This document shows positions 1-58,984 of a stretch of DNA of 58,984 nt, piece by piece (position 1 is the stretch's first letter; each line of letters starts with the position of its first letter). A model generated the notes under the pieces. The model was given only the letters and a program-made list of their open reading frames with translations. It was not told where the DNA came from and made no database searches. Where the stretch lies: assembly GCA_903882525.1 (NCBI GenBank), contig CAIRXI010000182.1:1-58984 (forward strand). Direction: 5' to 3'. The DNA comes from an uncultured Pseudomonadota bacterium (GTDB lineage Bacteria > Pseudomonadota > Gammaproteobacteria > Burkholderiales > Methylophilaceae). A program made the translations under genes and the position numbers.

Positions 1-39
1 TCAGTTGGAGGTTTAGTCCAACTTTTGGGGTGCAGTTCA
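1..39 (-). mobile_element. IS3-family (IS150-like) terminal inverted repeat; rest of element lies outside the window
   Basis: Minus strand reads TGAACTGCACCCCAAAAGTTGGACTAAACCTCCAACTGA, matching the 5'-TG.. TGAACTGCACCCCAAAAGTTGGAC end I recognise from IS3/IS150-group elements. No transposase in window. Confidence 0.8.
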
Positions 40-40
40 C

Positions 41-56
41 TTGAAGCCGCTTTTTT
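41..56. terminator. One arm plus T-tract of an intrinsic terminator downstream of pbpG, abutting the IS end
   Basis: TTGAAGCCGCTTTTTT: GC-rich arm and T6. The complementary arm is not present in the window. Confidence 0.4.
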
Positions 57-87
57 ATTGCTTGTTACTTAGTTCATCATTAGATGA

Positions 88-1068
88 TTAGCTACTGACG
101 TTGTTACCTAATGAATTAGCATCATTGTGCTCTATCCACTTACGGATGCGGTTAGCATCAGCGATACGCGTCAGTTTACCTACTGAGTCTAGCAACACAA
201 TAATGACCGGTTGCCCTGAAATTTCTGCTTGCATCACTAAACAACGGCCCGCCTCATTAATAAAACCAGTTTTTGATAAACCAATGACCCAACTTCCATT
301 CCTCACCAAGGCATTGGTATTAACAAAGTTGAGTGAATTGCGGCCATATAAGTTAAAAGACTGTGAAGGAGTGGTAGTGACTTGGCGAATTTCTGGATAG
401 TGATAAGCAGCATTAACCATGCGAGCTAAGTCTTCAGCAGTAGATACATTGTTACTATCTAATCCAGTAGCATCAAAGAAATGAGTTGATTTCATACCCA
501 ATACATCCGCTTTTTGGTTCATAGCACGCACAAAAGCATTAATGCCACCAGGATAATTATGTCCTAGTGCAGATGCAGCACGATTTTCTGATGACATTAG
601 TGCTAACTGCAATAAATCAGCACGACTTAGCGAAGTGCCCACATTTAGCCTTGAGTGAGTACCTTTGAGATAATCAACGTCTTGATCCGCAATTGACAGC
701 ACATCATCCATAGGTAAATGTGCATCCAACATCACCATTGCAGTCATTAACTTGGTAACGGAAGCGATAGGCGTAGATTGATTCGTATTTTTGGCATATA
801 AAGTTTCGCCAGTAAGCTGATTGATGACCAACACCTTAGCAGAGGCTAGTTGTAACTTACCTTTACCGCTATATGCCGCATCATAAACATCAGATGATCT
901 TGAAGCTCGCAAACTATGATGCACGCGAATTCGGCTTATATTTTCTTGAACATTTGCGTGCTTTTTACTAGGCACAGCGTGTTTATGCGACTTTTTGCCC
1001 GCAGCTTGTGCAGCCATTGGGGACACACCTAGTATTAATGCAATATAAAGCAATAAAAATTTACGCAT
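88..1068 (-). CDS. pbpG: D-alanyl-D-alanine endopeptidase (PBP7, peptidase S11)
   Basis: Signal peptide; SxxK (ASVTK), SxN (MSSENRAA) and KTG (LSKTGFINEAGRCLV) motifs typical of PbpG. Confidence 0.92.
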   Translation of the reverse strand: MRKFLLLYIALILGVSPMAAQAAGKKSHKHAVPSKKHANVQENISRIRVHHSLRASRSSDVYDAAYSGKGKLQLASAKVLVINQLTGETLYAKNTNQSTPIASVTKLMTAMVMLDAHLPMDDVLSIADQDVDYLKGTHSRLNVGTSLSRADLLQLALMSSENRAASALGHNYPGGINAFVRAMNQKADVLGMKSTHFFDATGLDSNNVSTAEDLARMVNAAYHYPEIRQVTTTPSQSFNLYGRNSLNFVNTNALVRNGSWVIGLSKTGFINEAGRCLVMQAEISGQPVIIVLLDSVGKLTRIADANRIRKWIEHNDANSLGNNVSS

Positions 1069-1274
1069 ATAAAATCCAATTAGTTTGTTTCATGTCATAC
1101 AGTTACAGGTGAATACTATATAAAAACTTTAGCTTTGTCATCAACTGAATTTTGTTTGTGTTTGTTTTAGGTATTCACTAGCCATTAAGATGTGAGAGAA
1201 TTAAATTTGACGGGGTTTAGATACCTCGAAAACTAACGATAGTTTAAATCTAAAACATTCTTTGAGTATTAAAA

Positions 1275-1658
1275 ATGCGCATTCCTCCAACACTGCTCTA
1301 CAGCCCACAACATTTATGGGCAAAACCAACTTCAAACGGCGTATGGGAAGCAGGGATTACCGATTATGCACAAGATTTACTAGGGGACATTGTTTTTATT
1401 GAACCGCCCAGCATCGGCACTGCGCTTGCAGCAGGGAAAACCTGCGGCTTGGTCGAGTCAGTCAAAACTGGCTCTGACTTGCACGCATTGGTAGATGGGG
1501 ATGTGGTCGAAATCAATCAAGCTTTGCTCAACAACCCAGAATTAATGAATGAAGATCCATACCAAGCTTGGATTTTCAAATTTACGCCGCATGGGGATGC
1601 GCTTGAGAATCAACTAATGTCCGCTACGGATTATAAAATTTATATTGATGGTCTTTAA
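1275..1658 (+). CDS. gcvH: Glycine cleavage H protein / lipoyl carrier
   Basis: GITDYAQDLLGDIVFIE and lipoyl-lysine motif VESVKTGSD; NEDPYQAWIFK; 127 aa. Confidence 0.9.
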   Translation: MRIPPTLLYSPQHLWAKPTSNGVWEAGITDYAQDLLGDIVFIEPPSIGTALAAGKTCGLVESVKTGSDLHALVDGDVVEINQALLNNPELMNEDPYQAWIFKFTPHGDALENQLMSATDYKIYIDGL

Positions 1659-2575
1659 GCTAAATCAGTATCTGGAACTGAAATCTGAGGCACTAAGCGC
1701 ACCGACCCAAGTAACTTTCCAACTTCAGTTTCAACATTCCCCTTAATTTTCTGCTCAACACGTGGCAGTTCTGCATCTAAAACTTCCTGTACTTTGTTAG
1801 CCAAGACTTGCTCTACCGCTGGCAGTTTTGCATTGAGCAATTGTAGAAAATCCTGACTAGCATTTTGAGCCAAGCCTTCAAAGTCACGTTTCAATGTAGC
1901 GCCTAACTCATCCGATAAGCCCTGATAAAGAACTGGAAAGGTATCCCCTAACTTATTTTCTAATTGCTGCTGTGACTGCGCTTGCAACGTTTCTAAATAA
2001 GCGTTGAGTTCGCTGTGTGTCTGTTGCATAAGTTCTTGATATTTAGCTGACAATTCCTGCGTAAGATTGGCCTGATGCTCAATCAGAAGGTTATCATGCA
2101 ACTGCCCCATTTTTTTCTGTAAGAGGTGAGTAGCATTTTCAACAGCGGTTGCTTCTAAACCTGCAACTGAAGTTTGTAACTGTGATTTAAGCAAACTTTC
2201 CAGTAAAGGCAAGTTTTGCATAAGCTTAGCTTGCACGTCTGCAATCGTATCTTGCTGCATTTTATTAAGCTCAGTATCCAAGTCAGCCTTAATGATGCTT
2301 GTATTCGTGTGCAGCATTTTAGGAATTTCTGTGGCCAAATCTGCTTTGGCTTTATCAACGAAATTAATGGTATTCTGCATCAGCGCTTGCTGTACATTTT
2401 TAATAGCGAGATCTATTTCTTGCGCTAATGTTGGTTTAATCTCTGCCACTAATTGCGGCTTAATTTGCTCAATGATTCCGGCAATCAAATCTGCTGAAAG
2501 TCTCATGGGCTTGTCTGCCGCATTTTTTGATACAGCATGCACGTCTGTTAACAGCGGAATCTCTTCATCTTGCAC
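1655..2575 (-). CDS. Hypothetical alpha-helical repeat protein with N-terminal IPLLTD motif (resembles the DUF2486-type gene found after holC)
   Basis: 306-aa ORF, GTG start, Q/L/E/A-rich amphipathic helices, co-oriented directly after holC. Confidence 0.7.
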   Translation of the reverse strand: MQDEEIPLLTDVHAVSKNAADKPMRLSADLIAGIIEQIKPQLVAEIKPTLAQEIDLAIKNVQQALMQNTINFVDKAKADLATEIPKMLHTNTSIIKADLDTELNKMQQDTIADVQAKLMQNLPLLESLLKSQLQTSVAGLEATAVENATHLLQKKMGQLHDNLLIEHQANLTQELSAKYQELMQQTHSELNAYLETLQAQSQQQLENKLGDTFPVLYQGLSDELGATLKRDFEGLAQNASQDFLQLLNAKLPAVEQVLANKVQEVLDAELPRVEQKIKGNVETEVGKLLGSVRLVPQISVPDTDLA

Positions 2576-2648
2576 GTTTAAGTCCTTCTAAATTAGTAAA
2601 AATGCAGAGTTAATATTTGGCGGCTATATTTTAGTAATCTAATGAAAA

Positions 2649-3071
2649 CTAGCTCTGCGTCATATCCATAGATTTAACCTCATAACCCCGGTCCCGATAA
2701 AACCTAAAGCGCACCCTGGCTGCAACCTTATCGGCGTCGTCACTACCTACCAGCTCAATCAAAAGCCTAAATCGACCAAAAAATGGCGGGTGAGCAGTCT
2801 GCAAGTTAATCAAAATATCATCCTGCAACAACGACTCTCCATCTAGACCCAGCACAATAGGAGAGCTTTGCCTTATAGCATCTGCTGGCTTTGCGCTAGG
2901 CAAAAAACTGGTAGCAGAATGCTGCCAAAGCCGTTGTTGCAAATCGCCGCTCAACTCATCATCACGACTAATAACGGTTACATGATGCCCTTGCGCCAAG
3001 GCTTTAGCGCAAATTTCGCTAATTTTCGCTAACTTATCTGGCACATTGAAAAAGAACTCTACACGGGTCAT
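2649..3071 (-). CDS. holC: DNA polymerase III subunit chi
   Basis: MTRVEFF start, LWQ..SFLP, ARVRFRFYRDRGY C-terminal motif; follows pepA. Confidence 0.93.
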   Translation of the reverse strand: MTRVEFFFNVPDKLAKISEICAKALAQGHHVTVISRDDELSGDLQQRLWQHSATSFLPSAKPADAIRQSSPIVLGLDGESLLQDDILINLQTAHPPFFGRFRLLIELVGSDDADKVAARVRFRFYRDRGYEVKSMDMTQS

Positions 3072-3080
3072 GATGCTACA

Positions 3081-4604
3081 TTACTTATTGGTTTGCTGCG
3101 CGCGTGCCACTAAAAACTCGGTCAACAAAGGAACCGGACGACCTGTGCCGCCTTTTTCCTTACCTGACTTCCAGGCCGTGCCTGCAATATCCAAATGCGC
3201 CCAGTCATACTTTTTAGCAAAGCGCGATAAGAAACATGCGGCTGTAATACTGCCGCCTGCTCGCCCACCGATATTGGCCATATCAGCGAAATTGCTATCG
3301 AGTAATGGTTGGTATTCCTCCCACATAGGCATATGCCAAGCGCGGTCAAGGGATGCTTCTCCTGCGCTTAATAGCTCTTTGGCTAAATCATCGTTGTTAC
3401 TAAACAAACCAGTCGCATGATGCCCCAGCGCAATCACGCAAGCGCCAGTGAGTGTAGCAATATCAACTACCGCACTTGGTTCAAAGCGCTCAGCATAGGT
3501 AAGAGCATCGCACAAAATCAAACGGCCTTCTGCATCCGTATTTAAAACTTCAATAGTCAGGCCAGACATACTGGTCAGCACATCGCCAGGCCTTACCGCA
3601 CGGCCATCTGGCATATTTTCACAAGTAGGTATAATGCCGATAACATTAAGAGGCAAATCCATTTCAGCGATGGTCTTAAATGTTCCAAGCACGCTGGCGG
3701 CGCCACACATGTCGTACTTCATCTCATCCATCTCGGCACCTGGTTTGATTGAAATACCTCCCGTATCAAAAGTAATGCCTTTTCCTACTAGCACTACGGG
3801 CTTGTCGTTTTTATTGCCCTTAAGGTGTTGTAAAACAATCAGTTTTGGTGGCTCTTCACTGCCTTGCGCTACTGCTAAAAATGAACCCATACCAAGCTTC
3901 TCAAGTGCTGCACGCTCCAGCACTTCTATTTTTAAACCATAGGTTTTACCGAGCAAAATTGCCTGTTCAGCCAAATAAGTCGGTGTACAAACATTAGGGG
4001 GTAAATTTCCCAAATCCTTGGTCAAGCTTACTCCTGCCGACAAGGCTAGACCGTCCGCTAAACCAGCTGCGCCTGCTTGCACATCGGAAGCTTGTGGAAC
4101 GTTGATACTCAGACTTGCAATCCCTTTTTTAGTCCCTGGCTTATCTTCAGACTTTCTTTTAATAGCATTGAATTGATAGTTTGCATCTAATGTCACTTCA
4201 ACTAAGTGAGACACTTTCCAGCGTGTAGCGAACGTTTTAACCGGTAATTCCACCAAAAAGCTACCAACAACGTTGGCGCCTGTATTGGCCAAAGCTTTCA
4301 CTGAAGATCGCACCGCTTTGCAATATTGTTTTTCAGTAAACTCCTCTGCTTTTCCCAATCCTACTAACAGCACACGCTCGCTCTGGATCCCAGGCAAGCT
4401 ATGTAACATTAGTGTCGAGTCTAATTTACCATCCATATCACCACGTTTAAGTATATTGCTAATATATCCGCTAGATGCAGCGTCTATGGATTGCGCCGCG
4501 TCTGATAATTTTCGTGACTCATACACGCCAACAACCACACAATCACAAGCTAGCTTTTCCGGTTTATCGCTTTTTATGCTAAATTCTATGGTACTGGGTT
4601 TCAT
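3081..4604 (-). CDS. pepA: Leucyl aminopeptidase (M17)
   Basis: GKGITFDTGGISIK, MKYDMCGAA, NTDAEGRL, WAHLDIAGT motifs. Confidence 0.97.
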   Translation of the reverse strand: MKPSTIEFSIKSDKPEKLACDCVVVGVYESRKLSDAAQSIDAASSGYISNILKRGDMDGKLDSTLMLHSLPGIQSERVLLVGLGKAEEFTEKQYCKAVRSSVKALANTGANVVGSFLVELPVKTFATRWKVSHLVEVTLDANYQFNAIKRKSEDKPGTKKGIASLSINVPQASDVQAGAAGLADGLALSAGVSLTKDLGNLPPNVCTPTYLAEQAILLGKTYGLKIEVLERAALEKLGMGSFLAVAQGSEEPPKLIVLQHLKGNKNDKPVVLVGKGITFDTGGISIKPGAEMDEMKYDMCGAASVLGTFKTIAEMDLPLNVIGIIPTCENMPDGRAVRPGDVLTSMSGLTIEVLNTDAEGRLILCDALTYAERFEPSAVVDIATLTGACVIALGHHATGLFSNNDDLAKELLSAGEASLDRAWHMPMWEEYQPLLDSNFADMANIGGRAGGSITAACFLSRFAKKYDWAHLDIAGTAWKSGKEKGGTGRPVPLLTEFLVARAQQTNK

Positions 4605-4691
4605 GCTGTATTAACCTTTTCTGTTGTTTAGTAAATTATCTCGTGTTTTACTCGTAATTCATAGTTGTAAATAAATGGTTTAATGCATCGT

Positions 4692-4751
4692 ATGCTTTTT
4701 AGGCGCTCACTCTTACAAGAACTTATCATCACAATTAATTCCTTGACCTAA
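4692..4751 (+). pseudogene. lptF: N-terminal stub of LPS export permease LptF
   Basis: ATG4692..TAA4751 translates MLFRRSLLQELIITINSLT*. The first ~14 residues resemble betaproteobacterial LptF N-termini (M-I/L-F-x-R-S-L-L-x-E-L). It sits exactly in the lptF slot, divergent from pepA and 10 bp before lptG. Confidence 0.72.
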
Positions 4752-4761
4752 CATACTTACC

Positions 4762-5832
4762 ATGAAAATCATTTCACGCTACTTGCTTAAAGAAGTCACT
4801 ATCAATGTGATTCTCATCATGCTCGCGCTCCTTGCCATGTTCTCATTCTTTAATTTAATCCAAGAGCTGGAATCTTTAGGTAAAGGTAACTATGGGCTGA
4901 GCCAGGTCTTGTTATTTGTATTGCTAAGCGCGCCAGGACATATCTATGATGTAATGCCCGTCGCTGTACTAGTAGGCTGCATGTATAGCTTGGCAAAATT
5001 TGCGCGCAATTCAGAGCTTGTCGTATTAAGGGTTAGCGGTGTATCTATGCTTAATATCGCCGTCTTGCTGTTAAAAGTGGGAACTGTGTTTACGCTTCTT
5101 ACATTTTTGATTGGCGAGCTCATCACACCGGTAAGCGAGAAGATGGCACAGCGGGTTCGGATTAAAGCGACCAACTCTGTGATTGCACAAGACTTTAGAT
5201 CTGGTTTATGGGTAAAAGATGGCAGTAGTTTTGTTAATGTTGAGGAAGTGTTACCAGACGCCACTTTACTCAATGTCCATATCTATGAATTTGATCAGAA
5301 GTTTAAGCTACGTATGATTAGTAATGCCAAAAGTGGGCAATTTACAGATGATGACTGGCAACTGAAAAAAGTAAGAAAAACCACATTTGATCAAGACTCG
5401 ATTCATATTACAGAAGTACCTGAAGCGAAGTGGCACTCACTTATTCGGCCAGAGTTAATGAATGTATTGTTGGTGCTACCTGAAAGAATGTCAGCACTTA
5501 ACTTGTATTCTTATATACGTCACTTAAGTGTCAATAAGCAAAAAACTACCCGCTACCAAGTGGCCTTGTGGGGTAAGTTAATTTACCCACTGGCCTGCAT
5601 GGTCATGGTGGTTCTGGCCTTACCGTTTGGTTTTATTCAGCAACGCATGAGCGGAGCCAGCGCCAAAGTATTTGTTGGAATTATGCTTGGTGTCATGTAT
5701 CAAATACTGAATCGGGTATTTGTGCACCTAGGCTTATTAAACGACTGGCCACCTTTATTTAGCGCCACCACACCGACGATTTTATTTTTGCTCGCTGGTC
5801 TCACCATGTTGCATTATGTTGAACGTAGATAA
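4762..5832 (+). CDS. lptG: LPS export ABC transporter permease LptG
   Basis: MKIISRYLLKE.., LGKGNY, RNSELVVLRVSG, GLWVKDG, six-TM YjgP/Q layout; G-type N-terminus. Confidence 0.92.
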   Translation: MKIISRYLLKEVTINVILIMLALLAMFSFFNLIQELESLGKGNYGLSQVLLFVLLSAPGHIYDVMPVAVLVGCMYSLAKFARNSELVVLRVSGVSMLNIAVLLLKVGTVFTLLTFLIGELITPVSEKMAQRVRIKATNSVIAQDFRSGLWVKDGSSFVNVEEVLPDATLLNVHIYEFDQKFKLRMISNAKSGQFTDDDWQLKKVRKTTFDQDSIHITEVPEAKWHSLIRPELMNVLLVLPERMSALNLYSYIRHLSVNKQKTTRYQVALWGKLIYPLACMVMVVLALPFGFIQQRMSGASAKVFVGIMLGVMYQILNRVFVHLGLLNDWPPLFSATTPTILFLLAGLTMLHYVERR

Positions 5833-6275
5833 CAATCGATAATTCTAGAACCGAGTAAACGGTCATGTAAATAGATGCGGTCGCGGTCTACTAGCACCCA
5901 CAAAAAACCCAAACCAAATAGCATTAAACTTAGGCAGGCCAAGCCATATCTAAGCATTGCGATGGCTGGTGTCAGCAACTGCCCATGCTGATCCACTAAC
6001 TTTAAATGCCAGGTTTGCATAGCTAAGGTCTGACCGCTTTTAAGCCAACACCAAACAAAATAGAGGCCGACACTTAGACATAAAAACGACTGCAGAAAAT
6101 AACGCTTTCCGCCTTGTGTGGCATCACCTAGTAAGCCTATAAAGAGCAAAGCCAAGGCAAAACAAAGGGCCATGACGACTAAGCTATCGTAGACAAAACT
6201 AGCCCCGAGTTTGATTAAGCTTGGGGTGGTAAGTGCGCCCTCGGTTGACTCTCGTAATGGTTGCTGATTGTGCAT
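5814..6275 (-). CDS. RDD family membrane protein
   Basis: ASFVYD, GQTLAMQTW, LHDRL motifs; convergent with lptG as commonly seen. Confidence 0.88.
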   Translation of the reverse strand: MHNQQPLRESTEGALTTPSLIKLGASFVYDSLVVMALCFALALLFIGLLGDATQGGKRYFLQSFLCLSVGLYFVWCWLKSGQTLAMQTWHLKLVDQHGQLLTPAIAMLRYGLACLSLMLFGLGFLWVLVDRDRIYLHDRLLGSRIIDCYLRST

Positions 6276-6462
6276 ATCGTTCTACTTATATATTCAAAAT
6301 TACCATCAATTTCATTTCTAGGCTCATATTCCATCCTTTTTATCAGCCTGTAAATGCAAAGAAATCTATTTAAAAAGTTAAGATTTAGTATATCAGGTTT
6401 AAATTTTGCACTAAGCTAAGCTTTAGTTACAATAAGATTCATTCCTAAGTTGAGTAGATTCT

Positions 6463-6687
6463 ATGTGGCGACTTATTTTTCTAGGGTTAATTATTGGCCT
6501 GGGTATTTATTTTTTCAAACACATCCTAAACCAAACTAGAAGCACCACAGTGGCGCCCGAAAGCAATCTCGATAAAGCTGAGGACATGGTGCAATGCGTG
6601 ACTTGTGCGGTCCACATACCTAGATCGGAAGCATTTTTAGTCAAAGGTAAGTTTTACTGCTGCCAGACACACATCGATAATATGTGA
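6463..6687 (+). CDS. PP0621-family small membrane protein with Cys-rich (putative Zn) tail
   Basis: N-terminal TM helix then EDMVQCVTCAVHIPRSEA..FYCCQTH. Confidence 0.85.
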   Translation: MWRLIFLGLIIGLGIYFFKHILNQTRSTTVAPESNLDKAEDMVQCVTCAVHIPRSEAFLVKGKFYCCQTHIDNM

Positions 6688-6706
6688 GCAAGACTTATGA
6701 TGGATA

Positions 6707-7708
6707 TTAGCTGAGAACCAACACTAAATAAGTTAGATAAACAGCACCATTCAAGAGCAGATGCCATACCTTTAGAATGCTTTTACCAGCCAAATAACGT
6801 ATCCAAATAGCAGCAATCAAAGTTAGGGCAATACCTAATACTACTTCGCTACGCGGCTGCCAAGGAGTTAGCATAATTCCGATTGCCGGTAATAAAGTGC
6901 CCTGGAATACCATAGCACCAGTAATATTACCAAAAGCTAAAGTGTCTTTGCCTTTACGTATCCATAAAATACTGTTCACTTTTTCTGGCAATTCGGTCGC
7001 AATCGGAATAATCAACAAAGATAACAATAAAGCCGAAATGCCAATAATCTGTGCCGCGGCTTCTACTCCATTGATAAAGCCCTTAGCACCAGCAATCAGC
7101 ATGACCACACCTAAGATCAGTTGCAACAAAATCACTGCAGTATTATTCGGCAAACCTATTCTGCATAAAAACATATCACTGCCAGCTTCTGTGGCATGGC
7201 CGTCCGCCACCAGTGCCTTAGAAGCATTTAGCGTCATTAGTACGTAAACAAAATAAGTCATTACCATCGCCGCACTGATGCCATAACGTACAACGGCTAA
7301 GGTATGCGGCACATACATGGCAATGGCAGCAAAAGAAAATGCAACTATAAAGAAATTAAGATCGCGAGTTAAGCCGGTGCGTTCTGGACGTAAGTGCCCT
7401 TGAATGCCGCGCTGTCTCCATACTGAGATTGCCATTAACGAGATGGACAATGTAGCCAACATTAATGGCGCACCTAATATAGAACCTACGCCAATTTCCT
7501 CATTGGTAGAAGCGTTTTTGGTACCAGCCAGCAATGCCAGCAAAGGAACCATAGTTTCAGGTAAGGCCGTACCCACCGCGGCAAATAAGGAACCGGTAAC
7601 CCCTTCAGAAATGCCAAGTTTCTCACCTAAGTGCTCTAGCGCATTGGTAAAAACCTCAGCCGCAATTAAAATCACAATCAGCATCATAAACAATTGAAAA
7701 AACACCAT
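6707..7708 (-). CDS. Sodium:calcium antiporter (CaCA family)
   Basis: Alpha-repeat motifs AVGTALPE and PIATELPE, GNITG; ~10 TM helices. Confidence 0.9.
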   Translation of the reverse strand: MVFFQLFMMLIVILIAAEVFTNALEHLGEKLGISEGVTGSLFAAVGTALPETMVPLLALLAGTKNASTNEEIGVGSILGAPLMLATLSISLMAISVWRQRGIQGHLRPERTGLTRDLNFFIVAFSFAAIAMYVPHTLAVVRYGISAAMVMTYFVYVLMTLNASKALVADGHATEAGSDMFLCRIGLPNNTAVILLQLILGVVMLIAGAKGFINGVEAAAQIIGISALLLSLLIIPIATELPEKVNSILWIRKGKDTLAFGNITGAMVFQGTLLPAIGIMLTPWQPRSEVVLGIALTLIAAIWIRYLAGKSILKVWHLLLNGAVYLTYLVLVLS

Positions 7709-7815
7709 GAAGGCTTTTCCTTAAAATTAGGTAAACAGATTAAATATTTGTTAATGCCTAGATTTTATCGGAATACTGCTATTTATAAGTGAAATTTCGC
7801 ATAAAATTAGTACCT

Positions 7816-8367
7816 ATGAAATCTTATGCTATTAATGCTAGCGGCTTGGCGCTTAACGCAGAGTTCTTAGCATCTCCTAATTATGACGCTAGACCCGCAC
7901 TAGTCGGCCGCTCAGCCATCTGTTTAATTGTCATCCACAATATCAGCCTGCCACCTGGACAATATGGCGGCAACGGCATCGTGGAATTATTTAGCAATCA
8001 ATTAAATCCAAATGAGCATCCCTATTACGCGGAAATTTACACTCAGAAGGTCTCCTCACATTTCTTAATTCGGCGTCATGGTGAACTTATACAATTTGTA
8101 TCATGTCTCGATCGCGCCTGGCATGCAGGCCTCTCCAGCTGGAGGGGGCGAGAACGTTGTAATGATTTTTCAGTTGGAATAGAGCTTGAAGGCTCAGACT
8201 TTGATGCGTTTGAATCGGCACAATATCAAACACTTAAGCTTCTGATAGCAAGCCTAAAGCAATGCTATCCGATACAAGCCATCGTAGGACATTCGGATAT
8301 TGCTCCAGAACGCAAAACAGACCCTGGTCCCTATTTTGATTGGGGGGAAATTGAGTCTAAGCCCTAG
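7816..8367 (+). CDS. ampD: 1,6-anhydro-N-acetylmuramyl-L-alanine amidase AmpD
   Basis: SPNYDARP, IHNISLPPGQY, RAWHAG, CNDFSVGIELEG, GHSDIAPERKTDPG. ATG7816 preferred over the track's upstream GTG. Confidence 0.96.
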   Translation: MKSYAINASGLALNAEFLASPNYDARPALVGRSAICLIVIHNISLPPGQYGGNGIVELFSNQLNPNEHPYYAEIYTQKVSSHFLIRRHGELIQFVSCLDRAWHAGLSSWRGRERCNDFSVGIELEGSDFDAFESAQYQTLKLLIASLKQCYPIQAIVGHSDIAPERKTDPGPYFDWGEIESKP

Positions 8368-8379
8368 TAAACTGAGTGA

Positions 8380-9285
8380 CTAGGCAATCACAGTGCTCAC
8401 TAGCAGTAACAAGCCGAACAAATGCGAAGCCAATATGGTTTGCTTAATACTGGCAACCTTAGACTGGTGATTATCAACGGTTATTTCGTAAGCAGTAACG
8501 ATGTTCAATGGCCAACAGAGCAAGGGGAGCAAGTATACCTTTGGCAACGAACCTAGGCCGACGAACGCAAGCAACAGGCCATAGGCCACACCGCTTAAGA
8601 TCAACGTCCACAACCATAGATATTGCTTGGGGGTTTTCACCGCTAAAGTCAATTTACCTGCACGTTGGTCTGCTTCAATATCTGGGATTTGATTGACGAA
8701 CAGTATATTTGCTACCATCAAACCATACGCCAAACCGAGAATCAAACTAGTGGCGTTTAGTTCCTTCGTCGAGATCATTGTTGAACCAATCACAACGAGA
8801 GTCCAAGCGCAAACTATCGCTATCTCACCCCAAAGCCCACGGCACATTAATTTAAGCGGCGGTGCTGAGTAAAACCAGCCTAAAATTAAACCGCCAAGAC
8901 CTACCCAAATCAAATGCCAACTAGTCATCCAGCTCAACATTATCCCACCAAAGATAGTTGTAAGATAAATGCCTAAACTCAGTTGCTTAATCTGTATTTC
9001 AGTAAAAAGATTATTCTGAATAAAGCGGCTACCACCAGTAAATGGGGAAACGCATTGAGTATTTTGTGCATCACTGCCATTAAGAGAGTCGAAGTAGTCG
9101 TTACTCAGGTTTGCCGCCGCATGCACTAGCAACACCAATAAAAAACAAACAATATTGATACCCCAATTTATCTGGCTGATTTTAGCCGCAATAGCAAAAC
9201 CGATAAAACAGGCCATAATACTAATACTTAGGAATGCTGGCCTAGTGGCTAAAAAATAGCCCCTGAAATGACGATTAAGCCACAT
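8380..9285 (-). CDS. UbiA-superfamily prenyltransferase, MenA-like
   Basis: ATRP start motif, ANLSNDYFD, FYSAPPL, NQIPDIEAD..GKLTL Asp-rich motifs; multi-TM. Confidence 0.85.
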   Translation of the reverse strand: MWLNRHFRGYFLATRPAFLSISIMACFIGFAIAAKISQINWGINIVCFLLVLLVHAAANLSNDYFDSLNGSDAQNTQCVSPFTGGSRFIQNNLFTEIQIKQLSLGIYLTTIFGGIMLSWMTSWHLIWVGLGGLILGWFYSAPPLKLMCRGLWGEIAIVCAWTLVVIGSTMISTKELNATSLILGLAYGLMVANILFVNQIPDIEADQRAGKLTLAVKTPKQYLWLWTLILSGVAYGLLLAFVGLGSLPKVYLLPLLCWPLNIVTAYEITVDNHQSKVASIKQTILASHLFGLLLLVSTVIA

Positions 9286-10533
9286 TTAGCGATTAACTAT
9301 CTTCTGTACCACTAAACTGCCCACCATATCGCCCTGCACATTCACCGTAGTGCGCAGGGTATCTAACAGTCGATCGATTGGCAGTAAAATCGCAATTGCC
9401 TCGGCTGGCAGGCCCACAGACTGTAATACCATCACCATCGTGACCATTCCGGCGCTAGGGATACCTGGTGCACCAATGGCAGCAAGCATGGCTGTAAAAA
9501 ATACGATTAGTTGCTGGGTAAAATTAAGATCTATACCTGCTAAATTGGCAATAAATAATGCTGCGGCCGCTTCATATAAAGCGGTGCCATCCATATTCAC
9601 CGTAGCGCCTAGCGGAATCACAAAACCAGCGATCTCAGGCTTTACATGTAAATGCTGGGTTGTGCAGCGAAGGGTTACAGGTAATGTAGCCGAGCTTGAA
9701 CTGGTAGCAAAAGCTGTAACCAATGCCTCACGTGCACCGCGCCAAAACCATAATGGCGTTCTGCCGGTAAATAGATATAAAATTAATGGCAGTATCAGTA
9801 CGCCATGCACTAGCAACGTACCCACAATTACTGCCACAAACTTAGCTAGCGTGCTAAGAATGGCCATATTCTGTACAGCGACCAACTTAATCAGTAATGC
9901 CATAATACCCAGTGGGGCTAAACGCATTACCCCGCCCACAATCAACATGGTGACATCAAGCGCTTCTTGAAGCAGCGCCAGTATATGCTTATAGCGATCT
10001 CCGCCCATCACTAGCGCCACACCTAAAATAAGCGCAAACATGACCACAGCTAGTACATCGCCTTGGGCTAAAGCCGCGAACGGATTAACAAATAGTCCAT
10101 GTAAGAACTGAGCGAAAAACTCAGGCATCGGCAGTTGTTTTGCCTCAAAATTTTGCATGGCATGATCAAACATAGGAAGACTTAAACCCGCTCCCGGTTT
10201 GAAATACAGGCTGGCTGACATACCCAGCACGATGGCAATAGCCATACTACTGACAAAGAAAATAAGGGTCGCAACCCAAACGCGATGCATTTGCTGATGT
10301 TGGCGCAGATTAGCAATACCCACGGCAATAGAGCAGAACACCAGCGGTATTAAAATCATTTTAAGCAGATCAATAAAAAGCGTGCCAACGATGCTCGCAG
10401 AATAAAGGCCGCCTTGTAGTAGCTGATTATGCTGGCCTAAATTGCCAACATTAAGCGTGTGGAAATAAAACCCAATCGCAACACCAAATAATGCACCTAA
10501 TAAAATTTGGTTATTAAGACTGGGTAGCTTCAT
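9286..10533 (-). CDS. Dicarboxylate/amino acid:cation symporter (DAACS, GltP family)
   Basis: AFATSSSSATLP, PLGATVNMDGTALY, IDRLLDTLRTTVNVQGD. Confidence 0.95.
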   Translation of the reverse strand: MKLPSLNNQILLGALFGVAIGFYFHTLNVGNLGQHNQLLQGGLYSASIVGTLFIDLLKMILIPLVFCSIAVGIANLRQHQQMHRVWVATLIFFVSSMAIAIVLGMSASLYFKPGAGLSLPMFDHAMQNFEAKQLPMPEFFAQFLHGLFVNPFAALAQGDVLAVVMFALILGVALVMGGDRYKHILALLQEALDVTMLIVGGVMRLAPLGIMALLIKLVAVQNMAILSTLAKFVAVIVGTLLVHGVLILPLILYLFTGRTPLWFWRGAREALVTAFATSSSSATLPVTLRCTTQHLHVKPEIAGFVIPLGATVNMDGTALYEAAAALFIANLAGIDLNFTQQLIVFFTAMLAAIGAPGIPSAGMVTMVMVLQSVGLPAEAIAILLPIDRLLDTLRTTVNVQGDMVGSLVVQKIVNR

Positions 10534-10540
10534 CAGTTAC

Positions 10541-12133
10541 TTACTCTTTGATAGCTTTAACGACTTTTGGTTTTGTAACTTTTTTAACCGCAGCAGCTTT
10601 CACTTTTGGTTCTTTAACTTTGACCGCTTTAGCTGGAATCTCTTTCAGAATTTTTTCCTTTACCACCTTGGCGGGGGCCTTAGGCTTAGCGACGGCTTTA
10701 GCTTGCACAGGCTTGCTCTCCGCAATTTCAGCTTTAGTAACACTTGCTTTCTTTATCGCCGGCGTTTTTTTGGTTTTAGGTTTTTCTGCACCCTCAACTT
10801 CAACCTCCACATCAACTACGGCCATAGTCTTAGATAGCTTAACTGGGGGGGCTGAAGGGTCTATTTTCTCAAACACTGCGGCAAAGAATCCATCGGTATG
10901 ATGAATATGTGGCAATAGTTTTAGGTATTTACCAGTATCCAGATTAATTTGCTGCTGGCTCAATATCTCGCTGGCATTAAGTAATTTAAAATCAGGATGG
11001 CTAGCCAAAAATCCTTCTGCAATCTGTTCATTCTCATCGCTTAATAAGCTACAAGTAGAGTAAATTAAACGGCCACCTGGCTTAGTAAATTTAGCAGCGC
11101 GCGCTAAAATTCGCGCCTGTTTTTCAGTTAGTTCAGATAAATCTTGTGGCGTTTGGCGCCATTTAAGGTCTGGATTACGGCGCAAAGTCCCTAAGCCAGT
11201 GCACGGCGCATCAACTAACACGCGATCAAATTTAGCGTTAAGGCGTTTTAATTTAGGGTCGTTTTCACTGCTGATGCTTTGTGCATTGAGGTTGCTTAGC
11301 CCTGAGCGTTTTAAGCGCTGGCCTAAGCTATGTAAACGCTTTTCTGACACATCAAAGGCATAGAGACGTCCCGTGTTACGCATCAACGCACCTATGGCTA
11401 AGGTTTTACCTCCAGCACCAGCACAAAAGTCTGCCACCATCATGCCGCGCTTGGCCGCAACCAAATGCGCCAAAATCTGGCTACCTTCATCTTGCACTTC
11501 AACCTTACCTTCTGTGAAAAGCACATGGCGGCTAATATTTAAACGTAGCGGCATCCGCAAACCAATTGGTGAATAAGGGGTTTTGCTAATATTAGATTCA
11601 CCCGTCGTGTTCTCAGCAATGAATTTTGCCAGCACCTCATCGCGCGTTCCTTTGATGGTATTGACGCGTAGATCTAGCGTAGCTGACTCATGCATACTGC
11701 GGGCAATAGTTAATGCCTCTGCCTCACCGTATTGCGCTACTAATTTCTCCCATAACCAGTCTCGCACATCGGCTTGCACTGCTAATGGTAAGTTTTCGGT
11801 TGATTTAGCTTTAATCGTATGTGCCCACTCTATTTGCTGTTCACTTAACATTGGCGTCATTTCGCGGATGCTCATACCTTGTATACGTAACATCCATGCC
11901 AATACCAGCTTACGTGCATCATCGGGGTCATTATCATCATTGGCGGTCACTGCGCTTAAAAAGCGTAAGCGGCGCAATACGCCGTAAACACTTTCAGCAA
12001 CAAAAGCACGTTCTTTTGTACCTAGATCACGATTGTTGCGAAAAAATTCACTTAATTTCACATCTGCTGGGCTATTAAACTCAAGTAGATTAGATAGCAT
12101 TACTGAAGCTTGGCGAATTAAATTGGGGGTCAT
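10541..12133 (-). CDS. RsmB/NOP-family RNA m5C methyltransferase with Lys/Ala/Pro-rich C-terminal tail
   Basis: VQDEGSQ, DFCAGAGGKT, DAPCTGLG, YSTCS, TDGFFAA; ~100-aa basic low-complexity tail. Confidence 0.92.
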   Translation of the reverse strand: MTPNLIRQASVMLSNLLEFNSPADVKLSEFFRNNRDLGTKERAFVAESVYGVLRRLRFLSAVTANDDNDPDDARKLVLAWMLRIQGMSIREMTPMLSEQQIEWAHTIKAKSTENLPLAVQADVRDWLWEKLVAQYGEAEALTIARSMHESATLDLRVNTIKGTRDEVLAKFIAENTTGESNISKTPYSPIGLRMPLRLNISRHVLFTEGKVEVQDEGSQILAHLVAAKRGMMVADFCAGAGGKTLAIGALMRNTGRLYAFDVSEKRLHSLGQRLKRSGLSNLNAQSISSENDPKLKRLNAKFDRVLVDAPCTGLGTLRRNPDLKWRQTPQDLSELTEKQARILARAAKFTKPGGRLIYSTCSLLSDENEQIAEGFLASHPDFKLLNASEILSQQQINLDTGKYLKLLPHIHHTDGFFAAVFEKIDPSAPPVKLSKTMAVVDVEVEVEGAEKPKTKKTPAIKKASVTKAEIAESKPVQAKAVAKPKAPAKVVKEKILKEIPAKAVKVKEPKVKAAAVKKVTKPKVVKAIKE

Positions 12134-12158
12134 GTTATTTCTCTTTATTGGTTTGGTC

Positions 12159-12182
12159 GGGCATCTAAACGCTTAGATGCCC
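12159..12182. repeat. Perfect 10-bp intergenic inverted repeat without U-tract
   Basis: GGGCATCTAA-ACGC-TTAGATGCCC between the DUF3108 gene and the RsmB-like gene. Confidence 0.7.
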
Positions 12183-12194
12183 ACTAGCATTAGT

Positions 12195-13244
12195 CTATGG
12201 TGTTGGCGTAGCTGGCGTCTCTGTTTTTAAGCTGGTAATTAACAGCTCATAGACTTTGCCTTCTTTTTCCGTTTTGCGTATTTTAACAGGTACATGCTGA
12301 TAATCTAAGGCCAGCCACAATTCAGTTTTATCATCACCTTCAGCAGAGCGGCGTAAAATATGGAATGTGTTTAAATTCCCCATTTTGGTCGGCACGATTT
12401 CTTCGCCTTCAAAGCTGTAATCATAGATCCCAAGCTTCTTACCATTGGTCACAGTGATTTGCATATTTTGTAGCGGTGCTACAAACATAAACTGATACAT
12501 AAAACTGAGCAAGTCCTGCGCGCCCTCCGGCAAGTCCACTAGCCTGTCTTCACTGGCGCTATGCAATCTTAGTTTTTGATTCGGCCAATCAAAATCGGCG
12601 CTAAAGGTTTTATTCTTTTTACTGCCAAATTGATATAAATAGTGCTGTGGCTGTAAGCCACTTCTAACAAGCACACCATCACTAGTTTGAAGCAAATTAG
12701 GTATAAACAATGAGGCTAAACCGCTGGCCTCAATCACGCTGCGCAATTTATAGTGAGCGCCATCCGGGAGTAATTGATACTCCATTGCGGCTTTACCTAC
12801 GGCGCCACTATCAAACTTAGCGGCCACATCAGTCCGCACATCATACTTGGCCTCTACATAGTGATAGGCGTTAGCATTAATGGCTTCTTCCTCAACGTCA
12901 GGTTGTATTATTGCTACCTCCTCTAATCCATTGCTTACTGCTGGCGTATCAATGGGTAAACTAGCGGCTTCAGGCTGGGAGGCAAGGTGCGGCTGAACAG
13001 AAGGCGCAGGTTTTGCTAATGCTTTTCGCTTGGCCTGAGGTTTAGCGACAGGTTTAGGTGGGGAAGATTTCGCTGGTGGTGCTACCAGCTGCGCCTTAAT
13101 GACCAGTGGCTCACTACCAAGATCGTTTAAATTAAAATAAAATCGAGCAATTAAAGTGAGGTGTAATAGTGTCGATAATAACAGTGCGACCGCTAACCAA
13201 CGGTAACCGGCGCGCTCCCATAAAAGTTTAAACTTACTCCACAT
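12195..13244 (-). CDS. DUF3108 domain protein with N-terminal TM anchor and Pro-rich linker
   Basis: AQDLLSFMYQF, VTNGKKL, ELWLALDYQHVPVKIR resemble DUF3108; TM helix plus PAKSSPPKPVAKP linker. Confidence 0.8.
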   Translation of the reverse strand: MWSKFKLLWERAGYRWLAVALLLSTLLHLTLIARFYFNLNDLGSEPLVIKAQLVAPPAKSSPPKPVAKPQAKRKALAKPAPSVQPHLASQPEAASLPIDTPAVSNGLEEVAIIQPDVEEEAINANAYHYVEAKYDVRTDVAAKFDSGAVGKAAMEYQLLPDGAHYKLRSVIEASGLASLFIPNLLQTSDGVLVRSGLQPQHYLYQFGSKKNKTFSADFDWPNQKLRLHSASEDRLVDLPEGAQDLLSFMYQFMFVAPLQNMQITVTNGKKLGIYDYSFEGEEIVPTKMGNLNTFHILRRSAEGDDKTELWLALDYQHVPVKIRKTEKEGKVYELLITSLKTETPATPTP

Positions 13245-13947
13245 GGAGCTCTGTTAACGTTTGTTCGATTTTGGCACCACTGTCTTCCACCATCAAAATG
13301 CGCACTGGCACATAATAATGTTCGCTGGCCAACCACAAGTCTTTACTTTCCGTTTTGTCTGGATCCAACTGTTGCTGCAGATGTAGGGCTTTGTATGAAA
13401 CCCCCTTGGATTCAATCACATCAGACTCAGCATGGATTTTATATTGATATTGATTCAGCTTTTTACCTGTGGTGAGTGTCACAGTAATAGCCTCTTTAAG
13501 TGGCGCAGGTAAATACATAAATTGATAGGCGTAACTAGCCAAGTCTTGCGTACCTTCGGTCAACGCCTCTTGTTTAACCACTCCTTTCACCATCATCTGT
13601 AAGCTATTTTTAGTCCAGTCAAAATCTGCTAACAGTGCTTTTTTAGGATTATCGCCTTGCTGTAATTCAAAATGATCTGGCTTTAAACCTAGACTGGTGA
13701 CCGTACCAACACTAGTGAGCTTACGCTCTCCAAATAAGGCATAGACGCCAATCCCCTTGGTAATACTCTCCACTTTGTAGGTATTGCCTGTAATGATTAA
13801 CTGCTCATACACTTTGGCAAAAGGCAGACCGTTGCGGGTAGCCTCATAGTTAGCTTGAATAAGCTTAGGCGTGATTGGTTGCGCTACTGCAATATTCACG
13901 GAAAATAAGCATAGGATAAAACTTAAAATTCTAATGTAACTTGTCAC
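13234..13947 (-). CDS. DUF3108 domain exported protein
   Basis: Signal peptide; TQDLASYAYQF, LTTGKKL, DLWLASEHYYVPVRI; paralogous to the neighbour. Confidence 0.8.
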   Translation of the reverse strand: MTSYIRILSFILCLFSVNIAVAQPITPKLIQANYEATRNGLPFAKVYEQLIITGNTYKVESITKGIGVYALFGERKLTSVGTVTSLGLKPDHFELQQGDNPKKALLADFDWTKNSLQMMVKGVVKQEALTEGTQDLASYAYQFMYLPAPLKEAITVTLTTGKKLNQYQYKIHAESDVIESKGVSYKALHLQQQLDPDKTESKDLWLASEHYYVPVRILMVEDSGAKIEQTLTELHVE

Positions 13948-14028
13948 GGTAACTCCTCAATAAAAACACATCAGTCGTTAACGCGCCAAGTTTCCGTAAG
14001 ATAGCACACCATGAAAACTTAAATTAGT

Positions 14029-15090
14029 TTACGCAACGATCGTTGGTGCTTCGCCTACCTGTTGCTTGCGGATAACGCCGATTTCAAATACGGTTTCGCC
14101 AGCATCTTGTAGCAATTTTTGTGCAGCGGCTGCATGCTCTTTGGCCACAATCACTGCCATGCCGATACCGCAGTTAAATGTTTTATACATTTCAAGATCA
14201 GCTACATTTCCTTGCGCTTGCAACCAAGTAAATAAAGGCGGCATTGTCCAGCTACCCTTTTTGATAGCAGCCGTTAAACCTGCCGGCAATACACGTGGAA
14301 TGTTTTCGGTAATACCACCGCCAGTAATATGTGCCATGCCCTTCACTGGTAAAGCCGCAATGAGTTCTAGTAAGGGTTTAACATAAATACGAGTAGGCGC
14401 CATCACCACATCTTTAAATGGCTGACCATGAAAATCAGATTCGAAGTCAATACCAGATTGTGCAATCAGTTTGCGAATAAGTGAGTAGCCATTAGAGTGT
14501 GCTCCACTAGACGCCAAGCCTAAGACTATATCGCCAGTAGCAATTGTCGTACCATTTATAATGAGTTCTTTATCCACACAACCTACGGCAAAACCAGCTA
14601 AGTCATATTCGCCTGCGGGGTACATGCCAGGCATTTCTGCAGTTTCACCACCAACCAAAGCGCAACCAGATTGCTCACAACCCTCAGCAATACCCTTAAT
14701 CACTAATGCTGCAGTGCCGACTTCTAACTTACCGCAAGCAAAATAATCTAAGAAAAACAAAGGTTCAGCGCCTTGCACTAGAATGTCATTGACGCTCATA
14801 GCGACCAAATCAATGCCGACAGTATCATGTTTATTGAGCTCAAAAGCCAACTTAAGCTTAGTGCCTACACCGTCGGTGCCAGACACTAGCACTGGCTGTT
14901 TGAATTTTTTAGGCATTTCAAATAGCGAGCCAAAGCCACCGATTCCGGCTAATACTTCTGGGCGCATTGTGCGTTTTGCAAATGGTTTAATTTGCTCAAT
15001 TAGTGCATCGCCGGCCTCAATATCAACGCCAGCATCGCGATAACTCATAGCATTTTGTGGGGGGTTTTTAACTGAATTTTCAGAATTCAA
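14029..15090 (-). CDS. purM: Phosphoribosylformylglycinamidine cyclo-ligase
   Basis: [44 protein letters not shown]. Start is TTG15090 or ATG15048; the track's 15156 overlaps the divergent gene. Confidence 0.96.
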
Positions 15091-15149
15091 GATGCGGACT
15101 CGCTTTCTACAATATAATTTGCTGTGTTCAATTCGTAATTTTAACTTAA

Positions 15150-16226
15150 ATGGCACTAAAACAAGACAATCTTACAAGCAAATTTAGTGGATGGCTGATT
15201 GTAGCCACACTATTAGTGCTCATCTATCTGTTAAGCCCTATTCTTGCACCATTTTTAGCCGCAGCTATTCTTGCTTATATATGCAATCCAATAGTTGATA
15301 GTATCGAAAATTGGTCACTGGGGAAACTCCGCTTTGGCCGCACCAATGCCAGTTCAATCATGACATTAATCGTAATCACGACTGTGTTATTACTTCTATT
15401 AATCGTACTGCCCTTGTTACAAAAAGAGCTGATGATGGTGGTAGAGCGGTTGCCGATTTATACAACCTACCTAAAGCTTCATCTTGACCCTTGGCTAATG
15501 CAAAACTTTGGTATTGCGCTTGAATTTAATACCGAAAAACTACAAACCATACTTAGCGAAAACTGGAAATCTGCCGGCGGACTGATGGGTAGTATGCTAC
15601 TCACACTGAGTAGCCATGGAATGACCATTATTGCTTGGCTACTCAATGTGCTGTTAGTGCCCTTGGTGCTGTTTTACTTTTTACGCGATTGGCACCTATT
15701 GCTAGCTTCAATCGGCGAACTAGTGCCACGCAAAATATTTATTACCACTAAAAAAATCGCCACCGATATTGATGCAGTACTGGCCGCGTTTTTACGCGGG
15801 CAATTGACGGTAATGTTACTGATGAGCGTGTTCTATGCCATAGGTCTTAAGTTGGCTGGTTTAGATTTGGCATTACCTATAGGCATACTCGCTGGCGCGC
15901 TTGGTTTTGTGCCATATCTGGGCATAGGGTTGGGTATATTGCTGGCCACTATTTCCGGCCTACTTGAATTTAACACACTCAGCCAGTTCACCCCTGTTGT
16001 GGTGGTATTTAGTTTAGGTCAGCTATTAGAAAGCATGTGGCTGACGCCAAACCTAGTGGGAGACCGTATTGGCCTACATCCTGTCACTGTCATTTTTTCC
16101 TTATTAGCTGGTGGCCAATTATTTGGTTTTACCGGAGTATTGCTAGCACTTCCAGCTTCTGCCGCTATCGCAGTAGCCTTGCGTCATCTCCGCCGTCAAT
16201 ACTTTGATGGCAATTTGTATCAATAG
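15150..16226 (+). CDS. AI-2E family transporter (PerM-like)
   Basis: [53 protein letters not shown]; divergent from purM. Confidence 0.92.
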
Positions 16227-16230
16227 CGCT

Positions 16231-16878
16231 ATGAGACAATTACTGCTTGATATACAGCCCCCTGCTTCACCTAGCTTCGATAACTTTGTTATCGGTTCAA
16301 ATGCCGAAGCTATACACCAGTTACAAAACGTGTGCTCCACTCAATCGCCTGATGCTGAACAGCATTTCATTTATATATGGGGTGGGGCGGGTAGCGGAAA
16401 ATCCCACTTAATTTCTGCCTGCCAAGCTGCTAATCGTCTGGTAGTCTGTGTTGATGATGTGCAGTTGCTAGACGACGGGGCGCAAATTGCATTATTTGAT
16501 ATCTACAACCAAATACGTGATGGTAATGCGCATCTAGACGACCATCAGCTAGCGCGTACTTTAATTGTAGCGGGCAATGCTGCACCAACACAACTCGGCC
16601 TGCGCGACGATTTAGCCACACGCTTGGCCTGGGGTTTAAGTTATCAATTGCAGCCACTTAGTGACGAAGAAAAGGCCTTAGCACTGTTAAGCCACGCTCA
16701 GTCACGTGGGATGCGATTGCCAGTGGAGGTGATTGATTATTGCTTACGTTATTTACGCCGCGATCTACCTACCTTAATCGCCACCGTTAATGCTTTAGAT
16801 CAATGGTCACTGACCACAAAAAAGCCAGTCACTGTGCCGATGTTACGACAGTTACTGCAGCTCAACTTAGAGATTTAA
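16231..16878 (+). CDS. hda: DnaA regulatory inactivator Hda
   Basis: N-terminal clamp-binding-like QLLLDI, FDNFVIGSN, WGGAGSGKSHL, DLATRLAWGL. Confidence 0.93.
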   Translation: MRQLLLDIQPPASPSFDNFVIGSNAEAIHQLQNVCSTQSPDAEQHFIYIWGGAGSGKSHLISACQAANRLVVCVDDVQLLDDGAQIALFDIYNQIRDGNAHLDDHQLARTLIVAGNAAPTQLGLRDDLATRLAWGLSYQLQPLSDEEKALALLSHAQSRGMRLPVEVIDYCLRYLRRDLPTLIATVNALDQWSLTTKKPVTVPMLRQLLQLNLEI

Positions 16879-16994
16879 CTTCGTTATCTAAATACGGTAA
16901 ATCCTAAAACTGGTTTACGCTAACCCCTAAGCGCAAGATGGGTTATTATTGCGACAGCAAACCAACCACCAGTTCACTTCTAGATAAATTAAAC

Positions 16995-18599
16995 ATGATT
17001 AGAATCACCGAAATTAAATTGCCACTTGATCACCTGCCTAGCGCCATTGTTGCGGCTGTGATTAAAAAATTGGGCATTAACGCCACCGACTTGGTTGAAT
17101 ACTCAATTTTTAAGCGCGGTGTGGATGCGCGTAAAGCTGATGCCATTTTGCTAGCTTATACGCTAGATGTAACGGTCAATGGTGAAACCAAAGTTTTAGC
17201 CAAGCTCAAAAAAGACCCCCATGTGAAACTGGCACCGGATACTTCTTATCATTTTGTCGCCCAAGCACCTGCAGATTTAAAAACCAGACCTATCGTGGTC
17301 GGTCTAGGTCCATCCGGTCTATTCGCTGCGTTGGTGTTAGCGCAATCAGGCTTTAAACCATTGATACTAGAGCGCGGAAAGGCGGTACGCGAGCGCACCA
17401 AAGATACTTTTAACTTTTGGCGTAAAGGTGAGCTTAATGCCGAATCTAATGTGCAGTATGGTGAAGGTGGCGCAGGAACATTCTCTGATGGCAAGCTCTA
17501 CAGCCAGATTAAAGATCCCAAACATTACGGACGCAAGGTATTAAACGAATTCGTCCAAGCCGGCGCACCTGAAGAAATTCTGTATGTAAGCCACCCACAT
17601 ATCGGTACATTTAGATTAGTGGGTATGGTGGAAAAAATGCGTGAAACCATTATCGCACTTGGAGGCGAAATTCGCTTTCAAAGCAAGGTTGACGATATTG
17701 AAATTGAGGACGGCCAAGTGCAAGCAGTTATCCTTGCTAGTGGCGAGCGCATTGCCACCCATCATTTAGTACTAGCGGTCGGCCATAGCGCGCGAGATAC
17801 TTTTGAGATGATTCATCAACGCGGTATTTATATTGAAGCTAAACCTTTCTCTATCGGTTTTAGAATTGAGCATCCGCAGTCGCTAATAGACGCGGCACGC
17901 CACGGACCTAATGCGCAGCACCCTATTTTAGGTGCTGCAGATTACAAGCTAGTGCATCACGCCAGTAACGGCCGTAGTGTGTATAGTTTTTGTATGTGTC
18001 CAGGTGGCACGGTAGTGGCTTCCGCTTCTGAACCCGGTTGTGTGGTCACCAACGGTATGAGCCAATATTCACGTAATGAACGAAATGCCAATGCCGGCAT
18101 CGTCGTCGGCATTACGCCTGAAGTTGATTTTCCAGGCGACCCACTGGCTGGGATCGCATTGCAACGAAAATTAGAAAGCCAAGCCTATGTATTAGGGGGC
18201 AGCACATACCAAGCTCCAGGGCAATTGATTGGTGATTTTTTATCCAATAAAGCTTCTACCGAGTTTGGCCAAGTGACGCCTTCCTATACCCCAGGCGTGC
18301 ATCTGACTAACTTAGAAACCGCCTTACCTGAATATGCAATCACAGCGATACGGGAAGCGATTCCGGAGTTTGCCAAACAGATCAAAGATTTTGATTTAGC
18401 TGACGGTATTTTGACGGGCGTGGAAACGCGCACTTCGTCACCGATACGCATTAAACGCAACGATGACAATTTGCAAAGCATCAATACAAAAGGCTTATAT
18501 CCAACTGGAGAAGGTGCCGGGTATGCTGGCGGAATTTTATCTGCTGGAGTCGACGGCATACGGGTGGCTGAAGCGGTAGCTTTAAGTATGGTTAAATGA
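16995..18599 (+). CDS. Uncharacterised FAD/NAD(P)-dependent oxidoreductase (COG2509-type)
   Basis: GLGPSG, GEGGAGTFSDGKL, SFCMCPGG, GVETRTSSP, GEGAGYAGGI. Confidence 0.9.
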   Translation: MIRITEIKLPLDHLPSAIVAAVIKKLGINATDLVEYSIFKRGVDARKADAILLAYTLDVTVNGETKVLAKLKKDPHVKLAPDTSYHFVAQAPADLKTRPIVVGLGPSGLFAALVLAQSGFKPLILERGKAVRERTKDTFNFWRKGELNAESNVQYGEGGAGTFSDGKLYSQIKDPKHYGRKVLNEFVQAGAPEEILYVSHPHIGTFRLVGMVEKMRETIIALGGEIRFQSKVDDIEIEDGQVQAVILASGERIATHHLVLAVGHSARDTFEMIHQRGIYIEAKPFSIGFRIEHPQSLIDAARHGPNAQHPILGAADYKLVHHASNGRSVYSFCMCPGGTVVASASEPGCVVTNGMSQYSRNERNANAGIVVGITPEVDFPGDPLAGIALQRKLESQAYVLGGSTYQAPGQLIGDFLSNKASTEFGQVTPSYTPGVHLTNLETALPEYAITAIREAIPEFAKQIKDFDLADGILTGVETRTSSPIRIKRNDDNLQSINTKGLYPTGEGAGYAGGILSAGVDGIRVAEAVALSMVK

Positions 18600-18649
18600 A
18601 AATAAAGGAATACGCCAATCCCAGCATGGTTTATGTTGATTGTTAGTAC

Positions 18650-20215
18650 TCACTTTCTGATTAAATAATCGAAAGCTGATAGCGCCGATTTAGCACCCTC
18701 ACCCATGGCAATAATGATTTGCTTATAGGGCACAGTAGTCACATCACCTGCCGCAAAAACCCCAGCCAAAGAAGTTTGGCCATGATCATTCACCACGATT
18801 TCACCATACTGACTTAAGTCGATATTGCTAGTTTTTAGCCAGTCCGTATTCGGCAATAAACCAATCTGTACGAACACCCCTTCTAAAGATATCGTATGCA
18901 ATTCGTTGCTAACGAGGTCTTTGTAAATGAGTGCATTTACTTTCTGATCTAGCCCAGTAATTTCTGTGGTCTGCGCATTCACTAATACCGTTACATTCTT
19001 TAGGCTGTGAAGCTTATTAACCAAAATAGCATCTGCGCGCAACTCCGGACCAAACTGCAATAAAGTGACATGATTCACAAAACCTGCCAAGTCGATGGCG
19101 GCTTCCACACCAGAGTTACCACCGCCGATCACGGCAATATCCTTGCCCTTAAATAGAGGGCCATCGCAATGCGGGCAATAAGCGACGCCTTTACCTCGAT
19201 ACTCTTTTTCACCGGGAACGTTCATTTCTTTCCAGCGTGCACCAGTGGCAAGAATCACTGCTTTGCTTTTTAACGTGGCTCCATTTTCTAATGTAATTTC
19301 AATTAAATCATTGGTAGCTGCCGACGCTGGCACTAGGCTTGCCGCACGTTGTAAATGCATCACATCTACCTCGTAAGCTTTAACGTGTTCTTCCAGCGCT
19401 GCCACCAACTTGGGGCCTTCAGTTTCTTTAACCGAAATAAAGTTTTCTATGCCCATAGTATCCATTACTTGGCCTCCAAAGCGGTCAGCAACAACGCCAG
19501 TTCTGATCCCTTTACGCGCTGCGTAAATAGCGGCTGATGCACCCGCTGGTCCACCGCCAACAATCAAAACATCGTAAGGGGCTTTGGCCGCTAGCTTTAC
19601 CGCTTCCCTTGCCACCACGCCAGCATCCAACTTAGGTAGAATCTCATCCACGCCCATACGGCCTGCGCCAAACTCAAGGCCATTCATAAAGATGGTAGGC
19701 ACAGCCATGATTTTGCGAGCATTCACCTCTTCTTGAAATAGTGATCCATCAATCATCGTATGCGTAATATTGGGGTTAATTACTGCCATTAAATTGAGTG
19801 CTTGAACTACCTCTGGGCAGTTGTGGCAGCTCAATGAGATATAGGTTTCAAAATTATATTTACCATCAAGTGCAGCAATTTGTGCAATTTTTTCAGCTTC
19901 CAGCTTCAACGGATGACCTCCAACCTGCAGCAAAGCCAATACTAAAGACGTAAACTCATGGCCCATTGGAATGCCAGCAAAACGAATTTGTGCAACCTGA
20001 CCAACACGACCAACTGTAAATGAAGGTTTTAGCTCTTCATCATCATGGCGCTCAATCAAATTAATCTTGGCAGATATGCTAGTAATCTCACGCAGCAACT
20101 CTAGCATTTCAAGGGATTTATCGCCGTCATTCACCGATGCGACCAATTCAATTGGCTGCACCAACTTTTCTAAGTATGCCGTTAATTGCGATTTAATATT
20201 GCTATCTAATGCCAT
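18650..20215 (-). CDS. ahpF: Alkyl hydroperoxide reductase subunit F
   Basis: [35 protein letters not shown]. Confidence 0.97.
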
Positions 20216-20270
20216 GACTAACCTCTTGTATATTTCATGATTGATCTTGTGGATTTGTTTTACTGCTTAA

Positions 20271-20300
20271 GAAAAACCCCAAGCTTTTGGCTCGGGGTTA
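20271..20300 (-). terminator. Intrinsic terminator/attenuator between ahpC and ahpF
   Basis: Minus strand CCCCGAGC-CAAAA-GCTTGGGG-TTTTT. Confidence 0.75.
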
Positions 20301-20347
20301 ACTTGGTATATTGCGATTGCAACTAAGGATTTTCTAATAAAAAATCT

Positions 20348-20911
20348 TTAGATCTTGCCTACTAAGTCTAATGAAGGCGCTAATGTTTCTGCACCTGGAG
20401 TCCAAGCGGCTGGACATACTTCACCTGGATGTGAAGCTACGTATTGTGCAGCTTGCGCTTTGCGGATTAAATCTTGCGCTGAGCGACCTATACCCAGATC
20501 ATTTACTTCCAAAGCTTTAATAATACCTTCTGGGTTAATCAAAAAAGTACCGCGCAATGCTAAGCCTTCTTCTTCAATCATAACTTCGAAGTTACGTGTA
20601 ATAGCACCTGTTGGGTCGCCAATCATTGGGTATTTAATTTTACCAATAGTCTCTGATGTGTCATGCCACGCTTTGTGAGTAAAGTGCGTATCAGTAGATA
20701 CAGCATAAATTTCTATACCCATCTTTTGGAATTCTGCGTAATGATCTGCTAAGTCGCCAAGTTCAGTTGGACATACAAATGTGAAGTCTGCTGGGTAAAA
20801 TACTACGGCTGACCATTTGCCTTTTAGACTAGCCTCAGTCACTTCTACAAATTTTCCGCCATGGTAAGCTTGTGCTTTAAACGGTTTGATTTCGGTATTC
20901 ACTAAAGACAT
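20348..20911 (-). CDS. ahpC: Alkyl hydroperoxide reductase subunit C (peroxiredoxin)
   Basis: [27 protein letters not shown]; 187 aa from ATG20911 with AAGGA RBS. Confidence 0.98.
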
Positions 20912-20963
20912 GATGTTTTCCTTTTGGTTGATAAAAGTAGTTTTAATTAAAATTTGAGATTGA

Positions 20964-20992
20964 ATTATAAAGAAGCGCACTAGCTAAATCTA
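20964..20992 (-). promoter_or_regulatory. Sigma70 promoter of ahpCF
   Basis: Minus strand TAGATT-17 nt-TATAAT directly downstream of the OxyR box. Confidence 0.75.
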
Positions 20993-21029
20993 ATACTTGA
21001 TATCAATGGTGGTGATAAATTTAACTTAT
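20993..21029 (-). promoter_or_regulatory. OxyR binding site
   Basis: Minus strand ATAA-N7-TTAT-N7-ATTG-N7-GTAT fits ATAG-N7-CTAT-N7-ATAG-N7-CTAT spacing and abuts the -35. Confidence 0.8.
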
Positions 21030-21068
21030 CAAACATTAATGCGCAACCTAGCGTAGACACCTAGTCAG

Positions 21069-21386
21069 TTAAGCAGCGGTAACGGCGATATCCTGAGTGG
21101 CGCTTGTGCCCCTATTATCTAGCCAAGTCACAGCGACTATATCGCCCACTTTTGCACCTTTAAGACGAAAAGTGAGGTATGGATTTTTGGCAATACCCGT
21201 GCCCCATTGGCCTTCCAATACCGTCTTACCATTAAGCGTAGCGGTTACCAATTGCACAAAATGCGCAGGTATTAATTGTCCAAAATCGTCTTTTTTTCGC
21301 CCTGTTTCCATCGGGTGGCTCATCAGCACTTTGACTTCGACTAAACCACCCTTGAACTGGGCGCGCATTTTCATATTATTACTCAT
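21069..21386 (-). CDS. soxZ: Sulfur carrier complex protein SoxZ
   Basis: VKVLMSHPMETGRKKD..GQLIPAHFV, GIAKNPYL, VTWLDNRG. Confidence 0.9.
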   Translation of the reverse strand: MSNNMKMRAQFKGGLVEVKVLMSHPMETGRKKDDFGQLIPAHFVQLVTATLNGKTVLEGQWGTGIAKNPYLTFRLKGAKVGDIVAVTWLDNRGTSATQDIAVTAA

Positions 21387-21387
21387 G

Positions 21388-21831
21388 TCAGCCACATCCA
21401 TTTTCTAAAACAATCACATTCTTGCTACGAGTAAAAAATTGTGCGCCCGCCTTTACTACCACTTTAATATCTGAAGTTTCGGCCATTTTAATCCGCGTTA
21501 CCAAAGAGGGTTCCGTATCTGTACTAAATACAAAGTGGGCGATTAATGGGGTAGGGTTTTTTTCTACCAAGATATAGATAGCATCGGTATTGGCAAGATT
21601 ACTTTTAATTTCCACCTGCACCACAGCACCATTTTCAGCACGATCTGGTGCAATAATCTGAATATCAGTGCTGATCATTTCATCATGTATTCCCAGTAAT
21701 TGGGTAGCCTCTTTAATCTTAGTTGTATCAAATGCAGGCTTATTCCAAAGCGCAGCTAAGGCATTCAAGGGTTCTAGCAGCAGTGCTGTTGTAGCACCAA
21801 GTATTAATTTTAAAAAGTTTCTACGATGCAT
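21388..21831 (-). CDS. soxY: Sulfur carrier protein SoxY (Tat-exported), variant C-terminus
   Basis: MHRRNFLK twin-arginine signal, APDRAENGAVV, VEKNPTPL, TRIKMAETS; ends VLENGCG. Confidence 0.87.
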   Translation of the reverse strand: MHRRNFLKLILGATTALLLEPLNALAALWNKPAFDTTKIKEATQLLGIHDEMISTDIQIIAPDRAENGAVVQVEIKSNLANTDAIYILVEKNPTPLIAHFVFSTDTEPSLVTRIKMAETSDIKVVVKAGAQFFTRSKNVIVLENGCG

Positions 21832-23269
21832 TTTTAGCCTTTTTGTCATCGCCCAGCATGCGGCGTAACTCTTGTATGCGTGCCTCAACGATTGATTTTT
21901 GATAAAAATCACCATCATTGGCCTTCGTCGCCAACTCCATTTGTTCAATGGCGCGCATAAGATCGTATTTTCTATAATACGCTTCACCTAGTGCTTGATG
22001 GCTTAGCAACACTTTATTTTGCATCGTATACGACCTTGCTAACAAATCGTATAGCTTGGCATCGTCAGGGTACAAACCTAACTTCTCTTTCACCAATGAA
22101 ATTACATTTTCGGGCTGTTTAATCGCTACAAAATGTTCAGCATAGCCATAAATTAAAGCGCGACTATCTGGAAATAACTTAAGTCCTGCAGCATATTCCA
22201 TTGCTGCCAATTGCGGACTATTTTTGGCCACTAGTAGCTGGGCATTTAAATTTACAATCATTGCGTGTGGTGGCGCATTCTTCTTCAACCACAGCACTTG
22301 CTGTTCGGCTTGGAGTAAGGCGTGTTTTCGCAAATAAGCTATCGCCAACCCATAATGCTCAACGGACTCATTGGTATAGACGTGTTCGCGGATGCTTTGT
22401 TCAAACACATCAATTGCACTCTGCACCGAACCATTGCCTGCTTGCAGTTTGGCTCGCACATATTGAAACTCTAGACTATCGGTCACTTGACGATATGGCA
22501 TTTGCTCGACGCGATTTGTCACATCTGCAATCCGTTCACTGGTCAATGGATGGGTGCGTAAGAAGCTCGGTGCACTACCCTCTGCAAAACGCGTACCACG
22601 TTGCAACGTTGTAAAGAAAGCGGGCATACCTCGTACATCAAAACCCCCACTATCCAGTATCTGTAGCCCTATTCGATCCGCTTCACTCTCATGCTCCCGC
22701 GTGTAATCCAATTGGCTTTGCACCCCTACCGCAGACGCTGTGGTCAACGCGCCACTTGCCAGTTGAGGGTTAGCCCGTGCTACTAGCAGGGCTAAAGTTA
22801 TGCCGGCGATATTTTTAAAGATGTCATACTTCTGCGAAGCTAACATACGCGCTAAATGGTGCTGCGTGACGTGACCTATTTCATGGCCCAATACGCTAGC
22901 TAGTTCAGATTCGCTATTAGCCGCCAATATTAATCCAGTATGGACCCCTATCACTCCACCTGGCATAGCAAAGGCATTAATAGTGTTATCTTGCACCACA
23001 AAAAAAGTAAATTTCTGTTGTTTATTGGGGCTATTGGCCACCAATCTCGTACCCAAAGCTTGTAAGTAATCCGTGACTTCCGGATCTTGAATCACATCAT
23101 CGCTAGTTGCGACTTGGCGCAATATTTGCTCCGCAATTGCTTGCTCCTGCAAAGGGGTCAGCACTGTTTGCGAAACATCTCCTAGCTCAGGCAATTCATT
23201 GCTACGAGCAACGTTTGCGGCTATATTTATAACAAGCAGAATTGCAATTCCGATGATCTTTAATTTCAT
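21821..23269 (-). CDS. bepA: M48 metalloprotease with TPR region (BepA/YfgC-like)
   Basis: Signal peptide, ELPELGD, INAFAMPGG, HEIGH, ESEADRIG, FLRTHPL. Confidence 0.88.
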   Translation of the reverse strand: MKLKIIGIAILLVINIAANVARSNELPELGDVSQTVLTPLQEQAIAEQILRQVATSDDVIQDPEVTDYLQALGTRLVANSPNKQQKFTFFVVQDNTINAFAMPGGVIGVHTGLILAANSESELASVLGHEIGHVTQHHLARMLASQKYDIFKNIAGITLALLVARANPQLASGALTTASAVGVQSQLDYTREHESEADRIGLQILDSGGFDVRGMPAFFTTLQRGTRFAEGSAPSFLRTHPLTSERIADVTNRVEQMPYRQVTDSLEFQYVRAKLQAGNGSVQSAIDVFEQSIREHVYTNESVEHYGLAIAYLRKHALLQAEQQVLWLKKNAPPHAMIVNLNAQLLVAKNSPQLAAMEYAAGLKLFPDSRALIYGYAEHFVAIKQPENVISLVKEKLGLYPDDAKLYDLLARSYTMQNKVLLSHQALGEAYYRKYDLMRAIEQMELATKANDGDFYQKSIVEARIQELRRMLGDDKKAKNAS

Positions 23270-23332
23270 TGTTGCTATCATAATGACTTTAGGCGGTGAA
23301 TTCACGCCCAATTTATAATTTAAGGTAAATTT

Positions 23333-23824
23333 ATGAGTGATACACAGCCACAAAAACTCAGCCATTTTGATCACAGTGGTCAAGCGCATATGGTTGATGT
23401 AGGCACTAAAGCCCACACTAAACGCGTTGCTGTAGCTGGCGGTGTTATCAATATGCTACCAAGTACCTTACAGTTAATTAAAAATGGTGATGCCAAAAAA
23501 GGTGATGTATTAGGTATTGCTCGCATCGCTGCCATCCAAGGTTCCAAACGAACTGCAGATTTAATTCCGCTCTGCCACCCAATTAGTCTAACCAAGGTGT
23601 CTGTGAGTTTTGATATAGATGAAAAAAATAATAGCATTGCTTGCAAGGTTTCCACAGAAACTACCGGCCCCACTGGCGTGGAAATGGAAGCGCTTACAGC
23701 CCTTAGTATAGCCCTACTCACGATTTACGACATGTGCAAAGCCGTAGACCGAGGCATGTGCATAGGTGAAATTAAATTACTGGAGAAAAGTGGCGGTAAG
23801 TCTGGGGATTGGATAGCGCGATAG
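23333..23824 (+). CDS. moaC: Cyclic pyranopterin monophosphate synthase
   Basis: [43 protein letters not shown]. Confidence 0.97.
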
Positions 23825-23888
23825 TGAGTGCTAACTTAAAACTGATGGTAAAAAGATAAAGAACGAGCCACTTCGGAGCTGAAGCGAA

Positions 23889-24971
23889 TTATAGGCAGGC
23901 GTAAGGTTTGGCATCAATCGCAGGCGCTTCACCAAACATCAATGAAGCAAGCAACTGCGCACTAGCAGGTGCCATGGTCAAACCATAGCGGAAATGACCA
24001 GTGTTGAGGAATAGGTTTTCTATGCTTGGGTGCGCGCCGATGGTGGGCAAGTTCTCAGGGGTGCCTGGGCGCAAACCGCTCCAATGCTTGATAATGGGGC
24101 TACTTTTTAGTGCGGGCATAATAGCTTCTGCTTTGGCGCTAATTTCAGCACGGACTTCCGCGGTCACCGCAGTATCAAAACCCACATCTTCCAATGTACT
24201 GCCCGCTAGCAGATAGCCATCGCGCCGTGGAATCATGTAGAAGCCTTCTCTATACACAATTTGCTCTAAATTCTTTTGAGGTTGGTACAGTAGTATCTGT
24301 CCGCGCATGGGCTTGATATTGAGCTTGGCTGAAGTTTCTTTCAGAAGCTCAAAGCTCCAGGCACCAGAAGTTACCACGAACTGATCTGCGCTAAGCTTTT
24401 CACCATCCACAGTTTGCCATTCATTAAGCGTGTCTATTTGCTTAAGTGGCATCAACTCTGTGTGTTCAAGCAGGCTAACATTACTGTTATTTTCTAACCA
24501 GTGTCGCATGGCTTTCATCATATATGGTGGACGCACTTGGCATACACTAGGTAACCACAGCGCGTTTTCACCACTAGGTGACTCAACTCCGAATGCACTA
24601 GCTTTAACGGCCTCCAATGGTACTTGGTGCTTCGCACACCAAGCAACAGCAGCTTCTAGATCAAAATTGGGCAAGAGCAAAAATCCTGACTGCTCAAAAT
24701 TGGCATCGAACCCTGTTTCTAATAGCAGGCGCTGACTTAAATCGCGATAAAAGTTGGCGCCATTAAGGGTAAGCGCATTGACTGGTTCCGAATATAGCCA
24801 AGGTAGTAAAGGAAAAACGATGCCGCCACCCGCCCACGAAGATTCACCGGAAGTTTGACTGGCAATTTGGTTGCGTTCCACAATGCTGACGCGACAGCCA
24901 CGATTAACTAATTCCATAGCAGTCATGCAGCCCACAATCCCACCGCCAACGATGATTACGTGTTTTTTCAT
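23889..24971 (-). CDS. thiO: Glycine oxidase ThiO / DAO-family FAD oxidoreductase
   Basis: GGGIVG, SSWAGGGI, PMRGQ, GSTLE, WSGLRP, NTGHFRYGL. Confidence 0.78.
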   Translation of the reverse strand: MKKHVIIVGGGIVGCMTAMELVNRGCRVSIVERNQIASQTSGESSWAGGGIVFPLLPWLYSEPVNALTLNGANFYRDLSQRLLLETGFDANFEQSGFLLLPNFDLEAAVAWCAKHQVPLEAVKASAFGVESPSGENALWLPSVCQVRPPYMMKAMRHWLENNSNVSLLEHTELMPLKQIDTLNEWQTVDGEKLSADQFVVTSGAWSFELLKETSAKLNIKPMRGQILLYQPQKNLEQIVYREGFYMIPRRDGYLLAGSTLEDVGFDTAVTAEVRAEISAKAEAIMPALKSSPIIKHWSGLRPGTPENLPTIGAHPSIENLFLNTGHFRYGLTMAPASAQLLASLMFGEAPAIDAKPYACL

Positions 24972-24974
24972 CAC

Positions 24975-26960
24975 TTATTTAGTTGCTACGCGCCCAATCA
25001 GCAGGGCGTTTTGCGCGTTAGCTAAGCCAGCAGGTTGGCCTAAAAGAACAATCACATCGCCTTCAGCCAAGTAGCTGGTATCAGTTGGAATCACGCCATT
25101 GCCGTTAGGCCTACGAATAGATTTCACTTCTACTTCGAAATTATGTAAGTTCATCTCTAACAGACTGCGGCCGATGGCATAGCTACCTGCGGAAATGACC
25201 ACCGAGTGCAATCGCACTTGTTTCTTTTCCATATCTTCATCTTCGGCATCAGAAATACCATGAAAATAACCCCTGAATAACTTATAGCGCTCTTCACGGA
25301 ATAAGCGAATTCTTTTCACCACACGATTAAGTGGCACTCCAAGCAACATAAGGGCATGTGACGCCAGCATTAAACTGCCCTCTAAAATTTCTGGCACCAC
25401 TTCGGCTGCACCGGCAGCGCGAAGCGCTTCCATATTCGAGTCATCCACGGTGCGAACAATCACTGGTAACTGCGGGTAGTTTTCTTGCACAATATGCAAA
25501 ATCTTCATTGATGCACGATTATCGGCATAACTGATAATCAAGGCTTTAGCACGAGCACCGCCTGCGGCCTCTAGCACCACCCGACGCGCTGCATCCCCAA
25601 ACATCACATTTTCACCAGCTGCTGCTGCCTCTAGCACCCGTGTTGGGTCAATATCCAACGCAACAAACGGAATGTTCTCTTCTTTTAAAAAGCGGCCTAG
25701 ATACTGCCCACTTCGGCCGTAACCACAAATAATCACATGATTATGTAAGTGCTTACCAACATCATCAATATCTTGTACTACTTGACCGCTATTGCGGCTA
25801 TAGCTTCTGACTAGGCGACGGGCAATGCGACCATTGTATTGGATCAAAAATGGCGCGATTACCATTGAAAGCAAAGAGGCAGCCAATATCAATTGCAATG
25901 CTTGCCCGCTAATAAGTTTTTGCTCTACGCCTAACGCCAGAATCACAAAGCTAAACTCTCCGGCTTGCGCTAAAATCAAACCCGTACGTATCGCCACCCC
26001 AGTTTCATATTTCACCAACCTGACCACTAAAGCCACAATAGTGGCTTTTAACAACATGAAGCCAACTAAGATTAACAATACCAATCCTATGTTGTCGAAA
26101 ATTTGCTTTAGATTAAGCAGCATGCCAACGCTAATAAAAAACAAGCCAAGTAAGATATCGCGGAATGGTGAAATGTCGGACTCCACCTGATAACGATATT
26201 TTGTTTCTGAAATTAACATGCCGGCAATAAATGCCCCCAGCGCGTAAGACAAGCCGGCCAATTTGGTAGCATAGGCCAATAGCAAAGTTACCATTAACAC
26301 GTTCATCACAAACAGCTCTCGCGAACGCTGGCTAGCCACCAAATTAAACCAAGGGTTAATTAACCACTTGCCAATGGTGAATAAAAATAACAGCATGGCA
26401 GCGGCTTTTAGCATAGCTAAGCCCAGCACATCCATTAAATTATTATTGGCCATACCTAAAGCAGGTATTAGCACCAATACTGGAACTACCGCAATATCCT
26501 GAAACAGCAGCACACCGATGCTTAACCGGCCGTGGCGGGAATTAAGATCTACACGTTCAGCTAGTATTTTAGAAACAATCGCCGTTGATGACATGGTCAA
26601 TGCCGATCCAATCACAAATGCTGCCGGCCAATCCAAGCCTGCCAGCTTGGCTAAAGCCATAGACACGGCCATAGAAACGACCACCTGCGCACCACCTAAG
26701 CCCAACACTTTTTTACGCATGGCGTACAGTTGTGGCAAACTAAACTCTAAGCCGATACTAAACATTAAAAATACAATGCCGAATTCGGCAAACTCACGAT
26801 TAGCATCAGTATCTGGCAACAGACCGAAGGTGTAGGGCCCAAGCGCTAAGCCCACCAAAAAGTAAGCCAGCATGGCAGGCAGACGAAATGCACGAAACAT
26901 CGCTACACAAAGTACTGAGCAGACGAGCAGAATCAAAATTAAGGGTAAAGTTTGGAACAT
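24975..26960 (-). CDS. CPA2 monovalent cation:proton antiporter (Kef-type) with TrkA-N and TrkA-C domains
   Basis: FSIGLEF, SSTAIV, LLFQD, QAGEFSF, ICGYGRSG. Confidence 0.93.
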   Translation of the reverse strand: MFQTLPLILILLVCSVLCVAMFRAFRLPAMLAYFLVGLALGPYTFGLLPDTDANREFAEFGIVFLMFSIGLEFSLPQLYAMRKKVLGLGGAQVVVSMAVSMALAKLAGLDWPAAFVIGSALTMSSTAIVSKILAERVDLNSRHGRLSIGVLLFQDIAVVPVLVLIPALGMANNNLMDVLGLAMLKAAAMLLFLFTIGKWLINPWFNLVASQRSRELFVMNVLMVTLLLAYATKLAGLSYALGAFIAGMLISETKYRYQVESDISPFRDILLGLFFISVGMLLNLKQIFDNIGLVLLILVGFMLLKATIVALVVRLVKYETGVAIRTGLILAQAGEFSFVILALGVEQKLISGQALQLILAASLLSMVIAPFLIQYNGRIARRLVRSYSRNSGQVVQDIDDVGKHLHNHVIICGYGRSGQYLGRFLKEENIPFVALDIDPTRVLEAAAAGENVMFGDAARRVVLEAAGGARAKALIISYADNRASMKILHIVQENYPQLPVIVRTVDDSNMEALRAAGAAEVVPEILEGSLMLASHALMLLGVPLNRVVKRIRLFREERYKLFRGYFHGISDAEDEDMEKKQVRLHSVVISAGSYAIGRSLLEMNLHNFEVEVKSIRRPNGNGVIPTDTSYLAEGDVIVLLGQPAGLANAQNALLIGRVATK

Positions 26961-27103
26961 ATTTTTTGCGTCAGGCTATTATTTTTTATTGTGCTCTATT
27001 GTTTCACATCAATAGGCTTATTAAAAAAATATTTTCCTAGCAATTAAAGGTCGCCAATCTTCCGTGAATATAGTTTTGCTGAGTCAGCAAAAAGTTAAGC
27101 GTT

Positions 27104-27120
27104 AGCAAAATCTGTGCCTA
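27104..27120 (-). promoter_or_regulatory. Putative sigma54 (-24/-12) promoter facing the CPA2 gene
   Basis: Minus strand TAGGCACAGATTTTGCT has GG-N10-GC with one mismatch to TGGCAC-N5-TTGCW. Confidence 0.6.
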
Positions 27121-27247
27121 AACGAAGGTAATTTTATGCATTGCATGCAAAATCTGTTAATTAGTCACTGTTTAGGCTTTATAAGTGCAACGTTCCCTTT
27201 TATACTGACTGCAATTCATGGCAAATTTAATAGGCTAATTTAACCCA

Positions 27248-28264
27248 ATGTCATCTCAAGTGAACAATCCTCACCTCGCAGGCACTTTGCAACCCGGGTC
27301 AAATACGACATTGGATTTGGCGCGCGACATTCTTCAGCTAGAAGCCAGAGAAATTGACGCCTTAGCCTTGCGCTTAGATGAGCATTTCACAGCTGCTGTG
27401 AGCCTTATATTAAAATGCCGAGGCCGTGTTGTAGTGAGTGGCATGGGGAAATCCGGTCATATCGGTGGGAAAATAGCCTCAACGCTTGCCAGTACAGGTA
27501 CACCTGCTTTTTTCATGCACCCAGCTGAGGCTAGCCATGGTGACTTGGGCATGATTACCGCAGGTGATATTGTGATTGCGTTGTCTAATTCTGGCGAAAG
27601 CGATGAAATTTTAGCCATCGTGCCTCCGCTTAAACGCTTAGGTGCGAGCATTATTGCAATTACTGGCAATGATAATTCCACCTTAGCCCAAGCCGCCGAC
27701 ATCCATTTAAGTGCGCATGTAAGCAAGGAAGCTTGCCCACTCGGCTTAGCACCCACCTCAAGTACCACTGTGGCATTAGCGCTAGGCGATGCGCTAGCTT
27801 TATGTGTATTAGATCAGAGGGAATTTACCGCTGAAGATTTTGCGCGTTCCCATCCTGGCGGCAGCTTAGGACGGCGCCTTCTGGTGCATGTCAGCGACTT
27901 AATGCGAAGCGGTGATAAAATCCCGAAGGTGTTAGCCGACGCGCCTTTAACGCAAGGTTTGCTAGAAATGTCACGTAAGGGATTGGGCTTAACTGCCATT
28001 GTTGATGCAAACGATATGCCGATAGGCATTTTTACTGATGGCGACTTACGCCGCACTTTTGAAAAAAACGTTAACGTGTCAAATGCTCGCATTGCAGATG
28101 TGATGCATCCCAACCCCTACACCATCAATCAAGAGCAATTAGCCATCGTGGCAGTAGAGATTATGGAACAACGCAAAATTAATGCACTGCTGGTGACTAA
28201 TGATGCCGGCACTTTAGTCGGCGCTTTAAATATGCACGATCTTTTATTAGCCAAGGTGGTGTAA
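27248..28264 (+). CDS. kdsD: Arabinose-5-phosphate isomerase (KpsF/GutQ)
   Basis: GMGKSGHIG, ASTGTP, EASHGDLG, EACPLGLAPTSST, SHPGGSLG, CBS pair. Confidence 0.96.
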   Translation: MSSQVNNPHLAGTLQPGSNTTLDLARDILQLEAREIDALALRLDEHFTAAVSLILKCRGRVVVSGMGKSGHIGGKIASTLASTGTPAFFMHPAEASHGDLGMITAGDIVIALSNSGESDEILAIVPPLKRLGASIIAITGNDNSTLAQAADIHLSAHVSKEACPLGLAPTSSTTVALALGDALALCVLDQREFTAEDFARSHPGGSLGRRLLVHVSDLMRSGDKIPKVLADAPLTQGLLEMSRKGLGLTAIVDANDMPIGIFTDGDLRRTFEKNVNVSNARIADVMHPNPYTINQEQLAIVAVEIMEQRKINALLVTNDAGTLVGALNMHDLLLAKVV

Positions 28265-28270
28265 GACGTA

Positions 28271-28831
28271 ATGACAATTTTGAATCTAGATGCTGCATTG
28301 CTAAAGCGCTTTAAAAACATCAAATTACTGGTACTTGATGTAGATGGGGTGATGACAGATGGTGGCCTTACCATAGGCGATGATGGTCAAGAATATAAAA
28401 CTTTTCATACCCATGACGGCCTTGGTATGAAGTTACTCAAAGCCAGCGGCGTAGATTTAGCCATTATTACTGGGCGCACTTCCAATGTGGTTAAGAAGCG
28501 TGCTGAGAGCACTGGTGTCGGCCATTTTTACCAAGGTGCAGAAGATAAATTAGAGGCCTTTAATGACCTAATCAACACCTGTGGACTAAAGGCAGAGCAA
28601 TGTGCTTTTATGGGTGACGATGTAGTGGATTTGCCACCCATGTTGGCCAGCGGCCTAGCCATTGCCGTGCCGGCCTCGGCAGCATTGGTGCTCAAGCATG
28701 CACATTATGTGACTAAAAAAGCGGGTGGTTTTGGCGCAGTCCGCGAAGTGTGTGAGCTAATCATGCAAGCACAAGGCACTTTTGATGACCAAATGCAGCA
28801 GTTCTTAACCCGAGCTCATATTTCAAATTAA
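28271..28831 (+). CDS. kdsC: KDO 8-phosphate phosphatase
   Basis: LDVDGVMTDG, IITGR, MGDDVVD, GAVREVCE. Confidence 0.95.
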   Translation: MTILNLDAALLKRFKNIKLLVLDVDGVMTDGGLTIGDDGQEYKTFHTHDGLGMKLLKASGVDLAIITGRTSNVVKKRAESTGVGHFYQGAEDKLEAFNDLINTCGLKAEQCAFMGDDVVDLPPMLASGLAIAVPASAALVLKHAHYVTKKAGGFGAVREVCELIMQAQGTFDDQMQQFLTRAHISN

Positions 28832-28873
28832 ATTGACCATGGCTACAGTGATATCTAAACTAAAAGTTGCAGT

Positions 28874-29551
28874 ATGAAAACGACCGTGCGCCCAGCACTA
28901 TTACTTCCATTATTACTGCTATCCATGCTTGCGCTATTAACCTATTGGATTAATAAAACAGTCCAGCCATCTGCGCCTAAGATTGATGGTAGCAGTCGCC
29001 ATGATCCTGACTATATTATGAGTAACTTTGTGACTAAGCAAACTGACGTCAATGGTAATCTGCACTTTCAATTGGCAGCAGTTGAAATGCGCCATTTTCC
29101 AGATGACGATAGTACCTATTTGCAACGTCCTCGCTACACCCAATTTACGATAGGTAAAGCACCCACTCAAGTAGAGTCTCTGCGTGGCATAGTGTCGGCC
29201 GATGGTGAAAAAGTGGAGCTATTCGGTAATGTAAAAATCACGCGCCCAGCTTTTTCCGGTAAGAGCGAGAGCACACTTGACACTGATCATCTGACCATTT
29301 TTCCTAACAAAGACATAGTGCGTACCGAAAGCCCGGTCGTCATTCGACAGGCACCTAAGACTGTTGTTTATGGTACGGGTATGCTTTATGAAAAGAAATT
29401 AGGCACGCTAATTTTGTTTCATAAAGTACGCGCGCATTATGAAAAATCTTCGGCGAGTAAGGCAGCTTCACAGCCTAGCTCGGCTAAAGTTATCACACCC
29501 CATATTCCAACTAAAACTAACAACACGCGCACTCGGAGACGCTATGAGTAA
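28874..29551 (+). CDS. lptC: LPS export protein LptC
   Basis: Single N-terminal TM helix, RHDPDY, HFPDDD; position after kdsC. Confidence 0.9.
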   Translation: MKTTVRPALLLPLLLLSMLALLTYWINKTVQPSAPKIDGSSRHDPDYIMSNFVTKQTDVNGNLHFQLAAVEMRHFPDDDSTYLQRPRYTQFTIGKAPTQVESLRGIVSADGEKVELFGNVKITRPAFSGKSESTLDTDHLTIFPNKDIVRTESPVVIRQAPKTVVYGTGMLYEKKLGTLILFHKVRAHYEKSSASKAASQPSSAKVITPHIPTKTNNTRTRRRYE

Positions 29552-30215
29552 ATATTTAAACACAACATTGCTAAAACTAAGCGCAAGCTTATTGATCTTA
29601 GCCTTATCAGAATACTCTGGTCGCGTATACGCTGAGGCGGCTGATCGTGACAAACCTATTGATTTAGAGGCAGACTCAGTCAAAGTTGATGACGCTAAAC
29701 ATACCAGCACCTATTTCGGCAACGTGATTTTAACTAAAGGCACAATCATCATTCACGCCGATAAGCTCATCGTGCGCGAGGATCAAGAAGGTTTTCAGCA
29801 CAGCAGCTCTTTTGGTAATCCGACCACATTTAAGCAAAAACGTGAAGGCAAAAACGAATACATTGAAGGAAGCTCACAACGCATAGAATACGATGCCCGT
29901 ATGGACAAAGTGCAGCTTTACACCAAAGCCTGGGTCAAGCGCGGTGAGGATATTGTGCATGGGGACTACATCATGTATGACGCCAATGCGGAGTATGCAG
30001 AAGTCGTTGGTGGTGGCCCAAAGTCAGCAACCGCTGGCGTTCCAAGTGGTCGGGTACGTGCGATTATTCAACCCAAAAATAAACAAGCACCGGATGCCGG
30101 TGCTGATAGTACAAAAATTAACAATAATGCCAAACCTGCGCCTAACAACAATGGTGCCACGCTTAAAGATTCTCGCTCTAGCCAAAGCTTAAATGTAAGT
30201 GGCGAGGGAAAGTAA
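29544..30215 (+). CDS. lptA: LPS transport periplasmic protein LptA
   Basis: AEAADRDKPIDLEAD, GNVILTKGT, GRVRAIIQP; ATG29544 overlaps the end of lptC. Confidence 0.92.
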   Translation: MSKYLNTTLLKLSASLLILALSEYSGRVYAEAADRDKPIDLEADSVKVDDAKHTSTYFGNVILTKGTIIIHADKLIVREDQEGFQHSSSFGNPTTFKQKREGKNEYIEGSSQRIEYDARMDKVQLYTKAWVKRGEDIVHGDYIMYDANAEYAEVVGGGPKSATAGVPSGRVRAIIQPKNKQAPDAGADSTKINNNAKPAPNNNGATLKDSRSSQSLNVSGEGK

Positions 30216-30266
30216 TGACAATGTCTTGCTACTTATCAACTACAGACTAAATAAGAACCGACCATC

Positions 30267-30989
30267 ATGAGCGAACTCATTGTAGAGAATTTACGAAAGT
30301 CATATAAAGCCCGTACGGTGGTGCAAGATATTTCCTTGCGCTTAAAAAGCGGTGAGGTAGTTGGTTTGCTTGGCCCAAATGGCGCAGGCAAGACCACAAG
30401 TTTTTATATGATGGTAGGGTTGGTACCCTTGGATGCTGGCAGCATTTTTCTTGACGGCAAAGACTTAAGTCATATGCCCATTCACATGCGCGCGCGTATG
30501 GGACTATCTTACCTTCCGCAAGAGCCTTCTATCTTTCGCAAACTCACAGTTGCTGAAAATATTATGGCAGTGCTAGAGCTTCAAGACATGTCAGAAAAAG
30601 AGATGGATGAGAAGCTGGAGTCCCTTCTAGAGGAACTCCATATCACCCATATTCGTGACAATCCAGCGGTCAGTTTGTCGGGAGGTGAACGACGTCGCGT
30701 AGAAATCGCCCGTTGCCTAGCATCAGACCCCAGTTTCATTTTGCTCGATGAGCCATTTGCTGGCATAGACCCAATTGCAGTCATTGACATACAAAAAATT
30801 ATTCGTTTTTTAACTGCCCGCAATATCGGCGTTCTCATTACTGATCACAATGTGCGCGAGACTTTAGGTATTTGCGACCGCGCTTACATTGTTAATCAAG
30901 GTCATGTATTTGCGTCCGGCCTGCCTAGTGAAATTGTCAATAACGAAAGTGTACGCGAAGTGTATTTGGGGAAAAATTTCCGCCTATGA
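30267..30989 (+). CDS. lptB: LPS export ABC transporter ATPase
   Basis: [46 protein letters not shown]. Confidence 0.97.
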
Positions 30990-32518
30990 AGCAAGGGTTT
31001 CAACTTAAATTTTCACAAAACCTTTCACTTACGCCACAACTGCAACAAGCGATTCGACTATTACAGCTGTCCAGCCTAGAGCTTAATCAAGAAATTGATG
31101 TGTTAATGCAAACCAACCCATTATTGGAGCGCGATGAAACAGGCGAAGATGATTATGGTGACGCCGCAGATGAAGCAGTAAGCGCACAAACTACGCAAGA
31201 ACCTCATTCAGAATCGCTCAACGCTGAACCTTCAGAAAGTTATACTGACTCAAATCAAAGCTCAGAAAGCAACCAACAGAGCGAGGTCGCCGAATTTGAT
31301 GCCAATCCAACCAGCACAGAATATGCGACTGAATTTAACGATGAGTTTGATGAATTTTCCAATGGCAGTCGATGGGATGAGAATAGTACGCCATCTGATG
31401 ATGACAGCGACTTTAAGCAACAAGAAACACTGCCCACCAGCCTGCGCCAACATCTCCTATCCCAATTAAAATTAATGCCTTTGTCAGCGCGTGACCAGAC
31501 ATTGGCCTTATTGCTCGTGGATAGTATTAATGAAGATGGTTATTTAGAAGAGTCACTTGAGGATGTTGCAGAACAGATGCCGCCTGAGCTTGAAATAGAG
31601 GCATTAGAACTACAGACTGCATTACACCTGATTCAGCATTTAGATCCCGTTGGCGTGGGTGCACGTAACCTAAGCGAGTGCTTATTATTACAATTGGAGT
31701 TGATGCCGCCATCTACCCCTAACCTAGCATTAGCAATCAAAGTGGCCCTACATCATTTACCAGCGCTAGGCGCACGTGACTTTGCCAAATTACGCAAAGA
31801 ACTGGCTTGTGATGAAGCCACACTAAAGCTTGTGCAGCAACTAGTAACCAGCCTCAATCCGAGGCCTGGAAGTGCTTATAGTCTAATAGGTTCAGAACAC
31901 TATATTCAACATGAAGTCATCATCAAAAAAGTAAAGGGCGTTTGGCTAGCAAGCTTGAATGATGGCGTGATTCCAAAACTGAAAATCAATCAACTGTACG
32001 CCAATATTTTAAAGCGGAATCGCGATAGCTCCAGTCAATACCTACAAAGTCAAATGCAAGAAGCGAAGTGGATGATTAAAAATATTCAGCAACGTTTTTC
32101 GACCATATTGCGCGTATCACAGGCGATTGTTGATCGCCAACGTAATTTTTTGGAATATGGGGAGGTCGCTATGCGGCCGCTAGTATTACGTGAAATTGCC
32201 GATGAGTTAGGACTGCACGAGTCAACCATCTCTCGTGTCACTACCAATAAATATATGCTCACCCCACGTGGGATTTTTGAACTCAAATACTTCTTCGGCA
32301 GCTCGGTTTCGACCGACAGTGGTGGCACTTGTTCGGCGACCGCGATTCGCGCTTTAATTAAACAGTTGGTCGATCAAGAAAACCAAAAGAAACCCTATTC
32401 GGACAATCAGATTACTGAGCTATTAGCCAAACAAGGTATTGTGGTAGCTCGGCGCACCATTGCCAAATATCGAGAATCGCTAAATATTCCACCGGCTAGC
32501 CTTAGAAAAACGCTATAA
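30986..32518 (+). CDS. rpoN: RNA polymerase sigma-54 factor
   Basis: [22 protein letters not shown], RpoN box ARRTIAKYR. Confidence 0.98.
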
Positions 32519-32725
32519 ACCCAATCTAAAATGGCATAGAAAATTCTCATCACAAAAAATAGTAATTCGCACTAGCACAGACGCCAATTAAAGTAGTAAA
32601 CTGAAATTGTTCGACGAGTTTTGAAGTACAAAAATTTTAATGTATGCAAGATTTTGCTGCAAGTAGCTCCAAACTGAAAATTTGATGTTTTCAGAACTTG
32701 AAGGATATTTTAAAAGGAGCGAGTC

Positions 32726-33055
32726 ATGAATTTACAATTAACTGGTCTGCATTTAGAAGTAACCCCTGCATTACGCGATTATGTCACAAGCAAATTAACC
32801 CGAATTAGCAACCACTTTGATCATGTCATCGACGTCAAAGTCACATTGAGTGTTGAGAAACTCGCCCAAAAAGTAGAGGCCACACTGCATGTTCCCGGTA
32901 ACGATCTTCACGCTGCTTGCACTGATGAAAACATGTACAGCGCAATTGATATGTTGACCGACAAATTGGATCGCCAAGTGTTAAAACACAAAGAAAAAAA
33001 TAGCGATCACCATAAATCCAATGGCGCAGTTAAGCACCAAGTTGTTGAAGAATAA
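32726..33055 (+). CDS. hpf: Ribosome hibernation promoting factor (HPF/RaiA)
   Basis: LEVTPALRDYV, MYSAID..DKLDRQ..KHKEK; follows rpoN. Confidence 0.94.
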   Translation: MNLQLTGLHLEVTPALRDYVTSKLTRISNHFDHVIDVKVTLSVEKLAQKVEATLHVPGNDLHAACTDENMYSAIDMLTDKLDRQVLKHKEKNSDHHKSNGAVKHQVVEE

Positions 33056-33075
33056 ATATTCTTATATAAACACTT

Positions 33076-34026
33076 ATGGCTCAAATTAATGTAGCTGAGC
33101 TATTCAAACAAACCCGCCGCAAGCTCAAACTGAACTGGGTAGCTGGAGTAAACGGCGGGTCCAAAACCCTTACTAGTGTTACTGTTTCAAAACCCTCTCT
33201 GGCACTTATTGGCCATCTTAATTTTGTTCACCCCAATCGTGTGCAGGTACTCGGTTGCGCTGAAATGGACTACTTGAGAAGCCTGCCGGCCGAAGAGGCG
33301 GCACAGTCTATAGAAAACTTATACTCCACCGACTTGGCAGCAGTCATCGTAGCTAATGGTGAAAAAGTTCCAGATACTCTAATCGCCGCTGCTGACAAGC
33401 ATCTAACTCCATTATTTACTTCACCATTGCGTAGCCCAGAATTAATGGATATTTTGAGCCATTTTCTAGCGCAAGCAGTGGCGGATTCCGTCAGTCTGCA
33501 TGGGGTGTTTATGGAAGTGCAAGGCTTTGGTGCCTTAATTAAGGGCGATGCCGCAATCGGTAAGAGCGAACTGGCATTAGAGCTTATTTCGCGCGGTCAC
33601 CGCCTGATTGCTGACGATATCGTCGATTTTTTTCGAATTTCTCCCGAGCGCATTGAAGGTCGATGCCCTCCATTATTACAAGACTTTTTAGAAGTGCGTG
33701 GATTAGGTATTTTAAATATACGCGCTCTATTTGGCGACAATTCAGTGAAGCCGACCAAGCCATTAGATCTAATTATTCAATTGGAAATGGCTGACAAACA
33801 AGCGCCTCAACTTTTAGATAGGCTGAGTATTAAAACCCAAAATGAAGAGGTGCTTGGCGTTAAGGTACCCAAAGTACGTATTCCTATCGCTGCTGGGCGT
33901 AATATTGCAGTCCTCGTAGAGGTTGCGATACGTAACCACATGCTACTATTACGCGGGATCAATGCAACAAAACAGTTCACTCAGCGCCAACAGCGCGAGA
34001 TGAAAAAATCAAAATTAAATAATTAA
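33076..34026 (+). CDS. hprK: HPr kinase/phosphorylase
   Basis: HPNRVQVLG, LHGV, GKSELALELISRGHRLIADD, LEVRGLGI, AAGRN. Confidence 0.95.
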   Translation: MAQINVAELFKQTRRKLKLNWVAGVNGGSKTLTSVTVSKPSLALIGHLNFVHPNRVQVLGCAEMDYLRSLPAEEAAQSIENLYSTDLAAVIVANGEKVPDTLIAAADKHLTPLFTSPLRSPELMDILSHFLAQAVADSVSLHGVFMEVQGFGALIKGDAAIGKSELALELISRGHRLIADDIVDFFRISPERIEGRCPPLLQDFLEVRGLGILNIRALFGDNSVKPTKPLDLIIQLEMADKQAPQLLDRLSIKTQNEEVLGVKVPKVRIPIAAGRNIAVLVEVAIRNHMLLLRGINATKQFTQRQQREMKKSKLNN

Positions 34027-34070
34027 TGTAGATTCATGCCTGTATGAATTCAGTAGATTTCTAAATCACT

Positions 34071-34937
34071 ATGAAGCAACTCATTATCGTCACCGGATTA
34101 TCCGGATCAGGCAAAAGCATCGCACTGCGGGCGCTGGAAGACAGTGGCTATTATTGCATAGACAATTTACCGGCGACCATGCTGCCCAGTATCGCCGAGC
34201 ATCTTCAGTCTACTAAGCAAACCTCCACTGAATTTAATGCTGCTAAGCACGACCGTGTGGCTATTAGCATAGATAGCCGAAGCGCTGCAATTGAAACGCT
34301 GCCTGCTCATATTGAACAACTCAAGGCGCAGAACATCAGTACTCAAGTATTGTTTCTAGAGTCAAATATTGAAACCTTAGTCAAAAGATTCAGCGAAACT
34401 CGACGTAAGCATCCCTTAAGTAGAGATACGACTACACTGGCCGAAAGTATCGCCTTCGAGCGCGAATTACTTGGCGATTTAGGCCAATTAGGTCATGTAA
34501 TCGACACTAGCAATCTGAGTGCTAACACCTTGCGCGGCTGGGTTAAGGATATCGTTGCTACCGAACATAAGGGCTTGACGCTTTTATTTACCTCGTTTGG
34601 TTTTAAGCATGGCATTCCGCTAGATGCGGATTTTGTGTTTGATGTGCGCTGTCTGCCAAATCCACATTACGATCCGCAATTACGCGACCTCACTGGCCAC
34701 GATGCTTTAGTACAAGAATTTTTAAATAAACAAAACGATGTGCATGAAATGCTACAAGATATACGCCTGTACATTGAAAAATGGCTACCTCATTTTGTCA
34801 CGGATAACCGCAGCTATTTAACCGTTGCTATAGGCTGCACAGGCGGTCAGCATCGCTCTGTGTTCTTTGTAGAACAATTAAGTCAATATTTTATGCCGCA
34901 CCAAAAAGTGCTGTCACGGCATCGAGAGTTGAATTAA
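34071..34937 (+). CDS. rapZ: RNase adapter RapZ (YhbJ)
   Basis: TGLSGSGKS, RFSETRRKHPL, SFGFKHG, DVRCLPNP, GCTGGQHRS. Confidence 0.96.
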   Translation: MKQLIIVTGLSGSGKSIALRALEDSGYYCIDNLPATMLPSIAEHLQSTKQTSTEFNAAKHDRVAISIDSRSAAIETLPAHIEQLKAQNISTQVLFLESNIETLVKRFSETRRKHPLSRDTTTLAESIAFERELLGDLGQLGHVIDTSNLSANTLRGWVKDIVATEHKGLTLLFTSFGFKHGIPLDADFVFDVRCLPNPHYDPQLRDLTGHDALVQEFLNKQNDVHEMLQDIRLYIEKWLPHFVTDNRSYLTVAIGCTGGQHRSVFFVEQLSQYFMPHQKVLSRHRELN

Positions 34938-35018
34938 GTAGACATATATAGCTTTAACTTCAATAGTCGCTAAAATAGCTACCTCGGCAGGATCTACACT
35001 TTTAAAGTTGAGAGAAAA

Positions 35019-35426
35019 ATGATCGGTATTTTAATTATCGCGCACGGCAGTCTGGGAGACAGTCTACTTGAATGCGCTCGCCATGTGGTGGGTAAAGCAC
35101 CACAACAAGTCGCTTGCCTAGCTGTCAGTAGTGACGATGACCCTACAAAGACGTTGCCGAATGCATTAGCCTTAGTTGCAGAACTTAATAGCGGTGATGG
35201 TGTATTAGTGCTTTCTGATATGTATGGTGCAACTCCATGCAATATTGTTGGAAAGTTATTGCAACCAGGTGTAGTAGAAGGCGTCGCCGGCATCAACTTA
35301 CCTATGCTTATCCGCACAATAACCTATCAACATGAATCGCTGCAGACCTTGATTGAAAAGGCAGTTAGCGGTGGGCGAGAAGGGGTAGTGCACTTCACCC
35401 GTGAAAGCTGCGAACGCTATGACTGA
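35019..35426 (+). CDS. PTS EIIA component, mannose/fructose type
   Basis: IIAHG phospho-His motif, SDMYGATPCN, GINLPML. Confidence 0.92.
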   Translation: MIGILIIAHGSLGDSLLECARHVVGKAPQQVACLAVSSDDDPTKTLPNALALVAELNSGDGVLVLSDMYGATPCNIVGKLLQPGVVEGVAGINLPMLIRTITYQHESLQTLIEKAVSGGREGVVHFTRESCERYD

Positions 35427-35474
35427 ATTTGATGCTAATTACAACGTAGCTAAAATAGCTGGTGAAAAAATAAT

Positions 35475-35744
35475 ATGATCAGCACCCAGTTAGAAATTAT
35501 CAATAAATTAGGCTTGCACGCGCGCGCCTCCACCAAGCTTACCCAAACTGCCAGTCGGTTTAAAAGTGAAATTTGGGTTGAGAGGAATGGTCGTCGCGTT
35601 AATGCAAAAAGTATTATGGGCGTCATGATGCTTGCAGCAGCTAAAGGTTCAATCGTAACTCTAGAAGCCAACGGTGAAGATGAAGCGCTGGCCATAGAAG
35701 CCTTATGTGCTCTGATTAATGACTATTTTGGTGAGGGCGAATAA
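35475..35744 (+). CDS. ptsH: Phosphocarrier protein HPr
   Basis: NKLGLHARAS (His15), NAKSIMG (Ser46). Confidence 0.94.
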   Translation: MISTQLEIINKLGLHARASTKLTQTASRFKSEIWVERNGRRVNAKSIMGVMMLAAAKGSIVTLEANGEDEALAIEALCALINDYFGEGE

Positions 35745-35775
35745 AGCCATATGCCCATCATGGACACAATGAATA

Positions 35776-37524
35776 ATGACTAGCTTTAGCATACATGGGG
35801 TTGGGGTATCTAGTGGCATCGCTATTGGGCAGGCGCATCTCGTTTCTAATGCTTTATTGGAGGTGGTGCACTATCAGCTTCCTAAACATTTAATTGATGA
35901 TGAAATTAAGCGTTTTAACAACGCGATCGCTGCAGTTAAGCAAGATTTAGAGCAAATTAAGCTAAGTTTACGTAGTAATGCCCCCGCTGAATTGGGTGCA
36001 TTTATAGGCACGCATTTAATGATGTTGGCTGACCGCTCTTTATCTGAAATCCCTAAAGACATCATTCGCAACGAACAATGCAATGCCGAATGGGCAATTA
36101 AATTGCAGATGGACGACATTGTTGAACAGTTTGAGCAGATTGAAGATGAGTATCTGCGTGAGCGTAAACAAGACGTTATTCAAGTGGTTGAGCGTGTACT
36201 GAAGGTGCTGTTGGGTCATGCTAGCCAACTAAGTAACAAACAGCAAAACAGCGTAATTAATACTGAGCGTAAACTTATATTAGTAGCGCACGACATCTCA
36301 CCAGCCGATGCCATTCAGTTTAAACAACACCAATTTGCTGCCTTTATTACCGATGTCGGTGGGGTAACCTCGCATACCGCAATTCTGGCACGTAGCTTGA
36401 ATATTCCTTCTATTGTTGCCTTGCAACGTGCACGCGATTTAATCAATGACGGTGAACTGATTATCGTTGACGGTAGCTTAGGGGTGGTCATTGTTAGTCC
36501 ATCCAAAGAAATACTTGCGGAATATAAGCTTCGTCAAGAGCAATGGGAACTTGAACAGCAAAAATTACAGCGCATCAAATCCACCAAAGCGGTGACGATG
36601 GATGGCATCCATATTGAACTATTTGCCAACATTGAAGTGCCTGAAGACGTTACTGCAGCAAGATCCTCTGGCGCCACTGGCATAGGTCTCTACCGGACTG
36701 AATTCTTGTTTATGAATCGCCGCGATATGCCGGATGAGGAAGAGCAATTTGTCGCGTATAAATCTGTGGCCGAGGCAATGAAAGGTGCAGTAGTCATTAT
36801 TCGCACCCTGGATTTAGGCGCAGATAAACAAATGAATCCTGACACCGTCAGCAATTGTGCCAATCCTGCATTGGGATTGCGTGCGATTCGCTTATGCTTA
36901 TCTGAACCGAAAATTTTTCACACACAATTGCGCGCGCTATTACGCGCCTCCCACTTTGGTAATATCAAAATATTAATCCCAATGCTGTCGACACTAGGCG
37001 AACTGCGTCAAACTAAGTTATTGCTGGAACGAGCCAAACAAAGTTTGCGTAAACAGGGCATCGCTTTTAATGAAACCATCGCTCTCGGCGGCATGATTGA
37101 AGTTCCTGCTGCCGCGATTAATGCAGAAGCCTTTGCCAAAGAATTGGACTTTTTATCTATAGGGACTAATGATTTAATTCAATATACCTTAGCAATAGAT
37201 CGCACCGATGATGCGGTAGCCCACCTATACAATCCATTACATCCATCAGTTTTGAAACTGCTTTCCATGACCATTAAGGCCGCCGAAAAATTAGGGAAAT
37301 CGGTTTCAGTTTGTGGCGAAATGGCTGGCGATGCAAAATTTACCAAGTTGTTAATTGGCATGGGGTTGCGCCAACTATCGATGCACCCTTCCCATGTGTT
37401 AAATGTAAAACAACAGATCCTACACAGCCAATTAAGCCTTCTGAACAGTAATGCACGAAAAATACTGGCCCTTACCGACCTCGACAAAATAGAGCCTATG
37501 GTCACCAAATTTAATCAGCATTAA
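35776..37524 (+). CDS. ptsI: PEP-protein phosphotransferase (Enzyme I)
   Basis: GGVTSHTAILAR, GLYRTEF, RTLDLGADK, SIGTNDLIQY, VCGEMAGD; no N-terminal GAF. Confidence 0.95.
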   Translation: MTSFSIHGVGVSSGIAIGQAHLVSNALLEVVHYQLPKHLIDDEIKRFNNAIAAVKQDLEQIKLSLRSNAPAELGAFIGTHLMMLADRSLSEIPKDIIRNEQCNAEWAIKLQMDDIVEQFEQIEDEYLRERKQDVIQVVERVLKVLLGHASQLSNKQQNSVINTERKLILVAHDISPADAIQFKQHQFAAFITDVGGVTSHTAILARSLNIPSIVALQRARDLINDGELIIVDGSLGVVIVSPSKEILAEYKLRQEQWELEQQKLQRIKSTKAVTMDGIHIELFANIEVPEDVTAARSSGATGIGLYRTEFLFMNRRDMPDEEEQFVAYKSVAEAMKGAVVIIRTLDLGADKQMNPDTVSNCANPALGLRAIRLCLSEPKIFHTQLRALLRASHFGNIKILIPMLSTLGELRQTKLLLERAKQSLRKQGIAFNETIALGGMIEVPAAAINAEAFAKELDFLSIGTNDLIQYTLAIDRTDDAVAHLYNPLHPSVLKLLSMTIKAAEKLGKSVSVCGEMAGDAKFTKLLIGMGLRQLSMHPSHVLNVKQQILHSQLSLLNSNARKILALTDLDKIEPMVTKFNQH

Positions 37525-37543
37525 CTCACTAAAAGGAACCGCC

Positions 37544-37900
37544 ATGTCTTACGATGGAACTTCAACTAGCGATACTAATCCTACCAATGATGATAAAAAT
37601 ATAGCTACGGTCACACATCTTGGCGGCATACTGTTTTCATGCATTCCGGCTTTAGTCGTGTGGTTGCTCAAAAAAGATGACAGCGCCTTCATTGCAGCGC
37701 AGGCAAAAGAAGCGCTTAACTTTCAAATCACCATACTCATCGCACAATTGGCCGCATGGATTCTGCTATGGCTACTAATTGGATTTTTGCTTATGCCTAT
37801 TATCTGGGTACTGAACATTGTTTTATGCGTAGTCGCCGCCATCTCTTCTAGTAAAGGCCAAGCTTATCGCTACCCATTTAGTTTACGTTTAATCAATTAA
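37544..37900 (+). CDS. DUF4870 family membrane protein
   Basis: QAKEALNFQIT and YRYPFSLRLI motifs. Confidence 0.88.
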   Translation: MSYDGTSTSDTNPTNDDKNIATVTHLGGILFSCIPALVVWLLKKDDSAFIAAQAKEALNFQITILIAQLAAWILLWLLIGFLLMPIIWVLNIVLCVVAAISSSKGQAYRYPFSLRLIN

Positions 37901-37950
37901 TTGTAGGCCAGCCTTAGGCTAGCTCAAGAAATAATAAAGGATCACCTGCA

Positions 37951-40005
37951 TTGACTACCCATTTATTACAAGATAACCCACTATTGCACTTCACAGGTTT
38001 ACCCAAGTTTGATCAAGTGAAAGCTGAGCATGTATCCCCAGCCATCGACCATTTACTTAACGAAGCTAGAGCAACGGTAGAAACTCTAAGCCAAGACACT
38101 TCTGGCAACGTCACTTGGGGAAACTTCGCTGCCAAGCTGGAAGATATGGAAGAAAAAATCGCGCGCGCTTGGTCTCAGGTTGGCCATATGAATGCGGTGG
38201 TGAACAGCCCAGAATTAAGGGCTGCCTATAATGACAACTTATCTAAACTGACTGATTTCTATGCCGATTTAGGACAGGATGAGCGCCTATATGCTAAGTT
38301 TCGTAGCTTACGTGCCAGCCCTGAATTTGATGCACTTCCACCTACGCAGAAAAAGATTGTAGAAAATGAGCTGCGTGATTTTCGCTTAGGTGGGGCAGAG
38401 TTACCCGCTGCTAAAAAAATCCGTTTTAAAGAAATTCAAGAACAGCTCTCTAAGCTGTCAGCCAAGTTTGAAGAAAATGTACTTGATAACACCAATGACT
38501 ATTCGCTCTATGTAGAAGATTCAGACACCCTAGGTGGCATTCCGGAAGATGTTTTGCAAACTGCACAAGAAGCCGCGGTGGCAGAGCATAAAAGCGGATG
38601 GAAATTTACATTGCATTCTCCATCTTACTTTCCAGTATTGCAGTATGGTCAAAACCGCGAATTACGCGAAATACTTTACCGTGCCTACGCTACTCGCGCC
38701 TCAGAATTTGGTAAACCTGAATGGGATAACACGCCTCTCATTAAAGATATTCTAAAGCTACGTCTAGAAGCTGCAAACTTACTTGGTTTTGCAAACTATG
38801 CAGAATTGTCACTCGCCACCAAAATGGCAGAATCACCGCAACATGTAAGTGATTTTTTGCAAGATTTGGCGGTAAAAGCCAAACCTTATGCGCTTAAAGA
38901 TAAAGCTGAGCTAGAGCAATATGCGGCCAAATTGGGTATCACTGATATGCAGGCTTGGGACGTAGCCTATGTGTCAGAAAAATTACGCGAAGATAAGTAT
39001 GCTTTCTCAGATCTTGAAATAAAGCAGTACTTCCCTGAAGCGAAAGTACTAGCAGGTTTATTTAAAGTAGTAGAGTCTATCTTTGGCATACAGGTGAGTC
39101 CGTCAAAAGCCTCACTATGGCATGACACGGCAAGTTTTTATGATATTAAGGACCATAACAACCATCTGATTGGCCAGTTCTACTTAGACCTATATGCGCG
39201 TAATAATAAGCGTGGTGGCGCGTGGATGGATGAAGCGATCACTCGTCGTAAAGTTGGCAGCGAAATCACTACACCAGTCGCCTTTTTAACTTGCAACTTC
39301 TCAGCACCCGTAGGTGATAAACCAGCATTATTTACCCATGATGAAGTATTGACCATGTTCCATGAGTTTGGTCATGGCTTGCATCACATGCTGACACAAG
39401 TCAATGATTACAGCGTTTCCGGAATCAAGGGAGTGGAGTGGGATGCAGTTGAACTACCTAGTCAATTTATGGAAAACTTCTGTTGGGAGTGGGATGTATT
39501 GCGCCATATGACCGCCCATGTAGATACCGGAGCACAATTACCACGTGCTCTGTTTGACAAAATGGTCTCAGCTAAGAACTTTCAGGCCGGTATGCAAACT
39601 ATGCGCCAAATTGAATTCTCATTATTCGACATACGCTTACATAGTGAGTTTGATCCCGATGCCAACCAAAGCTCCTTGGATTTAATTGAAGCAGTGCGTG
39701 ATGAAGTGGCTGTAGTCCGCCCGCCGAAATGGAATCGATTCCCGAATAATTTTACTCATATATTCGCAGGCGGTTACGCGGCTGGTTACTATAGCTATAA
39801 ATGGGCGGAAGTTTTATCCGCTGATGCTTATAGCATGTTTGAAGAAGATGGTGTGCTCTCTAGAGAAACCGGTCAACGCTATTGGCAGGAAATTTTGGCC
39901 CGTGGTGGATCACGATCAGCGCTAGAATCTTTTACTGCATTTCGCGGACGTGAACCTAACATTGACGCATTGCTGCGCCATAGCGGTATGAGCTTAACTC
40001 AATAG
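37951..40005 (+). CDS. prlC: Oligopeptidase A (M3 family)
   Basis: NPLL start, KRGGAWM, FHEFGHGLH, WDAVELPSQ, HIFAGGYAAGYYSYKWAE. Confidence 0.95.
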   Translation: MTTHLLQDNPLLHFTGLPKFDQVKAEHVSPAIDHLLNEARATVETLSQDTSGNVTWGNFAAKLEDMEEKIARAWSQVGHMNAVVNSPELRAAYNDNLSKLTDFYADLGQDERLYAKFRSLRASPEFDALPPTQKKIVENELRDFRLGGAELPAAKKIRFKEIQEQLSKLSAKFEENVLDNTNDYSLYVEDSDTLGGIPEDVLQTAQEAAVAEHKSGWKFTLHSPSYFPVLQYGQNRELREILYRAYATRASEFGKPEWDNTPLIKDILKLRLEAANLLGFANYAELSLATKMAESPQHVSDFLQDLAVKAKPYALKDKAELEQYAAKLGITDMQAWDVAYVSEKLREDKYAFSDLEIKQYFPEAKVLAGLFKVVESIFGIQVSPSKASLWHDTASFYDIKDHNNHLIGQFYLDLYARNNKRGGAWMDEAITRRKVGSEITTPVAFLTCNFSAPVGDKPALFTHDEVLTMFHEFGHGLHHMLTQVNDYSVSGIKGVEWDAVELPSQFMENFCWEWDVLRHMTAHVDTGAQLPRALFDKMVSAKNFQAGMQTMRQIEFSLFDIRLHSEFDPDANQSSLDLIEAVRDEVAVVRPPKWNRFPNNFTHIFAGGYAAGYYSYKWAEVLSADAYSMFEEDGVLSRETGQRYWQEILARGGSRSALESFTAFRGREPNIDALLRHSGMSLTQ

Positions 40006-40016
40006 AAAAGACCCTC

Positions 40017-40223
40017 ATGAAAAAAATACTTAAAACCTTAGCTAACATTCTCACCGGTTTTACCACGCTATTAATGATAATTGGGCTTGGTTATAACTTG
40101 GTAAATAATCTACCCATCAGCGATTTATTTGCAGAAGTGTCTTTCTGTTATGTAACAATCGCTGCATTCAACTTTCTGATGCTCGGTGAAGCCACGCTTT
40201 GGCATAAACGCACTGACCTTTAG
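40017..40223 (+). CDS. Small hypothetical two-TM membrane protein
   Basis: 68-aa ORF filling the prlC-xthA gap (11 and 18 bp spacers), with two hydrophobic segments. Confidence 0.65.
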   Translation: MKKILKTLANILTGFTTLLMIIGLGYNLVNNLPISDLFAEVSFCYVTIAAFNFLMLGEATLWHKRTDL

Positions 40224-40241
40224 TCTTAATTACAGATCACT

Positions 40242-41006
40242 ATGAAATTTGCAACTTGGAATGTCAATTCTCTCAATGTCAGATTGCCGCATGTATTAGA
40301 TTGGCTTCGCGAGACCCAGCCAGACGTATTGTGTTTGCAGGAAACTAAACAGGAGGATGTGAAGTTTCCCTATGCAGAACTTGAAGCAGCGGGTTATCAC
40401 GCTATTCATATCGGGCAAAAAACCTATAATGGCGTGGCTATTTTAAGCCGCCATCCAATGACCAATATACAGCGAAATATCCCTCACTTTGACGATGACC
40501 AGCAGCGAGTTGTTGCCGCAGACATTAATGGCATACGCGTTATTTGTGCTTACATCCCCAATGGGCAGGCGGTAGATTCTGAAAAGTATCACTACAAAAT
40601 GCGCTGGCTGGTGGCGCTGACTGAATGGCTTAAAACTGAATTGGCCACACACCCTAAGCTCATGCTATTAGGTGATTACAACATTGCACCTGAAGACCGT
40701 GATTGCCATGATCCATCCGCATGGGTTGGCCAGATTTTGGTCAGCCCTGCAGAGCGTAATGCCTTTCAAAAAATATTGGGTTTAGGCCTGCATGATAGCT
40801 TTCGCCTATTTGATCAGGTGGATAAAAGCTATAGCTGGTGGGATTACCGCATGATGGGATTTAGGCGTAATTTTGGTATGCGCATAGACCATATTTTAGT
40901 CAGTGAAGCCTTAAAATCTCTATGCATTAAAGCGCATATTGATAAAGCGCCGCGAATGTTAGAGCGGCCTTCTGACCATACCCCAGTTTTGCTCGAAACC
41001 GCGTAA
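40242..41006 (+). CDS. xthA: Exodeoxyribonuclease III
   Basis: ATWNVNS, LQETK, YNGVA, GDYNIAP, SWWDYR, RIDHIL, SDHTP. Confidence 0.96.
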   Translation: MKFATWNVNSLNVRLPHVLDWLRETQPDVLCLQETKQEDVKFPYAELEAAGYHAIHIGQKTYNGVAILSRHPMTNIQRNIPHFDDDQQRVVAADINGIRVICAYIPNGQAVDSEKYHYKMRWLVALTEWLKTELATHPKLMLLGDYNIAPEDRDCHDPSAWVGQILVSPAERNAFQKILGLGLHDSFRLFDQVDKSYSWWDYRMMGFRRNFGMRIDHILVSEALKSLCIKAHIDKAPRMLERPSDHTPVLLETA

Positions 41007-41024
41007 GCTTTGGTATGACTATTC

Positions 41025-42338
41025 TTACCCTTTTATTTTAATACCGAGTTGCTTAAGTTTACGATATAAATGTGTGCGCTCAAGGCCTGCAATTTCAGCT
41101 AGCTTGCTCATGTTATGCATCGCCGCTTGCATATGATATTCAAAGTAAAAGCGCTCAAATTCATCACGAGCTTCGCGTAAAGGTTGATCTAAACTCAGAC
41201 CAGAAGTAGCAACTCCAGATTTAGGCGCTACACTCCGTCGCTCATCACTACCCGCTGACCATGGCTTAGCATCATCAAATTGATGCACGACACGCTTCAC
41301 ATCTTCCAAGCTAATTTTCTTACCTAAACTGGTTTGTATCAGGTTACGAACCACCGCATCAAGCTGGGCTAAATCACCTGGCCAATCAGCATTACGTAGA
41401 CTGTTCAAAGCTGCAATATCAAACTCTCGGTACTCCATATCAGCAAGTTCAAACTGTAAGTTAGCCATGGCAACAACCAAATCAGGAATATCTTCTTTAT
41501 GCTCATCAAGCGCAGGTATGCGTAGCGATACTGCTGACAACGCTTGCAATAAATTGTGATCAAATAAACCATCCACTTGCAGTTTTGGTAAATTCTCACT
41601 CGTGCCACAAACTACACGCACATTATATTTATCCGCTTTTGCAATCAGTAATAACAACCCTTTTTGCTCAGTTTTATTCAGTTCCGTCAGCTCTGTAATG
41701 TAGAGCAAGCCATCACGTATTGCTTCTAAAATATCCAAAGGCGCGGACGCCAATCGATTGAGTTCAGTAAGTTGCAACCAAGGGGTATTGGGGGTTTGCA
41801 AAAAGCGGGCGCACAACTCGGCACCGCTACCCTTAGGGCCAATTAACAATACCGGACTTGGACTGAGGCTTGAGCTGGCTGCAATCTTATCTAAACGATC
41901 TTTCAAAGCCATGACTATCGGACTTTTACCTAAGCTCGCCAAATTCATCTCTGATTTTGGTAACTGCTCTCCATGCTTTAAAGCTTCACCAACCGTCTTT
42001 AACAACTTCTGAAGTGCAATTGGCTTTTCCAAAAAGTCAAAAGCCCCTATACGCGTCGCCTCCACAGCCGTATCTATCGTGCCATGGCCAGACATCATGA
42101 CCACAGGCATCGTAAGCAGACCACCACTACCCCACTCTTTCAGTAGCGTAATGCCATCACAATCTGGCATCCAAATATCCAGCAGCACAATATCCGGCCG
42201 CTCATGCAGACGTGCCGCTCGGGCTGCAGCTGCATTTTCAGCCAACTCTACATGATAGCCTTCGTCTTGCAATATATCGCGCAATAGTTCGCGTATGCCT
42301 ATTTCATCATCGACTACTAATATACGTTTTGATGCCAT
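41025..42338 (-). CDS. ntrX: NtrX-like response regulator (REC, degenerate AAA+, Fis HTH)
   Basis: VVDDE, LDIWMP, MSGHG, FLEKP; no GAFTGA; LERTHLYRKL HTH. Confidence 0.85.
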   Translation of the reverse strand: MASKRILVVDDEIGIRELLRDILQDEGYHVELAENAAAARAARLHERPDIVLLDIWMPDCDGITLLKEWGSGGLLTMPVVMMSGHGTIDTAVEATRIGAFDFLEKPIALQKLLKTVGEALKHGEQLPKSEMNLASLGKSPIVMALKDRLDKIAASSSLSPSPVLLIGPKGSGAELCARFLQTPNTPWLQLTELNRLASAPLDILEAIRDGLLYITELTELNKTEQKGLLLLIAKADKYNVRVVCGTSENLPKLQVDGLFDHNLLQALSAVSLRIPALDEHKEDIPDLVVAMANLQFELADMEYREFDIAALNSLRNADWPGDLAQLDAVVRNLIQTSLGKKISLEDVKRVVHQFDDAKPWSAGSDERRSVAPKSGVATSGLSLDQPLREARDEFERFYFEYHMQAAMHNMSKLAEIAGLERTHLYRKLKQLGIKIKG

Positions 42339-42375
42339 GTGTTTTATCTTTTAATGTTTATATAGTCAATGTTGG

Positions 42376-44544
42376 TTAAGCTGCTTTGTCAATCAACAGC
42401 GGAATGCTAATGGTCACAATAGCGCCACTTGCATTTGCTTGGTAATTTTGGTCTGCAGTCAATTTGGATAGATTTTCAATCTTAATAGTACCCTTATGTT
42501 CGTCAATAATTTTCTTCACGATGGCCAAACCAAGCCCAGTACCGTGAGGTTTGGTAGTGATATAGGGCTCAAAAATATGCGACATCATCTCGGCTGGGAA
42601 CCCACTGCCATTATCTTTTACCGATAACACAAGCATGTCATTCAAGACTTCTGTCTTCACTGTGATGATGGGTTGTGCGTGCTGAGCAAGGGCGTCTTGC
42701 GCATTTTGCAATAAATTATGAATAACCTGTCTTAGCATGGTGCTATCACCCTCTATGCTGCCGGCTTTCTTGGCTAAAGAAAGCTCTATCTGAATGCCAG
42801 GCAGTTCATAAAGAGAGATTACCTCATGAATTAATGCATTTAAGTCCAAGCGTTCTAATTTCGGTGCGGGAGACCGTGCATACTCACTAAATTCATTGAC
42901 CATCCGCTTCATCGCATCCACTTGATTGACGATAGTTTCGGTGGAACGTTTTAATATTTCAGCATCGGACGCTTCTAATTTGTCCAGAAATTTATGTGCA
43001 ATACGTTCTGCGGATAATTGAATCGGGGTTAATGGGTTTTTTATTTCATGCGCCAATCGCCTAGCCACTTCGCCCCAAGCCGCATCACGCTGCGCCTGCA
43101 CCATGGTGGTAGCATCATCGAAAACCGCTACATATCCTCCATCAGGCAATCGCGTACCGCGTAAGGTTAAAATTTGCTTACCTTGCGCATTCACTAATTC
43201 AATTTGCGTTTGCGCCTCATCTTTATGGCTACTCTTTTGCTCTACATCCTGCTGAATATGCAAGTTAATCGCCTGTAAGAACTCAGAGAGCTGGGGCTGC
43301 TTGGTCATGATTTTAGCCAAGCTAAATCCAACGTAACGTTCCAAGTCCACACCTAGAATATTGGCTGCAGCTTGATTAAAAGTGCGTAACTCACCATGCT
43401 CATTAAGTGCCATTACACCAGAAGACAAATGTGCGAGTATGGTTTCTAAATAACCTCGCGCGGCCTCAACTCGATCACGATTACTGTCCGCTGCTTTAGT
43501 CGCATCGCTTAATTGACGCGTCATACTGTTAAAAGAGGCGACCAACACCCCTAGCTCATCTTTACCATGTTCAGGTAAGACAATGCTGTAGTCCCCACTC
43601 GCGATCGCCTTTGTGCCTTCAGCCAGCACTGTGAGCGGCGCAGATAATCGGCGACTCAGGACAAAGGCAATAGCAACTGCGCTAAGCATCGCCAGCATCA
43701 TCACCAAGGTTAAAGTTAGTGCAAAGACCTCACGTAATGAAGCTCTGCTATAAGAGAGCTTTTGGTAATCCTGATAAACGTCCTGCACTGCTTCTGCTGT
43801 AGCGGCAAGCGTCTTGGGCACTGGCTGCAATAACTGTAAAATCCTGGTTTCTCCGGCGAGATCTTGCACCGCCACCGGCACTAATACCCTCAAATACAGA
43901 CCTTTTTTACCTAGGGGTTCAATACTGCCTACAATATGCTGCCGCGCTTGTCTAAGCTGAGTCACACTTGGCAGTTCCGGCAAAAAACTACTAGAGTCAC
44001 TACTCGACACCGCCAAAATTCTACCTTGCAACGTGAGTAAAGTAGCGTCCTGTATGCCACTTTTTTCACGCAGATCATTGAGCAGAGAGAAGTGTGTATT
44101 GGTTGGCTGAAAGGCAAGGCTTGTCGCCATGCTTTCCCCTTTTTCTTTCACATCCGCTAACATAACATCTAAAGCCGTACGACCTAAATTAAGCCCACCC
44201 TCTAACGCGGCCTCAACCTTGACGTTAAACCAAGATTCAATTGAGCGCGTTAAAAAATTTACCGAAACTAAGTACACGATTAAACCAGGAATAATCGCCA
44301 TAAGCGCAAAGGTAGTCAGCAGACGCATGGTGAAGCGACTGCCCATCACGCGCTGACGTATTTTTCTATAAATGCCGAAAAGTTGTAGTGCAATCAATAG
44401 CACAAGAAAAACTGCTAAGACTACATTGAGCGTGACTAGCAAAGTATAGTATTCGCCAGATGCCGCAGTATTAGCACTGGAATTTGAGAGTAGATAAAGT
44501 AAAAACGCGCCTAAAGTCGCACTAACAAATACGATGTATCTCAT
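42376..44544 (-). CDS. ntrY: NtrY-like sensor histidine kinase (HAMP-PAS-HisKA)
   Basis: SIESWF, AWGEVARRLAHEIKNPLTPIQLSAER, NLLQNA, DNGSG, GTGLGL. Confidence 0.88.
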   Translation of the reverse strand: MRYIVFVSATLGAFLLYLLSNSSANTAASGEYYTLLVTLNVVLAVFLVLLIALQLFGIYRKIRQRVMGSRFTMRLLTTFALMAIIPGLIVYLVSVNFLTRSIESWFNVKVEAALEGGLNLGRTALDVMLADVKEKGESMATSLAFQPTNTHFSLLNDLREKSGIQDATLLTLQGRILAVSSSDSSSFLPELPSVTQLRQARQHIVGSIEPLGKKGLYLRVLVPVAVQDLAGETRILQLLQPVPKTLAATAEAVQDVYQDYQKLSYSRASLREVFALTLTLVMMLAMLSAVAIAFVLSRRLSAPLTVLAEGTKAIASGDYSIVLPEHGKDELGVLVASFNSMTRQLSDATKAADSNRDRVEAARGYLETILAHLSSGVMALNEHGELRTFNQAAANILGVDLERYVGFSLAKIMTKQPQLSEFLQAINLHIQQDVEQKSSHKDEAQTQIELVNAQGKQILTLRGTRLPDGGYVAVFDDATTMVQAQRDAAWGEVARRLAHEIKNPLTPIQLSAERIAHKFLDKLEASDAEILKRSTETIVNQVDAMKRMVNEFSEYARSPAPKLERLDLNALIHEVISLYELPGIQIELSLAKKAGSIEGDSTMLRQVIHNLLQNAQDALAQHAQPIITVKTEVLNDMLVLSVKDNGSGFPAEMMSHIFEPYITTKPHGTGLGLAIVKKIIDEHKGTIKIENLSKLTADQNYQANASGAIVTISIPLLIDKAA

Positions 44545-45140
44545 TATTTAGGTTCTGATTTTAGTAAGCTTGGCGACCATTCAAAGCGTTGCGAGCTCAT
44601 TTTCCAATCGTTGCTACCTAGTGCATCTACCTGCAATGATTTTGGTAGCTTCTTATGGTCCAATCGCATCAATAAAATGGCGCGATATGTCAGTCCTTTT
44701 TCCAGCTCAGATTTTTGCATCACTTTCAAATCACGCACCGTAGCTAAATCCTGCTGCGCTTCCGCTAATGTGGCAAAGGTTTTTTGCTGATCACCTCTAA
44801 TCACTAAATACTGACGTGATAGCGCGTGATAGCCCAAAGCAACCCTTTGTGAGACTGTTTTTATTTCATCATCAAACCAATATTTTCGCGGTGTAATTAA
44901 TTGAAATTCAATTAAAAAATTAAGTTCGAAGCCTTTATTGACGGCCTGCTCCACTTCATCATTAAATTTCAGGTCTATATCCGCATTGAGTGCGTACTCA
45001 TCCTCCACAGCGACTAGGTCTGCGCTTCTTATATTTAGACTACTATTAGCAGCGAAGGCGCTACTGGCTAGCAATGCAAACAGGCAGGCGCACAACAGTT
45101 GTTTAGTTTTTTTGTAGCAATGCATAAAAGAAGCCGTCAT
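44544..45140 (-). CDS. DUF4390 domain protein
   Basis: Signal peptide, RKYWFD, YHALSRQY, LPKSLQVDAL..W; conserved slot between rsmB and ntrY. Start may be 45140 or 45125. Confidence 0.85.
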   Translation of the reverse strand: MTASFMHCYKKTKQLLCACLFALLASSAFAANSSLNIRSADLVAVEDEYALNADIDLKFNDEVEQAVNKGFELNFLIEFQLITPRKYWFDDEIKTVSQRVALGYHALSRQYLVIRGDQQKTFATLAEAQQDLATVRDLKVMQKSELEKGLTYRAILLMRLDHKKLPKSLQVDALGSNDWKMSSQRFEWSPSLLKSEPK

Positions 45141-46407
45141 GAGCGGTTGAAGGTATAAGCTGTCCATTGATGTACGTAAGAGTACTTTGGGCATGGCCAA
45201 TTGGCAGCTCAAATGGTATTTGCTTTGCATCCGCATTATTTTGTAAGAATTTATCCACTTGCCCCTGATTTTCTTCATTAAAAATTGAACAGGTTACATA
45301 AAGCAATTTACCACCCTTTGCCAACATCTGCCATAAACTAGGTAGAATTTTCGCTTGTTGCGCAGCAAAAGAAGGGATATCAGCCTCACGACGCAACCAT
45401 TTAATATCAACATGGCGGCGCACGATGCCGGACGCCGTACATGGTACGTCGGCCAAAATTCTATCAAAAACCACACCATCCCACCAACTGGCAGAGGCTG
45501 CATCGCCCACGAGTAAATTAGACCTTAATTGCAGGCGATCTAGATTACTTTGTACCCGTTGCAGGCGAGCCGCATCGCTATCAAGTGAAGTCATGTCCAC
45601 ATTGGCTAACTCTAGTATATGTCCAGTTTTCCCGCCAGGAGCGCAACAAGCATCCAGCACGCGCAAATTGTCCTCTAAATCCAATAAGTGTGCCGCAAGT
45701 TGCGCACCATAGTCTTGTACAGAAACAATGCCATCAGTAAACCCAGGGATTTTTTCCACCGATTGAGGGCGACTTAAGGTCACAGCCTGAGGGCCAATCA
45801 CACTAGACTCTATATCTTGGCGCGTTAATAACTGCGTGTAATCGTGAATGCTAATTTTTTTCGTATTAACGCGTAAGGTCATCGGTGGATGCTGATTGCC
45901 AGTTTCTAATATGCTCTGCCAATGCTGCGGATACTGAATTTTGAGTTTGTTAATCCACCACTGCGGATAAGAGTAAGTTGCGACTTCGCTAGTTTTTAAC
46001 GCGCCTGCCAACTGCTCTTTTTGGCGTAAAAAGTTACGCAAAATTGCATTGACCAAACCCTTGGCCCAGCTCTTGGCTGCTGGTCTTTTTAACTCACTTA
46101 CCGCATGGACCGCTTGATTCACAACTGTAAAAGCATCGGCTTTATCATGCAACAGTTGAAAAACTGCCACCAACAGCAAAGCATGTATGCGGTCATCGGT
46201 GAGCTGTTTTTCTAAAAGCTGCGTTAAATAAGCTTCAATTTCACCATAAAAGCGCAAGGTGCCATAACTTAGATCTTGAGCGGCACCACGTTGCTGTGGA
46301 GTGGCTTCAGGAAATGTGGCGAGCGCAGCGGGTAACGCTAAGGTTAAGTTACGTCCAGACAAGACTTGGTTAACGGCGTTGGCGGCGATTTGTTGGGATA
46401 TATACAA
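45103..46407 (-). CDS. rsmB: 16S rRNA m5C967 methyltransferase
   Basis: NusB-like N-terminus (YGTLR, LVNAILR), VQDYGAQ, DACCAPGGKT, DVPCTASG, YVTCS; follows fmt; TTG start. Confidence 0.95.
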   Translation of the reverse strand: MYISQQIAANAVNQVLSGRNLTLALPAALATFPEATPQQRGAAQDLSYGTLRFYGEIEAYLTQLLEKQLTDDRIHALLLVAVFQLLHDKADAFTVVNQAVHAVSELKRPAAKSWAKGLVNAILRNFLRQKEQLAGALKTSEVATYSYPQWWINKLKIQYPQHWQSILETGNQHPPMTLRVNTKKISIHDYTQLLTRQDIESSVIGPQAVTLSRPQSVEKIPGFTDGIVSVQDYGAQLAAHLLDLEDNLRVLDACCAPGGKTGHILELANVDMTSLDSDAARLQRVQSNLDRLQLRSNLLVGDAASASWWDGVVFDRILADVPCTASGIVRRHVDIKWLRREADIPSFAAQQAKILPSLWQMLAKGGKLLYVTCSIFNEENQGQVDKFLQNNADAKQIPFELPIGHAQSTLTYINGQLIPSTAHDGFFYALLQKN

Positions 46408-46490
46408 AGAGAACTTTCTTAAAAATGAATACCTATTGGTTAGGTGTTGATTTTACTTGATAAGTTGACCGCTTGGTTTTTTATGCTGAG

Positions 46491-47423
46491 TTAGTCAGCG
46501 GCAGTAAATATATCGCCTATAGCCAAATTTCGGCTTTGCACAAAGACCTCTGCGGTTAGACGCTTAGCACCCGGTGCTTGTAGCTCCGTAATCCGCAATA
46601 AACCATCGCCACAACCAACCAAAATTCCGGAATCAATCGCAACAACTTCACCGGGCTCGCCATGGCCCGACTCTGCGACCGCCATCCAAATACGACAAAC
46701 CTCTCCCTTGAGCTGGCTTTGCGCGACTGGAAAGGGGTTAAACGCACGTACTTGACGTGATATTTCAGTGGCACTCTTATGCCAGTCAATCGCAGCTTCA
46801 GCTTTCTCTAACTTATGAGCGTAAGTCACCAAAGATTCATCTTGTGGCGTGGCAGAAAGTTTCCCAGTTTTCTCTAATATTGCTATAGCCTCTACCATGA
46901 GTTTTGCGCCGACTAAACTTAAGGCGTCATGTAAAATCTGTGTAGTGTCAGTATTGGTAATCGCAACTACACCTCGACTCACCATGGCACCAGCATCCAA
47001 GGCCGGCACGACCTCCATAATAGTCACACCGGTTTCGTTGTCGCCAGCTAATATTGATCTATGAATCGGTGCTGCACCACGCCAGCGCGGTAATAAAGAG
47101 GCATGGATATTGTAGCAACCAAAACGCGGCATATGCAGGATAACTGTAGGAATAATAAGACCATAGGCGGCTACAATCATCACATCAGCATGCACCGCAG
47201 CAACTCGCGCTTGCACTTCAGCATCTTTCAAAGTTGCTGGCTGAAACACTTTAATCTGGTGTTGCTCGGCTAATAATTTAACTGGACTGGCTTTTAGCTT
47301 CATACCACGTCCGGCAGGCCGATCGGGTTGCGTGAGTACCATTACAATTTCATGCCCAGCAGCAATTAGGGCTGCTAGCGCAGGAGTTGCGAACTCGGGC
47401 GTACCGGCAAAAATAATTTTCAA
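46491..47423 (-). CDS. fmt: Methionyl-tRNA formyltransferase
   Basis: IFAGTPEFA, TQPDRPAGRG, NIHASLLPRWRGAAPI; TTG start. Confidence 0.97.
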   Translation of the reverse strand: MKIIFAGTPEFATPALAALIAAGHEIVMVLTQPDRPAGRGMKLKASPVKLLAEQHQIKVFQPATLKDAEVQARVAAVHADVMIVAAYGLIIPTVILHMPRFGCYNIHASLLPRWRGAAPIHRSILAGDNETGVTIMEVVPALDAGAMVSRGVVAITNTDTTQILHDALSLVGAKLMVEAIAILEKTGKLSATPQDESLVTYAHKLEKAEAAIDWHKSATEISRQVRAFNPFPVAQSQLKGEVCRIWMAVAESGHGEPGEVVAIDSGILVGCGDGLLRITELQAPGAKRLTAEVFVQSRNLAIGDIFTAAD

Positions 47424-47432
47424 GTACGATCC

Positions 47433-47963
47433 TTAAATATTGTTGTGGCGTTGTTTTGTAGGTTCATGATCACGAAGCTGTTTAAGCATTTTACTTTTGA
47501 TACGATTGCGTTTAAGCGGAGATAAATACTCCACAAAGACTCTTCCCAATAAATGGTCTATTTCATGCTGGATACAAACGCTCAATAAACCATGTGCTTT
47601 CAAAGTGAATTTTTGACCTTCATGGTTGAGCGCTTCAACTGTCACTTTCTCCGCCCTTGTCACATTTTCATAGATTCCTGGCACGGATAAGCAACCCTCT
47701 TCATAATCTTGCTCACCACTACTAGCAATAATTTTAGGGTTAATAAACACCTGTAATTTATCTTTTGTCTCACTTGTGTCGATAATAAGTAGTTGGATAT
47801 GCGCATTAACCTGCGTCGCTGCCAACCCTATGCCTGGCGCATCGTACATAGTCTCTGCCATATCGTTGATTAATTGACGAATTTTAGTATCCACTTCTAT
47901 TACTGGTTTAGCTACCGTATGTAGGCGTGGGTCTGGATAATTAAGAATATTTAAAATTGCCAT
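47433..47963 (-). CDS. def: Peptide deformylase
   Basis: [20 protein letters not shown]. Confidence 0.98.
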
Positions 47964-48071
47964 ATGTACTCTATTTATTTCTATAAAAATTTGATAAGCG
48001 AATTAATAACGTGCTAAATTTCACTCAATAATACTGTTTTGCCACACATTTTTAACTAAGGCTATCAACAT

Positions 48072-48299
48072 ATGTATAACCACATTATAGCGCTGCTCAT
48101 GTTTTGTTGCATGAGCTTTGGGGCTTATGCAGGAGAAGTCCGCCTTAAAAATGAGCATCAAGATCGCCATTTGGCGACCAAAGATGATGCCTTGCTAGGA
48201 ATATTAGTTAACTGTCTTGATGGTTCATGGCCATGGTGTAAAGTAGATGGGTTCAATCACACCCAAACTGAAAATCCACATTTTATTTCCCTTATATGA
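48072..48299 (+). pseudogene. Truncated, degenerate LysM peptidoglycan-binding protein (TsaP-like) remnant
   Basis: Signal peptide then HQDRHLATKDDALLGI..GSWPWCKV..N..QTENPHFI, a decayed form of the HPDRYVVKKGDTLWDI..PW.WP..W..N.QIKNPHLIYPG LysM pattern. It occupies the def<>LysM-dprA slot but is only 75 aa. Confidence 0.78.
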
Positions 48300-49195
48300 A
48301 TATTAACCAAAGCGAGGATCTTGCAGAGAAAACCTTGTGGATTGGCTTAAGTAAAATCGATGGTTTAGATGCGCAAACCTTTTGTGAGCTACTTAAAGTG
48401 TTTGGCAATCCGCGTAATATTTATGCGGCAAGTTTCCAGCAATTAAAAACCGTAGTTGCCGATCATATTGCGACTGAGATTAGCCGCGGTGTAAATGAAG
48501 AGTCTTTGGCAGAGTCTATGCGCTGGTTGTCGCTAGAGAATAATTTTCTAGTGACCTTGGCCGACTCGCACTACCCAAAAGCACTTCTTGAAATAAATGA
48601 CCCACCCCCAGTTCTCTACGCCAAAGGCAAGTTGGGGCTTTTAAACCAGCCTAGCATCGCTATCGTTGGCAGTCGCAACGCTACGACACAAGGTAAAGAA
48701 AATGCGGAAGCTTTTGCCAAAGGCCTTTCTAGCTACGGCCTGTGCATCGTAAGTGGCTTGGCACTAGGTATCGATGGCGCAGCGCATCGTGGCGCACTGC
48801 AAGCCAATGGCTCCACCATTGCTGTAGCTGCTACCGGCTTAGATATTGTTTACCCATCTAAGCACCTTGATTTAGCCCACCAAATAGCTAAGCATGGACT
48901 GCTAATCTCAGAGTTTTCTTTAGGTGAAACATCAAAACCAGAAAACTTTCCAAGACGTAATCGTTTGATTAGCGGTCTAAGCCTAGGCTGTTTAGTAGTT
49001 GAAGCCAGTCTGCAAAGTGGCTCGCAAATAACCGCCCGACTATCTACCGAACAGGGTCGCGAAGTATTTGTAATTCCAGGCTCCATCCATTCTCCAACTT
49101 CAAAAGGTTGCCATCAGTTGATAAAACAAGGCGCCAAACTGGTGGATAACCTGCAAGATATTATTGAAGATCTGAATTTAGCGCATTTAAGTTGA
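48296..49195 (+). CDS. dprA: DNA-processing protein DprA (Smf), C-terminally truncated
   Basis: YPKALLEINDPPPVLY, AIVGSR, SGLALGIDGAAH, NFPRRNRLISGL, VEASLQSGSQITA, GCHQLIKQGAKLV; stops at 299 aa. Confidence 0.93.
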   Translation: MNINQSEDLAEKTLWIGLSKIDGLDAQTFCELLKVFGNPRNIYAASFQQLKTVVADHIATEISRGVNEESLAESMRWLSLENNFLVTLADSHYPKALLEINDPPPVLYAKGKLGLLNQPSIAIVGSRNATTQGKENAEAFAKGLSSYGLCIVSGLALGIDGAAHRGALQANGSTIAVAATGLDIVYPSKHLDLAHQIAKHGLLISEFSLGETSKPENFPRRNRLISGLSLGCLVVEASLQSGSQITARLSTEQGREVFVIPGSIHSPTSKGCHQLIKQGAKLVDNLQDIIEDLNLAHLS

Positions 49196-49402
49196 TGCCC
49201 ACAAATTCCTCAGAAACTCCAACCGGCGAACAATTGAGCAGCTAGCTTCTGACGGCCATAGGTGATGAATCAATTTGATTAGAAACTAATATGCCGTTAA
49301 GCCGCTTGACGGTGAGCGAAGTTTGATCCATGCTAAGGTTACGTGAATTTAAAGGGAGTATCGCTAGCGTAGAAGGGCGGACAATATCAAAAGATTATGT
49401 AG
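49196..49402 (+). pseudogene. dprA: Decayed 3' end of dprA (winged-helix domain)
   Basis: From 49246: LLTAIGDESI*LETNMPLSRLTVSEV*SMLRLREFKGSIASVEG, then after a frameshift GQYQKIM* (TAG 49400-49402). This matches the DprA C-terminal pattern. It is out of frame with the core, with stops at 49243, 49276 and 49324. Confidence 0.82.
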
Positions 49403-49516
49403 TTAGAGTTGCAATACAGAATGCTTCATATTCTGTCATTTAAGAACTATGCATAAACCATCACACTTAATTTAAAAGTACTTTATTCAAAAATATTTTA
49501 TTTAAGGATACAAGCT

Positions 49517-49990
49517 ATGTTTGAAGTATTGGTTTATATGTTTGAAAACTACATTGATACCCATTTTAGACCAGACGAGAGTACGCTTTCGAGCGAATTG
49601 TTTGCCGCGGGATTTGATGAGCAAGATATTGACGGTGCATTTAATTGGTTTAATCAGCTTGAGCTTATGGCTGACCAACCAGATATCTATGAAAAAGCCC
49701 ACCATGTCAGCACCCGAATTTTTACCAACGATGAATTAAAAAAAATCAGTGGTGAAAGTATCGGTTTTGTTTTATTTTTGGTGCAAGCCAAGATACTCAA
49801 TACCATACAACGCGAGTTAGTGCTTGAACTAGCGATGAACTTACCCCAGCCAGAAATTGGCATTGAAGAGATGCGGTGGATTGTGCTGATGACCACTTGG
49901 GGAGCTAGTAAGTCTGGGCCAGATAAAACAAAAGAATATTTGTTTATTGAAGATGCCCTGCTTAATAAACAAAAACCGACACTACATTAG
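49517..49990 (+). CDS. smg: Smg (DUF494) protein
   Basis: MFEVLVYMFENY, ELFAAGF, RIF, QRELV, RWIVLM; follows dprA. Confidence 0.92.
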   Translation: MFEVLVYMFENYIDTHFRPDESTLSSELFAAGFDEQDIDGAFNWFNQLELMADQPDIYEKAHHVSTRIFTNDELKKISGESIGFVLFLVQAKILNTIQRELVLELAMNLPQPEIGIEEMRWIVLMTTWGASKSGPDKTKEYLFIEDALLNKQKPTLH

Positions 49991-50071
49991 TAGCATCGGC
50001 TTTTATTGTTAACTTAAATTGTTGATACACGTATAAGCTTGCGCAAAAAACGTGAGGCTTTAGCGCAAGTT

Positions 50072-50902
50072 TTATTCGTTAATATTTTGAATAATGCTGC
50101 TGATAATTCCGGCTTGATTCAAGGTGTAAAAATGTAAACCTGGCACGCCAACGGCCTGCAAGGTTGCGCACAGCTCGCTCACCACATCAACACCAAACGA
50201 ACGTAGTGAAGCCATATCGTCACCATACTCCTCTAGACGCATTTTCAACCAGCGCGGAATCTCAGCCCCACAAATATTAGAAAAACGCGCTAGCTGGGTA
50301 ATGTTATAAATGGGCATAATACCAGGCACAACTGGCACATCAATCCCTGCCGCTGCACACTGATCCATAAATCTAAAATAAGCGTCAGCATTATAAAAAT
50401 ACTGCGTAATCGCTGAGTTGGCTCCTGCATCAATTTTGCGCTTAAGATTAAATATATCAGCCGCCGGTGTTTTGGCTTCAGGATGAAATTCAGGATAGGC
50501 TGCCACTTCTAGATGAAAATGATTGCCAGTTTCCGCGCGAATGAATTCAACTAAATCGAGTGCATAACGAAAATCACCAACACATACTTCGCCTGATGGC
50601 ACATCGCCACGTAAAGTCACTAAACGTTTAATCCCCTGCGCTTGGTAGGATTGTAATAATCCACGAATTTCAGCCTTGCTCGATGAAACGCATGAGATAT
50701 GTGGCGCAGCAGAAAAACCTTCTTGTTGAATTTCAAGCACGGTTTCCATGGTGCGATCCCGCGTAGAGCCGCCGGCGCCAAAGGTAACGGAGAAAAACTC
50801 AGGCTTAAATTTTGCTAACTGCAGGCGCGTTTCACGCAACTTCTCTACGCCTTCAGTCGTTTTAGGCGGAAAAAACTCAAAGCTAATCGGAGCTATTGTC
50901 AT
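50072..50902 (-). CDS. metF: 5,10-methylenetetrahydrofolate reductase
   Basis: SFEFFPPKT, SVTFGAGGS, LRGD, AAYPE, AITQYF, LHFYTLN. Confidence 0.97.
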   Translation of the reverse strand: MTIAPISFEFFPPKTTEGVEKLRETRLQLAKFKPEFFSVTFGAGGSTRDRTMETVLEIQQEGFSAAPHISCVSSSKAEIRGLLQSYQAQGIKRLVTLRGDVPSGEVCVGDFRYALDLVEFIRAETGNHFHLEVAAYPEFHPEAKTPAADIFNLKRKIDAGANSAITQYFYNADAYFRFMDQCAAAGIDVPVVPGIMPIYNITQLARFSNICGAEIPRWLKMRLEEYGDDMASLRSFGVDVVSELCATLQAVGVPGLHFYTLNQAGIISSIIQNINE

Positions 50903-50905
50903 GTA

Positions 50906-51256
50906 TTAGTCTTTTTTATCATCAATAAAAATGGCTGCTAACAACCAGGAAATAACGCTATAAGCCAGTGCGCCTAACATTCCAGCCATCATGGTTTTGA
51001 CTTCAAAACCTACCAGCCAATTACCTACGGCATAAAACAGTAACCCATTGATCACTAAGATAAATAACCCCAGTGTCAAGATAGTAATAGGTAAAGTCAA
51101 AATCACTAAAATCGGCTTAATCAACATGTTGACGAAGCCGATAACCAAAGCTGCAATTAAAGCGGCACTGAACCCAGCCAGATGAATATTAGGAACAAAA
51201 TAGGCCACCGCCAATAAGGCGAGAGCATTTAACATCCATATTACCAATAATTTCAT
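50906..51256 (-). CDS. 4-TM membrane protein of the YvlD / 'phage holin' family
   Basis: VNMLIKPILVILTLPITILTLGLFILVING motif. Confidence 0.88.
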   Translation of the reverse strand: MKLLVIWMLNALALLAVAYFVPNIHLAGFSAALIAALVIGFVNMLIKPILVILTLPITILTLGLFILVINGLLFYAVGNWLVGFEVKTMMAGMLGALAYSVISWLLAAIFIDDKKD

Positions 51257-51292
51257 GTGGCTAGTCCTTTAACGCAATTGCATTCACATCAA

Positions 51293-52723
51293 TTAATAGC
51301 GATAGGTATCTGGCTTGTAAGGCCCTTGCTTCTGCACCCCAATGTAAGCCGCTTGTTCGTCAGTTAAAGTTGTCAGCTGCGCATTGAGTTTTTTCAATTG
51401 CAGTACCGCTACTTTTTCATCCAAATGTTTAGGCAAGGTGTAAACACCCACTGGGTAATTGGCAGTTTGTGTAAATAACTCAATTTGAGCAATAGTTTGA
51501 TTAGCAAATGATGAACTCATTACATAGCTTGGGTGACCCGTACCGCAACCTAAATTCACTAAACGCCCTTTTGCTAACAAGATGATCTTCTTGCCATCTG
51601 GGAATATCACATGGTCCACTTGTGGTTTGATTTCATCCCACTCATATTTTTCAAGTGAGCTTACATCAATCTCGTTATCAAAGTGGCCAATATTGCAAAC
51701 GATTGCTTGGTTTTTCATTTTAGCCATATGTGCATGGGAGATCACATGGTAGTTACCAGTAGCGGTCACAAAGATATCAGCATGTTCAGCAGCGTAATCC
51801 ATAGTCACTACACGATAGCCTTCCATTGCTGCTTGCAAGGCACAAATCGGATCCACTTCAGTAACCCAAACTTGGGCTGATAAAGCACGTAAAGCTTGAG
51901 CTGAACCTTTACCAACATCGCCGTAACCGGCAACTACCGCAACCTTACCCGCAATCATCACATCAGTTGCACGTTTAATTGCATCCACTAAAGATTCACG
52001 ACAGCCATATAAATTATCAAATTTAGATTTGGTCACTGAGTCATTTACGTTGATTGCAGGGAAAGCAAGCTTGCCTTCTTTATGCATTTGATACAAACGA
52101 TGCACGCCCGTAGTAGTTTCTTCGGTCACGCCGATAATTTGGGCTAAGCGCGTTGAGTACCAAGTTGGATCAACTTTTAATTTAGCTTTAATTGCATCAA
52201 ATAGACAGATTTCTTCTTCACTGCTCGGTTTAGCAATCACTGATAAATCTTTTTCAGCACGCGTACCAAGATGTAGCAATAAGGTTGCGTCGCCGCCATC
52301 ATCCAAAATCATGTTGGAGTATTGTGCTTGTCCGTCTTGATTAGCAGGCCATTCAAAAATGCGATGCGTGTAATCCCAATACTCGGTCAAGTTTTCGCCT
52401 TTAATGGCAAAAACTGGCGTACCGCCAGCTGCAATCGCCGCAGCTGCATGGTCTTGAGTTGAGTAGATATTGCATGATGCCCAACGGACGTCTGCACCCA
52501 AGTCATTTAGCGTCTCAATTAGCACCGCTGTTTGAATCGTCATATGTAGGCTACCAGTGATGCGCGCGCCTTTTAGTGGTTGTGCTTTGGCAAACTCTTC
52601 ACGAATCGCCATTAATCCTGGCATTTCTGTTTCAGCAATCGCAATTTCTTTACGGCCAAAGTCTGCCAAATTGATATCGGCAACAATGTAATCTTTAAAT
52701 TTTAAGTCAGTCACAGTATTCAT
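51293..52723 (-). CDS. ahcY: Adenosylhomocysteinase
   Basis: [53 protein letters not shown] end. Confidence 0.98.
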
Positions 52724-52825
52724 TTTATATCCTTGAATGTGTGACCGGAGGGAAGGGGTGTACTAAAACAAGAGAAGTTGTAACGCTAATCTCACCCAAA
52801 TCCCGTGCCCGGCACGGTTAATAAT

Positions 52826-52890
52826 GGTGAGCGCCGTTAAAACATATTCCGAGCCTGGGAGATAGCCTCTCGCAACGCTCCTCGGAATAA
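52826..52890 (-). ncRNA. SAH riboswitch
   Basis: Minus strand TTCCGAGGAGCGTTGCGAGAGGCTATCTCCCAGGCTCGGAA..AACGGCGCTCA contains the SAH aptamer blocks GAGGAGCGTTGC, CCAGGCTCGG and the pseudoknot strand AACGGCGCTCA. Upstream of ahcY; TATAAT -10 at 52896-52901. Confidence 0.93.
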
Positions 52891-53000
52891 GCGGCATTAT
52901 ACGTGATATTTTTTTTCACACCAAGGTGATGGCAAACAGAATCACATTAATACTAGGTTTTCATGACCGACACCTAATACTTTTATCTAGTCAGGCAAGA

Positions 53001-54182
53001 CTATTGGCTGATAATTTGCTCTATATCATGCATCGGGTAGTCTTCGGGTTGCACATGCCCAACAACGGCATCCGACTCTGTAGCCAAGTGAACTACTTGC
53101 ACGGGCAAGCTGGAATTGGATAGCGTTGAAAAAAACACTTTCACCACCGGCTTCAGTAACGATTGGGCACTTTGCTCTACAACAACCGCGACGCGCCCAG
53201 AACTAAGCGCAACGACAGAACTAACCGGGTAAATGCCAACACTCTTCACAAACGCTCTAAATACCCGATCATCAAAATGCCCTTCCCATTGCGCCATCTG
53301 CTGTAAAGCAAAGCCTGGTTGCCAACCTTTTTTGTAAGGTCGATCAGAAGTAATGGCATCATACACATCACAAACTGCACCCATTTTCGCAAATACGCTA
53401 ATATCATCCGCTTTAAGCTGATGCGGATACCCTAGGCCATTTGTTTTTTCATGGTGATGAAGACAAACCTCTAACACCACCTCATCTGTAATATTGGCTT
53501 CTAGCAATAGCGCATGTCCACGCTCTGGATGTAATTTCACCAAAGTAAGCTCACCTTCAGTGAGTGCACCGGGCTTATTAAGCACCTCTTTATCGATACC
53601 AGTCTTACCTATGTCGTGAAGTAAACCTGCTAGCCCCACCTGCCTAATTTTGTCATTAGGCAAGCCTATCTGTTTTGCCAAAACCTGCATTAATACGCAT
53701 ACCGCCAGCGAATGCATATAGGTGTAATCATCTTTATGCTTTAGGCGCACCAAACTAATGAGAGCCCCAGCATTGTGGGCTAGCGCCGCGGCAATATCAT
53801 CAACCACTTGCAATGCTGTTGCTGCACAGACCGCCTTACCCATGCGCACTTCATCAAACATCGTCGTAACGGTGAGTTTAGATTTAGCAATCACTTGCCG
53901 CGCGCGTTCACGCTCTAAGCGCGCGAATGATAATTTGGCTTTGGTTTTAATAATGGAGGAAGTCGTCGTTTCTGTCGGCACCTCTACTCCGTAAACATCT
54001 AAACCTTTAGAGGTGTCTATCACCACAGCACTTACTGCACTCGCTTGCAGCTTCTTTAAATCTGAGGGGTCATTTAATATGAAGGCGCTTTTCCAGAAGG
54101 GGTGCTCCAGCCACGGGCCTTGTAGCTCGTGGATAAACATACCTAAACGGACTTGCTTGGTAGGAACAATTTTCAACATCAT
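53001..54182 (-). CDS. HD-GYP c-di-GMP phosphodiesterase with N-terminal DUF3391
   Basis: LGMFIHEL..PWLEHPFW, YTYMHS, LLHDIGK, HHEKTNGLGYP, DVYDAITSDRPYK, VGIYPV. Confidence 0.92.
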   Translation of the reverse strand: MMLKIVPTKQVRLGMFIHELQGPWLEHPFWKSAFILNDPSDLKKLQASAVSAVVIDTSKGLDVYGVEVPTETTTSSIIKTKAKLSFARLERERARQVIAKSKLTVTTMFDEVRMGKAVCAATALQVVDDIAAALAHNAGALISLVRLKHKDDYTYMHSLAVCVLMQVLAKQIGLPNDKIRQVGLAGLLHDIGKTGIDKEVLNKPGALTEGELTLVKLHPERGHALLLEANITDEVVLEVCLHHHEKTNGLGYPHQLKADDISVFAKMGAVCDVYDAITSDRPYKKGWQPGFALQQMAQWEGHFDDRVFRAFVKSVGIYPVSSVVALSSGRVAVVVEQSAQSLLKPVVKVFFSTLSNSSLPVQVVHLATESDAVVGHVQPEDYPMHDIEQIISQ

Positions 54183-54200
54183 CTATGCCTGCACAACTAA

Positions 54201-54237
54201 AGACTTGCACAGCGCTGTGATAGCACTGTGCAAGTCT
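54201..54237 (-). terminator. Long hairpin after metK (terminator or stabiliser)
   Basis: AGACTTGCACAG-N13-CTGTGCAAGTCT, a perfect 12-bp stem 6 bp past the metK stop; weak U-tract. Confidence 0.6.
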
Positions 54238-54243
54238 ATAGAG

Positions 54244-55401
54244 CTAAATCGAAGCTTTTAATGCTTCAGCTTTATCGGTAGCTTCCCAAGTAAACTCAGG
54301 TTCGTCGCGGCCAAAATGTCCATAAGCCGCTGTTTTTGTATAAATCGGACGCAGAAGATCCAACATCTTAACGATACCTTTAGGTCGTAAATCAAAATGC
54401 TCCAACACTAATTGCCTAAGCACTTCGTCAGAAACTTTGCCTGTACCGTACGTTTCTATCATTACTGAAGTTGGGCGAGCGACGCCAATGGCATAACTCA
54501 CTTGAACTAAGCAGCGTGAAGCCAAACCGGCAGCCACGATATTTTTAGCGACATAACGGCCAGCATATGCTGCACTTCGATCTACTTTTGATGGATCTTT
54601 ACCAGAAAAGGCACCGCCGCCATGAGGCGCAGCACCACCATAGGTATCTACGATGATTTTACGACCAGTTAAACCACAATCGCCTTGTGGGCCACCAATA
54701 ACAAAACGGCCCGTAGGATTAACCAAGAACTTAATCTCGCCCTTAATCAACTCTTGTGGCAACATAGGTTTAATGATTTCTTCAATCACTGCTTCACGAA
54801 TTGCTTCCAAAGACATTTCTGGAGCGTGTTGTGTAGAAAGTACTACAGTATCAATTTTGTATGGCTTTCCATCCACATACTGCACGGTGACCTGAGATTT
54901 AGCATCTGGACGCAACCAAGGTAGACGGCCATCTTTACGCATTTGCGCCTGACGCTCCATCAATCGGTGACTAAGCCAAATTGGCAAAGGCATTAACTGA
55001 GGCGTTTCAGCCACTGCATAGCCAAACATTAATCCTTGGTCGCCAGCTCCTTGATCAAGAGGATCATCATCAGCGTTATCAACGCCTTGGGCGATATCTG
55101 GCGATTGTTTGTCATAAGCAACTAAAACTGCACAGCCTTTGTAATCAATACCATATTCAGTATTGTCATAACCGATGCGCTTAATGGTTTCGCGTGCAAC
55201 TTTAATATAATCAACATTAGCCGTGGTGGTAATTTCACCTGCCAATACGATTAAACCAGTGTTGGCCAACGTTTCGGCAGCAACACGGGCATTAGGATCT
55301 TGGGTTAAGATAGCGTCTAAAATGCTATCGGATACTTGGTCTGCAAGCTTGTCTGGGTGACCTTCAGAAACTGATTCTGAAGTAAATAGATATTCGTTCA
55401 T
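54244..55401 (-). CDS. metK: S-adenosylmethionine synthetase
   Basis: [37 protein letters not shown]. Confidence 0.98.
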
Positions 55402-55572
55402 TGTGCGCCTTGAGTAATTAACAATAAAAATGAAGTGATTCGCATACTAAAGGCTGAAGCATGAAAATCAGGTCAATGTCTAGGCCGACATTCTACCTAA
55501 CTTATTCAATAATAAGCATATAAATAATTAATAAAGCGTTATCTCCGACCTTTGGCATCTTATAATAAACAA

Positions 55573-56409
55573 ATGAAATTAAAATTTACTAAAATGCATG
55601 GTATAGGAAATGATTTTATGGTGATTGATGCCATTAATCAGTCGGTAAATCTGACGCCTCAACAAATTCAAGCCCTAGCCAACCGCCAATTTGGCATCGG
55701 TTTTGACCAGCTACTCTTGGTCGAAACTTCAAAAATTGCTGATTTTAAATACCGCATTTTTAATGCTGATGGAAGCGAAGTGTCACAATGCGGTAACGGT
55801 GCACGCTGTTTTGCGCGCTTTGTCTATGAGCAGAAATTAAGCTCAAAACGCGAAATTAGCGTGGAAACTGCCAGCGGCATTATTACCCCAAAATTAGAAG
55901 AACATGACTTGGTCACGGTGGACATGGGTGCGCCAAAATTTGCGCCTGCCGACATTCCGTTTATTGCCGATGCTACTGCCACTAGTTATAAATTAGATAT
56001 TGGTGAGGAGTCAGTCACGATTGCCGCACTCTCCATGGGCAACCCCCATGCGGTGCAAATTGTAGAGAATGTTGATTCCGCTCCTGTAGAGCGCATGGGT
56101 AGACAAATTGAATTGCACCCACGCTTCCCACAACGGGTAAACGCAGGCTTTATGCAAATAATGGATTCACACCATATTAAATTAAGGGTATTTGAACGCG
56201 GTAGCGGTGAAACATTAGCTTGTGGCACTGGCGCCTGCGCCGCGGTAGTTGCGGGCATAGTATGGGGGCGTTTGGTATCGCCCGTGTCGGTCAAAGCGCG
56301 TGGCGGAGAATTACAAATTGCATGGCAAGGTGGCAATTCCGCGGTGATGATGACTGGTCCTGCAGTGTCCGTGTTTACAGGCAGCATAACCTTACCAATA
56401 GAGAATTAA
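55573..56409 (+). CDS. dapF: Diaminopimelate epimerase
   Basis: [43 protein letters not shown]. Confidence 0.97.
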
Positions 56410-56448
56410 TTCAGCATAGCTAAAAGTACGAAATTAAAAAGGATAGTC

Positions 56449-57135
56449 ATGCAACAAGATAGCCCAGTACAAAACAATACCGTTACCGCTGATCAAGTCA
56501 GTCAATTTTTACGTAGTCATAGTCATTTTTTTGAGCAACATGCGAGCTTGCTCACTGAAATCTATTTACCTAGCCCTCATGGCAATGGCGCAATATCACT
56601 GGCTGAACGTCAGCAGTTAGCGCAACGTGACAAAATTCGGGTGCTAGAGACGATGTTGGCACAAATGATAGAGTCGGCCCAACAAAACGACACCACTAGT
56701 AGCAAGGTACATAATTTAAGCGTGCAATTAATTGGCAGCCTTAACTTTATTGATCTGCAAAAACTCATCGCACAAACCTTGCAACAAGACTTTGGAGTCA
56801 CCCAATCATTGCTGCGCTTGTGGGTACAACCCAGCAACAGTGATTTAGCCCAAGATGACGCATTTACCAAAATGGACTCCGCTTTTAGCGACTGGGCAAT
56901 CAGTTTAAATCAGCCATTTTGTGGCGCTAAACCTGAAGTGGCTCAAGATTTATTAGATGGAGATTTAATGTCGTTTGCGTTCATTCCACTTTATCTAGTA
57001 CCGGGGAATTCGCAAGCAAGTGGCGTACTTATATTAGCCGCACAAGATGAACAGCGCTTTAAGGCAGATATGGGGACGATGTATCTTAGCTTAATCGGTG
57101 AGCTAATTAGCGCAGCATTGACGCGCCATATTTAA
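56449..57135 (+). CDS. DUF484 (YigA) family protein
   Basis: FL..H..FFE, GAISLAERQ, RF..DMGT.YL; between dapF and xerC. Confidence 0.9.
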   Translation: MQQDSPVQNNTVTADQVSQFLRSHSHFFEQHASLLTEIYLPSPHGNGAISLAERQQLAQRDKIRVLETMLAQMIESAQQNDTTSSKVHNLSVQLIGSLNFIDLQKLIAQTLQQDFGVTQSLLRLWVQPSNSDLAQDDAFTKMDSAFSDWAISLNQPFCGAKPEVAQDLLDGDLMSFAFIPLYLVPGNSQASGVLILAAQDEQRFKADMGTMYLSLIGELISAALTRHI

Positions 57136-57155
57136 CGTACTAGGGATAAAACCTA

Positions 57156-58049
57156 GTGAAGCATCTCAAAGACTACCTTCAGCATTTAACTTTTGAGCGA
57201 GGTCTAAGCGCGCTCACTCGCAAAAATTATGCCCGAGATATCGCACTTTTGGAATCGCTGATTGTGCAGGGTGGGCTAGATGTTGACAGCTTAGCTACCC
57301 TACAAAGCGCGCAGATTAGACGCTTTATCTCCACACTTAATAGCCGCGGATTGAGTGGAAAAAGTATCGCTAGAGCATTGTCTGCGTGGCGGGGGTTTTA
57401 TGCCTATTTAATTCACCACAAAGGCTTTACTCAAAATCCTGTCATGGGATTGCGTGCACCAAAAACGGCAAAAGCCTTGCCACAAGCACTCTCGGTTGAC
57501 CAAGCAGTAAAGTTTGTTGAAATTGCTGGTGACGGGGTATTGGAACAACGTGACCATGCCATTTTGGAGTTGTTTTATTCATCAGGATTGCGCTTAGCTG
57601 AGCTGGTGAATTTAGATTTGGATATGCTAGATTTTGCAGAAGGTACTGTCACTGTAACGGGTAAAGGCAATAAAACCCGCATCGTGCCCATCGGTAGCCA
57701 CGCCATCAATGCCATACAAATTTGGTTACGGCAACGTGCACTGATTGCCATAGAAGAGCAATATGCCAAGGCCTTATTTGTTACCCAGCAAGGACGCAGA
57801 ATCACGCCTCGCGCAGTGCAATACCGAATGAAAGGCTGGGCTATCAAACAGGGTGTCAACTCAAATATACACCCACATATACTTAGGCATAGCTTCGCAA
57901 GCCATGTGCTACAATCTAGCCAAGATTTACGCGCAGTGCAAGAAATGCTCGGCCACGCCAATATCAGTAGCACCCAAATCTACACGCATCTCGATTTCCA
58001 GCATTTAGCTACGATTTACGATAAAGCCCATCCACGCGCTAAAAAATGA
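57156..58049 (+). CDS. xerC: Tyrosine recombinase XerC
   Basis: SSGLRLAE, GKGNKTR, HPHILRHSFASH, LGHA, TQIYTHLDFQHLA..YDKAHPRA; dapF-yigA-xerC synteny. Confidence 0.95.
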   Translation: MKHLKDYLQHLTFERGLSALTRKNYARDIALLESLIVQGGLDVDSLATLQSAQIRRFISTLNSRGLSGKSIARALSAWRGFYAYLIHHKGFTQNPVMGLRAPKTAKALPQALSVDQAVKFVEIAGDGVLEQRDHAILELFYSSGLRLAELVNLDLDMLDFAEGTVTVTGKGNKTRIVPIGSHAINAIQIWLRQRALIAIEEQYAKALFVTQQGRRITPRAVQYRMKGWAIKQGVNSNIHPHILRHSFASHVLQSSQDLRAVQEMLGHANISSTQIYTHLDFQHLATIYDKAHPRAKK

Positions 58050-58133
58050 GTGTGCGGCAGTGAATTTGTGTGTGCCCGATTGGTCATTAACGGACTATCT
58101 AACATTCTATTCAACCCCTCTTAAGGAAATACC

Positions 58134-58718
58134 ATGGAACATACATTACCTGCTTTGCCCTATGCTAAAAACGCACTAGTCCCGCATATCTCAGAAGAAA
58201 CCCTAGAATTTCACTACGGCAAACACCATCAAGCTTACGTCACTAACCTGAATAACCTAATTAAGGGCACTGAGTTTGAAACTAGCAGCTTAGAAGAAAT
58301 TATTAAAAAATCTGCTGCTGGCATTTATAACAATGCGGCACAAATTTGGAACCACACCTTCTTATGGAGTAGCATGAAACCTAATGGTGGTGGTGCTCCG
58401 ACAGGCCCTTTAGCTGATGCAATCAATGCTAAATGGGGCTCATTTGAAGACTTCAAAAAAGCATTTCAAACTTCAGCAGTAGGTAATTTTGGATCAGGCT
58501 GGACTTGGTTGGTAAAAAAAGCTGACGGTTCTGTTGATATCGTCAATATGGGCGCTGCCGGCACGCCACTAACGACAGGTGATAAAGCATTATTAACGAT
58601 TGATGTATGGGAACATGCTTATTACATTGACTACCGCAATGCGCGTCCTAAATATGTAGAAACATTTTTAACGTCATTAGCGAACTGGGATTTTGCTAGC
58701 GCTAACTTTAGTAGCTAA
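58134..58718 (+). CDS. sodB: Fe superoxide dismutase
   Basis: [28 protein letters not shown]. Confidence 0.94.
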
Positions 58719-58747
58719 ACCATACTGAAGTTTTAATCGTGTCGTTT

Positions 58748-58773
58748 AAAAAGGTCGCAGTTGCGGCCTTTTT
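58748..58773. terminator. Bidirectional intrinsic terminator after sodB
   Basis: AAAAAGGTCGC-AGTT-GCGGCCTTTTT. Confidence 0.85.
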
Positions 58774-58863
58774 AATTTGGGCGGCAACGCCTAAGTTTCT
58801 GTTATTATTTGCCTCATGTTGCGTCGTTTAATACTCACATTATCACTAGTTGCGTCGTTTGGC

Positions 58864-58983
58864 TTAGCCCAAATCGGTGCTGTTAGCCATGAACTCTCGC
58901 ATTGCGTTGAAGCGAGTGTAGAACATACACAGCAAAATCACAGCAAGAATACCAGCCCAAGCAATCAGTCTAGTCATAACCAC
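58864..58983 (-). CDS. Possible 3' end of a membrane-protein gene running off the window, or a small TM protein
   Basis: Only minus frame open at the edge: ..VVMTRLIAWAGILAVILLCMFYTRFNAMREFMANSTDLG*; convergent on the sodB terminator. Confidence 0.4.
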   Translation of the reverse strand: MVMTRLIAWAGILAVILLCMFYTRFNAMREFMANSTDLG

Positions 58984-58984
58984 A

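What the first reader, a model, noticed from the sequence alone, without database searches (positions are those of the whole stretch)
4692..5832. lptF reduced to a 19-codon stub while lptG and lptCAB are intact: possible LptF-less (LptB2G2?) LPS extractor
Seen: only 157 bp separate pepA and lptG. That gap holds an ORF, MLFRRSLLQELIITINSLT* (4692-4751), too short for the ORF track, which begins like LptF and then ends. lptG is full length, and kdsD-kdsC-lptC-lptA-lptB (27248-30989) are intact. Established: the usual order is pepA<>lptF-lptG; LptF and LptG are paralogous halves of the LptB2FG transporter and both are essential in E. coli. Inference: about 1 kb of lptF has been deleted here. Either lptF survives elsewhere (relocated or replaced), or LptG works as a homodimer, or the gap is an assembly artefact. 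A natural LptF-less transporter in a lineage whose relatives have both genes would be notable.
Basis: partly seen in the sequence, partly recalled or inferred. Interest (0 to 1): 0.78.

Follow-up and report, generated by a model that had tools for sequence, protein, structure and literature searches.

The report
Borrowed lptF replaces the deleted copy
This freshwater bacterium has deleted all but a stub of the gene for one half of its outer-membrane lipid exporter, but it carries an intact second copy elsewhere, next to a sugar-transferase gene with which it was likely swapped between related species, so the exporter is most likely ordinary and the interest lies in a gene replacement caught at several stages.

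Summary
The stub is real; the LptF-less (LptB2G2) idea is refuted. The same genome has a full-length lptF on contig C11 (370 aa; TIGR04407 372.9 bits, cut-off 230). Contigs from runs of two other studies bridge the junction. Relatives keep longer remnants of the native gene (218 and 292 bp).

The surviving copy (LptF2) is not the native orthologue (AU p=0.0095). It lies tail-to-tail with an ArnT-like GT-C glycosyltransferase in 7 of 93 genus genomes, in five different flanking contexts. Four of these also keep native pepA-lptF-lptG; three have lost it. The two genes have the lowest synonymous divergence of 64 and of 49 orthologues compared, which points to transfer between lineages.

Best reading: xenologous displacement of lptF by a mobile two-gene cassette, giving a likely canonical LptB2FGC. 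Specialisation of LptF2 for glycosylated LPS is possible (about 0.2) but no sequence change supports it. No earlier scan note described this. Interest 0.3.

The parts
3081..4604 (-). pepA, leucyl aminopeptidase, divergent from the lptF stub
   Evidence: NF002074 787.9 bits, cut-off 415
4605..4691 (.). Native pepA/lptF intergenic region, kept intact; presumed promoter region for stub-lptG (inferred)
   Evidence: Same conserved block as upstream of intact native lptF genes in relatives; no promoter consensus above chance
4692..4751 (+). 19-codon remnant ORF: first 14 codons of the native lptF, then 5 codons from the old lptF-lptG spacer, stop TAA
   Evidence: Sequence; 36-39 of 42 nt identical to lptF starts; relatives G010, G012, L171, L172 keep a 218-bp version with both ends of the gene
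4726..4734 (+). Junction of the last 148-bp deletion; single copy of a 9-bp word that occurs twice, 148 bp apart, in the longer remnant of L171/L172
   Evidence: Read by eye; the repeat finder did not list it; junction bridged by contigs of X6 and X9
4762..5832 (+). lptG, full length (356 aa); Asn31 at the position of K34 (enterobacteria) / D31 (Burkholderia)
   Evidence: TIGR04408 397 bits, cut-off 240; alignment to solved LptG chains; residue survey
27248..28831 (+). kdsD-like and kdsC-like genes
   Evidence: TIGR00393 and TIGR01670 over cut-off
28874..30989 (+). lptC-lptA-lptB, intact. The partner lptF (LptF2) lies outside the window at G000:C11:4932-6044 (+), tail-to-tail with an ArnT-like gene at C11:6070-7524 (-)
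   Evidence: TIGR04409 164 vs 38, TIGR03002 150 vs 71.7, TIGR04406 394 vs 240; C11 genes:

Best explanation
The stub is what remains of the native lptF after stepwise deletion, and a full-length second lptF (LptF2) on contig C11, likely acquired from a related species together with an ArnT-like glycosyltransferase gene, is predicted to pair with the window's LptG, LptB and LptC in an ordinary LptB2FGC exporter. Order of events: (1) shown in sequence, origin inferred: LptF2 was copied from a native pepA<>lptF locus within the genus, and a decayed pepA start is still readable upstream; (2) shown: it sits tail-to-tail with an ArnT-like GT-C gene, and the pair occupies different chromosomal sites in different lineages; (3) inferred: the pair moved horizontally between lineages; (4) shown: four genomes carry both lptF copies; (5) shown: in this lineage the native gene has eroded (292-bp, 218-bp and 70-bp remnants); (6) inferred, weak: the stub is kept open as a translated leader for lptG. 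The GT-C likely adds a sugar to LPS from an undecaprenyl-phosphate donor made by the unlinked GtrA/GtrB-like pair on C116 (inferred; acceptor untested).
For: Full-length LptF on C11, TIGR04407 372.9 vs cut-off 230, no stops; only two PF03739 matches over the cut-off in the genome, one F and one G. C11 belongs to this organism: the same block lies on an 89-kb contig of G010 among core genes, and its four genes have ordinary divergence to G010 (pS 0.195-0.261, median of 61 orthologues 0.234); runs X6 and X9 hold both loci. The remnant is of the native type: the 3' part of the G010 remnant scores 54-71 against the top 14 native lptF ends, 28.5 against LptF2, shuffled maximum 52.5 in 200 shuffles. 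LptF2 is 85/85/81% identical to second copies in G098/G099/G100 but 67-68% to their native copies; LptF2 clade 100/99, and a tree joining it to the sister-lineage natives is rejected (p-AU 0.0095; 28 of 92 genus rows used). LptF2 and the ArnT-like gene have the two lowest pS of 64 orthologues against G098 (0.459, 0.468; median 0.74; next 0.552) and of 49 against G099 (0.474, 0.444; median 0.742; next 0.628). Shared DNA ends 53-137 bp upstream of the ArnT-like gene and 86-188 bp upstream of lptF2 in the 12 pairwise comparisons among G000/G010/G012/G098/G099/G100 that have different flanks. LptF2 is under purifying selection in two-copy genomes (dN/dS 0.11-0.13).
Against: G000 is a 200-contig bin, 88% complete, so linkage of C11 and C182 rests on relatives and co-occurrence, not one contig. 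The LptF2 subtree ((G000,G010),(G100,(G098,G099))) mirrors the LptG+PepA tree, as vertical descent would. The orthologue samples (64, 49, 61 genes) come from stretches I chose, not whole genomes. The decayed pepA start is clear in translation in 6 of 8 relocated copies, but its nucleotide scores are at or barely above the shuffled maximum. No assembly of LptF2 with LptG, and no expression, was shown: RNA run X16 holds related contigs only and X15 covers 2 of 30 bins. No transposase, integrase or terminal repeat was noticed at the cassette ends (not searched with family profiles). The direction of transfer is not determined.
Confidence: 0.85

Rival explanations
1. LptF-less exporter: LptG works as a homodimer (LptB2G2), and the C11 lptF is contamination or non-functional.
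For: No lptF next to lptG; lptF lies on a different, 7.9-kb contig of a fragmented bin.
Against: C11 LptF is intact and over the cut-off; G010, G012 and G021 each pair the same loss with a full lptF elsewhere, 4 of 4 such genomes; C11 genes diverge from G010 like core genes; 90 of 93 genus genomes have LptF over the cut-off; the window protein scores as LptG (397) and far below the LptF cut-off (108 vs 230).
Confidence: 0.01
2. The gap is an assembly artefact and the real chromosome has pepA-lptF-lptG.
For: The source is a metagenome-type bin; X9 shows loose ends at 4687 and 4723, which read as lptF starts of other organisms.
Against: Contigs from two other studies bridge the junction with no indel or joint; L170 has the same gap; related genomes show longer remnants at the same site.
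Confidence: 0.01
3. Old duplication with differential loss: LptF2 arose once in the ancestor of this sub-clade, was inherited vertically and moved by rearrangement, with no transfer between lineages.
For: LptF2 subtree matches the LptG+PepA topology; the relocated lptF of G021 is its sister (99/97).
Against: Synonymous divergence of both cassette genes across the G000-G098/G099 split is the lowest of all orthologues sampled, yet ordinary within G000-G010; LptF2 identity of 85.4% to G098 exceeds the maximum (84.1%) of 579 native pairs at that distance (pairs not independent); it needs loss in G095 and G062, both 99% complete, and four moves of the same two genes.
Confidence: 0.1
4. LptF2 is a substrate-specialised subunit: it is needed to extract LPS (or another glycolipid) modified by the linked ArnT-like enzyme, so the two genes are co-selected, and the modified LPS became the only form in the lineage that lost native lptF. 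This adds to the best explanation rather than replacing it.
For: The pair stays together in 7 of 7 genomes across five contexts; the linked ArnT-like proteins form their own clade including G022 (0.99); second lptF copies are otherwise rare (6 of 311 family genomes with two matches, 4 of them this cassette; 1 of 401 in the order sample); in G000 the gtrA-gtrB cluster has lost its own GT-C, leaving the linked one. Precedent for coupling of lipid A modification and export: Burkholderia LptG D31H (PMC5548808, PMC4462625, passages).
Against: The genes are convergent, not an operon; 8 of 8 loci of the sister ArnT-like class have no lptF beside them; G099's linked ArnT-like gene has a premature stop at codon 423 of 484 while its LptF2 is intact; G021's sister lptF has no ArnT-like neighbour; none of the 18 LptF2-specific substitutions changes a charge in the first transmembrane helix, and the K40-to-N change is shared with sister natives; dN/dS is higher than for natives (0.11-0.13 vs 0.04-0.055), which fits relaxation as well.
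Confidence: 0.22

Closest known systems
Canonical LptB2FG(C) LPS extractor (solved: 5x5y, 5l75, 6mhu, 6mit, 6mjp, 8frl)
   Same: One LptF, one LptG, LptB, LptC, LptA over family cut-offs and an LptD match in the genome; LptF2 aligns over its whole length to solved LptF chains (E 7e-45).
   Different: lptF and lptG are unlinked; the LptF is a non-orthologous second copy; a remnant marks the old site. LptE was not found in this 88%-complete bin.
Xenologous gene displacement (concept recalled, not from a call)
   Same: Resident orthologue lost, replaced by a homologue with a discordant history; two-copy intermediates exist.
   Different: The displaced gene is one half of an essential heterodimer, the donor lies within the genus, and the incoming copy travels with a glycosyltransferase.
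Caulobacter crescentus LptF2/LptG2/LptC2 for sphingolipid transport (bioRxiv 10.64898/2026.04.12.717747; abstract and outline seen)
   Same: Paralogous Lpt membrane subunits encoded beside lipid-pathway genes and sharing LptB.
   Different: There a full F2/G2/C2 set serves another lipid; here only LptF is duplicated and it must also serve as the sole LptF in four genomes.
Burkholderia cenocepacia ArnT / LptG D31 coupling (PMC5548808, PMC4462625; passages seen)
   Same: An ArnT-family enzyme and an Lpt membrane subunit; LptG position 31 differs in this clade (N in 21 of 100 rows).
   Different: The enzyme here is far below the ArnT cut-off (146 vs 567; 0 of 93 genus genomes pass), selectivity there lies in LptG, and no coupling is shown here.
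GtrABC-type three-component glycosylation systems (definition recalled; search listing)
   Same: GtrA-like (PF04138), GT2 GtrB-like and GT-C genes all present; clustered with lptF2 in G022.
   Different: In G000 the GT-C is unlinked from gtrAB and linked to lptF2; donor sugar and acceptor unknown.

Membership tests
LptF (C11 protein) | Scores over the LptF equivalog cut-off and below the LptG one | tested here: met
   TIGR04407 372.9 vs 230; TIGR04408 77.3 vs 240
LptF (C11 protein) | Full-length, uninterrupted frame aligning to solved LptF chains | tested here: met
   370 aa, no stops; residues 2-352 align to PDB LptF chains
LptF (C11 protein) | Coupling-helix Glu84 and the Arg equivalent to enterobacterial R212 kept (their roles are recalled) | tested here: met
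   E84 and R211 invariant in 15 aligned rows; mapping
LptF (C11 protein) | Forms a heterodimer with LptG and extracts LPS | not tested
   Needs biochemistry; inferred from family membership
LptF-less LptG homodimer | Genome encodes no LptF | tested here: not met
Xenologous gene displacement | Resident orthologue inactivated | tested here: met
   Remnants of native type in G000, G010, G012, L170-172, L215/217/218
Xenologous gene displacement | Replacement has a history discordant with the host | tested here: met
   p-AU 0.0095; lowest pS of 64 and 49 orthologues; subtree topology is congruent, which weakens it
Xenologous gene displacement | Donor and direction identified | tested here: inconclusive
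   Unrooted trees; backbone unresolved
ArnT (lipid A Ara4N transferase) | Score over the ArnT equivalog cut-off | tested here: not met
   NF009784 145.9 vs 567; 0 of 93 genus genomes pass
ArnT (lipid A Ara4N transferase) | Amino-sugar donor pathway present | tested here: inconclusive
   YdjC-type deacetylase found in 0 of 5 genomes, 86-95% complete; ArnA/B/D not searched
GT-C (PMT/ArnT-like) glycosyltransferase | PMT-family membrane domain; similarity to a solved GT-C | tested here: met
   PF02366 69.1 vs 22.7, PF13231 48.3 vs 26.1; 5ezm E 3.8e-23
GtrABC three-component glycosylation | GtrA-like flippase, GT2 and GT-C all encoded | tested here: met
   G000 C116 gtrA and gtrB-like plus the C11 GT-C; clustered in G022
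GtrABC three-component glycosylation | Acceptor glycan and donor sugar known | not testable with these tools
   Needs lipid analysis
Caulobacter-type LptF2/G2/C2 alternative-lipid exporter | Second LptG accompanies the second LptF | tested here: not met
   One LptG in G000; G022, G098, G099, G100 show 3 TIGR04407 matches, two of them LptF; second LptC not searched

The most novel reading that the evidence does not exclude
lptF2 and the ArnT-like gene form a mobile 'modify-and-export' cassette: the GT-C decorates LPS and a dedicated LptF subunit swaps into the host's LptB2FG to export the decorated form, so two-copy genomes run two alternative extractors and this lineage has become dependent on the imported one.
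Probability: 0.22. Interest if true: 0.62.

Novelty: new variant of a known kind. Interest (0 to 1): 0.3.

Why it matters
It removes a false lead: there is no LptF-less transporter here, and a missing lptF beside lptG should always be checked genome-wide. What remains is a well-sampled natural series (native only, both copies, second copy only, with three remnant sizes) for replacement of one half of an essential heterodimer by a 67-68%-identical homologue. That shows, by inference, how tolerant the LptF-LptG interface is. If LptF2 is tuned to modified LPS, the native/LptF2 pairs from one genome would be a ready comparison for asking whether LptF, and not only LptG, selects substrate.

Tried and rejected
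1) LptB2G2 model: not folded, because a full lptF was found at the first search. 2) Physical complex of LptF2 with the ArnT-like protein: complex prediction gave no answer (score 0.00, controls not folded); not used as evidence either way. 3) K40-to-N at the end of LptF helix 1 looked like an adaptation but is shared by sister natives. 4) A change near R212 was a one-residue offset; R211 is kept. 5) LptG N31 as co-adaptation: it marks one clade (21 of 100 rows), including genomes without LptF2, and G022 has LptF2 with D31, so there is no independent support. 6) True ArnT in the genus: 0 of 93 over the cut-off. 7) Composition as a transfer signal: GC3 of lptF2 (0.396) and the ArnT-like gene (0.353) lies within the range of 753 ORFs (36th and 11th percentile). 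8) Other two-copy genomes: G023's two lptF are both pepA-linked; G327's second is a truncated lptF-lptG pair on a 1.4-kb contig; one of G426's two loci was read and is pepA-lptF-lptG, the other was not seen. 9) Expression: RNA contigs cannot show it; X15 covered 2 of 30 bins, X16 22 of 30 with related sequence. 10) The repeat finder did not list the 9-bp junction repeat, and the promoter scan found 1 site against 0.8 expected. 11) The 94-row careful tree did not finish; one search is the quick tree and the tests used 28 rows. 12) Literature searches listed no paper on a second lptF linked to an ArnT-like gene or on Methylophilaceae lptF; most subscription papers and all supplements were not seen.

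Full report
1. Observation. The window has pepA (3081-4604, minus) and lptG (4762-5832, plus) 157 bp apart, with a 19-codon ORF at 4692-4751 that starts like LptF. lptC, lptA and lptB at 28874-30989 pass their family cut-offs. The junction is real. Of 4 runs laid, a contig of X6 spans the whole 2.6-kb stretch with 7 differences and no gap, and a contig of X9 spans 4450-4769. These come from two studies not marked as a possible source. X4 also bridges it but may be the source; X13 does not bridge it. Record titles of related loci name Methylophilaceae and Methylotenera sp., and the runs are freshwater metagenomes.

2. The homodimer idea fails. The genome (1.57 Mb, 200 contigs, 88% complete) has two PF03739 matches over the cut-off: the window's lptG and a gene on contig C11 at 4932-6044. 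The C11 protein is 370 aa and scores 372.9 on TIGR04407 (cut-off 230) and 77 on the LptG model. It keeps E84 and the residue equivalent to R212 (their roles are recalled). C11 is not a stray contig. The same block lies on an 89-kb contig of G010 among core genes, its four genes diverge from G010 like the median of 61 orthologues (pS 0.195-0.261 vs 0.234), and X6 and X9 hold both loci. LptD is present; LptE was not found in the incomplete bin.

3. The stub is the native gene, eroded in steps. G010, G012, L171 and L172 (LptG 90-95% identical) keep 218 bp with the start and the end of lptF joined in frame. The 3' part scores 54-71 against the best 14 native lptF ends and 28.5 against the C11 copy; the best of 200 shuffles reached 52.5. 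G000 and L170 lost a further 148 bp between two copies of a 9-bp word (read by eye; not listed). L215, L217 and L218 (LptG 86-87%, same LptG clade, support 1.0) keep a different 292-bp remnant covering LptF residues 1-102 at 36-44% identity; their lptF elsewhere could not be checked. Of 80 metagenome lptG loci, 7 show a remnant, 69 an adjacent lptF and 4 are too short to tell.

4. The survivor is a second copy. In 93 genus genomes, 90 have LptF over the cut-off. I read 92 full-length genus lptF loci (fragments in G049, G089, G090 not read, G004 read but partial, no match in G086 and G096). 84 are native-type, one (G021) is relocated alone, and 7 lie tail-to-tail with an ArnT-like gene. G022, G098, G099 and G100 carry this copy as well as native pepA-lptF(-lptG); G000, G010 and G012 carry it alone. 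The G000 protein is 85, 85 and 81% identical to the second copies of G098, G099 and G100 and 67-68% to their natives. In a 28-row tree the five LptF2 rows form a clade (100/99) with G021 as sister (99/97); G022's copy is a long unplaced branch. Holding LptF2 with the sister lineage's natives is rejected (p-AU 0.0095). About 125 bp upstream of lptF2, on the other strand, a decayed pepA start is readable in 6 of 8 relocated copies, so the copy came from a native pepA-lptF locus; the nucleotide scores alone are near the shuffled maximum. Two LptF matches are rare otherwise: 6 of 311 family genomes and 1 of 401 in an order-wide sample.

5. The pair moved as a unit. Flanks differ in G022, G000/G010/G012, G098, G099 and G100, and shared DNA ends within about 140 bp and 190 bp of the two start codons. 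The two genes have the lowest synonymous divergence of 64 orthologues against G098 and of 49 against G099 (0.44-0.47 vs medians 0.74), but ordinary values against G010. That pattern fits transfer after the lineages split. Against it, the LptF2 subtree mirrors the LptG+PepA tree, base composition is unremarkable, no mobility gene was noticed, and direction is unresolved.

6. The partner gene. It is a 484-aa GT-C of the PMT/ArnT type (PF02366 69 bits; 5ezm E 3.8e-23), far below the ArnT cut-off. In G022 it ends a gtrA-gtrB-GT-C cluster facing lptF2. A sister class (61-65%) lies behind gtrA-gtrB or gtrB in 8 loci, none with lptF. G000 keeps gtrA-gtrB on C116 in the same neighbourhood but without that GT-C; an ORF that I take from recall for an RlmF-like methyltransferase follows instead. 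A YdjC-type deacetylase was found in 0 of 5 genomes, so a neutral sugar is the likelier cargo (inference).

7. Mechanism. Most likely LptF2 assembles with LptG, LptB and LptC into an ordinary extractor (inferred from family membership and from being the only LptF). Redundancy after the cassette arrived let the native gene decay. All four remnant types (G000, G010-type, L215-type, G021) keep a frame open from the old start position to 10-47 bp before lptG, within or near the native spacing of 1-39 bp, while the protein sequence drifts (pN/pS about 0.66 vs 0.04 for lptG between L215 and L217). Neutral decay would leave the longest one open with probability 0.10-0.17, so a role as translated leader for lptG is suggestive only. 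Specialisation of LptF2 for glycosylated LPS has a precedent in Burkholderia, where LptG D31H permits export of unmodified LPS (PMC5548808 and PMC4462625, passages read), and in Caulobacter LptF2/G2/C2 (bioRxiv 10.64898/2026.04.12.717747, abstract read). But no LptF2-specific charge change lies in helix 1, G099's linked GT-C has a premature stop, and G021's copy has no GT-C beside it. I put it at 0.22.

8. Comparison and novelty. It works like canonical LptB2FGC and passes the LptF tests. It is not an LptF-less system, not a true ArnT pathway, and not a Caulobacter-type second exporter. Unlinked lptF and lptG are not unusual: G031 and G035 in other families have lptG away from pepA-lptF, and PMC8871954 (passages read) reports lpt genes unclustered outside Proteobacteria in its 85 genomes. 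Six literature searches (listings only, apart from the four papers named) showed no report of an lptF/ArnT-like cassette; subscription papers and supplements were not seen. Earlier scan notes held nothing on it.

9. Verdict. Observation confirmed; headline interpretation refuted; a new variant of a known kind (xenologous displacement by a two-gene cassette), confidence 0.85, interest 0.3.

Noticed in passing
window 4852-4854 (LptG residue 31): LptG has Asn at the position of K34 (enterobacteria) / D31 (Burkholderia); 21 of 100 aligned LptG rows have N, all in one clade, and 79 have D although no genus genome has a true ArnT.
   Followed up: partly
window 4692-4761; L034, L305, L171, L172, L215, L217, L218, L036: Every lptF remnant keeps an open frame ending 10-47 bp before lptG, and no Shine-Dalgarno-like run is evident before the lptG start; possible translational coupling.
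   Followed up: partly
G000:C116:17938-20244: gtrA-gtrB-like pair lacks the GT-C gene that follows it in sister genomes; a 339-aa ORF resembling an rRNA methyltransferase (label recalled, not scanned) sits there instead.
   Followed up: partly
L161:740-2194 (= G099:C81): The lptF2-linked ArnT-like gene has a premature stop at codon 423 of 484.
   Followed up: partly
L036 and L037/L309 (G021): A further loss of native lptF: 69-bp remnant at pepA-lptG, and a relocated lptF beside a response regulator and pilus/secretion-type genes (labels recalled), with no ArnT-like neighbour.
   Followed up: yes
L043/L044 (G031), L038/L039 (G035): The mirror arrangement in other families: lptF stays at pepA and lptG lies elsewhere.
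   Followed up: no
L124/L308 (G074): lptF-lptG intact but without pepA upstream.
   Followed up: partly
L070 (G082), L115 (G085): pepA appears as two ORFs, possibly a frameshift or assembly error.
   Followed up: no
G331:C116, G332:C6, G333:C91: LptF matches in three genomes of genus g55 each include one stop inside the aligned range; may be only the natural C-terminal stop.
   Followed up: no
G000:C11:18-3768 (L033): OprB-family porin, a 125-aa unknown protein and an AcpA-type acid phosphatase lie upstream of lptF2 in G000, G010 and G012.
   Followed up: no
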